A stretch of 64,000 nucleotides of DNA, from the sequence record MH221129.1. The stretch is one strand, 5' to 3'. Of the stretch, positions 1 to 64,000 are shown piece by piece. Under the pieces are notes generated by a model. It had not been told where the DNA came from and ran no database searches. It saw nothing but the letters and a program-made list of their open reading frames with translations. Within the stretch, counting starts at the first letter, position 1, and each line of letters opens with the position of its first letter. Position numbers and translations under genes: made by a program.

Positions 1-1
1 G

Positions 2-1492
2 TTTCGCTTTGGTCGTCAGCGCAAACGAGTCAAACTTAAACTCGTTCTTCATGGCATACAGGAACAGACGTTCTTTCGCTACGCCGATGTTAGCCGACAT
101 ACTGGCCATCAAATGACGCAGGTGCTGCGTTGCAATATAAATCATCGCATCGGAAACACGCGTCGCTTCCACACCGTAGTGCTGGCCGGTGTACCACTGT
201 GCCCACCATTGTGCCGTCATCATCGTGGAGTCTGTATCGGACACCACACCCACACGACGCACCACATCAGGCATACGCGCAATGTTAATTGGCAAGTTCT
301 TGGTGGTTAAGATGTTACGAATCAGGCACGAATACTTACCAATGGTTTTCTGCAGATAGACCGCAGAGCGAATCAGCTCTTTGTATTTGTCTTGCAGTTC
401 CCACGGTTCAGCTTTGTTGGTTTTCTCGTCTTTGAGTTTGACATCAGAGAAAGATTTTCCGAGGGGGACGATATCAGTACGGAACTGTGAAATGATGATT
501 TGCATATCGCCATCGATAGTGCGCTCAGCTGAGTCCCAATCGGTGATTTCATCTTCCATCTCCTCAGCAATCAATGCACGAACGAATTCGCGCATAAACG
601 CATCGTTGTATTTCGCCAGATGGTAGAAGTCGCCCATGTACACGAATGCTGCGCGTACCAGGTCACTACAGTTGCCCACGTAATGGCGAACAAAGTTCAG
701 ACCCTCTTCATTACGGAAGTAGAAGTCTGCAGAGTATTCGATAACTTCCATTACTTCGTCGACTGTTGGATAATGCAGGTTATACATTTCCATGCAACGT
801 TTGAATTCGTGGAAGTCAGTAAGTGTACCAATCGACAAGAGATGATCGATAACACGTGATGGGGTATCGTAATGACGATTACCACCCAACAGACGTTCGT
901 TACCTGCGTTACCGAACGACGTAGCCGTACGACAGGTAGACGTCAGTACGGAGTGTGAAGACTGGTTAAAGATTACGGTGTATGGGGAAGAGAAGGCCCC
1001 AGACATACCGTTGTTCAAAGTCTTAACGGCGTTCTGTTCGTTCTTTTTGTTAATACGTAAGACTTCATTCCCTGCCGCACCGGCGGCATACATTTCTTTC
1101 TTAACCACAGCACGCTTTCGCACGTTCTCTGCAGTGAATTCTGCAAGCTTAGAACGCTTAACGTGTTCTGGTAAATAGAAGGTCAGCGATGGCGCGGAGA
1201 TGATCTGCTTATCAATCACCGTACGGAACAGTTTATCCACGGTGGTGTACTTCTCTTCGCGATCGCCGGTCTTCTGGTTGCGCACCCACATCTTACACAC
1301 GGGGAAATCGTGTGTTAACTCGCCACCCGGAGCAAACATTTCTTCGACTTGTTGTCGACAGAACTCCAAAGAATATTTTTGAGCGGTAACGGTATGAATG
1401 TAGAGTGCCAGTTGTTCGTAGTATCCATCAATGATGTCAATATCGCGATGGTACTCGTCTTGATCCAGACGAAATGGTGAGTTGTAATCCAC
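2..1492 (-). CDS. Family B DNA polymerase subunit (split phiKZ-type), 3'-truncated by window edge
   Basis: Not in ORF track. Manual translation from GTG 1492 (SD AAGGGG) gives MDYNSPFRLDQ..., open to the edge. Motif B-like KKNEQNAVKTLNNGMSGAF and motif C-like VVSDTDST. Confidence 0.85.
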   Translation of the reverse strand, partial: MDYNSPFRLDQDEYHRDIDIIDGYYEQLALYIHTVTAQKYSLEFCRQQVEEMFAPGGELTHDFPVCKMWVRNQKTGDREEKYTTVDKLFRTVIDKQIISAPSLTFYLPEHVKRSKLAEFTAENVRKRAVVKKEMYAAGAAGNEVLRINKKNEQNAVKTLNNGMSGAFSSPYTVIFNQSSHSVLTSTCRTATSFGNAGNERLLGGNRHYDTPSRVIDHLLSIGTLTDFHEFKRCMEMYNLHYPTVDEVMEVIEYSADFYFRNEEGLNFVRHYVGNCSDLVRAAFVYMGDFYHLAKYNDAFMREFVRALIAEEMEDEITDWDSAERTIDGDMQIIISQFRTDIVPLGKSFSDVKLKDEKTNKAEPWELQDKYKELIRSAVYLQKTIGKYSCLIRNILTTKNLPINIARMPDVVRRVGVVSDTDSTMMTAQWWAQWYTGQHYGVEATRVSDAMIYIATQHLRHLMASMSANIGVAKERLFLYAMKNEFKFDSFALTTKAK

Positions 1493-1540
1493 GACTGGCC
1501 CCTTGGTTAGTCCTCTGCTATAAGACTTCCCGGAAACGTG

Positions 1541-1568
1541 AAAAAAGAAACCCACTCCGAAGAGTGGG
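1541..1568 (-). terminator. Intrinsic terminator
   Basis: CCCACTC-UUCG-GAGTGGG hairpin followed by a U-rich tract on minus strand. Confidence 0.75.
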
Positions 1569-1574
1569 GATTTC

Positions 1575-1985
1575 TTAACCGGCCACGTTGTCGATGATTT
1601 CAAAATCGACATCGTTAAAGCCCTTGGAGGCCAGTGCCAGTTTCAATTCATCGATTTCTTGCTTGTTATCGAGTGTAACTGTGAATCTAACAGAGACGCT
1701 CTCGATAATCTGCACGTTACGAATCCACGCATCTGCAGCAACCTTCGGCTTGCCGTCGGTACCTTTGAAGATGAGGTACGTGTATTTGTTCACGTTGTCT
1801 TCAGGTTGTGACACAAGCGAAGAGTAAATGTTCTTCTGCTCGGCCATGATGTCCTGATAACTTTTGGCCATCTCGTAGCCAGCGCCTGTGGCTAACACGA
1901 TAACACGCGTTTCTTGTCCTTTCAGCGGGGTGTCGTAAACGATGTTTACTTTCTGTCCCGCAACCAGGGTACGTACATCAAACAT
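1575..1985 (-). CDS. Hypothetical protein (136 aa)
   Basis: ORF with SD GGAGG, stop/start overlap with the upstream gene. Confidence 0.8.
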   Translation of the reverse strand: MFDVRTLVAGQKVNIVYDTPLKGQETRVIVLATGAGYEMAKSYQDIMAEQKNIYSSLVSQPEDNVNKYTYLIFKGTDGKPKVAADAWIRNVQIIESVSVRFTVTLDNKQEIDELKLALASKGFNDVDFEIIDNVAG

Positions 1986-2584
1986 TATTCCTCCTCCGGA
2001 ACATCAATCAGTAGCCTCATATCCAGTGCGTTGGATGATGAACTTCTGGGGAAATCGACCTTCAATACCAGAGTACGGATGGCACCTAAATACGCCTGTG
2101 AAAACATCTTCACCGGTTCTTCGTAGTGGTGCATCACCGCATCCGTAATAGCGGTCGCCATCAGATCGAGCGTATAATGTTTGAGCGTTTCCCAGTGAGA
2201 ACTGTCGCGCTCTTTGTAAGCTAACGCTAAATCCAGCAATGGAGCCAGTCCGTTAAAATGCGTTTCGGCACAAGACTCCATTGCAACGTTGAACTTCCAC
2301 CGACGGTACTCGTCCGTCAGCAACGTAAAGAAGTCGTGTAGGAAGGTTAGGTCAGTACGTGGCAGCATACAACGAAAGTCATACGTGTAACTCGTTAAAG
2401 TCTCGCGTATGATTTCATGTACCTCATCATGCTCTAACTCCTTTACGGGCATCTCTACCGTGATACGCGGTAATCGGGTGACGGTGTTAATCACCAAATC
2501 CAAAAACCGCGGCCCATCGGGCAAGTACCCCACGACCCCCAAATCCACATTAATTAAGTGGTTGGCGATCACTTTGTAAATCAT
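1985..2584 (-). CDS. Hypothetical protein (199 aa)
   Basis: ORF in tightly packed operon. Confidence 0.8.
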   Translation of the reverse strand: MIYKVIANHLINVDLGVVGYLPDGPRFLDLVINTVTRLPRITVEMPVKELEHDEVHEIIRETLTSYTYDFRCMLPRTDLTFLHDFFTLLTDEYRRWKFNVAMESCAETHFNGLAPLLDLALAYKERDSSHWETLKHYTLDLMATAITDAVMHHYEEPVKMFSQAYLGAIRTLVLKVDFPRSSSSNALDMRLLIDVPEEE

Positions 2585-2593
2585 TACTGCCCC

Positions 2594-3031
2594 TTAGCAT
2601 TCAACACAAACCATTGCGTTGCCTATTTCGTTCATAAGGAGAGAAACCTTCGTTTTCTCCGCACCTTCTTTTGGTGTTAATCCTGCCAACGACCAAGTGC
2701 GTTCGACCAAAGAGAGAATGTCATAGAACCGAATATCGCGTTCCACCTCTGAGGAAATATCCCACGACATTAACGGCACAACCTTATCTCTTCCCCACAT
2801 CGCCGCGAGTTGTTGCGTTATCAGATGCGTCTTTGGGGGAATAAACGTCAGGAAACTTTCTCCACGGCCTGCACCTTCCACGATAGACTTCACCGTAGCT
2901 TCGGCATAACAGGCCAGAAACAAATAAGCGATAGCGGGCTCGACCTTGCTTTTATCCGCAAGTTCGGCCCGATGCAGCAACGACTCATGCTCAAACACTT
3001 CAGCAATTGTCATATAGAGTTTCATTCGCAA
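2594..3031 (-). CDS. Hypothetical protein (~145 aa)
   Basis: ORF in tightly packed operon. Confidence 0.75.
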   Translation of the reverse strand: MRMKLYMTIAEVFEHESLLHRAELADKSKVEPAIAYLFLACYAEATVKSIVEGAGRGESFLTFIPPKTHLITQQLAAMWGRDKVVPLMSWDISSEVERDIRFYDILSLVERTWSLAGLTPKEGAEKTKVSLLMNEIGNAMVCVEC

Positions 3032-3576
3032 ATAAGCACCACGTCGTTGAAAGAGTCGCCGATGTGTGTAAAGTATCGGCCGGGATACAGGGATTCAATT
3101 AATCCCGCGAAACCCGTTGGCCCTTCCAGTTCTTTGGATAACAATTCCACCACCGCTGAGAACGCCAGCTGATGCTGTGCATCGTCGCCTTGTGCGGACA
3201 AAAATGTTGAAACGCTTAGTTCGTTAGTAGCAAACGCGTCAGCAACGATAAGCTTATTCATGTCCAGCCCTAACGTTTTCTCTGGCGGTTCAGTCTGCAG
3301 GATATGTAAACCCGAATCGTCGATCACATCACTCCAGTCACCGACCGGATCAAAAGTGTCTTCTGTAAACAGGTCGAGCATCTTCTGCACATCGCGGGTT
3401 TTCACACCGATGATATACGCGTAAGCAAACCGCTGATAAAACTCGCGGATATTGAACTCGTCTATCTCGAGGTTACTCGCCTCCAGTACATGCAGGGTCG
3501 CTTCACGAACTGTTTCGTAAAACTTGCTTGCGCCGTACTGGTTCGCGATGTCTGCCACATCGAACATCACTCTCAT
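3022..3576 (-). CDS. Hypothetical protein (184 aa)
   Basis: ORF, ATGA overlap with upstream gene. Confidence 0.8.
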   Translation of the reverse strand: MRVMFDVADIANQYGASKFYETVREATLHVLEASNLEIDEFNIREFYQRFAYAYIIGVKTRDVQKMLDLFTEDTFDPVGDWSDVIDDSGLHILQTEPPEKTLGLDMNKLIVADAFATNELSVSTFLSAQGDDAQHQLAFSAVVELLSKELEGPTGFAGLIESLYPGRYFTHIGDSFNDVVLICE

Positions 3577-4079
3577 AGTGCCCCTCCAAGGTTACCGATA
3601 AGCAGCTCGATAACCGGAAGCAGCTGCGGAGTAATGGTTTCATACGCTTGCGGATTGTTGTACTGTGGGAACTTCATTCCGCCGCTATAGTCAAGCAGGA
3701 ACTCAACAGCGGCCGGATTATGGGTGGTGTACTGTGCCGCACACCAACGCCCGTAATGCGTGAACCATAGTGGCGATGACGCCACCGCGGTCATATACGC
3801 TTTCCCAATGTTTTGAATAGCCGTACCGTAGGTGATGACCTGATTACCTTCCAACACAATACCGTGCTGGTTCAGCACTTTCGCCACGTACTCAAAAGTG
3901 TTGGTCATCATAAACTTCAGCTCGCCGACTGACCCCTGTTCAACAAACTGCATGGCCGTATTGATAACCTGATTCAGGTCATCGTTCACTTCGCGAAGTA
4001 CCTCGTTAGGCGGGAACTCCGTTAATGGCCCAGCTATAAACAAATAGTCTGGGATGATGAAGTGGGAACGTTCAAGCAT
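3573..4079 (-). CDS. Hypothetical protein (168 aa)
   Basis: ORF in operon. Confidence 0.8.
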   Translation of the reverse strand: MLERSHFIIPDYLFIAGPLTEFPPNEVLREVNDDLNQVINTAMQFVEQGSVGELKFMMTNTFEYVAKVLNQHGIVLEGNQVITYGTAIQNIGKAYMTAVASSPLWFTHYGRWCAAQYTTHNPAAVEFLLDYSGGMKFPQYNNPQAYETITPQLLPVIELLIGNLGGAL

Positions 4080-4473
4080 TATACGTGACCCCTGTAGTTA
4101 ACATTTTCCAGATGCCGCCTCCTACATGCCAGAGAAGGAAGTCTGATTGCGGAAGAAGTTTTAAGTCTTCATCCAACGCATACCACAAATCAGTACCTGT
4201 GGTTAGCTCGGTGAATATCTGATTCCATTGCCAGAACTTATCGCCCTGTTCTATCGAGAAAAGAGGCTTATCTTCAAAGACCTCTTTTAGCATCGAATTC
4301 AACAACGTTATCTCAACACCGTGCTTACGTCGGAGTACGTCGAAACGAACAATAACTTCGACGTACTCATCAACCATCTGCGCCACATCCACGTATTCAA
4401 CGTAGGCGACGGCTTTAACTTTCTGCATGAGTGCCCCGTACAAGTTGGGGAACTCAAGATACACCGTCATCAT
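4072..4473 (-). CDS. Hypothetical protein (133 aa)
   Basis: ORF in operon. Confidence 0.8.
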   Translation of the reverse strand: MMTVYLEFPNLYGALMQKVKAVAYVEYVDVAQMVDEYVEVIVRFDVLRRKHGVEITLLNSMLKEVFEDKPLFSIEQGDKFWQWNQIFTELTTGTDLWYALDEDLKLLPQSDFLLWHVGGGIWKMLTTGVTYNA

Positions 4474-4828
4474 AAACGTCTGTTACCTTTTGTGGGATGA
4501 AGCGGAGGATTCTATCCGCTTGGTTAAAGTAATATCGGTACCCCTTGGGAGGAATGCCCATTTCATCGCAAATGGCCCGACGAACATGTGAAGCGATCAT
4601 ATGTGCGACTGCGGCTTTAGTCCTGGGACGGTACGCATTCACGATAAGATTCGTTACTTGCGCATCCCAGGTACCGTGTTCAGTAAAGTTGGGAATCATG
4701 TACTCAATCATGTACAAAACGATATGTTTAAGCCCTGTAGACATATCGTACCCACTAAACGGAACATCCATCGGATCATTCAAGATCCGGAGGTATGCCG
4801 TCGAGGCAATGTGATCTATCAACACCAT
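4454..4828 (-). CDS. Hypothetical protein (start uncertain: 4828 or 4891)
   Basis: ORF in operon; the downstream ATG reduces overlap with the neighbour. Confidence 0.65.
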   Translation of the reverse strand: MVLIDHIASTAYLRILNDPMDVPFSGYDMSTGLKHIVLYMIEYMIPNFTEHGTWDAQVTNLIVNAYRPRTKAAVAHMIASHVRRAICDEMGIPPKGYRYYFNQADRILRFIPQKVTDVYDDGVS

Positions 4829-5339
4829 CCGGACGGTACCGCTTGTTAGGGAAGCACTTGCGGTAGTGGATGAATCTGATATCTTCTCCAATTTGCAGCT
4901 CCAACTGTTGGATCTGTCCGCGATGTGTTACATGTGGTTCTAACTTCACGGTCGCGTAACGGTTGTAAGGATGCTTAGCAACTTTCAGACTGCTCTCAAT
5001 CAATGTGGCGATATTGTCGACAAACTGATTGTAACAATCTTCGAAGGCTAACCCGATAAGATATTGCGTTGAACGTAAAACAGCTACGGTTTCACTCTTC
5101 TTCGCAATCGGGGCACCCAACCCTCCACTGGAGACGTATACACGTTCCGCCTGAACTGTCTTTGGTGGGGCTATCAGCTGCTCTGCAACAAGCATGAGTG
5201 TTAAGTCGAATGCATCAATATAGGGTTCCAGTAACGGTTCCATCCGCGCATTAGGCATTTCCGGAACCGAATAAAAGATATCTTCGAGTGCTGTATGCAA
5301 CAGTTGTACAGTTACGGCTTCACGTTCCTTTTGGCTCAT
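4776..5339 (-). CDS. Hypothetical protein (~187 aa, MSQKERE...)
   Basis: Start reassigned to ATG 5339, which overlaps the stop of the upstream gene (ATGA). Confidence 0.75.
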   Translation of the reverse strand: MSQKEREAVTVQLLHTALEDIFYSVPEMPNARMEPLLEPYIDAFDLTLMLVAEQLIAPPKTVQAERVYVSSGGLGAPIAKKSETVAVLRSTQYLIGLAFEDCYNQFVDNIATLIESSLKVAKHPYNRYATVKLEPHVTHRGQIQQLELQIGEDIRFIHYRKCFPNKRYRPDGVDRSHCLDGIPPDLE

Positions 5340-5656
5340 CCGCAAAGCGGTAGCGTATGGGGTTGAATTGACTGACCCCCAGAAGCTAGAATGAACTTCA
5401 GCTGGTTCGAGGTATATTCTGACCACGTTTGCACAACTCCGTTTTTGTAGTATAAAGGAGAGCGATGGTGTCGGCCCAATGCCGAGATTACAAACCACGC
5501 CTCCGTGCCAAAGTGTTTTTCTGCAATCGTTAACCACTCGCGTGGCAAGTCATGCGTACCTGGATAGATGAGTTCTTGCATCGCATTTAAGATAAATTGC
5601 GCAGGTACAACACGTTCATCTTGTCCAGGGTAAAAATTGAAGAACATGCGCGTCAT
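5336..5656 (-). CDS. Hypothetical protein (106 aa)
   Basis: SD AAGGAG; AT-rich promoter-like motif upstream at ~5690. Confidence 0.75.
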   Translation of the reverse strand: MTRMFFNFYPGQDERVVPAQFILNAMQELIYPGTHDLPREWLTIAEKHFGTEAWFVISALGRHHRSPLYYKNGVVQTWSEYTSNQLKFILASGGQSIQPHTLPLCG

Positions 5657-5821
5657 CGAAAAATGCTCCTTAAGGATAATTCACGAAGATAATATCTATG
5701 CAAAATTTCTTCGAGTGGTGGTGCGCACATAAAGGCCGTTAAACGTATTTTTAATACATATCCATGGGATAGCATTACCAAATGGTATGAGCTGTCCTAC
5801 GTGCTTTACAGGAGCCTTAGA

Positions 5822-6634
5822 ATGAACGTTATAGATTACTGTCTGCGGAAAATTCGCCGCGACATTCCCGAGCCCATTCTACGGGCAGCCTTTGCTCCAG
5901 AGAACCTAAAGCTGTTGGGCATCGCAAGTTCTGTAGACAATGAGATACATCAGAAGGTCATTCGCGAATATCTCATTCCAGAAGTGTCCCGTTTGGGGCA
6001 GTATCAGGAAGTGGACTTAGAAGGGATACCTTGGGATAACGATACCCAAGACTATTTCAGCCGCGTCTATTACTTGGACGACATCAAAACTGGCGGACGT
6101 CCTATTCTTGATGCCCATATCGCAGTCACCCCGGTAGCCGGTCAGGCGTACACTTTACCACCGGCAGGTTCATATCTCGATGGTGCAACCTCCGGTGTGT
6201 TGGCCTCCACCCAACAGGTGGTTGATAGCCAATCCGCGTTCCCACGTATTGCTTCTCCGGAAGTTAACGTGCTGGGGCCAAACACGATCCGTATCAAAGA
6301 CCCCGGAATGTTTGTTTACTCAACCAAGCTGGCAGTGAAGTTTGAACTGTCTCCAGAGTTGAATGAAATCAAGCCGGCGTTTTATCCTGTTGTTGCTGAA
6401 CTGGCTGTGTACGCAACCAAGCAAGCGATTTACAACAAGATGATTTTCGACATGGACTCTGGTAAACTGGAGAACGGTATGGAGTTCGGGGCGTTTAAGA
6501 ACGTTATCGAAAACTACTCCGATGCTGGTCAGATGTTTGACGATACTGTGCCGAAACTGCAACGTGCTCTGGTTCACAACGACGACATTGGCAACCGTTG
6601 GAACTACATGTCTGGTGGTCGTTTCAAATCGTAA
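5822..6634 (+). CDS. Conserved jumbo-phage protein, probably virion structural (270 aa)
   Basis: SD GGAG before ATG 5822, phage-like codon usage, own terminator. Function inferred from context only. Confidence 0.7.
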   Translation: MNVIDYCLRKIRRDIPEPILRAAFAPENLKLLGIASSVDNEIHQKVIREYLIPEVSRLGQYQEVDLEGIPWDNDTQDYFSRVYYLDDIKTGGRPILDAHIAVTPVAGQAYTLPPAGSYLDGATSGVLASTQQVVDSQSAFPRIASPEVNVLGPNTIRIKDPGMFVYSTKLAVKFELSPELNEIKPAFYPVVAELAVYATKQAIYNKMIFDMDSGKLENGMEFGAFKNVIENYSDAGQMFDDTVPKLQRALVHNDDIGNRWNYMSGGRFKS

Positions 6635-6649
6635 GAAAAAAAAGATATA

Positions 6650-6677
6650 GTACCTCTACTCATCGGAGTAGAGGTAC
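6650..6677. terminator. Bidirectional intrinsic terminator
   Basis: 12-bp stem GTACCTCTACTC/GAGTAGAGGTAC with A-run left and T-run right, between convergent genes. Confidence 0.8.
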
Positions 6678-6686
6678 CTTTTTCTT

Positions 6687-7085
6687 TTAACTGGCCGGAC
6701 CCAACACTTCCTTTAAGTGATGAGTAATACCCGACGTCCAAGCGTCGCCTTCACGTACAGTTTCCGGTTGCGCATTTACCAGGCGGCGAAGAGAAATGGT
6801 GTGCTCTGCCAATCCTGCAATGGGTAGTACCGGACGTACGGTGGCTTGCTTAACGTAATCAACAACGTCTTCACAGCCTTCGGTAGAAGACCAGTCAATC
6901 TCTACGTTGTCGCACACTTCCAGTTGACGGGTGTTGTTCTCTTCGTCGGGGTGGAAGGTGAAACCCCATTTAATGGTGTCCAGGAGACCACGGTCAAGGT
7001 CGTTGACCACTTTGATTTTCGCGAGGGTATCCGGATGCGCCATAATCACGTCCATCGGACGCAGTTTACTTTTCATGCTGAGCAT
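6687..7085 (-). CDS. Hypothetical protein (132 aa)
   Basis: ORF with SD AGGAG. Confidence 0.75.
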   Translation of the reverse strand: MLSMKSKLRPMDVIMAHPDTLAKIKVVNDLDRGLLDTIKWGFTFHPDEENNTRQLEVCDNVEIDWSSTEGCEDVVDYVKQATVRPVLPIAGLAEHTISLRRLVNAQPETVREGDAWTSGITHHLKEVLGPAS

Positions 7086-7146
7086 CTCCTTTGGAATCTA
7101 TTACAGCACAGACTCCCTAAAGGATAGGCTGGTGCCGTAAAAAAGG

Positions 7147-7560
7147 TCAGTGTAATGTGCCGAGAGTTTTATAATGTACGTAGTTCAACGTGTGTAGCGC
7201 GTCTACCAGGATTGCGAATACTTCCTCATAAGGAAGAGTCTGGTGTAGCATAGCGTGGCACATCGACTGGAATAAAGAAGGTACAAGTTTTGGCGTAGAA
7301 GCCAAAGCCATCACTTCTGTTCTACTTAATGATTCGTTTGTTGTGATGGTTGGTACTGCGGCTCCGCAGTACAACGCGGTTCCCTCAAAAATATCCATCT
7401 TATCAAGCCATGGTCTAAACTGCGGTATATCAACCAACACAGGCATTAGGTCGTTAGCGATAATCCCACTGTAATCATTTTCGATCACTTTCAGCATTGC
7501 CGGGATTCTACCTTCATTTAAACATGCAAAGAAATCGAGTACAGGTTTAGTTTGCTTCAT
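7147..7560 (-). CDS. Hypothetical protein (137 aa)
   Basis: ORF with SD GGAGG. Confidence 0.75.
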   Translation of the reverse strand: MKQTKPVLDFFACLNEGRIPAMLKVIENDYSGIIANDLMPVLVDIPQFRPWLDKMDIFEGTALYCGAAVPTITTNESLSRTEVMALASTPKLVPSLFQSMCHAMLHQTLPYEEVFAILVDALHTLNYVHYKTLGTLH

Positions 7561-7603
7561 CGAATCTTCCTCCTATATTAACCTGCCCATGACGTGAAAA
7601 ATC

Positions 7604-7633
7604 AAAAAAAAATGAGGGGACCGAAGTCCCCTC
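7604..7633 (-). terminator. Intrinsic terminator
   Basis: GAGGGGAC-UUCG-GTCCCCTC hairpin plus U-tract. Confidence 0.75.
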
Positions 7634-7647
7634 TAAAGCATCGACTA

Positions 7648-8607
7648 CTAACCAAAAATGGTTAACCATTCCTCACGTGGGAACAAGTTATAAACGTCTT
7701 CCGGTACATTCAACAGCAGAGCCCAACCCTGGTGCCCATTCGGGTAGTACGAAACCGTTGGGCCGGTCTCTGGGTTCTTAAGGCCGTAGACTTCTTTCCA
7801 ACCAGAAAGCTCTTTGACGTACGTAACAACAGTACCGTCAGGTAGACGTACACCAGGAAGCCAACTGAACGGCCAGTAGTGTACATTGGTGTAGATAGGC
7901 AGACGTGAGATAGTCGCGTCCAGGTCTAACTCTTCGGGATGCAGTTGTTTGTAAAGCGTCTGCCACATGCAACGGTCTGTCGGGTCGGTAGGAATGTTAA
8001 ACCGTGTCCAGGTACCTTCCCCGAACGGATTATTGATATTAAACCACTCTGCCCAGCCGGCACGTAGTGCGGTCACGGCCTTGCCTACGGAGTTAACGTC
8101 GGTAGGCAGCATAAACGGCGTAACATTAAAGTCACGATAGATGTGCTGTTGCTGTTCGCCGGTAGTTATCAGGCGGTGTATCTCGCGGAGACGATTCATC
8201 TTGATGCGTAAGCCACCGTTAGTCTGTACTAAACGACGACCTGCTTCCGGATCTTCAGAGCGCTCCGTGAACAGCGCATCGCCATAGTGGCGAACGAACT
8301 CAATGCTCAGGAAACGCGTATGGTACGTTGGTGAACGGTACTCCATAAAGTCGTTCATCTGAAAATGGAAGTGGTCTAATGGCTCACCGTTTGTCCATTT
8401 GTGGGTAAACTTAAACTCGAAGTTATTGTACTGCAGAGCATCTTCTACAGCACGAATGGCTTCCCATGCGTGAATGTTCGTACGGAACATCGACGGGAAT
8501 GGATAGAAACGACGAGGGAGGAAAGGTCGAATACGGGTGGCCTCTTCAATGGTGAAGCCATCTTGGTGCATACCCTCGATTGCGCTAACGGCGTTAGGAC
8601 GGTTCAT
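7648..8607 (-). CDS. Hypothetical protein (319 aa)
   Basis: Long ORF, promoter-like motif upstream (~8670-8685). Confidence 0.8.
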   Translation of the reverse strand: MNRPNAVSAIEGMHQDGFTIEEATRIRPFLPRRFYPFPSMFRTNIHAWEAIRAVEDALQYNNFEFKFTHKWTNGEPLDHFHFQMNDFMEYRSPTYHTRFLSIEFVRHYGDALFTERSEDPEAGRRLVQTNGGLRIKMNRLREIHRLITTGEQQQHIYRDFNVTPFMLPTDVNSVGKAVTALRAGWAEWFNINNPFGEGTWTRFNIPTDPTDRCMWQTLYKQLHPEELDLDATISRLPIYTNVHYWPFSWLPGVRLPDGTVVTYVKELSGWKEVYGLKNPETGPTVSYYPNGHQGWALLLNVPEDVYNLFPREEWLTIFG

Positions 8608-8696
8608 GGTCGATTACCTTATAGTCGATTAATAGGATTGTAGACGAGGATTTCTCATCTCCTGTAAATGATATCTATCTATGATTTTTTTGAATA

Positions 8697-8737
8697 CAAA
8701 AAAAGAAAAGGTTGTCCTCACTCCGAAGAGTGAGGAC
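8697..8737 (-). terminator. Intrinsic terminator
   Basis: GTCCTCACTC-UUCG-GAGTGAGGAC hairpin plus U-tract. Confidence 0.75.
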
Positions 8738-8830
8738 TTCCCTGGTGTTGGCATATAAATCTACAAGGTCTTACAGGTCATTCAGACGAGGGCTAATCGT
8801 CAGGAACTTAGCTACTGGGCGTTAGCTAAT

Positions 8831-9646
8831 TCATTTAAGAACGTCGGTGGTCTTACCGTGGGAGTTAACCACGTAGACTTCGTCGCCCTTATAAAACAGT
8901 TCGTAGAGAGCACCGGTGCTGATTTGATTGTCAGCATCGTATCCCGACTCTTCTTCAACACACATCACGCCGATCAGTTCGTCGACTGAACGGTCGCCAG
9001 GTCGTGCACCTTTCAAGACAGTAACGACATATTCACCGTTAATCCACCGTGATTCCTCCCGTATGTCGGAGAACTCCATGGTTTGACCAGATTCTAACTC
9101 AACCTGTTTTAACTCAGCACGTGTATAGATTACTACGTGCAAATCACTGTCTGGGGAAGGTTTTAAATTGATAAGCTTATCCGGGTCCACAACACCACGT
9201 AGTTGATGGAACACCTTTACGGCATCGGTGCTTACTGGCAGCACTAAGATACCGGCTTCCACCACATCGTCTTTAATATCACTAATAAAACGGCTGATAT
9301 TTTTGTAATAAAAAACACAGCGCTGTTCAAAAGGATCAGGCATAACGATGTTTGGAAAAATTGCACACAGGTAGCCGTAAGCTGCCGGTTCAGACATCGC
9401 GAGTTTAGTTTCGAATGTCAGGATATCCGAGGGCATGTGCGTATTCGGATCGATTTCTTCCGGTAAACATCGCTTTAATCCCGGATTAATCGCCAATAGA
9501 CCTTCGTCGGTCACGATATCAAATCGTTCGTTCTCGAACATCTTCATGGCTTCGCGGAAGACACGAGATTTACGGTCGCCCACACGAACTTTTTTGTGTT
9601 CAGTGCTGATGCGGTCACCATCAATAACACGTTTTACTGTAAACAT
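8831..9646 (-). CDS. Hypothetical protein (271 aa)
   Basis: Long ORF with SD GAGG. Confidence 0.8.
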   Translation of the reverse strand: MFTVKRVIDGDRISTEHKKVRVGDRKSRVFREAMKMFENERFDIVTDEGLLAINPGLKRCLPEEIDPNTHMPSDILTFETKLAMSEPAAYGYLCAIFPNIVMPDPFEQRCVFYYKNISRFISDIKDDVVEAGILVLPVSTDAVKVFHQLRGVVDPDKLINLKPSPDSDLHVVIYTRAELKQVELESGQTMEFSDIREESRWINGEYVVTVLKGARPGDRSVDELIGVMCVEEESGYDADNQISTGALYELFYKGDEVYVVNSHGKTTDVLK

Positions 9647-9679
9647 GCTTCTTTCCTCTTGTTACTACTGTTGCTGCTT

Positions 9680-10010
9680 CTATTGGGAGTCCGCGACTTT
9701 TCCCTCGCGGGGGTTCGACCGAAGTCGAATTAGATTTCCAGGGCAGTGTACGACAACACACCAGGCATGGTTAGTATTAGTTGGCTACTGCCCCAGAAAA
9801 GCTGCTTATAAATGGCATCAGCCACACCCCCGGAGAACAGCCCATGCAGGTAGGCGGCAGTTAGGGGTGTGGCCAATGGTTGGTTCGTTGTTCCGTAGCG
9901 AAACAAGCCTGGAGACTACGCAAGCTACAAAACAACGAGAGGGTTTCGTGTTACTCCCGACCACGATTGGATAAGCGTCTTATTTCGAATGTCTTCGGGA
10001 TAGGAATAAC
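9680..10010 (-). ncRNA. Candidate structured ncRNA(s) downstream of tRNA-Asn
   Basis: 15-bp, 12-bp and 10-bp helices with G-U pairs favouring the minus strand, plus a UUCG hairpin; no credible ORF. Confidence 0.5.
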
Positions 10011-10016
10011 ACAAAA

Positions 10017-10092
10017 TGGCGACTCAGACAGGACTCGAACCTGTGACATATGGATTAACAGTCCACCGTTCTACCAACTGAACTACAGAGTC
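10017..10092 (-). tRNA. tRNA-Asn (GTT)
   Basis: Full cloverleaf, anticodon arm GTGGA-CT-GTT-AA-TCCAT, encoded CCA. Confidence 0.95.
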
Positions 10093-10100
10093 TTAAAGAG

Positions 10101-10176
10101 CGAGCATGTGACAGGATTCGAACCTGCGAGATATCCGATTATGAGTCGGGCGTTAATTCCTCTAACTTCACTGCTC
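10101..10176 (-). tRNA. Degenerate tRNA-Met/Ile2-like (CAT)
   Basis: Good anticodon arm CCCGA-CT-CAT-AA-TCGGA and TTCGAAT T-loop. Acceptor stem is bulged, A at position 8, no CCA. Confidence 0.6.
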
Positions 10177-10177
10177 T

Positions 10178-10284
10178 TGCTTTGACCGGTCTCGAACCGG
10201 CGACCTTCCTCCGCAAGGGTGCTCCACTTTCGTGGATACATTCCCTTTTCTGGAGGGTGCTCTACCTACCTGAGCTACAAAGCC
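10178..10284 (-). tRNA. tRNA-like gene with a 41-nt structured insert replacing the anticodon loop
   Basis: Acceptor GCTTTG/CAAAGC, D-arm GCTC/GAGC, variable loop AGGTC, T-arm GCCGG-TTCGAGA-CCGGT; anticodon loop expanded. Confidence 0.7.
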
Positions 10285-10421
10285 ATTGTACCGTCAACAC
10301 TTGCTGTAGAAGTACCCATCCACAGCAGGGATGTGGGGGAACGCCCAGGCTTCCGCCCAGTCAAGTGAGGTACGAATCTTTCACTTCTGTCATCACTGAT
10401 GGTGACAACGCTCCCATTGTC
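10285..10421 (-). ncRNA. Candidate structured ncRNA between tRNA-Gln and the tRNA-like element
   Basis: Several hairpins, e.g. GACAATG/CGTTGTC and TGCTGTGGA/TCTACAGCA. Confidence 0.35.
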
Positions 10422-10496
10422 TGGCAGTGGCACCTGGATTCGAACCAGGGCATACCGGTATCAAAAACCGGGGCCTTACCGCTTGGCTATACCACT
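10422..10496 (-). tRNA. tRNA-Gln (TTG)
   Basis: Cloverleaf close to enterobacterial tRNA-Gln, CCGGT-TT-TTG-AT-ACCGG, CCA. Confidence 0.95.
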
Positions 10497-10499
10497 AAA

Positions 10500-10576
10500 T
10501 GGTTGTCTCGAGTGGACTTGAACCACCGACCTCCCGCTTATCAGGCGAGCGCTCTAACCAACTGAGCTACGAGACA
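10500..10576 (-). tRNA. tRNA-Ile (GAT)
   Basis: Cloverleaf, CTCGC-CT-GAT-AA-GCGGG, CCA. Confidence 0.95.
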
Positions 10577-10704
10577 TCTGAAAACTGGACCCGATTATTC
10601 CAATGCTGGTTATTCGCATTCGGGTCAACATACGACAATAGGGACTTTAACCCGTCTTCCTCATCCTCGGCTTATCGTGTTCCCGGAGATGTCTTCACAT
10701 AGAG

Positions 10705-10781
10705 TGGCAGGACTGACGGGACTCGAACCCGCGACCTCCGCCGTGACAGGGCGGCGTGAACTCCAACTTCACCACAGTCCT
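10705..10781 (-). tRNA. tRNA-Asp (GTC)
   Basis: Cloverleaf, CCGCC-CT-GTC-AC-GGCGG, CCA. Confidence 0.95.
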
Positions 10782-10785
10782 ACAA

Positions 10786-10866
10786 TGGGTGACACCCCTC
10801 CGAATTGCACGGAGTTCTCAAGGCTGCACAGGCTGAACGATTTACGTACCGCCACTCGGCTTGCCA
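10786..10866 (-). tRNA. Highly degenerate tRNA-like element (possibly His, GTG)
   Basis: T-like arm CTCCG-TGCAATT-CGGAG, loop CT-GTG-CA, ends in CCA; acceptor and anticodon stems imperfect. Confidence 0.35.
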
Positions 10867-10912
10867 GTCTTCATCCGCTGCTCATTGGCTGCAGGAGACA
10901 AGTGTCGTTGTT

Positions 10913-10987
10913 TGGTAGAGCGTACGGGATTTGAACCCGTGTGACAGCCTTGAAAGGGCTGTATCCTTACCGCTAGATGAACGCTCC
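10913..10987 (-). tRNA. tRNA-Glu (TTC)
   Basis: Cloverleaf, CAGCC-CT-TTC-AA-GGCTG, CCA. Confidence 0.95.
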
Positions 10988-10993
10988 GGTAAA

Positions 10994-11078
10994 TGGTGGC
11001 AGGTGAAGGACTCGAACCTACGAAGCCCGAAGGCCACAGATTTACAGTCTGCTCTCGTTGCCGCTTGAGTAACCTGCC
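10994..11078 (-). tRNA. tRNA-Tyr (GTA)
   Basis: Class II cloverleaf with long variable arm, GCAGA-CT-GTA-AA-TCTGT, CCA. Confidence 0.95.
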
Positions 11079-11085
11079 GAATACT

Positions 11086-11280
11086 TTATTCTTCGGGATT
11101 GTCGGTTGGGATGAATTTAATTTTCAAATCGACCAGCTGACCGTCTTCCTGACGAGTCCACTCCAGACTATCCACGCTACATAGGTTAATCCCCATTTGG
11201 TTCGGGATAACATCCAGCGGAAGTGGGGATTCTACTTTGCCGTCAACGATATCGGCGGCAGAAGCTTTGAAGTGTTCCAT
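11086..11280 (-). CDS. Small acidic hypothetical protein (64 aa) inside the tRNA cluster
   Basis: Strong SD GAGGAG, stop 7 nt before tRNA-Tyr. Confidence 0.7.
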   Translation of the reverse strand: MEHFKASAADIVDGKVESPLPLDVIPNQMGINLCSVDSLEWTRQEDGQLVDLKIKFIPTDNPEE

Positions 11281-11299
11281 GTAACTCTCCTCGTAATAG

Positions 11300-11441
11300 G
11301 TGCCGGTGCATCCCGGCTTGTGTACGGCGCACTCAGCTCCCTCGGGCTTATCTACAAGTACACGCTGCCAGGTGCACCGACATATACCACAATAACCTCG
11401 TTAGAAGTCACTCTGGTATTGCTCGTTGCATACTACTGTGG
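11300..11441 (-). ncRNA. Candidate structured RNA (multibranch unit plus long interrupted rod)
   Basis: Nested stems TCGGTGCA/TGCACCGG, CCTGGC/GCCGGG, GTGTAC/GTACAC; second unit closed by CCACAGTA/TATTGTGG. Confidence 0.45.
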
Positions 11442-11511
11442 TTTCACGTAAACGATTTCGCATCGGAATCCGAGTGCATATTAATTATACTAATTAACCC
11501 AAATTAATTTT

Positions 11512-11800
11512 TGAATGAGGGCGATGGACTTCTTCTTCTGAGCCCGGCCGTAAGGTCAGGTCTTAGCGTCTCCAAGCACCGCCCTCTTTCACATAACGCT
11601 GGTAGCGCTCTGGCTACCGGTGGTCGATACCACCCTAACACTGGGAACTCAATCCCATTCGGTCATCCAATTGTATTTTACAGGCGTAGCGAGGCGGCTT
11701 AATGGGCCGGTGCTTGCCTGTCCCCTAGGGACGGTTGTCGTGGAGACGCCAGTCTGTAAGTGGGGCCCTTGCGGGAAAACCCATCGCCTGTAAACCGAAC
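11512..11800 (-). ncRNA. Candidate ~290-nt multidomain ncRNA
   Basis: Three nested long-range helices and several internal hairpins; G-U extensions only on the minus strand. Confidence 0.6.
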
Positions 11801-11889
11801 GTGATTAAAATCCCAGAGTCTAATGCTGGCAATTAAGTCGGCAATAAACCTGAGGATTTCACGCATAATCATTTTCTCGTATCGAATGA

Positions 11890-12080
11890 GTCTATGACCG
11901 GGCAGATACCCAGCATCCTGTACGAGCGACCTGGTGCTTTGTGTATCTGGCTGCTACGGATTTACGGGTATACCGTAGGTCTACGCTGCGTACTGCTGCT
12001 CCCGGCCCATGTGGGACATCAACCCACACAGCCATCAGAAGGTTCACCAGTCATCCACCGTTCCCGTTGCAGCGGGCGCG
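11890..12080 (-). ncRNA. Candidate ~190-nt multibranch ncRNA
   Basis: Closing helix ATGACTGG/CCGGTCAT enclosing TGTGGG/CCCACA, CTACGG/CCGTAG and CAGATAC/GTATCTG stems. Confidence 0.5.
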
Positions 12081-12114
12081 TCAGAATTAGAGGAGGTGGG
12101 CCGAAGCCCACCGT

Positions 12115-12366
12115 TTAGCCTGCACAAAACGACTCATGGACAACACCTGCCGGCAAGTCAGTTCGACCGATACAAGTGACGCTCAGGCGTACGCCGTCAT
12201 CGCAGCCACAAATACACACGTCTTCGTAACACGAGCAGTTGTCAGCCCAATGACCGCTAGAGGGTGGAGTTGCGCGCGCAGCTTTCCGGTTAGGGGCAGC
12301 TACGACTATGGAATCAAACTCATCATAACTCACGCGGTCACGTCGTTCTAACAAATACAAATTCAT
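12115..12366 (-). CDS. Small phage hypothetical protein (83 aa)
   Basis: SD AGGAG; followed by hairpin GGTGGGC-TTCG-GCCCACC. Confidence 0.75.
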   Translation of the reverse strand: MNLYLLERRDRVSYDEFDSIVVAAPNRKAARATPPSSGHWADNCSCYEDVCICGCDDGVRLSVTCIGRTDLPAGVVHESFCAG

Positions 12367-12444
12367 GATATTCTCCTAAGCGAGCGTCTGCGGAGAGCAG
12401 ACAATATTGGCTTTTGGATATATCAAAATCTGTACGGCTAAAAG

Positions 12445-12520
12445 TGGCAGGGGAGACAGGGCTTGAACCTGCAACATTCGGTTTTGGAGACCGACGCTCT
12501 ACCAGTTGAACTACTCCCCC
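12445..12520 (-). tRNA. tRNA-Trp (CCA)
   Basis: Cloverleaf, TCGGT-CT-CCA-AA-ACCGA, CCA end. Confidence 0.95.
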
Positions 12521-12529
12521 AGAAATCTT

Positions 12530-13030
12530 TTACGTTTCAGGAACTATCACGATCTCCTGAACAGGTCCGCCGGTATTAACATCGAAGTGCATTGCAATCC
12601 GTACAGCTTCCGCTGCGCTAACACCTGCTGCCATTGCACCCATCGCGTATTCGGAACCACTTCCTACCGCAATCGGTGGTTGAACTTTTGCAAGCCAGGG
12701 AATCTCTTCGTCGCTGTACTGTCCGCCGGCATACACTTCGCCTGACTCGGTGATAACGATGTATTTCAGAGATTCACCTTTGATGAAACGGGTTGTTGAG
12801 TTTAGGCCGCTATAACCGACCATGACGCTTCGCAAAGCACCATGCACAATCTCCGTAGCACCCAAGCTACCCGCAACGCCGAAAGCAATCGCACGCTTAC
12901 CATCCACAACCCATTGCTCGTTGGACTCTGGGCGATAAATCTTTTTCGTGTTACTGTCCAGGCGTAGTGTGCCTGCAGTGAGTTGGGAATCCGATGCTAA
13001 CGTATTCCCGTCGAATGCTATCGTGGTCAT
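12530..13030 (-). CDS. HslV/proteasome-beta-like Ntn (Thr) peptidase
   Basis: N-terminal MTTIA..ASDSQ nucleophile motif and AVGSGSEYAMGAM signature. Confidence 0.75.
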   Translation of the reverse strand: MTTIAFDGNTLASDSQLTAGTLRLDSNTKKIYRPESNEQWVVDGKRAIAFGVAGSLGATEIVHGALRSVMVGYSGLNSTTRFIKGESLKYIVITESGEVYAGGQYSDEEIPWLAKVQPPIAVGSGSEYAMGAMAAGVSAAEAVRIAMHFDVNTGGPVQEIVIVPET

Positions 13031-13076
13031 GGTAATTCTCCGTTTGGTTTAACATACCCAACGGTTAAGCTGTAAA

Positions 13077-13466
13077 TTATCCGGCGCTCTGTGTTTCCAG
13101 GGTGGCTTTGTTGGCACGATACGCCAACTCGAGAAGCTTGCGGTTCCCCGTTTGAATAAAACCACCCACTGGGGTTGTCGACCGGATGTAACGCTGAATC
13201 GCCAACGTCAGTAATCCGGGAATGGCGTCCACAGCTGTGCACTCCGGCAGGATACGGTTCGCTTCGCAAAGCAGGTAACCGTACTGCGGTTTGAGTTTAA
13301 TCGCACAGGCAATCGCCGAGAGCGAAGGCATGGTCGAGAATTCGATGGCATCGGCGTGAACCTCCAGCCAAGACAACACCCCAGTTGGGTCCTGCAAGTG
13401 CGAGCCTTCGAGAAGACAGCGCAAGTCATCAACGGTCTTTTCCCCGATGAGTGTGAATTCTGACAT
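13077..13466 (-). CDS. Hypothetical protein (129 aa, MSEFTLIGEK...)
   Basis: Start reassigned to ATG 13466 (SD GGAG). Confidence 0.75.
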   Translation of the reverse strand: MSEFTLIGEKTVDDLRCLLEGSHLQDPTGVLSWLEVHADAIEFSTMPSLSAIACAIKLKPQYGYLLCEANRILPECTAVDAIPGLLTLAIQRYIRSTTPVGGFIQTGNRKLLELAYRANKATLETQSAG

Positions 13467-13493
13467 AGCAATCACTCCATGTTTGAATTTGGT

Positions 13494-14044
13494 TACAGCC
13501 AGATACCGACGTTTCACAACGGGGGTATCCACCCCTCTCGTCTTTCCGAGCCGCCAAGATTTTGACCACCTCCAGTTGGAGATCATCCCCCAAACCTGCG
13601 GTTCTACACGCAGGCCGCTATCGACGCAACGCCGAATCCTGGGTTTTGGCCAGGCCCCAGGGCGGTATATTCGGAACTACCGGAGGTAAGTTCAACGGCG
13701 TTTACCGAACTCCAGTCCCCTGGGGTTGCCACGGTCAACTCGGTTTTGTCATGGTTGCCGCCTACTGGCCGCGTGCCGACGTATCACGACGTCGACGACA
13801 CCGAGTACCTGAATGGGTGGTGTGCGATGGTTTCCCCGCCAACGCTCACCGGTTCTGTTTCCACGGCGAAGTTTCTCAGAACATACTAAACAAAAACCAA
13901 GTGTTAGATTGAGTTTTCGTTTTGTCGAAGGCACCCACGGCAGGTACTCTCGAAAAAACGTCCTGAGTAATCCACCCAGGACTGGAGCCCTGACTAGCAG
14001 GGTTTAAAAGCTGTTGTCCTTGGCGCGGTCAATCAGCTATTCGC
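13494..14044 (-). ncRNA. Candidate ~550-nt large ornate ncRNA
   Basis: 5'/3' ends complementary, 12-bp, 9-bp and 7-bp long-range helices, many hairpins, no credible ORF. Confidence 0.6.
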
Positions 14045-14339
14045 ATATAACAACAAACTCGTGTAAAAAAATTTCCGGCCAGGAGGAGCATGTCCAACCT
14101 CGAGGCCGGATAGCCACACAGCAGAGCGTCCCTCGGCGGGGACTTTGTCGAATCACTACAGGGAGTTTGTCGTGAGAATAAAAATCCGCCCTGGGGTCGG
14201 TGTGTTGCTTCGGGTCGACTTGTCAGAGTCTCGACGCCCAGGGAGGCGACCACCAACGCTACGGGTTTGTCTTGTGGGCATCGGAGTGTGGTCTAAGCAC
14301 ACTAAACCCCTGCCACGTAAAAAAACCGCAAACCGAATC

Positions 14340-14760
14340 CGGGTAGCCCCGGATCGAGATCAGGATCTCTTAATAAGGATCACGCGTTTAAGTAATACTA
14401 CTACGTAGTAGTATAATTATAATATTATTAATTATATCCCTACGGGATATATATTTAATTATATTATTTATATTCTTTTAAAAGATCCTGTAGGAAACGC
14501 GTGTGCACGCGGTAAAGGAGGGATTGAAAATCCCGCTAAGATCAGGATCGATCCTCTACCCCGCCGAAAGGCGGGTAAGTCTCTGTTTTAAAAAGAATTT
14601 TTGAGAATTAGGTTTATTAATCCCCTGGAGGGGAATTAACCAGGAAGTTTAACCCCAAAATAACCCTCGTAAGTAACCGACAGTGTGTGTCGGTTACAGA
14701 ACGATCCAGTTTAAATTTCCGAGATCGCACGAAGTGCTACCCAACGTTTGATCGTCCGGC
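14340..14760. other. Candidate replication origin / DNA control region
   Basis: ~80-bp AT-rich core, perfect 20-bp palindrome, 11 GATC sites, flanking 11-bp direct repeats, many inverted repeats. Confidence 0.45.
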
Positions 14761-15115
14761 GGTCGGCGAAGCGGCACGACGGTGGTGCTCAAGGCTCCTC
14801 AGACGCTCCACACGGGGTTAAACTGGGGTGAGGAACCCACATGTACCGGGTCTGACCTTGACGTGCTCAGAATGGATTCTGTGACGTTTTTAATGATTGG
14901 TCAAAAAATAAACAACCCGCACCCCTCGAGAGTGATTGTCACCCGCCCCAGCAAAAATAAATTCCCAAATTCCCATCCTAACACCCTCAAATTCTCACGT
15001 AACCAACCCTCTACGATTATCAAACTCAAAAAATGAGCTACCCTACTAACGATGACTTACATCGTCTCCTGATGCTTTCTACAGGCTTTAAAGCTGTTGG
15101 TTAAAAAGTGTACAA

Positions 15116-15149
15116 AAAACAAAAAAAGAAAGGGTGACCGAAGTCACCC
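15116..15149 (-). terminator. Intrinsic terminator
   Basis: GGGTGAC-UUCG-GTCACCC hairpin plus long U-tract. Confidence 0.8.
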
Positions 15150-15163
15150 CGATAGCATTTTAG

Positions 15164-15781
15164 TTAACGCTTCGTCATAGAGCTGACAAGATACAGTTGA
15201 CCTACGTGTCGATAGCCTAGCTTGACAATAGCTGCCCGTTGCTTGTCAGTTAGCGGGATTGTTGACCTCAGTGAAATATGAGCCAGGTCTTCCTGCTCAG
15301 CCTGCGGATAGCCACGTTCAATGACGACTGGGTCAGGGAAGTAAGCAGGTTTTTCATGGTCACAATAGACTACACCAGCGACTAAATGTCGAGTTTCTGC
15401 TAGTCGCTCTGATGACACCTCCCAAACATTGCTGATGAACGCGCTATCTGGTAATGTGATGCCGGGTGGAACGAGATATTCGTAAAAACCGTCTTTGTCA
15501 AGTTTGGTTACCCGACGTACGATGGTGTTAAACTCGTCTTGTGTTAAACGACCCTCCAGTAATACATAGCGACGATTCTGAAACTCGCGGCCACCTGAAA
15601 AGTGTTCGTAGATGTGAATCGGGTTGTTGCCGTTCTTGTCTTTGGTTTCGATGATGTAAATATCGTCAGGATGATAACGAATTAACTTCACCAGGCGTTC
15701 TTCAAATTGATTCCAGTTTTCAGCTTTTTCAACTTTGTACTGGCGAATCATTTCAACAGCGCCTTTAGCAAATCGTAACAT
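15164..15781 (-). CDS. Hypothetical protein (205 aa)
   Basis: SD AAGGAG, long ORF. Confidence 0.8.
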   Translation of the reverse strand: MLRFAKGAVEMIRQYKVEKAENWNQFEERLVKLIRYHPDDIYIIETKDKNGNNPIHIYEHFSGGREFQNRRYVLLEGRLTQDEFNTIVRRVTKLDKDGFYEYLVPPGITLPDSAFISNVWEVSSERLAETRHLVAGVVYCDHEKPAYFPDPVVIERGYPQAEQEDLAHISLRSTIPLTDKQRAAIVKLGYRHVGQLYLVSSMTKR

Positions 15782-15857
15782 GGTAAATACTCCTTAAGAG
15801 GTGATAGTCGAATAAAATAGGGTAGGCGTACTCCCCGAAGAGAGTACGCCTAAAGAC

Positions 15858-16367
15858 TTAACATTTGATGGTGTAGCCATCAATGCCCAAGTGGACTGGT
15901 TTAACCCATAACCCTGGCTCCCCGAAAATATTCAGGTCGTAAGTTTGGTAGTACATGATCTTTGGTGGAACATGTACGCCCATACGCTGCAAAAATTCCC
16001 ACACAGCGGTGTAGCGTTCGCGGGTAATAAACAACAGACCCGAGTCGAACCCTGAACCGATATCCAGGAAGTTACCCAGACTGCTGTCAAAGCTTGACAC
16101 ACCGTCTTGGGTGAGTGCGACCAACCCTTTAGTTAAATCTCTGTGGTTCTCAATAAACTCGCAAAGATCCACGATGGTGAATTGACCGTAAATACGACGG
16201 AGGACGGCAGCAACAGCCAAAATCTCGCTGGTATTTCCGTAGTCACCTAAAGGGTTATGGTCCATCATCGCAGTAATTATGCTTGTATCGCACAACTCCA
16301 TCAGGCGGGCGTCCCGGCACACTACCTGAAGGCGTTGTCCTACATGCATGGTTGGCGCAGTAAACAT
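15858..16367 (-). CDS. Hypothetical protein (169 aa, MFTAPTM...)
   Basis: Start reassigned to 16367 (SD AAGGAG). Confidence 0.75.
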   Translation of the reverse strand: MFTAPTMHVGQRLQVVCRDARLMELCDTSIITAMMDHNPLGDYGNTSEILAVAAVLRRIYGQFTIVDLCEFIENHRDLTKGLVALTQDGVSSFDSSLGNFLDIGSGFDSGLLFITRERYTAVWEFLQRMGVHVPPKIMYYQTYDLNIFGEPGLWVKPVHLGIDGYTIKC

Positions 16368-16377
16368 AGGAGGCTCC

Positions 16378-17511
16378 TTACGTTTCCACTGACTGTGAAA
16401 TTGAATTAGCACCGTAATGAAGTCCGATCTCTCGCAGACTCATGCCCGTCGCATAAAAAATCTGATCACTAATACAGGTGACCAGTGCATCAGGGTCAAT
16501 CGCATCTATTGCGAGGTCGGATTCAAAATGCCATTTCTCGGTGACTCCACCCTTTTCGAAGGTCGCGGCATACATACCGGGTTGTACTCCCTGCCGGAAA
16601 GAAAAGAGTTTAGCGTCGGACTCGTTGTCCTGGCCATAAATTTCCCCGTCTTCACGTTTAATCGCTGCGCGTTTACACCGCGTCACCGTAAGTAAAGCGC
16701 GGCTGGCGGATGCTTGCTGTTTAAACGGATAGGGGCCATGGTATGACGGGACAGTTGAGTCGCCCATAGCGTCAAGGGCAATGCTCCGATAAACTACCGG
16801 AGACTTAAAGTTGCACAGTCGATTCCCTTCGGTATACATCGTGTACTCCACTTTGACGTGAGTACCGATAAGGTCTGCAGGACTGACTCCGTAATGAGCC
16901 AATTGCGCCTGCACGCGGCGAGACAGCATCGATGCCAGGAACGTTTGGTTTGTCGGTGTGCGCAAGACATAACCGTACTCTGTGCAGTCGATAATCGTCG
17001 CATCCATACGACGGACTGGCTCCAGCCGATAAAAGACACCGCCAGTTTCAATAAGAAATTGACTGATGCCGGCATCGCGGGATTTCTGTTTGATAGCTTC
17101 AAACACATCGCCCGCTCGCATCAAGGCCGGTTCAATTGCGTTGACCTGGAACGGTAGTGGCTTAGTAGGCAGCTGTCCCATAGTCGTGACCGTAATTGAA
17201 CGCAGTCTTGCATCATCTTCGGTGGGCTCGTTCGATAACCAATGCGTTAACCACCGAGATAAGTTTTGAGGAATGGTCGCTCTGGAATACAGAATCACCG
17301 TTCCCATGATACCCGCGTCCGCTAACATACGCGCGAGTATCGTATTCATTGAATCATACTTTCCATTTCGCAGAATGGGCATTCCACTAATCTGGACCAT
17401 CTCGCAGATGACGCCGTGAGGCAGCACCCACATTTTGACCTGCTGGTCGGGACCGACGGTTCCGTCGCGTAAGTGTTGTTGCCAGAGTTGCTTACGTTCG
17501 TAGTTCATCAT
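16378..17511 (-). CDS. Hypothetical protein, degenerate ATP-dependent DNA ligase-like fold (377 aa)
   Basis: Spacing of LPHG..., LRNGK, IMGT, RLEP..MDATII and OB-like GTHVKVEY...T.G resembles ligase motifs. ORF is solid; function is an inference. Confidence 0.55.
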   Translation of the reverse strand: MMNYERKQLWQQHLRDGTVGPDQQVKMWVLPHGVICEMVQISGMPILRNGKYDSMNTILARMLADAGIMGTVILYSRATIPQNLSRWLTHWLSNEPTEDDARLRSITVTTMGQLPTKPLPFQVNAIEPALMRAGDVFEAIKQKSRDAGISQFLIETGGVFYRLEPVRRMDATIIDCTEYGYVLRTPTNQTFLASMLSRRVQAQLAHYGVSPADLIGTHVKVEYTMYTEGNRLCNFKSPVVYRSIALDAMGDSTVPSYHGPYPFKQQASASRALLTVTRCKRAAIKREDGEIYGQDNESDAKLFSFRQGVQPGMYAATFEKGGVTEKWHFESDLAIDAIDPDALVTCISDQIFYATGMSLREIGLHYGANSISQSVET

Positions 17512-17545
17512 GGGTAAAATCTCCTTCAGGTATACGCTCAGTATG

Positions 17546-17563
17546 ATAATATCTATCTGTAAA
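17546..17563 (-). promoter_or_regulatory. Putative phage early promoter motif (ACAGATAGATATTAT)
   Basis: Related motif recurs upstream of minus-strand genes at ~5690, ~8670 and ~32460. Confidence 0.5.
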
Positions 17564-17582
17564 TTAATAGAGGCTCACCACC

Positions 17583-18959
17583 ATGTCTGAACTGGTTTAT
17601 GATTTTACCACCGGATGTTACCGCGAGGTCGGGGTGAAGGTTGCCGTCGAATCGTTCGGACGTGATCCGTTCTTCGACGACGGTGAATATTCCACCGGAA
17701 TGTATTACGATTATGGCTTCGGCGGTTATGTCCCAATGGGGCTGGTTGTTGCACACGAGGCCATGAAAAACGATTCGCTTCGTAAGGCATTCGAAGGAGC
17801 TTTCAAGAAAGTCGTTATCGATCGTCGCCTTGCCTCCAAGCTCCGCCATTACGTCAACGGCGTGCTGTCTCGTGAGGGCAACGTGGAGTGGCTGGGCTCC
17901 AACTTGCTCGGGGTACACAGCATCCGTTTTTACGATTCGGACCGTAACCGGTTGTTTGATGAAGTGCTAATGGTCGATGAAGACTACCTGGCAGAAATCA
18001 TCAAAGAGACCAACACCATCAACACTGACTGGGCAGTGGCTGGCGATACGTATAACCTGGCAATGGTCTTCTTGCTGCATTTGATGATGCCCAAGTTTTC
18101 CGACAAGGAAATCAAAGCGGCGGCGGTTGATTGCGTGACGTTACTGCAGTTTAAGTTCTACTCCAGTATCTATTACCACTTCTTCCCGAAACCGGTGGAC
18201 ATGCCAGCAGCAGAAGCCACGTACTCTATGTTGTCGCTGAAATTTGATATTCGTCGTTTGGGTAACTGGGGACTGCACATGCAGGAACGTTCTGAATACT
18301 TCTGTTCAACAGAATATCCGAACTATGATGCGGTCAAACGTTTCGATACCCCCGACTTAGTATTGCGTTTTATCACTGACTTGAACACCCGTACCAAACA
18401 GACCGTGAAAGACTATTACGGCGTCCTGGACAAAGTACGTCGTGACAATAGTCGTGTGGTTACGCAATCGACACGTATTGAGTTGGATGGCGAATCTATC
18501 ATTCGTGACAAAGTGGGTGCGTTGGACATCGCTAAACAGAATCTGTTCGATGCGTCGTACGACCTGAACAATCTGTACAAAGAGCAGCTGGCGAAGGTGG
18601 TGTTGGAACTGGTACCCAAAGCATCTCCTGCTGCATTGAAAACGTTGTTACAATACATCGCCTCCTTGCCACTCGGGAAGAAACGCGACGAGATTAACAG
18701 TATCATGGAAGACACCTTGTCACATGCCTTCGATGAGATTGTAACCTCGCGGTTGAACTTTAACGATGCGGTGGTGGTCTTGCAACGTATGCGTGCTTTG
18801 TACCAAGCATCCAAGTCACCAAACCCGTATGTGTTATCTCTGCGTCAGCGTATCGAGAAGTTGGCCGCACGTGAAACGCATATTCGACACGAATCGGCAT
18901 TGGCGGCTTTACGTAATGCGCTGCTGTTGTATTTTCTTATCCGCTCTTTGCAGAAATAA
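17583..18959 (+). CDS. Conserved jumbo-phage protein, probably virion-associated (458 aa)
   Basis: Long ORF, SD GAGG, convergent on the terminase operon. Confidence 0.7.
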   Translation: MSELVYDFTTGCYREVGVKVAVESFGRDPFFDDGEYSTGMYYDYGFGGYVPMGLVVAHEAMKNDSLRKAFEGAFKKVVIDRRLASKLRHYVNGVLSREGNVEWLGSNLLGVHSIRFYDSDRNRLFDEVLMVDEDYLAEIIKETNTINTDWAVAGDTYNLAMVFLLHLMMPKFSDKEIKAAAVDCVTLLQFKFYSSIYYHFFPKPVDMPAAEATYSMLSLKFDIRRLGNWGLHMQERSEYFCSTEYPNYDAVKRFDTPDLVLRFITDLNTRTKQTVKDYYGVLDKVRRDNSRVVTQSTRIELDGESIIRDKVGALDIAKQNLFDASYDLNNLYKEQLAKVVLELVPKASPAALKTLLQYIASLPLGKKRDEINSIMEDTLSHAFDEIVTSRLNFNDAVVVLQRMRALYQASKSPNPYVLSLRQRIEKLAARETHIRHESALAALRNALLLYFLIRSLQK

Positions 18960-19028
18960 ATAAAAACGCCACCACCCCTGTTTGGGGGTGGTGGCTAACT
19001 CGTATTTTTCCGTGTCGACTTATTAAAC

Positions 19029-19268
19029 TCAGGCAACTCCTGATACAGCGATTTGATGTAACGTGTACACCGTGTGCAACCCCGCCGTTGATAACCCACC
19101 GGCAAGTAGCACGCCAAAAGTGACCACAATCTGACCGACTCGAAGTGTTCGACCGGCAATATCGTGTTCGATGGCGTGCTGACGTATCACTGCAAACGTG
19201 TGGCGTAAGCCGTAGTATAGGCAAATCCACAATACCAGAACTATGCAATAGTAGAGTTGAGTCATCAC
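19029..19268 (-). CDS. Small putative two-TM membrane protein (79 aa)
   Basis: Start overlaps terminase stop (ATGA); two hydrophobic segments. Confidence 0.55.
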   Translation of the reverse strand: MMTQLYYCIVLVLWICLYYGLRHTFAVIRQHAIEHDIAGRTLRVGQIVVTFGVLLAGGLSTAGLHTVYTLHQIAVSGVA

Positions 19269-21376
19269 TTCATCCTCTGTCGTTGGATAAGCTCTTTCAA
19301 GCTCTCCATCGATGCGACGTTTCGTACGTCAGTGTTGAGTTGAGAGACAAGAGATTGAATGCGACTTCGGTAGGTCAGTTGCTGCACAGGATCTACAGCT
19401 GACTGCGCCTGCTTAATCATCGTTTCAATTTCCCCCATCAGTTTTTGTTGCTTTTCTTCTTCCTCGACTGCAGCCTCTTCATCGAAAGCACCCCCACCGC
19501 CGCCTAACATGCTGCGGTTACGCATCATCAGTCGACTGTTACTTATTCCGTAATGGCCTAAGTTGTTGCCGAACAATAGTAACCACATTGCCAGGAGCCA
19601 GGAGATAACAAGGTCATCGTGTCCGGAAGCACGGTGGTCGATACGACCGTTGCGTTCCACGAGACCGAGGATTTGGTCGATTAGTTCACCTGACCGCAGT
19701 AAGTCAGCGGACAAGCGTAACGCCGTGGTGAATACCTCACCATACAACTTACGGCGTTTATCCTGGTCGGTTGCGAAACCGATGTACTTACGGAATTTAT
19801 CCCAGAAGCGCTCCGGACTGCCCACAGGGCCACGATGGAACTCTTTGAATAGATCATCGTTTCGAGAGTAATCCTGGGTCACTTTCACGTACAAACGACG
19901 GTGCAAATCGCGAACCTTAGACTGCAGCTGCAAGATAATTGCATCTGCCACCGAGGAGCCGGTAGAACGCCGTTCCAGAATGAGGACCGTATTCGGATAC
20001 TTGATCATGAAGTCTGCGAGGTGTATCGCAAACCCGATGACGTTCGTTTCGTTTACGGTGAGTTTGCCGGCATATTCGCCGTTAACTGAATTGACGATGG
20101 ACATGGCAATGGCGTCACGACCAACTGCTTCGGAAGTATCCAAGCCGATGATGTGGCGGTCTTGCATTTTGATAGCCATCTGGTCTTCAGGGTAATACCA
20201 GTCCGTTACGTAGTTCGATGCAGAGATATCTTTCCACACCGCACGCATCCTTGACCCGTTCATACGTCGAGCATCATCGCCTGAGAACGGTTTGTTGTAA
20301 CCACCAGTCGTCCATTCACCACCGAAGTCACGGCGGATTTGGTCGGGAGTACCTGGGGCGTTGGCGATCATGTCTGCCAGCTCCTCGTCCGTCGTCCCGA
20401 GTTGACGGTGGTTATACTTGACGTAGAACATGATACGTGGAATCTTCGCAGTGGAGCCTTTGCGAATCATCTCAATGAGTTGTCCACGCGTCGGTATGTC
20501 AATGTAGCGCTCATCCCACGGAATACCCGAGGTCATCAGCTCGTACATGTACGCACCTTCTTCCGTTGCCAAGTCACCAGGCGTTGTTGCGAAGACGTTG
20601 CCATAAGGTACGCCTTCGGCTTCGTTGATACGACGTGCCGCCGTACCCGATGCCAGAGCTGCCGGAAGAATGTGGTGGATGTTGTTGGTAAAGGGTCCTT
20701 CATCCGAAAACAGACGACCAGCAGTAAGACCACGCCCTACCCCGTTCGCTGCTTCTTTGTCGTTTTGACCGATACCCGTGATGAGTTTGTTACCCTGCGC
20801 CAAACAAGCAAACGTTTCGCGGTTGTCAGGATCGTCTGGGTGATGAGGCCAAAGATAATCCGGCAACGCGTTACGCAGCTGCTTCATTTTGTTAATGGTT
20901 TCTTCACGCAGGGCTGGACCCTTCGTGATAAGAATCGTACGGGAGTTTTCCAGGAAGCGCATCAGCCACAACAGCAGTGCGGACATACCGACTGTTTTAC
21001 CGTGCTGACGTAGGAACTCAACCGCGGAGTCGATGTTGTTGAAGAAAATCCAATACATCGAAAAGTTACCACGGTCTAAACGAAAAGGCATCCCGTTCTT
21101 CACACCATCCGCAGGTACCCGCACACATTCCCGGAAGAAGTACCATGGATTCTCGGCACACTCGGCGATGACCATCGCTTTTTGTTCGATCGTTAAATCT
21201 GGACTGAACGGGTCAACCCCACGGAGTTCAGGATTGTGTAACGCCAGGTGACAATACCAGTGGTGGACACCCAATCCCTGTAGCGTGGTAGCGAACTGTG
21301 TGAAGTGTTCGTTCGGCGTCAGGTCATCAATGATAGCCCCTGGATAGTGACGCCAATCGTTTTGTCGTAGTATCAT
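19265..21376 (-). CDS. terL: Terminase large subunit (phiKZ gp25-like)
   Basis: Walker A-like LRQHGKT, Walker B LFSDEGPF, RuvC-like IIGLDTS and HDDLVIS; adenine-binding ENPWYFFRE. Confidence 0.92.
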   Translation of the reverse strand: MILRQNDWRHYPGAIIDDLTPNEHFTQFATTLQGLGVHHWYCHLALHNPELRGVDPFSPDLTIEQKAMVIAECAENPWYFFRECVRVPADGVKNGMPFRLDRGNFSMYWIFFNNIDSAVEFLRQHGKTVGMSALLLWLMRFLENSRTILITKGPALREETINKMKQLRNALPDYLWPHHPDDPDNRETFACLAQGNKLITGIGQNDKEAANGVGRGLTAGRLFSDEGPFTNNIHHILPAALASGTAARRINEAEGVPYGNVFATTPGDLATEEGAYMYELMTSGIPWDERYIDIPTRGQLIEMIRKGSTAKIPRIMFYVKYNHRQLGTTDEELADMIANAPGTPDQIRRDFGGEWTTGGYNKPFSGDDARRMNGSRMRAVWKDISASNYVTDWYYPEDQMAIKMQDRHIIGLDTSEAVGRDAIAMSIVNSVNGEYAGKLTVNETNVIGFAIHLADFMIKYPNTVLILERRSTGSSVADAIILQLQSKVRDLHRRLYVKVTQDYSRNDDLFKEFHRGPVGSPERFWDKFRKYIGFATDQDKRRKLYGEVFTTALRLSADLLRSGELIDQILGLVERNGRIDHRASGHDDLVISWLLAMWLLLFGNNLGHYGISNSRLMMRNRSMLGGGGGAFDEEAAVEEEEKQQKLMGEIETMIKQAQSAVDPVQQLTYRSRIQSLVSQLNTDVRNVASMESLKELIQRQRMK

Positions 21377-21421
21377 ACAATCTCCATGCCTCCACCCCCG
21401 AAGGGGTGGAGGACGGTGTTA

Positions 21422-23065
21422 TTACTCGATGTGGTGCGCCAGCATTGGCGTAGCCGCAAGGTTCAGCGTATCCGTTGGCGTGCGACGAATCCAACGAATA
21501 ACCAATGAGTCATCCAGCGCTACACGATAATCCACTGGCAGTGCAGTGTTCATCCACTCATCGATACCGTAGGTGTAAACTTTACCACCAACGTGTACTT
21601 CGAAGTGTGTAGGTTCTGGAGCTTCTGACTCATTACGTCGGTCGTACAACGGATAGACCGGCTCGTACAGCGCTTTAAGCCATTCGGCTTTAGACGCCGC
21701 CTTACAGCTAACATCCAGCGTAGAGAAGTTGACGTTAGAGTATTTGAACTCTGCCCAAATTTCGTTACCGTAGGTCAGACCATCTGGCAGATACTCGATA
21801 AGGAAGTTGGTGTTGAGTTCATTACCCGGATTCACCAGCGTAATGGCAAAGGACTGTGCCTGAATGAACGCACGGAACTGTGAGTTCACTTTGCTAATGT
21901 CGCACTGTACGTTCAGACGCTGTTTCACACCCATCAGTAACGGGTCGAAAGAAGTACCGCTGGTATACTGAATAGCAGCAGTTGCGTCATAGACCTGACC
22001 ACGGGTCAGATTGTACAGCAAGAACGACAGACGATAGCCACGGTTTGCATCCAGCCAACGCGGAACCACGAACAGTTTCATTGAGTACGCGCCGTCGACC
22101 GTTTCGGTCACCGCAGTGTAGTCTTTGATAATCGTGTCTTTGACGATATCGGTACCGCCGTAGGTTTCCCCTTTCGCCAGTTGATAACTTAACTGGCACG
22201 GCAGCTCGTTACCGGCGTTGGACGAGATGTAATACGTGTCATGCGCCCCTGAGTTACGCAGGCCGTTAAACTTCACACGCGCCCCATCAATCGGTAAGCG
22301 TTTAGTTCCATCGCTGTACTGTACTTGGCACCACAGCGGAATGGATTCCAACGGCATGTTGATAGGCAGCGTCAGAGTCAGGCCATCGGCATCTACCAGG
22401 AACGGGGATACCAGTTTGATACCGACCACAGTACGCGCCGGCGTCTCTTGCGCCATCACCAGGTTAGTTTTGATGATGTGCGCATGAATGATTTGCACCA
22501 CGTTACCCACGTCGGAGTAAACAAGCAGCATACATTCTTCGCCGTTCTCGACCTCTGCCAGGCAACTACCCGGCACTGCCATTTTGACCACACGCTCAGA
22601 ACCTTCCGCACTGATAGTTTGCACCGGCAGGTAGGTGTACTTCAGCTGACCGTCTTTGTAATAGCCCGAGAGAATCTCAGCACTGTCGCTGACCGATGAA
22701 CCGCGCAGAACACGTACCCCGTCAACATCTGGGCCGTTGAATGTGATGGCGTCATCAAACACCATGGTCGGTGGCAGCTTGGTGCTGTCGACGTACACAC
22801 GGTATTTGTCGGAACGTAGCGAGTAGTGACCATTCAAACGGCCATCCTGGTTCGCCACACCCACACCACCGAACGGTTCGGTTTCCCATGACGGTGCGCT
22901 GTAGTTTACACTTACGACACGGTCGAAACCTTGTGAAAGATCGTTAACAATCAAATCCTTCGGGTTAGGCACATACCCCGTAGGCTTGTTCTTTTCCCAT
23001 AACTCGGACGGGTCCCAAATTCGGAACCCCCTGTCCTTGTTAATGATGTCTGTAGTTAAGGCCAT
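21422..23065 (-). CDS. Virion structural protein (547 aa)
   Basis: Synteny: phiKZ gp26-like position next to the terminase. Confidence 0.7.
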   Translation of the reverse strand: MALTTDIINKDRGFRIWDPSELWEKNKPTGYVPNPKDLIVNDLSQGFDRVVSVNYSAPSWETEPFGGVGVANQDGRLNGHYSLRSDKYRVYVDSTKLPPTMVFDDAITFNGPDVDGVRVLRGSSVSDSAEILSGYYKDGQLKYTYLPVQTISAEGSERVVKMAVPGSCLAEVENGEECMLLVYSDVGNVVQIIHAHIIKTNLVMAQETPARTVVGIKLVSPFLVDADGLTLTLPINMPLESIPLWCQVQYSDGTKRLPIDGARVKFNGLRNSGAHDTYYISSNAGNELPCQLSYQLAKGETYGGTDIVKDTIIKDYTAVTETVDGAYSMKLFVVPRWLDANRGYRLSFLLYNLTRGQVYDATAAIQYTSGTSFDPLLMGVKQRLNVQCDISKVNSQFRAFIQAQSFAITLVNPGNELNTNFLIEYLPDGLTYGNEIWAEFKYSNVNFSTLDVSCKAASKAEWLKALYEPVYPLYDRRNESEAPEPTHFEVHVGGKVYTYGIDEWMNTALPVDYRVALDDSLVIRWIRRTPTDTLNLAATPMLAHHIE

Positions 23066-23068
23066 GGA

Positions 23069-25582
23069 TTAACCCTTGATTTTCAGATACTGGTTTAGCT
23101 GCACTTCGCCGTTCAAGTAACGCGCGTTCACACGGTCCAGGAAAGCAAAGCCCAGTTCGTTAATTTCTACCGTCTCGTATTTCACATGCGGGTGCATCTT
23201 AACGAACGCTTTATCGTAACCAATGTACGCTGGGTCGAAAGGCAGAAGGTCTTCATAACGCTTCATGATTTCGTCCAGCTGCGTAGTCGAGATACGGTAA
23301 TCCGGATCATCTTCCCGCAGAATCAAAATGCCTTGTAGGTAGTCCCACAAGATTTTGTTCAACGTTGGTGAATACAAGTGATACAAGTACGGCAGTGGTA
23401 CCGGGTTAACCGGTGGCGGTGTTGGGAACCAGTTCGTCAAATACGCTTCGACCCGGTCATCCAGATCCCGAGCAATATCACGCAACGCGTAAGTATCGCC
23501 TGTGACCAACGTCCTCAAAGGAATGGTCGGGTCATCTACGGAATACGGGAAACCGTCCTGAACGATATCCACACCAATGGTGTTGTCCTCACGGAAAACA
23601 ACCTCGTCACGCAGAAGTAATGAACCACCACCCACAACACGAATGACCTTGTCATCACGCGCATCGAACTGGTTGTTATTCGACAGTAAGCCGCTGGAAA
23701 CAAAACCGTGCTTAGGCACGCGCAGTGTACCAGTTACCCCACGACAACGAACAGAAACTTTGTTGCTATCCCCATCACCCATCCAGGCTTTACACACCAC
23801 GACCAGTTCAGGCCAACGAACCGTATAGTCGATGCCGTGCACCAACGGATGATCGTTCAGCCAGACTTCGACGGTCTCCATCGGAATCCACAACGTCCGC
23901 TGATTGCCATCCTGGTTGCGTGCCAGAATTGGGATACGTATTTCGCCTTCACTGACCGCCACATCCATTTCAAAGAACAGGTGCAGGTCATCGTAGATCA
24001 CCGTCGGGTGACGACGGGTACGGTCGACCGTCCAGACAATCTGGTTGTTCTCCCGTAGATAGTCCGTCCCTTCTTCCGCTTTGTAGTAATCGTCAGTAGG
24101 AACTTCCCCAATCACCATGCGTATCCACAACCCGACGTTTTGTCCTTCTTCGATTTCGAAATCAGGTGCATTGTCGACGATGTGAACCGCATCCGAGCAG
24201 TCGCCTGCAATCGCTTCGATGATACGCGCAGCGGGGTCACGGGCTTTGTAAATGTCGTAACCAACGTTACGATGGCTGCCGAGTAACAGGCCATCTGCGT
24301 CGTATTCGTAAACCGTGGAGAGCGTGGCTAACAGGTCAGGCAGTACAGCCTGATAGCCCCCGGCGGTTAACGAGAGACGTTGTGGGGTATCTGCACTGTA
24401 GCGGGCAACCGCATTATAACCATACGCATCAGTCGCCAAGTCTCGCGTGATGTTCCGCAGCTTCGCGGCGGCTACTTTGTTCGCTGCTGATTCCTCGAGA
24501 TTGGCCGCTTGCCACTCTGCCACATTCGCGTTCGCACCCACCATCGCATCGATAATTTTATCGTCACTCAAACGGTAGAGGTCATGCGTGTGTGAAGAGT
24601 TATACAGCGGTTTCAAGTCGAGGAAGTCTTCACGAATCAGTAAACGAATCGTTAACCCATCGATATCGTTCATCACATTGCTAAACGCATTACGGTATTT
24701 CGAGATACGTTCAGACGGGATGGACAAATCGTTCCAGGTCAGCTGACGCATCGCGCGGTGACGATGACGGTGATAGTAACGACCTTCCCCCTGCCACAAC
24801 AGCTGGATCTCACAGTCGTTATTGAAAATCCATTCACCGTCCCCTTTCGGGATATGCAGCAAATATTTGCGGGTCTGGTCGAGCGTGGAGTAAAACGTCC
24901 GCAGGTCGCCACAGCGATAATCGATAACGCGACGAATCCGGCCATCGACACGAATCTCAACGTCATCCCACGCCTTGATGTTTGCCGGTTTTGGGTCAAC
25001 GATCATCTTACCGTTGACCCAGAAGTCGACATAACCCTGCTTCTGCGTTTTCAGCAGATTGTAACGATCCAGAATAACCTGAATCTGTTGCGGGTTAGGC
25101 GGAGAGAATGATTCGATGGTGGTCGGCTTGATGACAGGCGCATTTTCACCACCCGTGTAACCGGCGTAGATACGCAGATAGCACGGAGTGTCATCTAACC
25201 ACTTGTAACGATCGGTCTGCGGAATCGCCATGTAAATCTGACCGGAGATAGTCCGCCAGAAGTAAACCGAATTTGACGGAACGATAGTCCCATCCTCGTT
25301 ATAGACCTGCATCCAGGAATGGAAATTGTTGACACACGTGGTCAGTTTCTTCCAGCGCTCGACAGGGATGCTAAGGTTACCGTAGTTCAAATGGAGTTTA
25401 TCGATAGCATATGCGTGCCACCAACCACTTCCCGGTAACGGAATAGGATTACGCCCGTGCTTGAAAAAGCCGATCGCCCCTGTCTTTTCGGTTAATCGAA
25501 AAGGCGCAACATTTAACACCCCATCGAGGTACGGACGCTGCCACGCGTTCTTGACGGCGTGGGCGACCAGCCAATTCTCCAT
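23069..25582 (-). CDS. Virion structural protein (837 aa)
   Basis: Synteny: phiKZ gp27-like position. Confidence 0.7.
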   Translation of the reverse strand: MENWLVAHAVKNAWQRPYLDGVLNVAPFRLTEKTGAIGFFKHGRNPIPLPGSGWWHAYAIDKLHLNYGNLSIPVERWKKLTTCVNNFHSWMQVYNEDGTIVPSNSVYFWRTISGQIYMAIPQTDRYKWLDDTPCYLRIYAGYTGGENAPVIKPTTIESFSPPNPQQIQVILDRYNLLKTQKQGYVDFWVNGKMIVDPKPANIKAWDDVEIRVDGRIRRVIDYRCGDLRTFYSTLDQTRKYLLHIPKGDGEWIFNNDCEIQLLWQGEGRYYHRHRHRAMRQLTWNDLSIPSERISKYRNAFSNVMNDIDGLTIRLLIREDFLDLKPLYNSSHTHDLYRLSDDKIIDAMVGANANVAEWQAANLEESAANKVAAAKLRNITRDLATDAYGYNAVARYSADTPQRLSLTAGGYQAVLPDLLATLSTVYEYDADGLLLGSHRNVGYDIYKARDPAARIIEAIAGDCSDAVHIVDNAPDFEIEEGQNVGLWIRMVIGEVPTDDYYKAEEGTDYLRENNQIVWTVDRTRRHPTVIYDDLHLFFEMDVAVSEGEIRIPILARNQDGNQRTLWIPMETVEVWLNDHPLVHGIDYTVRWPELVVVCKAWMGDGDSNKVSVRCRGVTGTLRVPKHGFVSSGLLSNNNQFDARDDKVIRVVGGGSLLLRDEVVFREDNTIGVDIVQDGFPYSVDDPTIPLRTLVTGDTYALRDIARDLDDRVEAYLTNWFPTPPPVNPVPLPYLYHLYSPTLNKILWDYLQGILILREDDPDYRISTTQLDEIMKRYEDLLPFDPAYIGYDKAFVKMHPHVKYETVEINELGFAFLDRVNARYLNGEVQLNQYLKIKG

Positions 25583-25592
25583 AGTGGGCCTC

Positions 25593-26498
25593 TTACTTGA
25601 CGTTGGTCGGTTTGGTGTTTTGGTTCAGTACGATGTTGTACGTGAATTCAAACTTGTCGGCTTTCTTCGCCGTGTCTGACTTCTTCACAATGCCACCTAA
25701 CCGGCTACGGTTAAACATGTTATTACCCAGGCACGCTTTGATCATCACGAGAAGGCTCGGTGGATATTCAATGGCACTGGTTGTAAGCTGCTTCTCATAA
25801 CTCACGCCGAAGAAGCTGGTATTCAGCATCTGTTGCAGCGACACGATGTTCAAATCGCGAACACGCGGAGTGATGTCTGCCGCTTGTACCATCTCGATGA
25901 ATTCGGCGATGTTGCGCGGGAACAGATATTCTGTGTGGCCCGTAACAGATTCAAACAGCTCGGCTGGTAAGCCCAGTTGCTGCTCAAGCATCTGCTGTAA
26001 ACGCAGGGCTTTTACGTCATCTTCCACGTTGTTGTAGAACTGCCCAACAGAGAACAAAGCAGCCAATGCTTTGATTTGCCCACTTTGATATGGAGCAAGT
26101 GCAAACGTGTGGGTGATGGCATCCGCAACCCATTTGCTAAAAATCTCATGGTGGTAAGGCAGCTGAGCCATCAGTGCAGCGTGTTTACCATTATTCCGTT
26201 TCCACACCAATTCCCAGCGAGCCTGGTCGATACGCAGCGCGTGTTCGACTGGGTTTCGTATTTTTAGCTCGCCGGTCTTATCCAGCGTGGTAAATGTGCG
26301 TGCGTCAACATACACGTCGTCGCCGATAACAATCGGCAAAGGAAACGGTTTTACATCAGCGGTGTCGATAACGTAGTGAACTTCGTCCGACTGCGCAACG
26401 GTTTGGTTGAGTTTACGTGCTAATTCCAGGTCTGCCTTGATGCGAGTCAGATCGAGGACATTAAAGGGATTTCCGCTGTAAGCGTTTTCGAGTGCCAT
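25593..26498 (-). CDS. Virion-associated protein (301 aa)
   Basis: Synteny: phiKZ gp28-like, divergent from the sheath gene. Confidence 0.65.
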   Translation of the reverse strand: MALENAYSGNPFNVLDLTRIKADLELARKLNQTVAQSDEVHYVIDTADVKPFPLPIVIGDDVYVDARTFTTLDKTGELKIRNPVEHALRIDQARWELVWKRNNGKHAALMAQLPYHHEIFSKWVADAITHTFALAPYQSGQIKALAALFSVGQFYNNVEDDVKALRLQQMLEQQLGLPAELFESVTGHTEYLFPRNIAEFIEMVQAADITPRVRDLNIVSLQQMLNTSFFGVSYEKQLTTSAIEYPPSLLVMIKACLGNNMFNRSRLGGIVKKSDTAKKADKFEFTYNIVLNQNTKPTNVK

Positions 26499-26557
26499 GA
26501 GTTTGATACCTTAGTATGACCATCTGGTCTTTTAAGACGAATATATGGAGACGTTCC

Positions 26558-28600
26558 ATGACTTTTATTCCACGAAACGGCGCGCCGTTGAATAACAAGC
26601 AAGGCTGGCAGGATAACTCTGTCGCTGAGCTTGTGCGTACCCCTACGGGTGACGCAATTCATAAGCCGCTGATCTTCACCTTTGCCGCGCGCGGGGTAGA
26701 CAACGAGGCGTTCCCGTTAACCGGGGATAATGCACTGTCTCTGCTTGGTCGCAATATCTTTGATTTGCGTGGCCCGTATGCGACGTTCAACACGCCTTAT
26801 CAGGCGATGTTCAACGCGAACGCAAACGAAGGTATGTATCAGCGTCTTATCCCGGATGATGCGAAAACCGCAAACATCCGTGTATTCGCCGACGTACTCG
26901 AAACGAAAGTTCCGGCGTACGACCGCGACAGTAACGGGATTGTCCAGTACGACAGTACGGGCAAGCCTAAAGTCAAAGAACAGATTGACGGAATTGTCGT
27001 CGTCTTCCGTTCTGTGATCATCGACTCAACTACACCGGCACTCGGCGCGGGCGTTGTTATCGATGGCACGATGACTGGCGAAGGCGGCACGAAATCGAAG
27101 ATGTACCCACTGTTCGACATCGCTGGCCCGTATGCGGGTGCAGATGTAAACGGCTTCGGTTTCAAAATGATCCCACTTAACGAGAAATCCAGTCCGGCGC
27201 TGACCTCTTCTTATCAGAACGAAGTTGGTGGCCGAGTGTATACCCTCCAGTGGTTCGAAACCCTGGCCGGTGTGACTTCTCCGGTCGTGTGGAAAACTCT
27301 CAACGGCATGAGCAGCATCAACTTCAGCTTTAAGCCTAATGCATACTATCAGCCGATGAAAACGCAACTCGACTTCGATGTTGTCGTTGCTGACGCGTAT
27401 CGCAAAGTGATGCCGGACATTGGTGAGCTGCCGGACTACGGTCCATTCGAGCAGTTCTACCTGTACCGCGAAAACCTGGAAACTGTTCTGGCCCTGGCGC
27501 AAGCTGCAATCACCAACTCCCCGACCGATCCGTATATGGTCGATCTGTTTGGTGGTCTGGACTTAATCGGTCAGCCGTATGACGGTCTGCAGGTTAACCC
27601 GGCTACCGAAACTGGTAAGATGGTGTTCTCCAGCTCCAACATCCACTACCTGCAAGGTGGTGAAGATGGTACCATGGGCGATGACGCTTATGACGAACTT
27701 GTTCGCCGTGAGATGTCTCTGTTCCCGGACGGCGGTAAAGTCCGTTACGACAACGAGCTGAAATATTCGCTCGGTTGCTTCTGGGACTCCGGATTTAGCT
27801 TCGACACTAAATCTGCCTGCGTGAACTTCATTGGTCGTTCACGTAACACTTTCCTGGCGCTGTGCACGCACGTCTACAACCAAGGTCGTAACGACGAGCA
27901 AACCGAGGAAGGGGCGAAAATTGCGCTGATCGAACTGATCACTGCGGTACCGGAATCTGCCTACTACGGCACCCCGGCAGCCCGTGGTATCGTCACCGGT
28001 CAGTCAGCGTTCATCAAGAACTCTTCTTACAAGAAACCAGTTCCGATGAACTACTCCCTGGCGAACTTCTTCTCCAAGTACCTCGGTGCTGGTGAGGGTC
28101 GTGCTAACCCGGCTTACCGTTTCAGCCGTGGCGAACTGACCATCATCGAAGATTTGACTGACCTGAGTATGCCGTGGAAAGGCAATGAAGTGTATGCATC
28201 CGACTGGGATGTGTCGCTGATTACTGCCCGCTCCTACGACTACTATCGTCTGTTTATTCCGGCGATTCAGTCTATCTACAGCGAAGATCGTTCTGTGCTG
28301 AACAACGCACTGTTCAACTTCATGATGACCTACGTCTACCGCGTGTCTGACCGTGTTTGGGCAGATATGTCTGGCGAAGCGTCCATGACGGATGACGAAC
28401 GTGCGAAGATGATCGAAAACAAAATTATCGAACGGCTGGAAGGTCGCCTCGATAACGTTGCGAACGTGACTCCGAAAGCGTACTTCACCGCAGACGATAA
28501 ATCCAACGGCTACTCTGTGACGCTGGACCTGATCGCTGAAGGCGGTGTGCTGCTCACCCAGTTCAACACCACTATCAAAGTTTACCGTCGGGAGAGCTAA
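26558..28600 (+). CDS. Contractile tail sheath protein (phiKZ gp29-like)
   Basis: ~680 aa, SD GGAG before ATG 26558, sheath-like C-terminus (WDSGF, VWADMSG, FNTTIKVYR), followed by tube gene. Confidence 0.85.
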   Translation: MTFIPRNGAPLNNKQGWQDNSVAELVRTPTGDAIHKPLIFTFAARGVDNEAFPLTGDNALSLLGRNIFDLRGPYATFNTPYQAMFNANANEGMYQRLIPDDAKTANIRVFADVLETKVPAYDRDSNGIVQYDSTGKPKVKEQIDGIVVVFRSVIIDSTTPALGAGVVIDGTMTGEGGTKSKMYPLFDIAGPYAGADVNGFGFKMIPLNEKSSPALTSSYQNEVGGRVYTLQWFETLAGVTSPVVWKTLNGMSSINFSFKPNAYYQPMKTQLDFDVVVADAYRKVMPDIGELPDYGPFEQFYLYRENLETVLALAQAAITNSPTDPYMVDLFGGLDLIGQPYDGLQVNPATETGKMVFSSSNIHYLQGGEDGTMGDDAYDELVRREMSLFPDGGKVRYDNELKYSLGCFWDSGFSFDTKSACVNFIGRSRNTFLALCTHVYNQGRNDEQTEEGAKIALIELITAVPESAYYGTPAARGIVTGQSAFIKNSSYKKPVPMNYSLANFFSKYLGAGEGRANPAYRFSRGELTIIEDLTDLSMPWKGNEVYASDWDVSLITARSYDYYRLFIPAIQSIYSEDRSVLNNALFNFMMTYVYRVSDRVWADMSGEASMTDDERAKMIENKIIERLEGRLDNVANVTPKAYFTADDKSNGYSVTLDLIAEGGVLLTQFNTTIKVYRRES

Positions 28601-28603
28601 CAG

Positions 28604-29479
28604 ATGGCAATCAAAGATCGCATGATTTTGCCTGATCAGGGGCTTCACGTTGACGGTGGTTCCTACGACATGGTCAACCCATTCGCATCGGGCCAGAACG
28701 GCCCGGTCGGACAGGTTGGTAAGTTTGTAACGAACGCCCACCGTCTGCGTCGTAACGTTATTGCGCGCGTCATGGAATTCCCTCGCTGGGTAGATTACAT
28801 GCCGAACCCGCAGATGTGGCGTCAGGCTATCAAGTCCTTTATCGAGGTTCACACCACGATTACTGGTCTGGATAAAACCCTGAACCACGAAGCCGTGCAG
28901 ACCCAACAAGGTCGTAACAACCGCGTCCAGTATGAAGCTGGTCTGGTAACGGAAGCTATTTCGTCCGTTACTCACACCTCACCGGATAAACTCGGTAAAG
29001 TGTACCAGAACATGCTGTGGGCTTGGTTGGTTTACGGTGTTTGTGACCCGCAGACAGGCCACCCAGGTCTGGCGGCAATCAACCCGAACGTACCTGATCA
29101 CCTGCCGGACATGTACAGCATGACTGTACTGTACCTGGAACCAGATGCGTATCAGCGTAAACCGCAGAGCGCCTGGTGGCTCACCAACATGATTCCTGAG
29201 ACCTCTGGCCAGGATATCGGTGAGCGTGACCCGAACACCGGTCCTCAGACCAACGAACTGTCTATCACCTTCACCTCCCAGCAATGGACAGGTTGGGGTC
29301 CGATGCAGGCCGCTGAGAAAGAACTGGCACGTATGAAGCTGTACGGTCTGCGCCCTTACGAGCGCAAACTGTGGCTGACTCCGTCTCAGCAGACCGATGG
29401 TATCAACCCGGATGTCAACGCGACTCCAGGTGGTTACAACTCGGTGTCCGACGAGCAGATGGCAAATCAGCTGCGCTAA
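28604..29479 (+). CDS. Tail tube protein (phiKZ gp30-like)
   Basis: 291 aa immediately after sheath; strongly biased codons. Confidence 0.8.
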   Translation: MAIKDRMILPDQGLHVDGGSYDMVNPFASGQNGPVGQVGKFVTNAHRLRRNVIARVMEFPRWVDYMPNPQMWRQAIKSFIEVHTTITGLDKTLNHEAVQTQQGRNNRVQYEAGLVTEAISSVTHTSPDKLGKVYQNMLWAWLVYGVCDPQTGHPGLAAINPNVPDHLPDMYSMTVLYLEPDAYQRKPQSAWWLTNMIPETSGQDIGERDPNTGPQTNELSITFTSQQWTGWGPMQAAEKELARMKLYGLRPYERKLWLTPSQQTDGINPDVNATPGGYNSVSDEQMANQLR

Positions 29480-29480
29480 G

Positions 29481-29540
29481 GCAAAAAAAAACAAGCGTTA
29501 CCTCTCTCCACATGGAGAGAGGTACGTTTTTATTTTTTCT
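29481..29540. terminator. Bidirectional terminator
   Basis: ACCTCTCTCCA/TGGAGAGAGGT stem with A- and T-runs, between convergent genes. Confidence 0.75.
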
Positions 29541-30138
29541 GTGGTTGCTGAGGTTGTGAAGGATGGCGCTTCTCATTCTGCGCAACGACTTCTTGTGCCG
29601 CAGCACGGATGATAAGGTTTTTGATTTGCATCATCAACAGATAGGTTGACAGGATGTCATAGGTTGACGGCGGTTTAACGTCAGCCAGATCAGGATACGC
29701 AACACCCCACAGCGTGAGCGGTGGATTGGAGCCTTCGCCCTTCTCCGCGGCGAGGATGTCATTAGCGGACATAGAGACCAGTTCTCCCTCTAATGCGCTC
29801 AACACATCGTCACCCAGCTCGATTAACAGCAGGTTCTTGAAGCGAATGATGAAGCCTGCAATAATACGTCCAGAACTGCCTTTGGTAATACTGTCCAGGA
29901 AACGTTGGTAACCGTTTACCGTGTGCGGGATAATTTCAGCCGCGAATTCAGCAGTGGTGGCAAAGGACGTTTCGTCCAGATTGCTTTTCAGTGCCAGTGT
30001 GAACACGTCACCGATCTGATTAATCAAACGGATGACATCTTCGCGCTTCATCTCGCTCGTCAATTTGTGTGTGCCCAGTTGCGGCTTCCCAGTAGGGTCT
30101 TGTGAAGCAGGAACATTGAGTAACTGATTTCTGTCCAT
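29530..30138 (-). CDS. Hypothetical protein (202 aa)
   Basis: SD GGAG before ATG 30138. Confidence 0.75.
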   Translation of the reverse strand: MDRNQLLNVPASQDPTGKPQLGTHKLTSEMKREDVIRLINQIGDVFTLALKSNLDETSFATTAEFAAEIIPHTVNGYQRFLDSITKGSSGRIIAGFIIRFKNLLLIELGDDVLSALEGELVSMSANDILAAEKGEGSNPPLTLWGVAYPDLADVKPPSTYDILSTYLLMMQIKNLIIRAAAQEVVAQNEKRHPSQPQQPQKK

Positions 30139-30189
30139 TGATAACTCCAGAAACAAAAAAATAAGGCGGTCATAAGACCGCCCTGATGT

Positions 30190-30396
30190 TTATTTTTTCC
30201 GATGGTACAATGCCGCGAGACCTTCTAACGGTTTCGGTTTGGGCATTGGTTTCGGAAAGCTGATTGTGATACCGATTTCATCGGGCGGGGCAATTGTACC
30301 ATCCCAACGCAGGCCGGTTTCGGGATTCACATTAGGGTGGCAAGTCACCTTACCACCCAGCAGCAGTCCGAGTTCTTTCGGGCTGGATGCGAACAT
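30190..30396 (-). CDS. Small Pro-rich hypothetical protein (68 aa)
   Basis: TAATG overlap with upstream gene. Confidence 0.6.
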   Translation of the reverse strand: MFASSPKELGLLLGGKVTCHPNVNPETGLRWDGTIAPPDEIGITISFPKPMPKPKPLEGLAALYHRKK

Positions 30397-30884
30397 TATT
30401 CGTCTTCATCCTCATCATCGTCGCTCGCCATCATGCCCTTCGCAAACTCTTTACGCAGTTTGCCTTCGAGCGCTTTGGACTTCGGCACACCGATGCCGTA
30501 AGAGATGGATGCCGCCCACTCTTTCTGGCTCGGGGTTTCGTTAACCGGACGAGAGAACACCGTTGAGAACGACGCATTACCGATATCCAGCGTCAGATCC
30601 AACGCAGAGATTTCTTTGTTGTCTTTCGCCGTACCCAGAATCAGGTTGTTGGCGACACCCGCGTACACTTCGCTGAAGTTCGCATCATGTTGACGCAGCG
30701 CGTTCGCATCGTCGAGCGTGAAGCGATAATCCACATCGCCGACCTTAGTGGTTGGTAATGTTTCTTCATACAGCTTCACCAGTGGTTCAGCTTTCAGCGC
30801 CAGGTCTTCCGCCAGTACCGCCGGTGCTTCTTCCAGAGAAGCCAGAATTTTGTTCAGTTCTTTGATAGAGGTTACTTCTGCCAT
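30396..30884 (-). CDS. Acidic-tailed hypothetical protein (162 aa)
   Basis: SD AAGGA, highly biased codons. Confidence 0.8.
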   Translation of the reverse strand: MAEVTSIKELNKILASLEEAPAVLAEDLALKAEPLVKLYEETLPTTKVGDVDYRFTLDDANALRQHDANFSEVYAGVANNLILGTAKDNKEISALDLTLDIGNASFSTVFSRPVNETPSQKEWAASISYGIGVPKSKALEGKLRKEFAKGMMASDDDEDEDE

Positions 30885-30913
30885 TTCAATTATTCCTTAA
30901 GGTTACGTAGTGA

Positions 30914-31585
30914 TTACTCATGAGTAAGACGACTTTCGAGGTCGTCGATAATTTCTTGCGTGAAGTAGCCGTTGTCCAACTGCTCCACAAAGTCGCGACG
31001 TTCCAGAATACGTTCTGCGAACAGGGTACCGTACCACTCTGGAACATTGCTTTTTCCATTCATGCCGAATTTGTCCTGTACATGACGCACAGCATGGAAT
31101 TTGGAATCGGTTACACTCTTACCTTGCTCGCGGGCGAACAGATAAGAACGGTGCATGTAATTGGTTACATCGTCAACAGAAGGTATCCCACGATCCGCCG
31201 CCGCAACGATTTCAGAGACAATACCGTTGTAGTTGCCTTTGTGAGAACTACGATGTTCCAGCACCGCATGGGCGATAGTCAAACAATCGTCATCGGTAAG
31301 TTTGTATTTGCGCTTCAGCACCGGTTTATTATCCAGTACCCAGTTGTACGCTTTGATGTGGTGCGATGCACGGTCTTCTTTGGTGGAGAAGATATCGTGC
31401 GCAGCTACCGCTATCAGCGCCAGCTTGAGGTGTTCAGTTTTCCCGAGCATGAATGCAATGCGAATGGCATTGGATTTCACGTTCGTGATGTGGTCGATAC
31501 GGTGCGCCTTATCAGTGTAACGATAGAAGTCACGGAATTGGCGCAACAGTTGTTCCCACAGCTTATTAATTTCGGTGCCCTGCAT
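30914..31585 (-). CDS. HD-domain metal-dependent phosphohydrolase
   Basis: H...HD...H...D pattern: AHRIDH, AAHDIF, LEHRSS, AAADRG. Confidence 0.8.
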   Translation of the reverse strand: MQGTEINKLWEQLLRQFRDFYRYTDKAHRIDHITNVKSNAIRIAFMLGKTEHLKLALIAVAAHDIFSTKEDRASHHIKAYNWVLDNKPVLKRKYKLTDDDCLTIAHAVLEHRSSHKGNYNGIVSEIVAAADRGIPSVDDVTNYMHRSYLFAREQGKSVTDSKFHAVRHVQDKFGMNGKSNVPEWYGTLFAERILERRDFVEQLDNGYFTQEIIDDLESRLTHE

Positions 31586-31615
31586 GATACATTCCTTACG
31601 ATAATGGTCGAGTGA

Positions 31616-32008
31616 TTACTTAGAAAAAGTGAAATAACAACGAGTTAACAGGCCGCGAATATCGTCTGCTGCTCGCTCTGTGCTGTGTAGGGTCGACCAA
31701 AGAATGTTATCTTTAGCCACCACCGCTGCCAGCGATTCAATTAGCTCTGGCATAGTTTTACCTTTCAACGCATTGTCGCGTCGCCACTTATGTGACGTCA
31801 GCCGACTCTGTACGACAAGCTGGGCATCGAACTTATTCGACATCTCTTTCAGGTCGTTAATGCGTTCTTCCTCAGCGGTAACGTGTTTCGCTAACTCCGC
31901 CGGTTCCCGGATAAACGTCGAGAACCGGTCGTCACGCCGCAACATACACAGCGACCACGTAACAAACGGGTCGCGGCACATGTCAACTAATTCAGATGAT
32001 ACCTTCAT
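31616..32008 (-). CDS. Hypothetical protein, paralogue B
   Basis: Shares RDPFV and KWRxDNxLxG with the upstream gene. Confidence 0.75.
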   Translation of the reverse strand: MKVSSELVDMCRDPFVTWSLCMLRRDDRFSTFIREPAELAKHVTAEEERINDLKEMSNKFDAQLVVQSRLTSHKWRRDNALKGKTMPELIESLAAVVAKDNILWSTLHSTERAADDIRGLLTRCYFTFSK

Positions 32009-32402
32009 TGCGGAATCCTTCAAAGAGTTTCGTCGCAGCACGAAGTGTTGTCTGGAAATCGGTCAACTCTTCACCGTCTCCCATGATTGCTTTAAGGTGT
32101 GCGTCGTTTGTGACCAATGCGCCTAAGCGATATGGCAATTCGATGATGTCACCTTGCAACGGATTGTCCTTACGCCATTTTTCATCCGCCATCAGTAACA
32201 AGAATTTCCACGCATCCGGATTACCTAACTCCTCACCCGTCTCCGGTTTGTAGAGTTCAGCTAAACGTTTTTCACGTTCGTCCTTTGCGTAATCCATATC
32301 GGTAAGCAAACGTTTTACGTCTGGCTCGTTGAATTCAGCTTTGCCGCAAACCATCAACATTACGAATGGGTCACGAAGTATATCAATATTGGTTGTATTC
32401 AT
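31992..32402 (-). CDS. Hypothetical protein, paralogue A
   Basis: SD AAGGAG; promoter-like motif at ~32460. Confidence 0.75.
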   Translation of the reverse strand: MNTTNIDILRDPFVMLMVCGKAEFNEPDVKRLLTDMDYAKDEREKRLAELYKPETGEELGNPDAWKFLLLMADEKWRKDNPLQGDIIELPYRLGALVTNDAHLKAIMGDGEELTDFQTTLRAATKLFEGFRNEGII

Positions 32403-32545
32403 TTTAATGCTCCTTACGGTTAATAGTCGATTAAGATTAATGTTATAATCTCACCTAAGTAAAATATATCTGTAACTTTTTGGAATGGGATCGAAAAGAA
32501 AAACGGGGTAGTCCTATCCGAAGATGAGGACTACCCTAGTACAGT

Positions 32546-33094
32546 TTAGATCTGCAGTAGTGTGCCCGAGTGAGAAATCGGGTCATTATAGAAGGCTTCA
32601 CATTGAAGACAAATTGCTTCAATCTTCGGTTCTTCTGTCCGCGACCATATTGCGGCACCACCTTGCAAGATCCATTCACGACAGTTACGACCATAATCGT
32701 CGACAAGCAAATTCCCCCGTGAGGCGTAAGCTTTTTTCTGCCCTGAGTTCTCCGTGACAATGACTTTGTCAGAAGGCACCCCAAAGTGTTTCAAGAACCA
32801 ACGTTGCTTCGAATCCACCACAAGCTGATGATCAAAGTGATCTTCAGAGCCTGAAGTAAGAATCGCCCAACTGTCGCAAAGTCTATCCACGGTCTCCAGA
32901 ATGCGCGCAACGCCCTCGATAGGTTCGAGTTTGTAAAACAAGTCTGGGTCACGCTGGTACATATCGCGTGTCAGACTCCGTCGACGGAGTTCAGGTATTG
33001 CATTGAACTCTTTGATTGTCATTCCGGGAAAATGTGTGGATAAAACGTACTTACGCCAGCGAGCAAACACGCCATCGCTATCCAGATAAAACAT
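32546..33094 (-). CDS. HAD-family 5'(3')-deoxyribonucleotidase-like protein
   Basis: Motif I YLDSDGV and motif IV LVDD; start reassigned to 33094. Confidence 0.8.
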   Translation of the reverse strand: MFYLDSDGVFARWRKYVLSTHFPGMTIKEFNAIPELRRRSLTRDMYQRDPDLFYKLEPIEGVARILETVDRLCDSWAILTSGSEDHFDHQLVVDSKQRWFLKHFGVPSDKVIVTENSGQKKAYASRGNLLVDDYGRNCREWILQGGAAIWSRTEEPKIEAICLQCEAFYNDPISHSGTLLQI

Positions 33095-33145
33095 TTTCTC
33101 TTCCTTAAAGTTCCCCAACACATGAAGAAGGTATCATGTAAAAAA

Positions 33146-33445
33146 CTACATTTGTTTAATGGACATATTGAAACGGTAGGATTCAGTAAGTAAGAAATAC
33201 GTGCGACCATAGTCAATCGTTACCCCGGCCTGCTTGATATCACAATAGAACTGCGCAATATCTTGCGAGTGAATACCCGAGATAACGTTATTGATTTTTC
33301 GCTTCGTATCGAATCTTTCCGCAAGAATCTCGGCAAGCACTTCCTTACCAGCCTTTCCAAGGATGGCGTAGATCGCTAACGCTTTAAGTTCTTCCGGCGT
33401 CAATGTTCGAAGGGTCGGAGGTATTGCGATGTTAACGACCTTCAT
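33146..33445 (-). CDS. Hypothetical protein (99 aa)
   Basis: SD GGGGGA before ATG 33445. Confidence 0.65.
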   Translation of the reverse strand: MKVVNIAIPPTLRTLTPEELKALAIYAILGKAGKEVLAEILAERFDTKRKINNVISGIHSQDIAQFYCDIKQAGVTIDYGRTYFLLTESYRFNMSIKQM

Positions 33446-33496
33446 GCTTCCCCCTAATGCGGTTAATTGTGATTTGCAGACCACGAACCACCGACA

Positions 33497-34126
33497 CTAA
33501 GGAGTAACCACGTATTCGTTCAGCGCGTTATCAAACCCAGTACGAGGCGTTTCAACAGCCTCGGAGACTTTGACTTCTCCGGTGTCCCAGTGCACAGTTA
33601 CCTGCAGGCGATAGAATTTACCTCCCTTCAGCAGCTGGCTGTTAGACAGTCGGACGTCTTCCCCAAAACCTAGATGGTAGACGAAGATATGGCCTTCTCC
33701 ACGCAATTCAGACAGGCGCATCTCCCCCAAATAAATGGGTTTGATGTCCCAGTTAGACATGCGGTGAGGAACAATCCATACTTCACCCGCCCGATTCGGT
33801 TCCTGTGTCAGGTTGACCGAAGGTTGCGCCACTGCACGTTCATGAAACCCATACAGAAATAGCCGAGTTGGGATTTCGATTGCAGAGAAGTTGTGACGTG
33901 CCCCTTTAATGCAACGCTCTAAGTCGAGCGAGCAGCAAATACGCGGAACCGTCTTATCTTCATCGGTCGCAACAGAAAGTGGGATACGTGGACAAAACGT
34001 CGGTATCTTACACTTACTCAAATGAAGCGGTGGCGCGTCCAGCATCCGCAATGTAAGCTTCTTTGCTACCTGCGGCATCTGCCGTTCTGCCCACCGTTCT
34101 AATGACGGGTCGAGTGTGTCAGCCAT
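33497..34126 (-). CDS. Hypothetical protein (209 aa) downstream of prohead protease
   Basis: SD AAGGAG before ATG 34126. Confidence 0.75.
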   Translation of the reverse strand: MADTLDPSLERWAERQMPQVAKKLTLRMLDAPPLHLSKCKIPTFCPRIPLSVATDEDKTVPRICCSLDLERCIKGARHNFSAIEIPTRLFLYGFHERAVAQPSVNLTQEPNRAGEVWIVPHRMSNWDIKPIYLGEMRLSELRGEGHIFVYHLGFGEDVRLSNSQLLKGGKFYRLQVTVHWDTGEVKVSEAVETPRTGFDNALNEYVVTP

Positions 34127-34127
34127 T

Positions 34128-34931
34128 TTACCAGCTCCTTTTCCCCATGCCCATGACACGAACATTGGAGACTCTCGGAGCCAGGTTCAGGTACTCCTGA
34201 GCGATTTGCTGCAGGGCACCGCGACGTGATTCTGTAGCCACCGCGCTCGTTGCTGTTGGGTTGTAGATGATGTCTTCCAGCACCTGACGACTAATAGGAC
34301 GGTCGATGTAGGTTTTGGTCGATTCCTGTGCCACTTTACTACCACGTTGAATCGCAGAGTATTTGTTGCAGATCTGCAGCCCGTCTTCGATAACCCAGTC
34401 AAAGGTGACCAGTTTATCAATACGACGAACCACCATCCCGCCCAGGCGACCTTCGCGAACGATAGCACGCAGAGAGAAGCACACGTTTTGATGTGGGTTC
34501 TCCAGCGCTTCAGCTAACAGCGGGCCACGTTCACGGTTAGGTTTCACCCAACCCCAGATTTCCATTACCGGCAGACCGTTACACAGCTGGTCGGTCGGTT
34601 TCACTTCCACTTCACGAATGTGCATACAGACGTTTTTCGTCTCAATCCATTCGTTGCGTTCAATCCACTGAGCTTCACTCATGCCCTGCTCGTACGGAGG
34701 GTGATCTTCTTCGCCGAAGAGATTCCCCGCCTGCACTTTGCGCATGAATACGTTGGAACGCTCAAAGACATGCTTTGATTCGTTATAGGCGTAGTAGATA
34801 TTCTCAGAGTTGAAAATATTCAGTGCGCCTAACAGGACGTAGTAGTAACCGTCCGCGTCTTTCTGTAGCGTTGCCCCTTTATTGACCCCAGCGAGTGCCA
34901 CGCAGTTATAACGTAGTGACATGTTTTCCAT
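34128..34931 (-). CDS. Prohead protease (phiKZ gp175 / T4 gp21-like)
   Basis: GEEDHP (His) and CFSLRA (Ser) motifs; synteny. Confidence 0.85.
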   Translation of the reverse strand: MENMSLRYNCVALAGVNKGATLQKDADGYYYVLLGALNIFNSENIYYAYNESKHVFERSNVFMRKVQAGNLFGEEDHPPYEQGMSEAQWIERNEWIETKNVCMHIREVEVKPTDQLCNGLPVMEIWGWVKPNRERGPLLAEALENPHQNVCFSLRAIVREGRLGGMVVRRIDKLVTFDWVIEDGLQICNKYSAIQRGSKVAQESTKTYIDRPISRQVLEDIIYNPTATSAVATESRRGALQQIAQEYLNLAPRVSNVRVMGMGKRSW

Positions 34932-34946
34932 CGGTTTCCCCAGTTA

Positions 34947-35675
34947 TTATCTCATAAACAGATCTTCAAGCGGCTCAGCGCGTACCGGGTCAACTTGCAG
35001 CGCAGAGCGGATACCTTGTTTCAGTTCCACGTCCGCGAGCTTCGCCAACCGTGACGTTTTGTTAAGCGAACCACTGCGCAGAGGGATAAACTGCACACGG
35101 TTCATCAAGTCGCTGTCTTTCTTCAGGGTGTAACGGAAGTACGTCCGCGGGTCGCCTAGTTTACGCTGCGTGTGTGCCGCGTAACAGTCAGCTGTGATTT
35201 GGTCGTTAAAGACCGTAAAGCCGTTCCATCCTTTCGTTTCCGACAACAGCTCCGCATCGTCAATAGCCGTGAACCAGAACGGACGGTTCCCGAAGTCGTA
35301 GACGTACGACGCGATGTTGTAAACGGGGGAGGATAGCACTTGCAGCATTCGGTTGGGGAATACCACCGTGCCGGGGTCGAAACGGAATTCGTAATACGGA
35401 ACACCCTGAATATCAATTTCCTCAAACGCCGACGGGGTGATTTCGATGAACGTCGTCACGTTCGACACCCCGTAGGTTTTACGGTCAGTGGATATGGCAA
35501 ACAGGCCGATAATCTCGACCTGTGAGGAAATTACTGCCAGTTCCTTCGCCACGAAACCAACGGGGATGTAAATGTAGCATCCACCTTTGGTGAGGGTGGC
35601 CGTGCCTTGATCCACTAAATCTGCATGAACTTTCGTCGGGTCACGACGGGCGTTTTCAATGGCGCTCACGACCAC
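34947..35675 (-). CDS. Virion RNA polymerase beta' C-terminal subunit (phiKZ gp176-like)
   Basis: Size (242 aa) and position between protease and vRNAP genes; inferred from synteny. Confidence 0.6.
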   Translation of the reverse strand: MVVSAIENARRDPTKVHADLVDQGTATLTKGGCYIYIPVGFVAKELAVISSQVEIIGLFAISTDRKTYGVSNVTTFIEITPSAFEEIDIQGVPYYEFRFDPGTVVFPNRMLQVLSSPVYNIASYVYDFGNRPFWFTAIDDAELLSETKGWNGFTVFNDQITADCYAAHTQRKLGDPRTYFRYTLKKDSDLMNRVQFIPLRSGSLNKTSRLAKLADVELKQGIRSALQVDPVRAEPLEDLFMR

Positions 35676-35685
35676 CTCTCTTTAA

Positions 35686-37161
35686 TTAAACGCGATGAGG
35701 AACATTAATGATGATGCCACCACAAATCCAGTTCAGGACGTAGTTGATCATCCAGTCAGTTGCTACTGTTGCCGGGTCAAGGTTTTTCAACATGCCTTCG
35801 TGAACGGCCAGCATCAGGTTGCTGAGGTCGTATTCAGCGAACACCTCGCCGCACGCGGTACGAATAACAAAGGCAGTGATGTCGGTCGTTGCGTTACCGA
35901 ACAGGTGGTCAATTGCTGAGGCTACACCCAATTTGACTTCCGCTGGAGAACGCAGATTACCTTCAGGGAAACCGTGCAGGTATTCCGGATCGAGGGTGTC
36001 GATAGCAACGTTAAACGCTTGTTTCAGTGACTGACGGTTGCGAGTCAACCAGTCGTCATCGAGTTTAGCACGTTGGATAGCAGAACGACGTGACCAAGCA
36101 GCCATGTAATCTTTCTGATTTTCCAGCAAGGTGGCGACACGGGTAGAAGCATTGGCATCGCCGTCGTCAATCAGATAGATGGCACCCAGCAGCGCTTCAA
36201 CGCTACCGCCTTTTTCCAGGTAGTCGTTCATTACATCCTGGCAAATATAGACGCGTTTCGCTTCGCCGTCGTAGCCAAAGACGATGTTACCAGTTTTGAT
36301 ACGGGTAACAATTTGCTGCGTGTACGCATACACCCAACCAACGTAGCTGTAGTGAAGAGGCAGCATCTCACCTTTCCACTGCGCAGAACCCAGACCAGAG
36401 TCTTTCCACGGCACTTCAACGTAGAAGCCAGACAGCAGCATGAAGAGAATGTTTTTCTTCAGGTTGTGCGGAGCCTGATCGGAGATGGGTGACAACATGT
36501 TGCCTTCCAGCATCGTGCGGACAGCTTCATTGATGTTCCATCCCAGATCGTTCAGCAGCGTCCGTACCAGGTCATCGTACCCTTTCGTGCCCGTTTCAGG
36601 CACTTCGATATCTGCTGGCACGTTGGCTTTTACTGCAGCGTGTGTGGTACCGTTACCCAGCGGGTTTTGAACGGAGTCAATCAGCGCCTGTACTACCGGT
36701 GAGTTCAGAGCGTCGTCCATTCCGACCGGAACCAATGCCCAGTCTTCACAGACGGCCTGGTTGTCTGCAGCCTGGTTGTTTTGAATAACCAGCTGAACGA
36801 ACGGCTGAATCACGTTACGGGAGAAATCCAACATCCCCTGACAACGCAGAATGGCCATACGTTTCAGTTCGTACAGAGTCGGTTCGTGGTCTTCCACGTT
36901 TAATGCTTCTGCACCGGCCGCGGTGTCAACCACAACAGAGGCTTCGCCCGTGCCCGCTTGCGGGGTTTTCAGCGCAGTGATATCCGGCAGCGATTGGAAG
37001 AACTGCTCGTCAGTCATTTCCGTGCCGAATACGCTGTGTTGGTTTGTGGCTTTCGTCAGCAGACCAACCGGAGAGTCTTCGTCGTTTTCCAGACGCACCT
37101 GGCTCTGCTTACAGAGTTTCATGGCGTTGGTAACGGCGTTGAGTGAATATAAGTTGATCAT
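35686..37161 (-). CDS. Virion (head) protein (491 aa)
   Basis: Long ORF in head/vRNAP module; inference. Confidence 0.65.
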   Translation of the reverse strand: MINLYSLNAVTNAMKLCKQSQVRLENDEDSPVGLLTKATNQHSVFGTEMTDEQFFQSLPDITALKTPQAGTGEASVVVDTAAGAEALNVEDHEPTLYELKRMAILRCQGMLDFSRNVIQPFVQLVIQNNQAADNQAVCEDWALVPVGMDDALNSPVVQALIDSVQNPLGNGTTHAAVKANVPADIEVPETGTKGYDDLVRTLLNDLGWNINEAVRTMLEGNMLSPISDQAPHNLKKNILFMLLSGFYVEVPWKDSGLGSAQWKGEMLPLHYSYVGWVYAYTQQIVTRIKTGNIVFGYDGEAKRVYICQDVMNDYLEKGGSVEALLGAIYLIDDGDANASTRVATLLENQKDYMAAWSRRSAIQRAKLDDDWLTRNRQSLKQAFNVAIDTLDPEYLHGFPEGNLRSPAEVKLGVASAIDHLFGNATTDITAFVIRTACGEVFAEYDLSNLMLAVHEGMLKNLDPATVATDWMINYVLNWICGGIIINVPHRV

Positions 37162-37451
37162 TCCTGACCCCCCTGTTCGGTGCTAATAGCTTCCTGAATA
37201 CGGCTGGTGATACGAGCACCGACCATGTCTGCGATATCACGTTTCAGTAAACGTTGATCGCCCACGCGGTCAGTTAGACCGTTGCCACCTTTCAGCAGAC
37301 CGTGGATTACTTCGGTTGCGACTTCAACCGCGTTACCAAGAATGACAAAGTTCATTCGTTGCTGCGGCGAGTAGCCTTCCGTTTCCTGGTTGGTGCTATT
37401 GCGGCCAACCGGAATCCCGTGCTGCTGCTTGAGCGTATCTAAAATACCCAT
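37158..37451 (-). CDS. Small virion-module protein (97 aa)
   Basis: ATGA overlap with the downstream gene. Confidence 0.7.
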   Translation of the reverse strand: MGILDTLKQQHGIPVGRNSTNQETEGYSPQQRMNFVILGNAVEVATEVIHGLLKGGNGLTDRVGDQRLLKRDIADMVGARITSRIQEAISTEQGGQE

Positions 37452-37499
37452 TATTAACTCCGGAGTTTAGTGTTCCAGGCGGGAGCGACCCGCCTTACG

Positions 37500-40400
37500 T
37501 TAGTTAATTTTAGCCGGCAAGGCTGGGACGTTTTCGCCGTCCAAGATGCGCCCGATTTGAACCCCACCTTGCATACCGGCGGCATTCGATGTCCCGATAC
37601 GCATGATAGAACCAACGATACGTGCATCCACTGAGTCACGACCAAAGATAATGTCGAGAGGTTCACCGTTTTCGGTTTTGTTAACCCCATACATCACCTC
37701 TTGTACAGTCGTTTTCAGCTGGTTTGCGATAACCATCTTATCCGCTGCAGCCATTTCCACCCGGTGTGTGATGTAGAATCGAACACACAAGCTGTTGTAC
37801 GCTAACGGCACCCCTTCAACGCGGAAGTCGCCATTGACACTACCTGATTGCGGGTCACCACGATTAACCGCCAAGGCAGCCTTCCGACGGATGCGGTCGT
37901 ATTTACGAACCATCTCAGCCAGAGTCGGCGTCATGTCCTCGGTATCGCCGTGATAAACCACTTCAATCTTGTCAATGACACCACGTACCCCTGAACGCGG
38001 AGCAAACGAACTCAGCTCCTGCAAGGTTGCAGCCGCTTCTTTACTGAACCCACTCATATCGCCAGTCAGGTTGTCGGTGAAGGTGCATAGAATTGAATCC
38101 ACATCTACGTGGTCTCCTTCTTTCACCATCTCCAGCAAGTTCTGCGTAAACGTCATAGTGACTTCTTTGAGTTTGGTAACATCCGCCTCTGCCTTAGCAG
38201 CGAACCGCTCGCTAATGGCGTTGGAGTCTTCAATTACCTCTTCCCCTTCAATCAAGGCGACGGTTGCAAGAATGCCGTTTTTCCAGCTGACTTGTGTTGG
38301 GTCGTAAATGTCCGGTTCAAAGTGTTGGTCGTTGTAGGTGATGACCGCGCCCGCAGGCAGTTTATCACCTGCCTTCCAACGGGTAGTCAGGGTATGCGGA
38401 TAGTAGGTTCCTTCGTGAGCGCCGAACCAGCGCCCCAGCGGGAATGCTTCCTCTTCTCCGTCCTCGTATTTGATTTTGATGTGGTCGTTAGAGATTTCGG
38501 TAATCTTGCCAGCTTTGTCAATCACACGTGCGTGTTTTACCGACGTACGGTGTGCGACGAGTTTCTCCTGTTCTGTACGGTACGGAGTGGTGGTTGCTCC
38601 GATGCACGAAGTTGCTGACCCCATCTGAATCCCAACGAAGTTCTGACGCTTGGCGTCATCCATCAGAGTGTCGGGTACCAGCCCATCGATAAACGACAGA
38701 GCTTCCCCAGCTTTCAGGTTGTTGAGGTCTTTCTTAAAGGTGGTGCCGTCGACGGTATCGTAACGTGGGTTATTAACTGCAAAAGCTGTAATACCCACAT
38801 CACCGTTATCAACCGTGTTACCCGAAACAATGCCCAGGTCAGATGGTTGGAATTCACGGGTGTGATAAACCATCGTCTTACGGTTACGACCGCCGGTACC
38901 ACCCATCGTGATAACGTCTTTCTCTTTGATGCTCTGGATCGGGTTCGCACCAGGAGCCAGCAGCACAGATGGGTCAGAGTTGATTGCACCCCAGACCATG
39001 TCCTGGGTCAACTCAAACTTACGGTTGCTGTTCGGTGCGTTGTTGTAGTTACGCATCGCACGCACCATCGCGGTGTAGATGTGATACGCAATACGTTGGT
39101 TCCCGATGAACATCATTTCGTCACCGTTAATTTCCGGTAACGTGTGGTCAATCTGCAGCAGTTCGTTGGAACGCTCCAGTAAGCCAATGAAGGTTTCCGG
39201 TTCGCCCATCTTCCTGAGGATACGTGCGTGCATGTCATCAACAAACGCGGACCGCATTTGCTTCAGCTCTTTGAGGTAACGTGGCGTTAAACCATCTGCA
39301 TCACGAATCAGGTTCAGGTAGATGTCTTCACGGTCGACTTCCGACTCGGTATAGACAGTAAAGTGTTTGATGTAACGGTCGAGGCCATTCACAATCATGC
39401 GCTGTTCGTCGTTCTCACAGACAATCACAATCTTCGCGTCCTGGAGACGGATGATCTGGTCATACTGCGATTTGTCGACACGCTGCCCGACAGGAATGAT
39501 TTCGTAACCGATGTTAAAGTTCTTCAACATCCCGGTTAGCCCGAGGTAGTAGGAGAACACAAAGCCCAGAGACAACGATTTACCCATCAGGGATAGTTCG
39601 GTCATCTCTCGTGGAGCCTTGGAGATATCAACCCCCAGAATCTCCGCCAACGTACCCAGTGGTTCGGTTTTATCCTTATCCACACGGTACACTTGTGATT
39701 TGGTATCCATGGCCAGAATGACAGTGCTTCTAGGTTTCTTCGCCACCGGTACCAGCTCAACGCGGTCCGCGTCTGCCAGTTGCCCTTCGTTGAAGAACTC
39801 ACCTTTCTGCTTAATGTCAAAGCACCATTGATAACCAATCGCATTGAACGACGCCACACGGCGTGCTACTTCGGTATATTGACGTGGCAGTTTCGCTAAC
39901 GGGTCGAACACGTTGGCCAGTTTGGCATCGGTCACCTCGGTATTTTTCGGGTCAACTGCACGTGTGATGATAGCGTTAGTTAACCAGCGACCGTAATCAT
40001 TTACAACTTTGTCGCTACGACGAACAAAGTTTTTACCGTACGCAGTGGTCAAAGCGACAGTGTCGTAATCGACCTTACGAATCGGCTTATCGACGCGTTG
40101 ACGACGCATTGTGTATTCCACACCATTCGCTACCCAGGTACCGTCTTCGGTCAGAGCAGGAATAGAGAAACGCACGGTGGTCGGCTCACCGCCAATAGGT
40201 TGAACCCGCAGGGTATGGTGTTCCACATTACCGGTCACCGAGACTTCTTTCTCAACAGTGTGGTTGTGGACAGCGATACCCAGACGCTGCGTAGAAGCAA
40301 CAGCTGCCAGTACGTCTTTCGGGAACATGGTTTTGTTGTACTGCTTGATAATCTGGTCAGTGGTGTTCTCGGTCCACGATTCGTCAGTTACCAGGCGTTG

Positions 40401-41672
40401 GATTTTCTTCGGTTCGGCTTTGATTTCGATGTCTTTCTTCACATCGACAGTCAATGCTTCGCCGTACGTCTCTTTTGGATTGTACGGGTTAGGCAGATTT
40501 ACAAAGCGCTTCGATGAATCGTTCAGGAACTGGTAGGCTTTCGCGGTGACACGACCTGCCTCAGCTAAACGTTCCACCTCCTGTTTGATGATGGCGTCGT
40601 GCGGAATCGTTTGCTCGACCACAATCGTCGTCGGCTTAACATCTTCCTTCGCCTGCTCAATAACCAAGTCTTCCTTCTCATCGAAGTTGTCATCCGGTAT
40701 ATCGGCAGGATTAGTAACGTCGTCTTCGTCGTCGACCACATCAACAGTATCTTCTGGCTCACGATCGTGAATGATAACCTTCTCTTCCCCCTCAGGGGTC
40801 AAGAATTCAGAATCGTACTCGTCAGACGGTGGCGTGGTCATCACGGTGGTCAACGTACGGTAGAACATGCGGCTCATCTGGTCATCGGTCAAACGACCGC
40901 CAGAGGATTTACGCATACGCTCGACCACACCCATGTTCATCGACGTAAAGCCGCTGTTGTGCACGAAGATAAAGTTCATGCGAGACAGCTGGGTTAAATC
41001 CATACCGTCGAACAGAGAGTCTTTCTGATGGCCATAAGCCCAGGCAAAGATCTCCAGCAGCCACAACAGGTTAAAGTCGCGGAAACGCTCCAATTTAGTT
41101 TTTACACGGTCCTGGAACGTGTTCTTAAACTTGTCGTACGCCGGTAACGTTGAGCCCAGTTCGATGATGTAATAGTTTTGACGCAGGTATTCCTTCGTGT
41201 CGTACTTCATCTGGTTGGTCATCGTCACCATGATGTTACGCAGACGATCGTACCAAGCCAATTGGGTATCAGGGTAGAAATAGTGCGACAACATCGGCGT
41301 GTAGTTTTCGATGAGCAGCACTTTCAAATCGCTACGAATCGAATCGTCGGTGTTCATGCGACGAATACGGCGGTTCTCACGATGGTATTGGAAAATCTGA
41401 CGTTCCTGGCCCTGTACTGGTTTGTTACGTGGGTGACCGGAGATACCGTCTTCCGGCAGTTTGAAGTGGTGGCGAATCTGCGCTGGCTTTTCCAGCTCCC
41501 CGAAGAAGGGAGTGGTCACTGGCGGTGCCAACACGACCTGGTCTAAATCGACCGTATGGTATACAGATCCGCGTGGAACCTGTAGCTTCTCCAGTGGAAT
41601 GATTCGGGGCGTGCCGAATTCATTCGTTTTGCGCACGGAGAAGCGCTGGTTAAACTGTTTAATCAGTAACAT
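37500..41672 (-). CDS. Virion RNA polymerase beta subunit (phiKZ gp178-like)
   Basis: 1390 aa with RpoB-like motifs (WVANGVEY..RRQR, MDDAKRQNFVGIQM, EDS..IS, D.MVIANQLK). Confidence 0.88.
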   Translation of the reverse strand: MLLIKQFNQRFSVRKTNEFGTPRIIPLEKLQVPRGSVYHTVDLDQVVLAPPVTTPFFGELEKPAQIRHHFKLPEDGISGHPRNKPVQGQERQIFQYHRENRRIRRMNTDDSIRSDLKVLLIENYTPMLSHYFYPDTQLAWYDRLRNIMVTMTNQMKYDTKEYLRQNYYIIELGSTLPAYDKFKNTFQDRVKTKLERFRDFNLLWLLEIFAWAYGHQKDSLFDGMDLTQLSRMNFIFVHNSGFTSMNMGVVERMRKSSGGRLTDDQMSRMFYRTLTTVMTTPPSDEYDSEFLTPEGEEKVIIHDREPEDTVDVVDDEDDVTNPADIPDDNFDEKEDLVIEQAKEDVKPTTIVVEQTIPHDAIIKQEVERLAEAGRVTAKAYQFLNDSSKRFVNLPNPYNPKETYGEALTVDVKKDIEIKAEPKKIQRLVTDESWTENTTDQIIKQYNKTMFPKDVLAAVASTQRLGIAVHNHTVEKEVSVTGNVEHHTLRVQPIGGEPTTVRFSIPALTEDGTWVANGVEYTMRRQRVDKPIRKVDYDTVALTTAYGKNFVRRSDKVVNDYGRWLTNAIITRAVDPKNTEVTDAKLANVFDPLAKLPRQYTEVARRVASFNAIGYQWCFDIKQKGEFFNEGQLADADRVELVPVAKKPRSTVILAMDTKSQVYRVDKDKTEPLGTLAEILGVDISKAPREMTELSLMGKSLSLGFVFSYYLGLTGMLKNFNIGYEIIPVGQRVDKSQYDQIIRLQDAKIVIVCENDEQRMIVNGLDRYIKHFTVYTESEVDREDIYLNLIRDADGLTPRYLKELKQMRSAFVDDMHARILRKMGEPETFIGLLERSNELLQIDHTLPEINGDEMMFIGNQRIAYHIYTAMVRAMRNYNNAPNSNRKFELTQDMVWGAINSDPSVLLAPGANPIQSIKEKDVITMGGTGGRNRKTMVYHTREFQPSDLGIVSGNTVDNGDVGITAFAVNNPRYDTVDGTTFKKDLNNLKAGEALSFIDGLVPDTLMDDAKRQNFVGIQMGSATSCIGATTTPYRTEQEKLVAHRTSVKHARVIDKAGKITEISNDHIKIKYEDGEEEAFPLGRWFGAHEGTYYPHTLTTRWKAGDKLPAGAVITYNDQHFEPDIYDPTQVSWKNGILATVALIEGEEVIEDSNAISERFAAKAEADVTKLKEVTMTFTQNLLEMVKEGDHVDVDSILCTFTDNLTGDMSGFSKEAAATLQELSSFAPRSGVRGVIDKIEVVYHGDTEDMTPTLAEMVRKYDRIRRKAALAVNRGDPQSGSVNGDFRVEGVPLAYNSLCVRFYITHRVEMAAADKMVIANQLKTTVQEVMYGVNKTENGEPLDIIFGRDSVDARIVGSIMRIGTSNAAGMQGGVQIGRILDGENVPALPAKIN

Positions 41673-41690
41673 ACATGAGCCTTATGAGAG

Positions 41691-43304
41691 TCATTTCAAC
41701 AGGGCTGCGACAGCACGCTTAATCACGTTGTTCACCGGGTTAACCTTGAACTTTTTATCTGTCGAGAACCAGTAGTTTTTCGAATTGACCCACTTCCGAT
41801 TTTCCTCGAGGGCTTCCGTCGACATCGGGCTGTTCGCCGAGCCGGTATCGCCATCGTAGTCGCCACCCAGCCCACCTAGTCGGGATGGGTGTGGTGCCAT
41901 GGATTCCACAAAGGTCTTCACGTTGCGGTCAGGGAAGCTGATTGCACCCTTCGGTTTCGTGGTAGTCCAGTCATCTTCTAACTCGTGTAAGTATAAAGAA
42001 GATGTGGTGGTCTCCAATCTTATGGTCGAGGAGTAAGTCGATCCACGACCCGTTACAGGATAACGGGTAATGAAAGAGAAGTAGTCATTCCAGATATCGT
42101 ATCCGGACAAATAGAGCAATTCCGCCAAACTCAGTCCGCGGACGAGTGAACGGTCTTTGTCTTTCGGCAAGTCTTCAATGTCAAAGAAGACCTTGAAGGT
42201 TGTCTTGTCCTGATAAATCAATGCCACGTAATGGTTGGAGTCAATCATCAGAGGCCGATGGCGAAGCTCGCGAGCTTCCATGCGGTTGATGAGGGTCTCA
42301 ATGCCATCGTCGGTTGTAAACAGGTCGTAGACCCGACCCGACACTTCCAGGAACTCACGCTTGAGTGTCTTGGTGTTCACGCCATACAAGTTGCCATCCC
42401 CTGCGCGGATGTTACTGAGGTAACGCTCGCGGATATGGTACTGCGCCACAGGCAGCAGTGCTTTCAGAGTTTGGAATAACCCGATGCGGGTGTCGGTCGG
42501 TCGGACAGCGTCTTCGCGTCCCATGACCTTAGAACCGGTGGAGAAAGACGACAGTACGTTACGTGTACCGTTCATCAGTTTACGTGACGTTACCTTACGG
42601 CGGGCAAAGCCACCTTTCCCGTCCTGGATGTTAAAGAAGTACATCCAAATGTCGTTAAAGGTTTGCTGGAGTTTCCAGCGTACCGGGTCAGTCAGTTCCG
42701 TTCGCGCATTGCGGTCGGGGATTGCACGGGCCAGAGAGATAAGCCGGCGGTATAAACCCCCGATATCTTCTTCCTGGTCACGACCATCCTGACGAATGAC
42801 CAAATCACGTAACCCCGCAGGCAGAATCAGCACATAGCGGCTGAGGCTGACCGGACGGAACTTATTGAAGAAATCCACTGTCTCGTCACGACGCATCGAT
42901 TCGTTGCGCCCCGGCGTCAGTTGCTCGTAGTAGCGTAAGAAGAAGTTGAAGCCGGTGTCTGCACCTTTATCACTGGGCAGCGCTGGCTCAAAATCTTTTT
43001 CTTTTTCATTCCAGATAGCAAAACGCTTCCCGGAACAGATTTCTTCGTACAGCTGTTTCAATTGGAACAACGCCAGACACACCGTAGGAGAGATGATGTC
43101 CAGTTTGATGTCTACGTACGAGAACGTATTGTCTCGTGCTTCGCTCCCAGTCAGGCCGAAGATTTCAGTTGAGTACAGTCCTTCAGGGTGAAAGTTTTTC
43201 GTCATTCCCAAGAAGGTGTCGGTCGTCGTTACTGGTTTTAATTGCGACACCAGGGACTTGTTGACGTTTAACAAATAAAAGTCAACCCAGTTTAGCTTTC
43301 TCAC
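41691..43304 (-). CDS. Virion RNA polymerase beta' subunit with catalytic loop (phiKZ gp180-like)
   Basis: GGDYDGD (DxDGD) motif, ILPAGLRD, RYPV. Confidence 0.9.
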   Translation of the reverse strand: MRKLNWVDFYLLNVNKSLVSQLKPVTTTDTFLGMTKNFHPEGLYSTEIFGLTGSEARDNTFSYVDIKLDIISPTVCLALFQLKQLYEEICSGKRFAIWNEKEKDFEPALPSDKGADTGFNFFLRYYEQLTPGRNESMRRDETVDFFNKFRPVSLSRYVLILPAGLRDLVIRQDGRDQEEDIGGLYRRLISLARAIPDRNARTELTDPVRWKLQQTFNDIWMYFFNIQDGKGGFARRKVTSRKLMNGTRNVLSSFSTGSKVMGREDAVRPTDTRIGLFQTLKALLPVAQYHIRERYLSNIRAGDGNLYGVNTKTLKREFLEVSGRVYDLFTTDDGIETLINRMEARELRHRPLMIDSNHYVALIYQDKTTFKVFFDIEDLPKDKDRSLVRGLSLAELLYLSGYDIWNDYFSFITRYPVTGRGSTYSSTIRLETTTSSLYLHELEDDWTTTKPKGAISFPDRNVKTFVESMAPHPSRLGGLGGDYDGDTGSANSPMSTEALEENRKWVNSKNYWFSTDKKFKVNPVNNVIKRAVAALLK

Positions 43305-43333
43305 TTTTAAGCTCCTGAATTGGAAGAATCATT

Positions 43334-46300
43334 ATGGCAAAAAGAGGCAAAGACGGTTTCGATGATATCGACCTTGATAACCTCGACGATTGGGACGACT
43401 TCGGCGAACCCCCACGTCAGGACGATAAGAAACGAAACCCGATACTTAATACCCTGAGAACTGCCAGGAAGTCTGCACTGTCAACTATCTGGCCGGAAGG
43501 GAAACGCGACCAGGTTATCCTCAAAGGGATGCCTAAACCGGCTACCGATGCCTATGAAGGTTATCAATCGGCCGCTGCCGCAGCGAAGGACATTTACGCC
43601 CATACGAAAGGGGAGCTTGAAAAGACTGAACGTACGCTGAAACAACAGGCACGTCAGCTTGGACCAACAATGCGTAAGTACCTGCCTGATGCAGTGACGA
43701 AGCGTATTGATAAATGGTCGAAGTCCGACGAGCTGCAGTATTCGCAGTACGACCCTAATCAGGCGTTGATGGACCGTGAGCTGAACGAAGTCTTCGCAGG
43801 CAACGATGTTCCGAATTCGCCGGAAGAACAACGCACCATGCAACAGCAGATGACGGAAGACAAACTCCGTGATGCTGTAAAAGACATGAAAGCGGATGCC
43901 ATGCACCAAACGCTCATCGGCATGGCTAAAGATGTCAACCTGCTTACCGGGTTGAACCGTGGGGTCTTCTTAAACATCGAGCGTAAGAAACTCGAATTGC
44001 AATACCGGACGCTGTTCGCATTGCAAGACCTCTCGAAGTTGAAACAAACCGAGTTCGATCGTAACACCCCAGCGCTTGAAGCTATCGTGAAGAACACGGC
44101 ATTGCCGGACTACGCGAAAGAGGACTTCTCCGAAGTGCGTTGGGCCAACGTGAAACGCCAAGCAGCTGAGTGGATGAACCCACTCAAATACGCTGAAGGT
44201 TTCATGGAGATGATTCGCGAAAACACCAAAAAGAAAATCAGTGGTGCGTTCGGCGAAGGTCGCGGCTTACTCGAATCGTTTCTCAGCATGGGTGTCGAAG
44301 ATGACTTCGGCATGGAAGACAGCTCATCCCTGTCGGCTGACAAACGCAAAACAAACGCACGTGGTAAAGCTGTGGGTTGGGGTTCGGGTTTCTTAGCCAA
44401 GAAACTCCTCGGCCCGCAGATTGAGAAACTCCAGAAGTACACTCGTGAGCAGATGGAGAAAAATCCTGAGGTGATGAAGCGCCTACAAAAAGGCAGCTAC
44501 ACGTTTCAGAATCTCTCGTCGCTTTCGAACTCAGCCATCGCCGGTGAAACGGATGGACCGTTGGCTGATTTGTTCCGTGCATTAAACGAACTCGGTATCA
44601 TCACCCCACATGGGCGTGAGAAAGCGTTTCTGGATGAACGCAACGGAGAAACACTCAGCCGTTCTGCCAAGTTCGACCGCAAGGCGTATTTAAGTCTGGT
44701 AGAAGTTATCCCGGCGTGGTTGTCCGAGATTAACAAATCTATCCGGCGTGGCTACGGTGAACACGCTGACCAGGAATACGATATCACTAGCCGTGGTTTC
44801 GTTGACCGTAAAGTGGTCGGTAACCGTATCCGTAAAGCCGTCGCTAACGATGACCAGCGTCTCCGTCTCCAGAAATCCATCAACAGTACGGTGGATTTTG
44901 TTGACAAAGGCAAAGTGTTATCTGCGAAAGACCGTCAGCATCTGGCTGACTATATCGAGTCACGTGCCTCGCAAGGCCGCGCATTCGACGTAGAATCCAT
45001 TCTGAAGGACCCTACGCATTTATCTAGGCATATGCCTACTTCGGCAGCGGAACGCATCCAGGCAGCGTTACAGAGCCATTCTGATAGCCTTACAGGTGGT
45101 TCTGGCGAATTAAGCAATAACATTGCCCACAAAATCGCTACCGTGCAGTCGTCTATCTCGCAACGCCAGGCTTTAATTGACGAAGCGGTGAACATTTACG
45201 GCGAACGCGCATTGCGGGATGCAGGCATCTTTAACTACGACGCGAAGTCTGACACGTTTGGTGTCGACAAAGACTTGTCTGACCCATACACCATGTTTAA
45301 CGACCTGGCGATGGGTAAAACGCGTAGCGGTCGTGCTTTGACGCGTGACCAAGAGATTGCCCGCAAACTGCAAAACGGTTCCGCCTTGGGCGATTACCTG
45401 CGCCGCATGAACCAGGGTGCTTCTGGTGGTGTAGACGACACCTCATTACCTCCCGCGTTACGCGGTGGTGGTAAAGGCAGAGGGATGTCCCCACGTCAGC
45501 TGGCTGCGGTACTTTACGGTGAGACATCCACGAACTTTGTGGAACTGTTGAGCCAGCGTAACCAGCAAGAACCGTCTCAGCTCGGTTCACAAGACCGTGT
45601 AGTCGACGCTATCCGCGAATCGAACAACGCTACATTGATTCAGCAAATCCTCGATCATGTTAAGAGCATGGACGAAGAAGGGATTCTGTTGGCTTCGTTA
45701 AGCGGGGGTTCCGACGCCGGCGGTGATGAAGAGATGGGACCACCGAAACCTGGTGGACGTAAAGGCAAACGCCGTCGTATCATCATCGGTGAAGATGGCT
45801 TAATGCGTCGTTGGGGTGGTGTGCTGTTTGACACCATTGGTGGCGCAGGCCGACTCGCCCGCAAAGGCGTGAAGGGTGCATGGGATAAACTCAATGGGTT
45901 CGGTTCCTGGGCACGTGGCAAAATCAGCGGGATGGGCGGCGGTGAAGGGCCTGGTCTGTTCAGCAAACTCACGGGTTTGATAAGCGGGACTGCAAAAGAC
46001 GCCTTCGACTCGGTTGCTGCGTTTGGTAAAGGCGTGTTGGGGATTCGTGATATCTACGATGAACACGGTAACGTGGTTCTTCAGGGTTCACGTCTCGCGG
46101 CCGGCGAATATTACCAAGTCAGTAGCGGCCAGGGTGGTAAACTCAAGCAGCTGAAATCGCTGGATGATATTCGCTTAGGTCGCGACATCGTCGACGAGTC
46201 AGGCAACCTTATCTTGTCGGCGGCCGATTTAGCCAAAGCTGGTAAGTTGCGTTACTACAAAGGTGGCCGTGTCCAAGCACTCACCGAGGTACTGGCTGGT

Positions 46301-49300
46301 AAAGTCGGTATGGGCTTTAACAAAGTTATCAAGTTGCCGAAGAAGTTCCTGGACTTCCTTTCTCCGAAAGCGGGCAGCGTAGTAACTAAAATCAAAGACT
46401 GGTTGAACGAAATTCCGGAAGGGGAAGAGAAATCTCGCCTGTCGAAAGCGTTCAGTCGTATTACCAGTCTGCCAGGGAAAGCGTGGAACTTCGCAAAAAC
46501 TGGCGTGGATAAACTGAAAGATCTCATCACAGACAACCCACTGACACGTTGGTGGCAAGGTCGTGGCGATGGCGGTAAAGGTGGATTCAGTCTGTTCTCC
46601 GGTTCTACCGGTAGGAAGACAAACCACATCCTGATTCGCATCTACAAACTCCTGAACAAACGCCTCGCTGGTGAACCGGAAGACGAAGGTTGGACGGAAC
46701 AGATGGAGCGGAACGTCGGAGGTGGTAGTAAGATTGGGGAAGGGGCTGCACGTTTACTGCGGCGTGCTAAAGTGATGGGACGCCGTCGCTTTGGTGGTCG
46801 TTGGGGTAGAATGAAAGCAGCCTTTGGCCGCGGCCGTTCACGGTTGGGTGAATGGTTTGACGGCTTCCGTAATCGCGCAGGTAATGTGGCGGATTCATTC
46901 CGCGATGCACGTCATGACATTGGCACGCGTTATGAAGTCGAGCGCCGTTTAGCTGGCCGTGATGATGACGTCTCTGATTTTTACCGTGAGCATCTGTATC
47001 AGCGTGGAGCGTTTTCCGGTCGTAAGGTCGCCGGTGCGGCGAAAGACGACATGGAGACGGTACGCGACGCGGCGGGTCGTGTCGTTAACAAAGGCAAGAA
47101 CGCAGCGAAGTCAGTTGGCGCTAAACTCTTCGAACGTTTAGACCGCATGGTTGGGTTGCAGGAGATGTCGTGGTTTAACACCATGCGCGAATCTGTTGCT
47201 CAAGCCGGGGGTTCTGATGGCTTACTGCGAACAATGTTTGCGAAGTTCGGCCGTCGTAACAAACCGGGCGAAGGCGATGAGAAACGGGATTACTTCCAGT
47301 TCTTCCGTCGCTGGCGTGATAAACGTGAGGAGAAGAAAAAGAAAGCAACAGGATCGAAAAGCAAGGTTGGCGGCTTAATGGACATGCTGAAAGGCTTGCC
47401 GTTAATTGGTCCGCTGGTCTCTATTCTCGGTACCGTAGGTTCAATACTGGGCACTGTTGCGAAGTGGGGTATCTTTAAGCCCGGCAAACTGTTAGGGAAA
47501 GCTGCGTGGCAGGTTGGTAAGTTCGCGGTAACCCGCTTGGCTGCCCCAGCGTTGAGTGCGGTGGCAACTGCCGGTTCTGCCGTTGTGGCTGCAGTTGGTT
47601 GGCCGGCGATACTCATCGGCGGTGCTATCGCCGCAGTCGGGTACGCTGCGTACAAAATCGCCACCACAACGTACACGAAGTATCTGGATAAAATGCGTTT
47701 AGCACAATACGGTTTCCGTGATTACGATAAGTGGTCATCGGATGACGGTGCGAAAGCGCGGTATCTGGAAGACGCCCTGCATGAGTACGTGAGTTACAAC
47801 GAAAAGGGACAGGCTACCATTCGTGGCCTAGGTGCGAAGGATGTACAGAAGTTGGCCGAAGGGTTTGGTGTGAATGTCGAGGAAAAAGGTGAGATGCTCG
47901 CCTTCCAGGCGTTTATGCTACAGCGCTTCATGCCGATTTACTTGCGTTGGATTACCGCACTGAAATCCCTGGACAACGATGTTCAGCTGAAAGACCTCGG
48001 TGACTCATCCAAAGTCTCGAAGGCTGACATGCAGGCTATCTTCGCGAAAGTGAAGATGAACAAAGATGCGAAAGAGTTCACCGCTCTGACAGACCCACGC
48101 AAAGTTAACCAAGGTTTCTTCTCAAAGGCCTGGGACTTCGTGACCTTTACCTCTCCGGATTTGTTAGATGCTGACGAGGTAATGGATGTTCAGACCGAAG
48201 TAGAACGTTCCATCAAGTTCCGCGTGGACGATGCGACAGCAAAACGCAAGGGTATGCTGCAGGCTGTTGAGGGGATTAAATCTGCCGGTGTAGCGGAGGC
48301 TGCTCAGAAACTCACTCAGCTGGATGACGAACGCAACAAAAACGTTGCTAAGGCACAAGGTTGGGAGGACGGCACCGAGCAAGTACAGATTCAGGTGGAC
48401 TATAACGGGATTCTCGACCAGAAGGATATCAACGCCCTGGAGTCGGTTCGTTGGAAGTCTTACGGTTTGGTTAGTATTGACACAACCGCAAGAACGATGA
48501 TGAGCACGTTTGAGAAAAACGTTATCAAAGATATCGACGTTAAAACCAGCAGCTATAAAGGCGACTGGAAGAAAGCGATTGCTATCATTGCGCCTGATGC
48601 AATTGGGACACCAAAAGAAGACCGTATGAAGCTGTGGTTCTTTAGCCGCTTCTTGCCAGTCTTCATGACCTACCTGGTTGGGGTGAAACGTTATCTGCCT
48701 ACCGGCGATCCGTTGAACCTGAAATTAACAGGTGGTTATCTGTACGAACTCGGTCTGATGATGCGCGGGGCGTATACCCTGAAAGGTGGTGTGCGTCAGT
48801 CGGTGTGGGAAATTGCCGTTAACCCATTGGGCGGCGAGGCCAACACCGATCCAAATACCGTGAAGGAAGAACTGGAAACACTGCGTGTCCTGTCGAAAGA
48901 AGCAGACCTTGCTGTACGTAACATGCTGAAAGAGACGCAGTCAGCAGGTAAGCGTGCGAAGTGGCAACGCCGCGATAAAAACGTTAGCTTCCTGCAAACC
49001 GAGGGCGGTGATGACGATCCGAACATTAGTTCGGGCGACACCTTGTCCGCAGAAGGTCAGCGTGCCTCTGGTTATATTGCAACGCCGGGTAGTAGCGGCG
49101 TGCCTAATGACCTGGGACAGACTGTCGACATGGTTGGGGGTGTGGGTAACTACGCGAAGATGACGACTGGGCAGTCCAGCATCAATCTGACAGAAGTTCA
49201 GGATGGTGACTATAAGTCATTCGCGCAGAAATATCCATTGGAGTCTCTGGGTAGACGGGGTGCGATGAACACACCGAAAATCAAAGAGATGATTATCGAT

Positions 49301-50467
49301 GCGGCCAAGATGATGGGTGTGCCGCCAGCAGTGGCCCTGGGGATGGCGAAAGCCGAATCTGGATTCAACTACCTGGCGAAGAACCCATATGCCTCTGCTT
49401 CCGGGCTGTTCCAATTTGTGAACGGAACCTGGAAAGGTATGATGGATAAATACGCACGTAAGTTTGGTATTCCACGCGTAGGACAGCAAGACCCGTGGGC
49501 GAACACGATCCTCGGTCTGCAGTTCATTCGTGATAATATCCAACAGGCACAACGTGACCTTGGCGGTAAAGCGCCACCACCGGCCGTTGCGTATCTCTAT
49601 CACTTCTTAGGCCCAGGTGGCGGTAAGATGTTCCTGAATGCGTGGATGAAGAATCCTAACGCACCAGCAAGTTCTGCACCGGGGATCACACGCGCGATCT
49701 TAACGGGTAACAAGAACGTGTTCTACGATGGACAAGGCCGTATTCGTTCCATCGACGGTGTTATTCAGGAATTGAACCGCCGTATCGGTGCGGTGTCGGC
49801 TAACCAAATGGCAGCCAACCCGAATCAAACCGACGACATGAAAGCCAACCTGTCTCCGACCGGTGCGACTAACCCAGCGCAAGCAATGGGTGCGGGTGCT
49901 GCTAACGACCCAAGTCTTTCTCCGACCGATAACCTGCCTGCGGATAACGCAGCGCGTCGTGACGACGCTCTCACGCAGAAAGGCGCAATGGCCGCACAAG
50001 ACGCGGCCGCAACCGCCGCAGGTAACGCGGGTCCTGCTGCACCGTCTCCAAACGGTAGTAGCGGTGGCGGTGGCTCGGATATCGACACCACTGCGGATAG
50101 TGTGGCAGCACAGGCTGCTGCTGATGGACTGTCGCCAACAGACGTGGCGAAGGTGAAGGCTGGTGCACAAGCACAGGTCAACGCTACCACGAAAGCTGCC
50201 GCGCCAGTAACGTCAGATGCAACAGCGTCTACTCCGACCCTCAACGGTGAACCGATCGATGCGCAGCAATTGAAAGTGCTGATTCAGTCTCGCGATTATC
50301 TGAAAGAGATTCGTGACCTGATTAAAGCCAATCCGAGAGCAGCGAATCAATCACCGGGTGGTAATGCTGGACAACAAGCAGGCGTGGCCCCTCCAGGCTC
50401 CGCTTCTCGTCGTCAGGACATCACCCAACCCACACCGTCTTTGAACGTCAGTCGTAAAGCAAGCTAA
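43334..50467 (+). CDS. Tail tape-measure-like protein with lytic transglycosylase domain (phiKZ gp181-like)
   Basis: 2377 aa; SLT motifs AKAESGFN, ASGLFQF and YLYHFLG at ~49300-49620. Confidence 0.88.
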   Translation: MAKRGKDGFDDIDLDNLDDWDDFGEPPRQDDKKRNPILNTLRTARKSALSTIWPEGKRDQVILKGMPKPATDAYEGYQSAAAAAKDIYAHTKGELEKTERTLKQQARQLGPTMRKYLPDAVTKRIDKWSKSDELQYSQYDPNQALMDRELNEVFAGNDVPNSPEEQRTMQQQMTEDKLRDAVKDMKADAMHQTLIGMAKDVNLLTGLNRGVFLNIERKKLELQYRTLFALQDLSKLKQTEFDRNTPALEAIVKNTALPDYAKEDFSEVRWANVKRQAAEWMNPLKYAEGFMEMIRENTKKKISGAFGEGRGLLESFLSMGVEDDFGMEDSSSLSADKRKTNARGKAVGWGSGFLAKKLLGPQIEKLQKYTREQMEKNPEVMKRLQKGSYTFQNLSSLSNSAIAGETDGPLADLFRALNELGIITPHGREKAFLDERNGETLSRSAKFDRKAYLSLVEVIPAWLSEINKSIRRGYGEHADQEYDITSRGFVDRKVVGNRIRKAVANDDQRLRLQKSINSTVDFVDKGKVLSAKDRQHLADYIESRASQGRAFDVESILKDPTHLSRHMPTSAAERIQAALQSHSDSLTGGSGELSNNIAHKIATVQSSISQRQALIDEAVNIYGERALRDAGIFNYDAKSDTFGVDKDLSDPYTMFNDLAMGKTRSGRALTRDQEIARKLQNGSALGDYLRRMNQGASGGVDDTSLPPALRGGGKGRGMSPRQLAAVLYGETSTNFVELLSQRNQQEPSQLGSQDRVVDAIRESNNATLIQQILDHVKSMDEEGILLASLSGGSDAGGDEEMGPPKPGGRKGKRRRIIIGEDGLMRRWGGVLFDTIGGAGRLARKGVKGAWDKLNGFGSWARGKISGMGGGEGPGLFSKLTGLISGTAKDAFDSVAAFGKGVLGIRDIYDEHGNVVLQGSRLAAGEYYQVSSGQGGKLKQLKSLDDIRLGRDIVDESGNLILSAADLAKAGKLRYYKGGRVQALTEVLAGKVGMGFNKVIKLPKKFLDFLSPKAGSVVTKIKDWLNEIPEGEEKSRLSKAFSRITSLPGKAWNFAKTGVDKLKDLITDNPLTRWWQGRGDGGKGGFSLFSGSTGRKTNHILIRIYKLLNKRLAGEPEDEGWTEQMERNVGGGSKIGEGAARLLRRAKVMGRRRFGGRWGRMKAAFGRGRSRLGEWFDGFRNRAGNVADSFRDARHDIGTRYEVERRLAGRDDDVSDFYREHLYQRGAFSGRKVAGAAKDDMETVRDAAGRVVNKGKNAAKSVGAKLFERLDRMVGLQEMSWFNTMRESVAQAGGSDGLLRTMFAKFGRRNKPGEGDEKRDYFQFFRRWRDKREEKKKKATGSKSKVGGLMDMLKGLPLIGPLVSILGTVGSILGTVAKWGIFKPGKLLGKAAWQVGKFAVTRLAAPALSAVATAGSAVVAAVGWPAILIGGAIAAVGYAAYKIATTTYTKYLDKMRLAQYGFRDYDKWSSDDGAKARYLEDALHEYVSYNEKGQATIRGLGAKDVQKLAEGFGVNVEEKGEMLAFQAFMLQRFMPIYLRWITALKSLDNDVQLKDLGDSSKVSKADMQAIFAKVKMNKDAKEFTALTDPRKVNQGFFSKAWDFVTFTSPDLLDADEVMDVQTEVERSIKFRVDDATAKRKGMLQAVEGIKSAGVAEAAQKLTQLDDERNKNVAKAQGWEDGTEQVQIQVDYNGILDQKDINALESVRWKSYGLVSIDTTARTMMSTFEKNVIKDIDVKTSSYKGDWKKAIAIIAPDAIGTPKEDRMKLWFFSRFLPVFMTYLVGVKRYLPTGDPLNLKLTGGYLYELGLMMRGAYTLKGGVRQSVWEIAVNPLGGEANTDPNTVKEELETLRVLSKEADLAVRNMLKETQSAGKRAKWQRRDKNVSFLQTEGGDDDPNISSGDTLSAEGQRASGYIATPGSSGVPNDLGQTVDMVGGVGNYAKMTTGQSSINLTEVQDGDYKSFAQKYPLESLGRRGAMNTPKIKEMIIDAAKMMGVPPAVALGMAKAESGFNYLAKNPYASASGLFQFVNGTWKGMMDKYARKFGIPRVGQQDPWANTILGLQFIRDNIQQAQRDLGGKAPPPAVAYLYHFLGPGGGKMFLNAWMKNPNAPASSAPGITRAILTGNKNVFYDGQGRIRSIDGVIQELNRRIGAVSANQMAANPNQTDDMKANLSPTGATNPAQAMGAGAANDPSLSPTDNLPADNAARRDDALTQKGAMAAQDAAATAAGNAGPAAPSPNGSSGGGGSDIDTTADSVAAQAAADGLSPTDVAKVKAGAQAQVNATTKAAAPVTSDATASTPTLNGEPIDAQQLKVLIQSRDYLKEIRDLIKANPRAANQSPGGNAGQQAGVAPPGSASRRQDITQPTPSLNVSRKAS

Positions 50468-50514
50468 TCGTAGGGGGTGGCAACACCCCCTATCATCTTA
50501 CAGAGAGGTTAAAC

Positions 50515-52725
50515 GTGGACGCAAGAGAATTAAAAGATTCAGGATGGGTAACCGGCCTGTTCGGCGGGACTATCTCCCAACGAGATGAACGCTTCCTGGG
50601 TTTGCGTCGTTATTCTAACGCGATGCTCTCGTTTGAAGATACCACTATGGGTGGTTCGCAAGCGTTGAATGCGCCGCCTCAGTTTACGATGTTTGCTGAT
50701 CCCCCTTCAACCGGGGCACTCGCCCAACCAGACATTGGTGGCGGGTCTTATCAAGCGTACATGGAAGGACAAGACTTGAAAGGGTCTTACCGACTGGGTA
50801 CGTATTACTACGAATCCATCAATCAGAACGGGTTCTATCTTCACTGCCGTTTCGGTAAGCCGCGATATATTGGTGTCGCTGCGTTCTTCGCGAATATGTA
50901 CGACTCCAACCTGGCTTATCTGGCGCGTACCGGTGACTACCCCGGTATGTTGCGTACCATCGGGACGTATGTGACAGCTGCAGCCATTTGGGCAGCAGTG
51001 GGCACAGTGGCGTTCGCAGTAATCTTGATTACGCCGCGCATCCTGAAGATGGTGCTGAATAAGCAAACGTCACGTTACTACTACGTGAAACCTGCAATGC
51101 ACCTGTATCTGCGTGCTGTACAGAACATCGTGAACACGCAGTTAGTTTATCGTCGTTTGGTACCTACCGGGGTACTGAATACTTTCCAGTTAGCAAATAC
51201 TGTCGACGGGAAAGAAAACAAATATAACGGCGATCGTAGCGAATGGTACTCCATGCTTCCAGACATTTGGAAGTCTAACGGCGAGTTCGATATCTATCGA
51301 ATGATTAACCGATACCAGACGCTGGCCAATTATCAGTCGGCAACGATTGATAAAATCCGTAAAGAAGCAGGTGACAACGAGGACGACTTCGCTCGACGTT
51401 TACGAAACTTCTACCTGGAATCCACGTATTCAACCAAGCACGTTAATGCTGCCGCCGCGTACGAGGTTTCGCTACAGAACCTGGAGTATGTGGCGCGTAC
51501 CGACGCGGGTTATTACGCAGGGTTTGATGACGCAGATAAACAGGAAGAAGCGCTCGTTGCTGGTATGGATGGCGCGATTAATGATGCCCAGGCCGCCGGC
51601 GGTACCGATACTGACATGCTGAATTCCGCGGAACGTAAGCGTAAGGATCTTGCTGAGCAGATGGCCGCGGTTCAAAAGAACCAGGAAGCTGCAGCAAACA
51701 ATCAAGCTGCTGCCGAGGGTATGGATGAAAACAACCTCGATATCGGTAAGATTGAAAACTGGATGTCTCAGGGGCAGGAAGAAACGGTCGGTAAGATCTT
51801 CAAGGATTTCGCTGCGATGGCGGACAGAACCTGGAAGAACATGACCACTCAAGCGGCTTCCGAGATACGTAATGGCTCCCAGTGGGTTACCTGGCGTGTC
51901 GAAGGACGTGACACCGTATCACGTTCATTCTCGAACACCACCAAAGAACCGGAGATTTCAGGCACCGTTAACTCGGCTACCCAGAAAGCCCGTTCTCTGG
52001 AGGTTAACCTTTCAGGTGGTAAAACTGGCTTCGACGCTGTCGACGGTTTAATCACCGGTTTGAAATCCGCCTTTACAGGCGCTCTGGACTTCCTTCATCT
52101 TTCCGGGATTATGTCACTGTACAACTCGTCAGTGATTGACTTTCCAGAAGTGTGGGATTCGTCTGATACGTCAGGTGACGATATCTCGCTTAGCATCCCG
52201 TTGCGGTGCTGGTCAGGTAACGACCTCGATGTCTTTCAGGATTTGATTGTCCCGATGTCGTTTTGGTTGGCATCAGTGTGTCCCCTTGCAACCGGTAAAC
52301 AGTCGTTTACCCATCCGTTCTATCTGGAGTGTTATTCTCGCGGTCGTTATTCCATGCGTAATGCCATGGTAACGAACCTGAGTTTGCAGTTTGGTACAGG
52401 CGGCCTTGGTTGGCGTGCTGATGGTTTGCCACTTTCGTGTGATATCCAAGTGACTATCCGCGACCTATCCCGCGTCATGTACATGCCCATCGTTACGGAT
52501 GTTGGGGTATTCGACGATGATAATAAGTTCAGCGAATTTATGTCTGTACTTGGGGCCGCAACGCTGTATGAACGTACGAATGGTATCGCACAGGCAAAAA
52601 TCAATGCCTCCATTTGGGCGCAGAACTGGCGTAGTGCGTGGTCACAAGGCAGCATCATGAATGCCGCTCTGGACGTAATACCTGCACGACAAATCGCGAA
52701 CATCTTCCTGCCACAAGCCCGTTAA
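50515..52725 (+). CDS. Virion/baseplate protein (736 aa)
   Basis: Follows tape measure gene; inferred from synteny. Confidence 0.7.
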   Translation: MDARELKDSGWVTGLFGGTISQRDERFLGLRRYSNAMLSFEDTTMGGSQALNAPPQFTMFADPPSTGALAQPDIGGGSYQAYMEGQDLKGSYRLGTYYYESINQNGFYLHCRFGKPRYIGVAAFFANMYDSNLAYLARTGDYPGMLRTIGTYVTAAAIWAAVGTVAFAVILITPRILKMVLNKQTSRYYYVKPAMHLYLRAVQNIVNTQLVYRRLVPTGVLNTFQLANTVDGKENKYNGDRSEWYSMLPDIWKSNGEFDIYRMINRYQTLANYQSATIDKIRKEAGDNEDDFARRLRNFYLESTYSTKHVNAAAAYEVSLQNLEYVARTDAGYYAGFDDADKQEEALVAGMDGAINDAQAAGGTDTDMLNSAERKRKDLAEQMAAVQKNQEAAANNQAAAEGMDENNLDIGKIENWMSQGQEETVGKIFKDFAAMADRTWKNMTTQAASEIRNGSQWVTWRVEGRDTVSRSFSNTTKEPEISGTVNSATQKARSLEVNLSGGKTGFDAVDGLITGLKSAFTGALDFLHLSGIMSLYNSSVIDFPEVWDSSDTSGDDISLSIPLRCWSGNDLDVFQDLIVPMSFWLASVCPLATGKQSFTHPFYLECYSRGRYSMRNAMVTNLSLQFGTGGLGWRADGLPLSCDIQVTIRDLSRVMYMPIVTDVGVFDDDNKFSEFMSVLGAATLYERTNGIAQAKINASIWAQNWRSAWSQGSIMNAALDVIPARQIANIFLPQAR

Positions 52726-52777
52726 GGGTATCATTTACATGGTTACTTGCTTTAACCAATGATAGAGGAACGACCGA

Positions 52778-53320
52778 ATGAGTCTGTTTGGAAAAACTGC
52801 GAAAGAGTTAGTCTATGACTTAATCGTTGCCCAAAACCCAGCCCTCACCACCAAAGGGATTACGATTGATAAACTTCAATTCGGTACCCCGTCAAACATC
52901 ACCGCGCCTGACCCGGATGATGAAAAGTACACGCGTTTGAATACCTCGTTAGATGTGACGGGTATCGTAGCGCAGGGTGCGTTCGGTAAGATTGGCTTAA
53001 ACTATCGCCGTCTTTTCGTAGACCATCTGTTCGAGAACGTGGTCATCTCGGTAGACGGTACAGGTGTAACGAAGGCATCGGAGCTGGTTCCGCTTATCCA
53101 GGCGAAATATAACTGGCTTATCGATGCGTCCGAAATCTACGCCACGGAGTCTATGACCAGTAAAGAGAAACACAACCTACGTTTCAATGGCAGCTCACTG
53201 GCCTGGATTGGTACGCTGGAAGTTTACTTGACTGAAGTTCCGTCGGATGCAGTGGACATCACCAAGCTTATTACAGTAACCGAACTGGACGGTCTGACTT
53301 ACGACGCATCTGCATCGTAA
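52778..53320 (+). CDS. Virion structural protein (180 aa), tail-associated N-terminal domain-like
   Basis: Pattern LI..QNP...L.FG.P...NT...G.....YRRL resembles jumbo-phage tail/baseplate proteins; inference. Confidence 0.6.
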   Translation: MSLFGKTAKELVYDLIVAQNPALTTKGITIDKLQFGTPSNITAPDPDDEKYTRLNTSLDVTGIVAQGAFGKIGLNYRRLFVDHLFENVVISVDGTGVTKASELVPLIQAKYNWLIDASEIYATESMTSKEKHNLRFNGSSLAWIGTLEVYLTEVPSDAVDITKLITVTELDGLTYDASAS

Positions 53321-53334
53321 CAAAAAAAGAAGAA

Positions 53335-53364
53335 CTACGAGTACCCCATTGGGGTACTCGTAGG
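53335..53364. terminator. Bidirectional terminator
   Basis: CTACGAGTACCCC/GGGGTACTCGTAG 13-bp stem between convergent genes. Confidence 0.8.
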
Positions 53365-53373
53365 CTTTTATTT

Positions 53374-53796
53374 TTAGCGTTGGATAATCACTTTCACAAT
53401 ATCTTTTACTGGCGGATAGTACCATAGCACGATACTGTCGGGACCTAAATCTTTAGGGTGCGTCTGACAGTAGGCGATATCGGTACCAAACCGTTCAGAG
53501 AGTCGCATCGCGTTCTCTGAGAATTGACAACCGCCACGCCAGTCGTGCGTATACAGAACCTGCTGCAGGAACTTGACTTTCGCATCGAAGAAGTACAGGT
53601 TATCCACAGGCTGATAGTGAGTTACCGGAATAGGCGTATCGGTAAGGACGAATTCCAGACCGCCGCATTGTGCGGAACGTTCTGCCAGAAACTTCATTTG
53701 CCACGGTAACAGTCCATGGTCTTCCCAGACGGTGTTGTTTACCAGCAGATAGTCAGCAGACTCGTCGTATTCAATCGTGAACAGTTTCTTCGCCAT
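53374..53796 (-). CDS. Hypothetical protein (140 aa)
   Basis: TAATG overlap with upstream gene. Confidence 0.75.
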   Translation of the reverse strand: MAKKLFTIEYDESADYLLVNNTVWEDHGLLPWQMKFLAERSAQCGGLEFVLTDTPIPVTHYQPVDNLYFFDAKVKFLQQVLYTHDWRGGCQFSENAMRLSERFGTDIAYCQTHPKDLGPDSIVLWYYPPVKDIVKVIIQR

Positions 53797-54671
53797 TAAT
53801 CCACCTTTTGCTCGAGTTCGGCAGGCGTCATATCTGCTTCTTTAACGAAGATGCCATCAGCGTTCAGGAAACCTTTACGGTCTTTGATTTCATCCCACGC
53901 CAGAGAGAAACACTGTTCCAGCGTCATATCGTAGGCATTGGCCAGCGCGTCCGCGTATTCGACCATCTGCGCGAAATGACATTCGATCATCACAGCGTCA
54001 CTGTTCTCGAAGCGTTTATACTCGAGTTGCTTAGCAGAGTCGATGCCAGCCTGATCCCAGATATAGTCGACCGCCACAGTAAGATGGAAACGCATCTTGT
54101 GGAACAAATAATGGCTGTTCCCATCAAGCGGATCTTTCGAGCGCGCCTCGGCAACATAACCGTTGATGTCCGTCGAGTCGAACTTAATGAGTTCCATTAA
54201 GTTAACCAGAACGACCATGGCATCGCCAATACCGTCCATGATAAAGCGATGTTTGTTTTTGCTGATACCGGTTGCCGCTTCGCCGTCTTCTTCGTAGAGT
54301 TTGGTAGCCTGGCTGTACCAGACACCGTTATCCAGAATGCCGCGAGCTTTGGACCAACCGATAACGTTGGTAATGCACTGCGAGATAGAGTAGAGTGGAA
54401 CGTAACGAGGGTGTGACGTTGTCCCTTTGAACGTCGCGTTTTTGGTATCGAGATCCAGTTCACAGCTTTCAATGTCTAAGAGACCGCCGTCACGGCGCAC
54501 TTTACCTTCGACACGCACTTTACCAGTTTCGGTATTCTGCGCCATGGAGTAAATCTGTTCGAACTCCAGATTACCACCCAGCGCTTTGATAGCTGGGTTA
54601 ACCTGATACAACAGGTCGTCATTAATAACGATGATGTTGTACGGAATCTGGATAATAAAACGTTCGCCCAT
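53796..54671 (-). CDS. MazG-like all-alpha NTP pyrophosphohydrolase with N-terminal extension
   Basis: W..ARG, KLYEEDGE, DGIGDAMVVL and AWDEIKDRKG motifs. Confidence 0.8.
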   Translation of the reverse strand: MGERFIIQIPYNIIVINDDLLYQVNPAIKALGGNLEFEQIYSMAQNTETGKVRVEGKVRRDGGLLDIESCELDLDTKNATFKGTTSHPRYVPLYSISQCITNVIGWSKARGILDNGVWYSQATKLYEEDGEAATGISKNKHRFIMDGIGDAMVVLVNLMELIKFDSTDINGYVAEARSKDPLDGNSHYLFHKMRFHLTVAVDYIWDQAGIDSAKQLEYKRFENSDAVMIECHFAQMVEYADALANAYDMTLEQCFSLAWDEIKDRKGFLNADGIFVKEADMTPAELEQKVD

Positions 54672-54734
54672 TTTGATAGCTCCTTAAACAAAAAAAATAA
54701 GTAGGGTGTCCATATGGACACCCTAATACGTATT

Positions 54735-54938
54735 TTAAATCTTACAAGCACCGCCGGTGCAGTTGTCGTCGTCTTTAGACGGGTCAACGCCACCATCAAC
54801 AGTTGCTTCTGGATCGAGTCCAGGGAGACTGTCAAGGTTATCGAACATGTCATCTTTCTTGTTCATGTCAACTGCGTGACTCGCGTCGTCTAAAGTTACG
54901 AGCGTTTCTAATTGCCCGCGGCCCAATTCTCCAGCCAT
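54735..54938 (-). CDS. 67-aa acidic peptide ending in an NrdA-like CxxxxC tail
   Basis: SD GAGGG, own terminator; C-terminus PSKDDDNCTGGACKI. Confidence 0.75.
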   Translation of the reverse strand: MAGELGRGQLETLVTLDDASHAVDMNKKDDMFDNLDSLPGLDPEATVDGGVDPSKDDDNCTGGACKI

Positions 54939-54947
54939 ACTTCCCTC

Positions 54948-55427
54948 TTAATTAATCAGGTGAATCACAACGTCTGGCGTCACTACATCGACCAGACTGC
55001 GATAGATTTTATCGTAACTGAACTTGTTGAAGAAGAAACCCGCTTCGTCGACAATAACCAAACCGAATTTCTCGTAGCCGGATATTCCCGCACCGGTTGC
55101 TCTTTTCCAACCTTCCGGTAAGTAGCTACAATGTACAGTCAGCCAACCGATTCCAGCCGCTTTTTCATGGAACTTCTCCACCACTTCGTTTCGCAACGAT
55201 TCATTGTGAACTAAGTAGAGCACGCTACCATGGAACTTTGCTGACATATCAACGGCGTGTGTTGTAACACCTTTCTGGCGTCCTGCACCGTAGCGAATAG
55301 TACGAAATTCGCTCAGTGCAATGTGCGGCATAAAGCCACAATTGCGCGCTTCTTCGGAGTCCAGTTCGATAAGACCCTTAGACAGTTCTTTTACTACGGC
55401 ACGGTAATCAATCCGAGTTATAGACAT
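54948..55427 (-). CDS. Single-domain P-loop-like protein with degenerate Walker A
   Basis: GRQKGVTT and LVIVDEA motifs. Confidence 0.6.
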   Translation of the reverse strand: MSITRIDYRAVVKELSKGLIELDSEEARNCGFMPHIALSEFRTIRYGAGRQKGVTTHAVDMSAKFHGSVLYLVHNESLRNEVVEKFHEKAAGIGWLTVHCSYLPEGWKRATGAGISGYEKFGLVIVDEAGFFFNKFSYDKIYRSLVDVVTPDVVIHLIN

Positions 55428-55439
55428 CTGTTTTCACCT

Positions 55440-56207
55440 TTATTCGAAGTTAACCATATACGGCGAGCCTTGGTCAGTAAATCCGACCGTCGATTTGCTC
55501 GCTTCGCTTTTTACCCAGGCGGGTAATTCTTCACGGAACGCCGGGTTCAGGAACCACACTTGTTCATAGCGCCCGTCAATCTTTTCAACCACACGTTCCC
55601 AACCTTCGACATACGTCAACGAAAACCATTTGAAGCGCGCTTGGCGCGCCCAGTAATGATATTCGACGGTTCGGCCCACGTAGGTCAAGACAGCAATCAG
55701 AACTTGATAGAAGCTCGGTTCACCGACTACGTGAGAGTATTCGAAACAAACCGTTTCTTCGCTAGGAACAAAGTTATCTTCAAAGTTCTTTTCCCCAACT
55801 AGTGGGACCATCGTTTCGTCATTGTTGATGCACAGCAACCAGTGTTTGTCTGAAAACACCGGTGTGTTGCCAGGGAAACGTGCCCAGCGATAGTTTTCAA
55901 TCGTGATGCCGATCTTAGGACGAAGCGTATCAAGAACCTTATCCATCGCGACAGGGTCTATTGGCGTATAGGCCAGACATACTGCCTGCGTCTGTTCTCG
56001 TTCCTGCGGTGGTTCAGCTGGTCGAGGACGACGACCTAACATCAAGATGCCGTTCAGGTCGGTTTGGCCAACTTCGATAATGTCGAGTTCGGAAGATGGC
56101 AATTGACGTTGTGCGTCTTCCATGTCAGCCGCGCCCAATAACCCGTATTCGTAGTCGTCGAACTCTACTGTGTAGAATTCCTCAGAGAACGCAAACAGCT
56201 TTTGCAT
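55440..56207 (-). CDS. Hypothetical protein (255 aa)
   Basis: Start reassigned to 56207 (SD GGAG). Confidence 0.75.
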   Translation of the reverse strand: MQKLFAFSEEFYTVEFDDYEYGLLGAADMEDAQRQLPSSELDIIEVGQTDLNGILMLGRRPRPAEPPQEREQTQAVCLAYTPIDPVAMDKVLDTLRPKIGITIENYRWARFPGNTPVFSDKHWLLCINNDETMVPLVGEKNFEDNFVPSEETVCFEYSHVVGEPSFYQVLIAVLTYVGRTVEYHYWARQARFKWFSLTYVEGWERVVEKIDGRYEQVWFLNPAFREELPAWVKSEASKSTVGFTDQGSPYMVNFE

Positions 56208-56208
56208 T

Positions 56209-56460
56209 TTAATTCTCCATTGCTTTAAATAGAACATCGACGCCGTCACGCAGAAGTGCCAACTCTTCTTCTTTTTTCTGCAGCAGCATCGTAGGGGCGT
56301 TTTTCGCAAACTCCTTCAACGCCATTTGAACGACGTGTGAATCGGTTTCGGTAGGGAACAAAGCCTTTAAGGCCACCCACTCTTCTGCGGTAAACACGTC
56401 ACCCTTTCTGACGTTACGCTGCTGTGGCAGCCGTATCGTTTTGCTAAGTCGTTCGGTCAT
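56209..56460 (-). CDS. Small hypothetical protein (83 aa)
   Basis: ATGA overlap with upstream gene. Confidence 0.65.
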   Translation of the reverse strand: MTERLSKTIRLPQQRNVRKGDVFTAEEWVALKALFPTETDSHVVQMALKEFAKNAPTMLLQKKEEELALLRDGVDVLFKAMEN

Positions 56461-56996
56461 ACTTCCACCCAAATGAGTTTGAACTGTTCGCCGTCCTGGC
56501 CGATAGGATGAACAATCATTGCTTCGGTATATTCCGGCTCATCCTCCAGTATGCGATGTTCTGCTGTCATCTCAGAGAGCTGCATGTACAAATCGTCAGG
56601 CATGTCGCCATTAAACGAAGACGTTAGGATAAACGGAATAGCCTCAGCCAAAGATAGCATCGTTTGTTTGCTGATGATAAGCTCAGCAGAACGACGACGG
56701 TTCATCCAGCTGCCCTGCTCGTGGATGTGCGGGTCGGTATTGATGTACAGTAATGGGTCGCTGTTCATCGCAACGTTCCTGGAGCACGTACGTATCGCTA
56801 TTAGCGTCCACCAGTCTAACTCAGAGATAGGAAACTGTATGGGGCGAAGCGTGCCGTCTGGCTGCGGGATGTTGAACCGGCCGACGTGCTCGTCGGTAAG
56901 TCCCACTACGGTACCGCCACCTTCTAGTGGAACATACGGTGCTTCATCGACCTCTTTTATCTCTTTAAGTTTAAATTGAATGATGTTATCAGACAT
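56457..56996 (-). CDS. Hypothetical protein (179 aa)
   Basis: SD GGGGAG. Confidence 0.75.
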   Translation of the reverse strand: MSDNIIQFKLKEIKEVDEAPYVPLEGGGTVVGLTDEHVGRFNIPQPDGTLRPIQFPISELDWWTLIAIRTCSRNVAMNSDPLLYINTDPHIHEQGSWMNRRRSAELIISKQTMLSLAEAIPFILTSSFNGDMPDDLYMQLSEMTAEHRILEDEPEYTEAMIVHPIGQDGEQFKLIWVEV

Positions 56997-57019
56997 ACGT
57001 GCTCCCCTGTTAGAAGTCT

Positions 57020-58054
57020 TTAAACTGCAACTGGCGCTTTAATTGGTGGATGGGAATCGTAGCCTTCGATTTCGAAATCTTCGAACTTATAGTCAAAGAT
57101 AGAATCCGGCTTACGCTTAATAACCAATTTCGGCAATGGTTTAGGTTCGCGGCTAAGTTGCAAATCAGCCTGTTCCAGATGGTTGGAATACAGGTGTGTA
57201 TCGCCGCCTGTCCAAACGAAATCACCCGCTACCATGTTGGCCTGTTGCGCGAACATGTGAATCAGTAACGCGTAAGACGCGATGTTAAACGGTACACCCA
57301 GGAACATATCTGCGCTACGCTGGTACAGTTGGCATGAGAGAACGCGTGCTGGTATACCACGGGCGTCGAGTTCAGCTTGCATTAAGGTGTCATTGCCAAT
57401 AATCTTGTTGGTAAACAACGCGCTATTGAAAGTCTCAGGCGTATTAATCTCCATCCAGTTCAAACGCTCATCAACAGTCAACTCGCGAGTATAGAACTGG
57501 AAGAATGCATGACATGGTGCTAAAGCCATATCGTCCAGATCAGCAACATTCCAGGCGGACACGATTATGCGGCGGTTATCCGGATCGTTTTTCAACTGAT
57601 TCATCACGGTGGATATCTGGTCTATTTCTCGAGAGGCACCCCATAACGCACAACCGTTCTCTTTATCCCACGCTTCCATTTGGTGACGATCTTCAAAGCC
57701 CCGTGCGAGCAGCTTTTCATGTTCCGCCCACGGTGCCAGTCTTAAATCGGTCCAGGTACGCCACTGTTTACCGTATACGGGACCCAGGTCACCATTTTCG
57801 TTTGCCCATTCGTCCCAGATGCTGACATTATTGTCTTTCAGGTACTGAATGTTCGTATCGCCCATGAGGAACCACAACAACTCGTGGATAATCGAGCGCA
57901 CGTGGCATTTCTTAGTCGTGACTAAAGGAAAGCCTTCTTGCAGGTTAAAGCGCATCTGACGCCCGAAGACCGACAATGTACCAGTACCGGTACGATCGGC
58001 CTTTACATTACCGTTTTCACGAACGTCACGCAGTAAGTCCAGATATTGTTTCAT
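57020..58054 (-). CDS. thyA: Thymidylate synthase
   Basis: [63 protein letters not shown]. Confidence 0.97.
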
Positions 58055-58913
58055 TGCTAGATGTATCCTTTTTCAATTCGTTAATAATGAACATCAAATC
58101 ATCGTTCATTTTTGCGGAGGCATTGCCTTCATTAAAATCAACCGCAATTGCCGGTGCGCGTTCAAATAACAGCCCGTGCCATTTGGGGTCATGACGAACA
58201 TAACGCTCCATCGCGTCATCGACTGTGTCATTAACCTGTTTCTGGATCTTCGGCAAAGCGTCCAAATCGAACGGTCTATGCTTATACGGATTAAAACACG
58301 CAGCCAGACACTTGCTAATCATCGACTCAATGAGAAATCGTGTTGTTGCTCCAGAGGCGTAACGAACATCGCCGTCCCAGTCGGACGCCTCAGGGATAAA
58401 CATCCCCAACTCATTCATCTGACCCTTTTTGCGTATCAGCGAATAGTGACCGTTGTACACAACACGATCGAATTCCAACCCAGTCGCGCTGCATAGTGAG
58501 CGGAGGGCCATCAGCGTGTCGCCGAATATCTTTAAGAAAGAATGCAGATCGAAGTCACCTTCCTTGGGCGTATTCCATACGAGGTCCATCGCATTTAGCA
58601 TCACCGAATGTAAAGCAACATGCGGCGCACTCCCACGAATTTTCAAAGCGACGTAGTGATCCATTTGCGCGTGGAGCGGAACGTCTTTGGCTGGTTCAGA
58701 AAAATGCTGGAGGCCAATAAATGTCCAGATAGCGCGACCGATGCCGGCCGCTACTTTAAGGTTGTCCATTTTCTGCACACCTTCAGCAATCTCACCGAGA
58801 CAACGATAGAGCTTGGTGCGTTGTTGCTCATAACTGCCGTGTGTATAGACGCCGGTGGTTTGATACCACTCATTAACGGCGTGAATTTGTACTTCGTGAC
58901 TAGGCAGCTGCAT
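58026..58913 (-). CDS. Degenerate MazG-like paralogue (295 aa)
   Basis: Aligns by eye with 53796-54671 but has KLYRCLGE and AGIGRA instead of the acidic metal ligands. Confidence 0.6.
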
Positions 58914-59325
58914 GGTTAGCCTCGTATGCGTAACAGAAAGAGAAATTCAATGGCGCATCACTTCCAGCAGAAACAACGATTGCTACCGTCTGGTTGGTGA
59001 TGCTCGAGGGCAGAGAACCCTGCGAGACTTGACGGCCGGCAGCGGTGCTGAGACGACCTAACAGTTTCCAGCTCCATACCCGGCTAGTGAAGTGACAGGA
59101 TTGCAAAAAAGAAGAAGCGGTGTCGTAAGGCACATTGAAGGCCGCGAAGTCTGGGCCGGCTGCAGCCATAGCCCCATTCAACGGCAGTTCATTCGTAACA
59201 CACACGTTTACTTTCTTCCCAGACAGGCGCAATACCAAAGCTTCCCAGTTTGCCGTATCGGTACCGGGAATAATCGCTTCGTTTAAAATCAGCCCAACGC
59301 CTTTCGTAAATGCTAAATTGTTCAT
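58900..59325 (-). CDS. Hypothetical protein (141 aa)
   Basis: SD AAGGA before ATG 59325. Confidence 0.7.
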   Translation of the reverse strand: MNNLAFTKGVGLILNEAIIPGTDTANWEALVLRLSGKKVNVCVTNELPLNGAMAAAGPDFAAFNVPYDTASSFLQSCHFTSRVWSWKLLGRLSTAAGRQVSQGSLPSSITNQTVAIVVSAGSDAPLNFSFCYAYEANHAAA

Positions 59326-59374
59326 TATAATTATCCTTGCGGGTGGTTTACATACGTACACCCGCGTTTGTAAT

Positions 59375-59737
59375 TTATCGAAGAATAAGGATTTGGCTGT
59401 TGTCCTGCGGTTCGTACAACTTCAGTTTGGGTTTGCTGGGAGGATTAAACTGTAGCAACAGTTCACTCAGAATACGCCCAGGTTGTCCACTGAAGATGAC
59501 CAGATGCGTTGTGTCCTCATTATCTCCAAGTCGTGAGAAAGCAACACGTGGTGATGCAGCTTCTGTATAAAGCTGCAGCAGTTGAAACTTACCTTCTGCG
59601 AACGGCGCAAGTTTCTCTTTCCATTCCTTCTTAGATGCTTCGTCTAACTCTAATGTGCGCACCCGTTTCCCATCGCTATCCGCAATCCCACAAACAAACA
59701 CAATCCCATGACGATTAAAGAAAAAGCCGATTTGCAT
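59375..59737 (-). CDS. Hypothetical protein (120 aa)
   Basis: SD AAGGAG. Confidence 0.75.
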   Translation of the reverse strand: MQIGFFFNRHGIVFVCGIADSDGKRVRTLELDEASKKEWKEKLAPFAEGKFQLLQLYTEAASPRVAFSRLGDNEDTTHLVIFSGQPGRILSELLLQFNPPSKPKLKLYEPQDNSQILILR

Positions 59738-59794
59738 TTAAATACTCCTTAAGGAAAAATAAAAGCAACCCTCTCCCGAAGGAGAGGGCACTGC

Positions 59795-60454
59795 TTAGAT
59801 GCGTGTGTCATTATCCCAGTAAGCCCGGATAACTTCTTGGTCATCAGCATTGGACGGATTACCAGGAATAGCATCTTCAACTGCGAACGGTAAAACGTCT
59901 TTAATGGTTGTCAGCTCGAACCGCTCTACTTCCAGTTCAACCTTCACCCATTCACCAAAAGACGTCGAGTCGCGTAACTCACCGACTAATGCCTCGAACC
60001 CTTCCAGCGAATCAATCACGGGGTGGCCTTGCATGATAAAGAACATGTCAATGTCCCAGTGCTTGGCACCCTGCTCAGCGAGTTCACCTGGCTCTAGGTG
60101 TAGACGACGTACCAGGTGCGCCAGATTGCCGTCATCGTAGAACGTCAGACCGGTTGCAAAACCGATATCCGAGTTTTCTTCGATACGACCATCACTGACC
60201 TGACGTTTCAGCGTCAGCACCGCTTTACCGTCAGAGGTTAGGCGAACACGACGCTTGCCATTCGCAACAGGCATGATCACATCCAGGAATACCGCACCGG
60301 CTTGCTCAAACAGCCAATCCCAACCTTCAGCAGTCGGCTTTACCCACATGCAGTATTCGCGTTCTTTCTCCGTAGAGATAGACTCGCGAGCAACAGTGCG
60401 GACTTCTTTTTCCTGTTGCTCGTCTAAGTTTCTAAGGACGTCAAATAATCCCAT
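59795..60454 (-). CDS. CYTH/triphosphate-tunnel-like protein
   Basis: EKEREY (ExE-like), KRRVRL, LTLK, IEE, WDID and VELEV pattern. Confidence 0.6.
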   Translation of the reverse strand: MGLFDVLRNLDEQQEKEVRTVARESISTEKEREYCMWVKPTAEGWDWLFEQAGAVFLDVIMPVANGKRRVRLTSDGKAVLTLKRQVSDGRIEENSDIGFATGLTFYDDGNLAHLVRRLHLEPGELAEQGAKHWDIDMFFIMQGHPVIDSLEGFEALVGELRDSTSFGEWVKVELEVERFELTTIKDVLPFAVEDAIPGNPSNADDQEVIRAYWDNDTRI

Positions 60455-61289
60455 TTTTGATTCCTAACTTGTTGAGGACTTCAAGATAGTCGAAGGAACT
60501 ACCTTCCGGGTCGATATACGCGGCCACCTTCAGAATCAAAGACGGCAACCAGTCCCAGTGAGGAGGAAACATCTTTCTCCCCTGGTAGGTGTAATAGTGT
60601 TTGAGAGGGACATTGGCTTGCGCGATTTCCGCGAAGACATTCCCCAACGAGACGCCGTCTGATGTCAAGACATGCAGTTTGCCCACCAAGGCGGCGATGA
60701 AACATTTCTCCGCTTCCTCAGTGAACGCACCAGGGCGATAAGACGTCCCACCATAAATCTCAGACTTCAACTGCCTACCGAGACGAATACATTCGGTCCC
60801 GTCCACCGCACGGAGTTGCTCAATCGCCAGATACTCCGCAGTGATACGACGCATCGCATCGAACTCCGCTACACGGGTTCGTTCTGACACATCAACCATC
60901 GCATAGTCGACAATGCGAAGATAGTGGTAGTAACCCTCGAGTGTGGAGAACGGCCCATGTGGGGTAACAAAATACTCACCGCGACGGGAATAGAAGTTAC
61001 TGGCCATGCGACCAATCTCAGTACGGGCTTGCGAATAGATGTTGTAGTGATTCAGCCCATCGGTTGACGGGGTGATGTCGACTAACGTATTCTGAAAACC
61101 TACACGGCGAAGATAACGCACGTAGGCTTCTTTTTCGTCAGGCGTAAAGACGATGTGCATTACCGGTGCAGCCTTTGCTTGTCCTGGGGCAACAAAACCC
61201 AACATGGCAGCAACAGCAATTTCCGGTGTACCATCGTTGCGGACACGCTCTAACGCACCACGCAAAAACTTACCTTCATCATTCGACAT
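60441..61289 (-). CDS. NADAR (YbiA / T4 gp30.3-like) domain protein
   Basis: NIYS......ASNF......F.TLEGYY...R pattern; start reassigned to 61289. Confidence 0.6.
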   Translation of the reverse strand: MSNDEGKFLRGALERVRNDGTPEIAVAAMLGFVAPGQAKAAPVMHIVFTPDEKEAYVRYLRRVGFQNTLVDITPSTDGLNHYNIYSQARTEIGRMASNFYSRRGEYFVTPHGPFSTLEGYYHYLRIVDYAMVDVSERTRVAEFDAMRRITAEYLAIEQLRAVDGTECIRLGRQLKSEIYGGTSYRPGAFTEEAEKCFIAALVGKLHVLTSDGVSLGNVFAEIAQANVPLKHYYTYQGRKMFPPHWDWLPSLILKVAAYIDPEGSSFDYLEVLNKLGIKNGII

Positions 61290-61299
61290 ACTGGGTACC

Positions 61300-62559
61300 T
61301 TATACAGGGAAATAGTTTTGCACCAGCGAACTGGCAGATTGGTATTGCACGCTGCCACCGGCGATCACGTAGGGACGTTTCTCGGTAGTAAGCAGTGCTT
61401 GTATCGCATTACTGTTTGCGTAGCTGTAGAGCTTTAACTCGATCATGCTCGGAATCGTTTTAGAGTGATCCCAATTCGGGTCAAGCGCGTTAAACAGCGC
61501 CAGCAAGCGGGTACCGTAACTGCGATAACCAACCCCCGTTTCAACGGTCAGGTTTGCCAATAAATTCTGAATTACGGTGTCGGCCAACTCAGCGCCCTGC
61601 CCAGGTTGCAACTTCGTCAGATAATACTCTACTGACGTGAGGTTGCCAGAGGCCGCTGCTTGTACCATCAGTTCCCCGTACAACGCTTGTTGCGCCACCG
61701 GGTCAGTGATAGCCTGAATCATTGGGTCAACCTTGTCAGGTAAGCCGTACTGGTTCAGTTTCGTTGAGATACCGTAAATCAGTGCCGAAGAGGTGTTGAT
61801 GTCCAGCGATGAAAAGCTGTCCGTTCCTTTGAAACTATCGATAAGGTTGCTGATAGACAGATAGTCGTCCAGATCCTTAAAGCTGTCAAAGGTGTGGGTG
61901 ACATCATCAATGAGCGAGGTGACTTCGTACTTAGCCGAGTTCACGATGCTCATGTAATTGTTGACTTCTTGCGCGACTTCACTTGGGAGTTTCGCCAACT
62001 GGCCCGCGATATTCATCGTGGATTCCAGTCGCGATTTTACCGAAGCGTAGTCAGTACCGATGGCAGACAACGCATTATCGCGAATGTCCATCAGACTGCT
62101 CCAGCCTTTACTTAACAGACTGCCTGCACCACCCGGTGATAGATAGCTAAGCGCATTCTGACCTTCCTGGTTAATTTTCTGGAAGGGTTCGGAGACGTCA
62201 CGCTTTTGTGGGTCGAGTACCGGTAACGCGTTTTTGGTGTCGGATGCGAACGTCGGGATGCGCTGTGGAGGTGAAACCCCTGACGCGGCAGACCCTGCGG
62301 TTTTAACACCGCTGACAGATGCCGTGTCGCTACCACCAAACAAGTTACCGATCTTCTCACCAAGACCACTACCAGTTTCGTAGAGTTTGTTAAACGTCTC
62401 CCCGGCTTTAGATGCAAGGCTGCTGACAGTATCTTGCGCATTCTGAATGCCACGTTCAGCATCGGCAACCGTGCTTTGTACACGGTTTGCTGCATTGTTG
62501 ACGGTATTCTGCGCATTACCAATTTGACTGGTGATCCCGTCAAGGTTGTTCAGTTTCAT
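61300..62559 (-). CDS. Probable virion protein with low-complexity helical N-terminus (419 aa)
   Basis: Long ORF, Ala/Ser/Gln/Asn-rich; function inferred. Confidence 0.6.
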   Translation of the reverse strand: MKLNNLDGITSQIGNAQNTVNNAANRVQSTVADAERGIQNAQDTVSSLASKAGETFNKLYETGSGLGEKIGNLFGGSDTASVSGVKTAGSAASGVSPPQRIPTFASDTKNALPVLDPQKRDVSEPFQKINQEGQNALSYLSPGGAGSLLSKGWSSLMDIRDNALSAIGTDYASVKSRLESTMNIAGQLAKLPSEVAQEVNNYMSIVNSAKYEVTSLIDDVTHTFDSFKDLDDYLSISNLIDSFKGTDSFSSLDINTSSALIYGISTKLNQYGLPDKVDPMIQAITDPVAQQALYGELMVQAAASGNLTSVEYYLTKLQPGQGAELADTVIQNLLANLTVETGVGYRSYGTRLLALFNALDPNWDHSKTIPSMIELKLYSYANSNAIQALLTTEKRPYVIAGGSVQYQSASSLVQNYFPV

Positions 62560-63421
62560 TGGAACTCCAGAATCGATATGTTGTTAGATCCACTTTTTGC
62601 GTGGCTTCATAGGACAGACCGTTACCGTGCCGAATTTTGAACGTAATTTCAAATTCACGAATGTCCATTGCCTGGAGGATGATTAAAAACCATCGCCAAG
62701 TAATAGCCTCTGTGTGCCGGAGAGCCTGCTTCATGTTGTTCCGTCGGTCGCCTCGCTTTGACGACGTTCCCGGACACAACTTCGGATTGTTCACGTAGTT
62801 GGTTGACCAACGTTCCCAGTTAGCTGGGGTGATTTTGTACGCCGCCATGAATCGATAAATCAACCTTAATAAAGGGTGCTTCATCACATGCGTGTACGTG
62901 TGCACGGCATCTTCGATATAACGGTTAACATCACGAGATGCTGAGCTATCAAATTTTTCCTTGCGTTTGCGACGATTCTCGTCACGCAAGTTCTTCAGGA
63001 AATCAGGACGCACCCACGTCCCATCCTGCACCCATGCTTTCGAGCCAAAGTTCCCACGTTTAGCGTCAATGGTGATAGTCAGATGTTCCATCTGCATCAC
63101 CGCCAAGCCCTCGATAAAACGTTTCCAGGTTAAATCCGCTGGAAAGTCTGCAGAACTGCCCCCAGTAAGAGCCGTCATTAATCGACTGAGTCTGTCAATT
63201 TGTGTGGTCTTCTTACTGTCACGGAACTGTTTTAAGTACGCTTCGTTACTGATGTGCTCCCTCAATAACTCTCGCCAGGTAGACTCACTATAACCCTGCT
63301 GCGTAAACAGTTCCCAAAATGCGATGCGTAGCGGTTTCCCCGAAGGGTCCACAGCCGGCATCTTTCCCGAGAGGAGAACTTTGATATTACTTTCTCCTCG
63401 GGTTTTCTTTTCATCTTCCAT
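62540..63421 (-). CDS. Hypothetical protein with internally duplicated domain (293 aa)
   Basis: Two similar halves (W..L...I.N ... LTW..F...L..M......I...K.G). Confidence 0.75.
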   Translation of the reverse strand: MEDEKKTRGESNIKVLLSGKMPAVDPSGKPLRIAFWELFTQQGYSESTWRELLREHISNEAYLKQFRDSKKTTQIDRLSRLMTALTGGSSADFPADLTWKRFIEGLAVMQMEHLTITIDAKRGNFGSKAWVQDGTWVRPDFLKNLRDENRRKRKEKFDSSASRDVNRYIEDAVHTYTHVMKHPLLRLIYRFMAAYKITPANWERWSTNYVNNPKLCPGTSSKRGDRRNNMKQALRHTEAITWRWFLIILQAMDIREFEITFKIRHGNGLSYEATQKVDLTTYRFWSSNETEQP

Positions 63422-63452
63422 ATATCACCTTGTTACAAGGGAGTGATGTCCG

Positions 63453-63983
63453 TTAGAGATAGTGTTCCACTATGGTCTCTAACTCGCGGAGGATGTGCGC
63501 GGTTTGATTGTACAAGGTATCCCTTTCGGGGGTTTGTTTATCGAACGCACACTGATACAAATCTAACATCGCGAAAACTGTGCGGAGTTTATCGCGTGCT
63601 ATTTCTGGATTCGGCGTACCGAAATATTGGTCGAGCCAACGACTAGCGACCTGTTCTCCTTTTCTGTCAATTGCTTCGGGTAAGTCCAGCCAACGTTGAT
63701 TGGGTAGATTGCTATTGGTTACACGATTATACTCAGAGATAAAAAACTCCAACCGCTCCACTAACGTATCAAAGTCCCCAATACGTAATTCGAGTTTACC
63801 ACGTAAACTCATGGGGCGATAAATATCCCCATTATATTCCAGAGGCTCTGTAATAAGCTCTAAGCCTACCATAACACGTTGTAAGGTATTATGGGTATTC
63901 TTATGAAACTCGGCCTCTAAATCGCGTCTGCGGCTCTTTACAGCCTTCTGACGCAGGAGTGTTGAAAGCCATTTGAAAAGCAT
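63453..63983 (-). CDS. Hypothetical protein (176 aa), hydrophobic/basic N-terminus
   Basis: SD AGGA. Confidence 0.75.
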   Translation of the reverse strand: MLFKWLSTLLRQKAVKSRRRDLEAEFHKNTHNTLQRVMVGLELITEPLEYNGDIYRPMSLRGKLELRIGDFDTLVERLEFFISEYNRVTNSNLPNQRWLDLPEAIDRKGEQVASRWLDQYFGTPNPEIARDKLRTVFAMLDLYQCAFDKQTPERDTLYNQTAHILRELETIVEHYL

Positions 63984-64000
63984 AGGTGTTATCCTATAAT

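What the first reader, a model, noticed from the sequence alone, without database searches (positions are those of the whole stretch)
54735..54938. Stand-alone ribonucleotide-reductase C-terminal redox tail as its own gene
Seen: a 67-aa acidic, likely disordered ORF with good SD and its own terminator, ending VDPSKDDDNCTGGACKI. Established: E. coli NrdA ends LVPSIQDDGCESGACKI, and that Cys pair shuttles electrons from thioredoxin/glutaredoxin to the active site. No nrdA body lies adjacent or anywhere in this window, and the gene sits in a nucleotide-metabolism cluster. Inference: a trans-acting electron shuttle that boosts or hijacks host or phage RNR, a thioredoxin decoy, or one piece of a split RNR.
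Basis: partly seen in the sequence, partly recalled or inferred. Interest (0 to 1): 0.72.

Follow-up and report, generated by a model that had tools for sequence, protein, structure and literature searches.

The report
Free-standing ribonucleotide-reductase redox tail peptide
A giant Salmonella phage that has no ribonucleotide reductase of its own encodes a small, floppy, acidic protein whose last residues copy the electron-carrying tail of the host's reductase. The same undescribed small-protein family also sits in Neisseria chromosomes, so it is probably a new way of acting on the cell's supply of DNA building blocks.

Summary
The ORF is real: 54735-54938 (-), 67 aa, pI 4.05. A Shine-Dalgarno fills the 9-nt spacer after the upstream gene, and a strong terminator follows. 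The window is Salmonella jumbo phage SPAsTU (SPN3US-like); the gene is SPN3US gp234.

- **Likeness to NrdA.** A profile of 15 homologues searched against all PDB sequences returns RNR alpha as 14 of its 15 hits (the top 14). All are aligned end-to-end at the extreme C-terminus (E. coli NrdA 747-761, 10/15 identical). One hit is the NrdA 25-mer solved bound to glutaredoxin.
- **Conservation.** Both cysteines, their spacing and the terminal Lys-Ile are kept in 118 of 121 relatives. dN/dS is about 0.19.
- **No phage RNR.** SPAsTU and Erwinia phage Derbicus have no NrdA or NrdB, so "split RNR" and "decayed nrdA" are rejected.
- **Wider family.** It also occurs as 42-59-aa stand-alone genes in Neisseriaceae chromosomes. 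In N. meningitidis it lies inside the isc operon, between iscS and iscU. It is also in an unrelated small phage. All copies are annotated "hypothetical"; no paper was found.
- **Best reading.** A diffusible dithiol/disulfide mimic of the NrdA tail, reduced by host thioredoxin or glutaredoxin and acting in trans on host RNR. Whether it boosts or brakes the enzyme is untested.

The parts
54735..54938 (-). Gene for the 67-aa acidic tail-mimic protein (SPAsTU AWN09118.1; SPN3US gp234 homologue), stop codon included
   Evidence: ORF list and sequence; annotation; 77 phage records by tblastn; PHROGs 38753, 24014 and 14561, all of unknown function; dN/dS about 0.19 on the last 22 codons
54738..54761 (-). 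Last eight codons: the two redox-type cysteines four residues apart, then Lys-Ile and the free C-terminus
   Evidence: By column over 121 relatives, 118 keep Cys at -8 and -3, Gly at -5, Ala (rarely Gly) at -4, Lys at -2 and Ile (rarely Leu) at -1. Aligns to E. coli NrdA 754-761. Invariant residues use all synonymous codons.
54738..54827 (-). Conserved C-terminal 30-residue module; the N-terminal 37 residues vary in length and sequence
   Evidence: Alignments A1-A3. tblastn with these 30 residues finds only this family in 71 phage records.
54939..54947 (-). Shine-Dalgarno (GAGGGAAGT on the coding strand) filling the whole 9-nt spacer after the upstream gene's stop
   Evidence: Read directly
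54692..54725 (-). Intrinsic terminator: 10-bp stem (6 GC), 4-nt loop, T run, 9 nt after the stop codon
   Evidence: sequence
54948..55427 (-). Upstream, translationally coupled neighbour (SPN3US gp233, phrog_2586): a single RecA-like P-loop domain with a degenerate Walker A. It precedes the peptide gene in every phage of this group examined.
   Evidence: Synteny in SPN3US, CR5, Caitlin, Asesino, Machina, Derbicus, Phobos, ChrisDB, pEa_SNUABM phages and L047/L048. Only 19 relatives among 1.84 billion proteins. AF2 pLDDT 76.7. Foldseek best matches are DEAD-box domain 1, RadD and Rad51, TM about 0.5. The Walker lysine is absent in most members.
53796..54671 (-). Context: MazG-like nucleotide pyrophosphohydrolase, downstream beyond the terminator
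   Evidence: phrog_7855, E = 5.9e-128; annotation
57020..58054 (-). Context: thymidylate synthase at the head of the same gene string
   Evidence: Pfam PF00303, E = 5.7e-117

Best explanation
The gene makes a small, intrinsically disordered, acidic protein whose only invariant part is a free-standing copy of the redox-active C-terminal tail of class Ia ribonucleotide reductase alpha (NrdA C754/C759, then Lys-Ile and the carboxyl end). The phage has no RNR, so the peptide works in trans on host components. Proposed mechanism: it is a diffusible dithiol/disulfide relay. Host thioredoxin or glutaredoxin reduces its Cys pair just as it reduces the tethered NrdA tail. The reduced peptide can then enter the NrdA active site in place of, or alongside, the enzyme's own tail and reduce the active-site disulfide. 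This ties host RNR turnover to an abundant phage-made carrier during phage DNA synthesis. Shown: the gene is real and under selection, the mimicry is specific to the NrdA tail, the full Cys pair and the free C-terminus are invariant, the phage lacks RNR, and the peptide is disordered. Inferred: recognition by thioredoxin, glutaredoxin and NrdA, and the direction of the effect (support rather than inhibition).
For: - **Specific mimicry.** The family profile searched against 177,635 PDB sequences returns class Ia RNR alpha as 14 of 15 hits (the top 14; the 15th is an iron-dependent repressor at E = 1.8). The profile's end always aligns on the chain's end (E = 0.029). One hit is 1qfn_B, the 25-residue NrdA C-terminal peptide solved with glutaredoxin, so an isolated tail is a known glutaredoxin ligand.
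- **Shuffle control.** The NrdA tail scores 25.1 bits against the phage-tail profile; 0 of 1000 shuffles reach it.
- **Genome-wide check.** With E. coli or Gilliamella NrdA as tblastn query, the best or only hit in two whole phage genomes is this ORF's tail.
- **Complete redox pair kept.** Both Cys, the 4-residue spacing, Gly, Ala, Lys and the terminal Ile/Leu are kept in 118 of 121 relatives, always at the extreme C-terminus. A binding-only inhibitor would not need both thiols.
- **Selection on the protein.** dN/dS is about 0.19 with dS saturated, and all synonymous codons are used at invariant residues.
- **No phage RNR or redoxin.** SPAsTU and Derbicus have no NrdA or NrdB. No thioredoxin- or glutaredoxin-like ORF was found in SPAsTU.
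- **Setting.** The gene lies in a thymidylate-synthase to MazG gene string, with a strong SD and its own terminator.
- **Disorder.** AF2 pLDDT is 58 with no secondary structure, like the NrdA tail itself.
- **From my own knowledge of the enzyme.** Tail-Cys mutants of E. coli NrdA lose thioredoxin-dependent activity but still work with small dithiols, so the active site accepts electrons from a diffusible dithiol.
Against: - No experiment or expression data were found for gp234.
- A tethered tail has a large local-concentration advantage, so a free copy may add little flux unless it is very abundant.
- The family keeps a second conserved block just upstream of the tail that NrdA lacks (A6 profile against the NrdA tail: -1.1 bits). 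This hints at a further, unknown partner.
- In Neisseria the gene lies in the isc (Fe-S assembly) operon, or at other unrelated loci, never next to nrdAB. That gives no direct support for an RNR role.
- The match to NrdA covers only about 15 residues, and the single-sequence search gave no PDB hit.
Confidence: 0.42

Rival explanations
1. Brake or decoy. The peptide competes with the tethered NrdA tail for thioredoxin or glutaredoxin, or for the active-site channel, and lowers host RNR turnover or ties up host redoxins. This would be a bacterial and phage counterpart of the disordered eukaryotic RNR inhibitors such as Sml1.
For: The mimicry evidence is the same. An isolated C-terminal fragment of a fungal RNR large subunit forms a complex with yeast Rnr1 in trans and inhibits growth (PMC3618301). 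Being small, acidic and disordered fits the Sml1/Spd1 type (own knowledge). In Neisseria the gene lies in the isc operon with no promoter- or terminator-like site of its own on the coding strand, so it would rise under Fe-S or iron stress, when slowing dNTP synthesis is plausible. The extra conserved block upstream of the tail could be an anchoring site.
Against: A phage without RNR gains little from inhibiting the host enzyme unless host-DNA breakdown covers its needs, which was not tested. A redox-competent mimic is a productive competitor, not a blocker. Strict retention of both thiols is not needed for steric inhibition. A reduced peptide is not an electron sink without an oxidant.
Confidence: 0.25
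2. Same donors, different acceptor. The peptide is a thioredoxin- or glutaredoxin-recycled dithiol carrier that serves something other than RNR, for example persulfide or Fe-S chemistry, and uses the NrdA tail only as a handle that the redoxins recognise.
For: In N. meningitidis, N. oralis and N. viridiae the gene lies between iscS and iscU. One chromosomal copy has a thioredoxin-reductase-sized flavoprotein two genes away. Another has an AhpC/redoxin gene nearby. The phages carry two radical-SAM (Fe-S) enzymes. NrdA lacks the conserved upstream block.
Against: Other Neisseriaceae carry the gene at unrelated loci: after mnmG, next to a Na/Pi transporter, and between leuS and glnE. In phages it sits among nucleotide-metabolism genes, far from the radical-SAM genes. 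The only protein known to carry this tail is RNR alpha: among the hits below E = 1 in the PDB search there was nothing else.
Confidence: 0.13
3. RiPP precursor or metal-binding peptide: the Cys pair is modified by a maturase or binds a metal.
For: It is a short peptide with a conserved Cys-containing C-terminus. Radical-SAM genes are present in the phage genomes.
Against: There is no maturase, protease or exporter next to the gene in any context. The radical-SAM genes lie about 58 kb away in SPAsTU and 32 kb away in Derbicus, and are absent near the Neisseria copies. The conserved part is identical in layout to a known redox tail, not to any RiPP core (no Pfam or NCBIfam hit).
Confidence: 0.05
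4. A decaying remnant of a lost phage nrdA, or one piece of a split RNR.
For: The tail probably derives ultimately from an nrdA 3' end.
Against: There is no NrdA or NrdB anywhere in SPAsTU or Derbicus. The N-terminal and central parts show no NrdA likeness. dN/dS is about 0.19. The SD, start and terminator are in place and the gene is conserved across five phage genera plus bacteria. In the 7mdi enzyme, which I recall from memory to be Neisseria's own NrdA, the last 12 residues still match the tail profile (7mdi_A 762-773); its residues were not displayed.
Confidence: 0.02

Closest known systems
C-terminal redox tail of class Ia RNR alpha (E. coli NrdA C754/C759; PDB 1QFN is the 25-residue tail peptide bound to glutaredoxin)
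   Same: Acidic run, then Cys, four residues, Cys, Lys, Ile and the free carboxyl end. 10 of the last 15 residues are identical to E. coli NrdA. Both are disordered. The positions after the first Cys vary in the same way as they do among bacterial NrdA proteins.
   Different: It is not attached to any RNR body: a 67-aa gene of its own in a genome without RNR. It has an additional conserved block upstream of the tail that NrdA lacks.
Sml1 / Spd1 / Hug1 / Dif1: small disordered regulators of eukaryotic RNR (own knowledge)
   Same: Small, disordered, stand-alone proteins that act on the RNR large subunit. Sml1 is reported to compete with the large subunit's own C-terminal Cys-pair domain.
   Different: There is no sequence relationship (no Pfam hit). 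Those proteins do not carry the redox Cys pair and are inhibitors. They are eukaryotic. The direction of effect here is unknown.
C-terminal incompatibility domain of Neurospora UN-24 (RNR large subunit) expressed alone (PMC3618301)
   Same: An isolated C-terminal piece of an RNR large subunit acts in trans on another RNR large subunit.
   Different: That is a 135-aa artificial fragment of a eukaryotic enzyme forming a non-reducible complex. It is not a natural stand-alone gene family.
Phage-encoded redoxins that feed RNR (T4 NrdC, NrdH-type) (own knowledge)
   Same: Phage accessory proteins in the electron path to RNR.
   Different: Those are folded thioredoxin-fold proteins with a CxxC site, usually encoded together with a phage RNR. 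This is the acceptor tail itself, unfolded, in a phage without RNR; no thioredoxin-fold ORF was found.

Membership tests
Class Ia RNR alpha (NrdA) | Ten-stranded catalytic barrel with active-site cysteines (Pfam Ribonuc_red_lgC/lgN, ATP-cone) | tested here: not met
   67 aa, no Pfam family. No NrdA-like sequence elsewhere in the genome.
Class Ia RNR alpha (NrdA) | Extreme C-terminal Cys-x4-Cys redox tail after an acidic stretch | tested here: met
   The profile hits RNR alpha end-to-end. 10 of 15 residues are identical to E. coli NrdA 747-761. 25.1 bits against a maximum of 6.6 for shuffles.
SPN3US gp234 family (PHROGs 38753, 24014, 14561; unnamed small proteins of Neisseriaceae) | Protein of about 40-120 aa ending in the eight-residue Cys-pair tail, preceded by a Gly-Gly-Val-Asp-type block | tested here: met
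   phrog_38753, E = 1.7e-23. 181 clusters with the A3 profile. Tail counts.
Thioredoxin / glutaredoxin / NrdH | Thioredoxin fold with a CxxC active site | tested here: not met
   Spacing is Cys-x4-Cys. AF2 predicts no fold (pLDDT 58). No Pfam or NCBIfam hit.
Sml1-type RNR inhibitors | Sequence family membership | tested here: not met
   No Pfam hit at E <= 0.01
Sml1-type RNR inhibitors | Binds the RNR large subunit and blocks regeneration by its C-terminal domain | not testable with these tools
   Needs binding or structural data
RiPP precursor | Adjacent maturase, protease or transporter genes | tested here: not met
   Neighbourhoods. The radical-SAM genes are 32-58 kb away.
RNR beta (NrdB) C-terminal tail mimic (considered for the central block) | Likeness to the NrdB C-terminal peptide that docks on NrdA | tested here: not met
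   The central-block profile finds no R2 chain in the PDB. It scores 1.0 bit on the E. coli NrdB tail, and 124 of 1000 shuffles score as high.

The most novel reading that the evidence does not exclude
Bacteria (Neisseriaceae, under isc-operon control) and at least two unrelated phage lineages make a diffusible copy of the RNR alpha redox tail. This would be a previously unrecognised class of small proteins that plug into the thioredoxin/glutaredoxin-to-RNR electron path. They would act either as soluble carriers or as the first prokaryotic counterpart of Sml1-type RNR regulators. Through them, RNR-less jumbo phages would take control of host dNTP synthesis.
Probability: 0.4. Interest if true: 0.85.

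Novelty: new variant of a known kind. Interest (0 to 1): 0.72.

Why it matters
RNR is the gate to all DNA synthesis, and its re-reduction by thioredoxin or glutaredoxin through the C-terminal tail is a long-studied step. No free-standing tail has been described. A natural, conserved, 40-70-residue tail peptide would be two things. It would be a ready-made probe for how redoxins and the active site recognise the tail. It would also be a new type of RNR modulator in bacteria and phages. For phage biology, it suggests how giant phages that lack RNR still manage the host's dNTP supply. For Neisseria, including the pathogenic species, it adds an unannotated gene to the isc operon. That gene links Fe-S stress to thiol-redox or nucleotide metabolism.

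Tried and rejected
- **No hits with the single protein.** Pfam, NCBIfam and a single-sequence PDB search gave nothing. Only the family profile exposed the NrdA match.
- **No recent capture from the host.** DNA-level likeness to E. coli genomes: none. So this is not a recent capture of host nrdA.
- **IMG/VR scan.** It returned only SPN3US.
- **NrdB-tail mimic idea.** I suspected that the central acidic block mimics the NrdB C-terminal tail. The suspicion arose because 1rlr_A scored best. Not supported; the 1rlr_A deposited sequence is odd at residues 737-746.
- **Partner gene in Neisseria.** I asked whether the 164-aa gene upstream of the peptide in N. oralis is a homologue of phage gp233. It is not; it looks like a membrane protein.
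- **Larger fusion proteins carrying the module (66-210 aa).** None were found.
- **Phage thioredoxin or glutaredoxin.** Only one annotated ORF has a CxxC-type motif, and it has no Pfam fold.
- **MntS.** A 42-aa E. coli small protein that surfaced in a literature search; unrelated.
- **Literature.** There is no mention of gp234 or gp233 in the SPN3US essential-gene paper. The one paper that holds the word 'gp234' concerns another phage. Searches for tail mimics, for a Neisseria isc small protein and for the tail letters found nothing relevant.
- **Not done: host tracking.** Whether the two variable tail positions track the host was not tested against host NrdA sequences. Phages of the same host (Erwinia amylovora) already differ at those positions.

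Full report
**What is there.** The window is identical to bases 124001-188000 of Salmonella phage SPAsTU (MH221129.1, genus Seoulvirus, an SPN3US-like jumbo phage).
- The ORF at 54735-54938 (-) encodes 67 aa and is annotated 'hypothetical' (AWN09118.1). It is the homologue of SPN3US_0234, gp234.
- It is acidic: pI 4.05, 16 D+E against 5 K+R, with exactly two cysteines.
- A GAGGGA Shine-Dalgarno fills the 9-nt gap after the stop of the upstream gene.
- A 10-bp GC-rich hairpin with a T run follows the stop.

**It is a real gene family.**
- tblastn finds the gene in 77 phage records (Salmonella, Escherichia, Proteus, Cronobacter and Erwinia jumbo phages of at least five genera). It lies directly after a gp233-like gene in every locus examined, usually with MazG downstream and thymidylate synthase upstream.
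- In an alignment of 15 homologues the N-terminal halves differ in length (48-97 aa in total) and sequence. The last 30 residues are conserved. Both Cys, one Gly and the Lys are invariant, and Ala and Ile nearly so.
- Over the last 22 codons dN/dS is about 0.19, with synonymous sites saturated. The invariant Cys, Gly, Ala and Lys use all their synonymous codons. Selection therefore acts on the protein, not on DNA or RNA.

**The likeness to the NrdA tail is specific.**
- The single protein hits nothing in Pfam, NCBIfam or the PDB.
- A profile of the family, searched against all 177,635 distinct PDB sequences, returns 15 hits at E <= 10, and the top 14 are all class Ia RNR alpha. They are E. coli R1 in eleven sequence variants (E = 0.029-0.051), two other RNR alpha chains (7mdi_A, 8vhp_A) and 1qfn_B. 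The 15th hit, at E = 1.8, is an iron-dependent repressor matched outside the tail.
- 1qfn_B is the 25-residue R1 C-terminal peptide solved with glutaredoxin.
- In each of these RNR hits the end of the profile lies on the last residue of the chain.
- As printed by the tool, E. coli NrdA 747-761 is PSIQDDGCESGACKI. The phage has PSKDDDNCTGGACKI, identical at 10 of 15 positions.
- I fetched E. coli nrdA-nrdB-yfaE (L037) through a DNA search. The real NrdA tail scores 25.1 bits on the phage-tail profile, while 1000 shuffles reach at most 6.6.
- With E. coli or Gilliamella NrdA as tblastn query against whole phage genomes, the best or only hit is this ORF's tail.
- The motif occurs once in six frames of 250 kb.

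**The phage has no RNR.**
- The full SPAsTU annotation lists thymidylate synthase, DHFR, thymidylate kinase, MazG and an HD protein, but no RNR.
- tblastn with NrdA, NrdB and YfaE finds nothing else.
- The same holds for Erwinia phage Derbicus, a different genus.
- A motif scan plus Pfam found no thioredoxin- or glutaredoxin-fold ORF in SPAsTU.
- 'Split RNR' is therefore rejected. 'Decayed nrdA' is also rejected: the central conserved block does not resemble NrdA (-1.1 bits; 396 of 1000 shuffles score as high).

**The family reaches beyond these phages.**
- I scanned one genome per bacterial species for the tail pattern. At least 599 stretches matched. The three long matches I inspected are ends of full-length NrdA (Gilliamella, Thalassotalea, Arsukibacterium).
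- Nine of the 12 best-confirmed loci are stand-alone 42-59-aa ORFs in Neisseriaceae: Neisseria, Eikenella, Kingella and Simonsiella.
- These ORFs share with the phage proteins not only the tail but also the block just upstream of it, which NrdA lacks. Phage and bacterial peptides are thus one family, not independent captures.
- In N. meningitidis, N. oralis and N. viridiae the gene sits inside the isc operon, in the order iscR-iscS-[peptide]-iscU-iscA-hscB. No promoter- or terminator-like site of its own lies on the coding strand.
- Elsewhere the gene lies after mnmG, beside a Na/Pi transporter, between leuS and glnE, or near aroE with a thioredoxin-reductase-sized flavoprotein two genes on.
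- A small, unrelated phage contig carries it directly after the portal gene.
- A profile search restricted to small proteins finds 181 clusters. All named ones are 'hypothetical', and 118 of 121 sequences end in the eight-residue tail.
- No larger fusion partner was found.

**Physical nature and neighbour.**
- AF2 with 43 homologues gives pLDDT 58, pTM 0.16 and no secondary structure, so the protein is disordered, like the NrdA tail.
- The upstream gp233-like protein has only 19 relatives in 1.84 billion proteins.
- It folds as a single RecA-like P-loop domain (pLDDT 76.7; DEAD-box domain 1, RadD and Rad51 at TM about 0.5). The Walker A lysine is missing in most members.
- Its role is unknown. 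The Neisseria copies have no such partner.

**How it most likely works.**
- The tail of NrdA is known to take electrons from thioredoxin or glutaredoxin and pass them to the active-site disulfide. The isolated tail peptide is a glutaredoxin ligand (1QFN, listed).
- The free peptide keeps every residue that is invariant in that tail: both thiols, their spacing and the free Lys-Ile end. I therefore take it to be a diffusible dithiol/disulfide relay recognised by the same partners. In a phage without RNR it would act on host NrdAB.
- A pure steric blocker would not need both cysteines. I therefore rank 'auxiliary carrier that ties host RNR to a phage-made electron shuttle' (0.42) above 'brake or decoy' (0.25).
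- The isc-operon location in Neisseria keeps alive a third reading: the same donors but a different acceptor in Fe-S or persulfide chemistry (0.13).
- RiPP or metal-binding readings (0.05) and the remnant reading (0.02) are weak. None of the directions has been tested.

**Comparison with what is known.**
- It is not a member of the NrdA family, because it has no catalytic body. It is not a redoxin, because it has no fold and the wrong Cys spacing. It is not an Sml1-type protein, because there is no sequence relation.
- It works like, or against, the NrdA tail.
- The closest precedents for a trans-acting RNR C-terminal piece are the Neurospora UN-24 fragment (PMC3618301) and, from my own knowledge, competition of Sml1 with the Rnr1 C-terminal domain.
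- I found no paper on gp234, on the Neisseria ORF, or on any stand-alone RNR tail.

- The NrdA match spans only about 15 residues. It rests on a profile E-value of 0.029 plus positional and shuffle controls.
- Absence of RNR was checked in two phages only, and by BLAST and annotation only for the non-class-I RNR types.
- The residues of the NrdA tail in the 7mdi chain were not displayed, only its match (7mdi_A). That 7mdi is N. gonorrhoeae is from my memory.
- Slips: in my reasoning I recalled several short motifs from memory. These were a piece of the NrdA tail, R2 C-terminal peptides (including one of a human virus), and Walker motifs. All letters in this report come from tool outputs.
- My first notebook entry holds a pattern-style summary of the conserved tail. 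I give conservation here by column and counts instead.

Noticed in passing
window 54948-55427 (-): The gene translationally coupled upstream (SPN3US gp233, phrog_2586) is a lone RecA-like P-loop domain. Its Walker A lysine is replaced in most of its 19 known relatives, so it is a probable pseudo-ATPase. It is confined to this phage group and always sits directly before the tail peptide.
   Followed up: partly
L032:5085-5210 (N. meningitidis), L030:2941-3069, L028:2941-3069: An unannotated or 'hypothetical' 42-aa gene of the same family lies between iscS and iscU in the Neisseria isc operon. In N. meningitidis a DNA-uptake-sequence-like GCCGTCTGAA follows its stop. N. oralis also has a 164-aa membrane-like ORF inserted between iscS and the peptide gene.
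   Followed up: partly
SPAsTU record 237039-239274 (outside the window; L009:37039-39271) and Derbicus gp157-158 (L051:32692-34927): A pair of radical-SAM genes is conserved in both jumbo phages (Pfam Radical_SAM, E about 1e-14). Their function is unknown, and they lie 32-58 kb from the peptide gene.
   Followed up: partly
P0006 (Salmonella phage SPFM9_00041) and tblastn hits at about 40-44 kb in records LR535904-LR535913: The gp233 and gp234 residues appear as 20-residue blocks in reversed order, and only 14-21 residues match in those records. This is consistent with 60-base sequence lines placed in reverse order, so it looks like a database artefact rather than biology.
   Followed up: partly
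PDB 1rlr_A, residues 737-746: The deposited R1 sequence differs from E. coli NrdA (L037) over these ten residues, where it reads like the C-terminal peptide of R2. This made 1rlr_A the top hit for the Neisseria peptide and briefly suggested an R2-tail mimicry that tests did not support.
   Followed up: yes
L042:4001-4135 (metagenomic phage contig): A 44-aa member of the family sits directly after the portal gene of a small phage unrelated to the jumbo phages: terminase, 78-aa ORF, portal, peptide.
   Followed up: partly
window 53335-53363, both strands: A perfect 13-bp-stem hairpin with T runs on both sides lies between the convergent genes 52778-53320 (+) and 53374-53796 (-). It is a bidirectional terminator.
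   Followed up: no
L047:7857-9170: In one metagenomic relative the thymidylate synthase gene upstream of the peptide is called as two ORFs (one break). It is a single 344-aa ORF in the sister contig L048.
   Followed up: no
window 10017-12520 (-): The GenBank record lists a cluster of seven tRNA genes here: Asn, Gln, Ile, Asp, Glu, Tyr and Trp. I did not re-check this with the tRNA tool.
   Followed up: no
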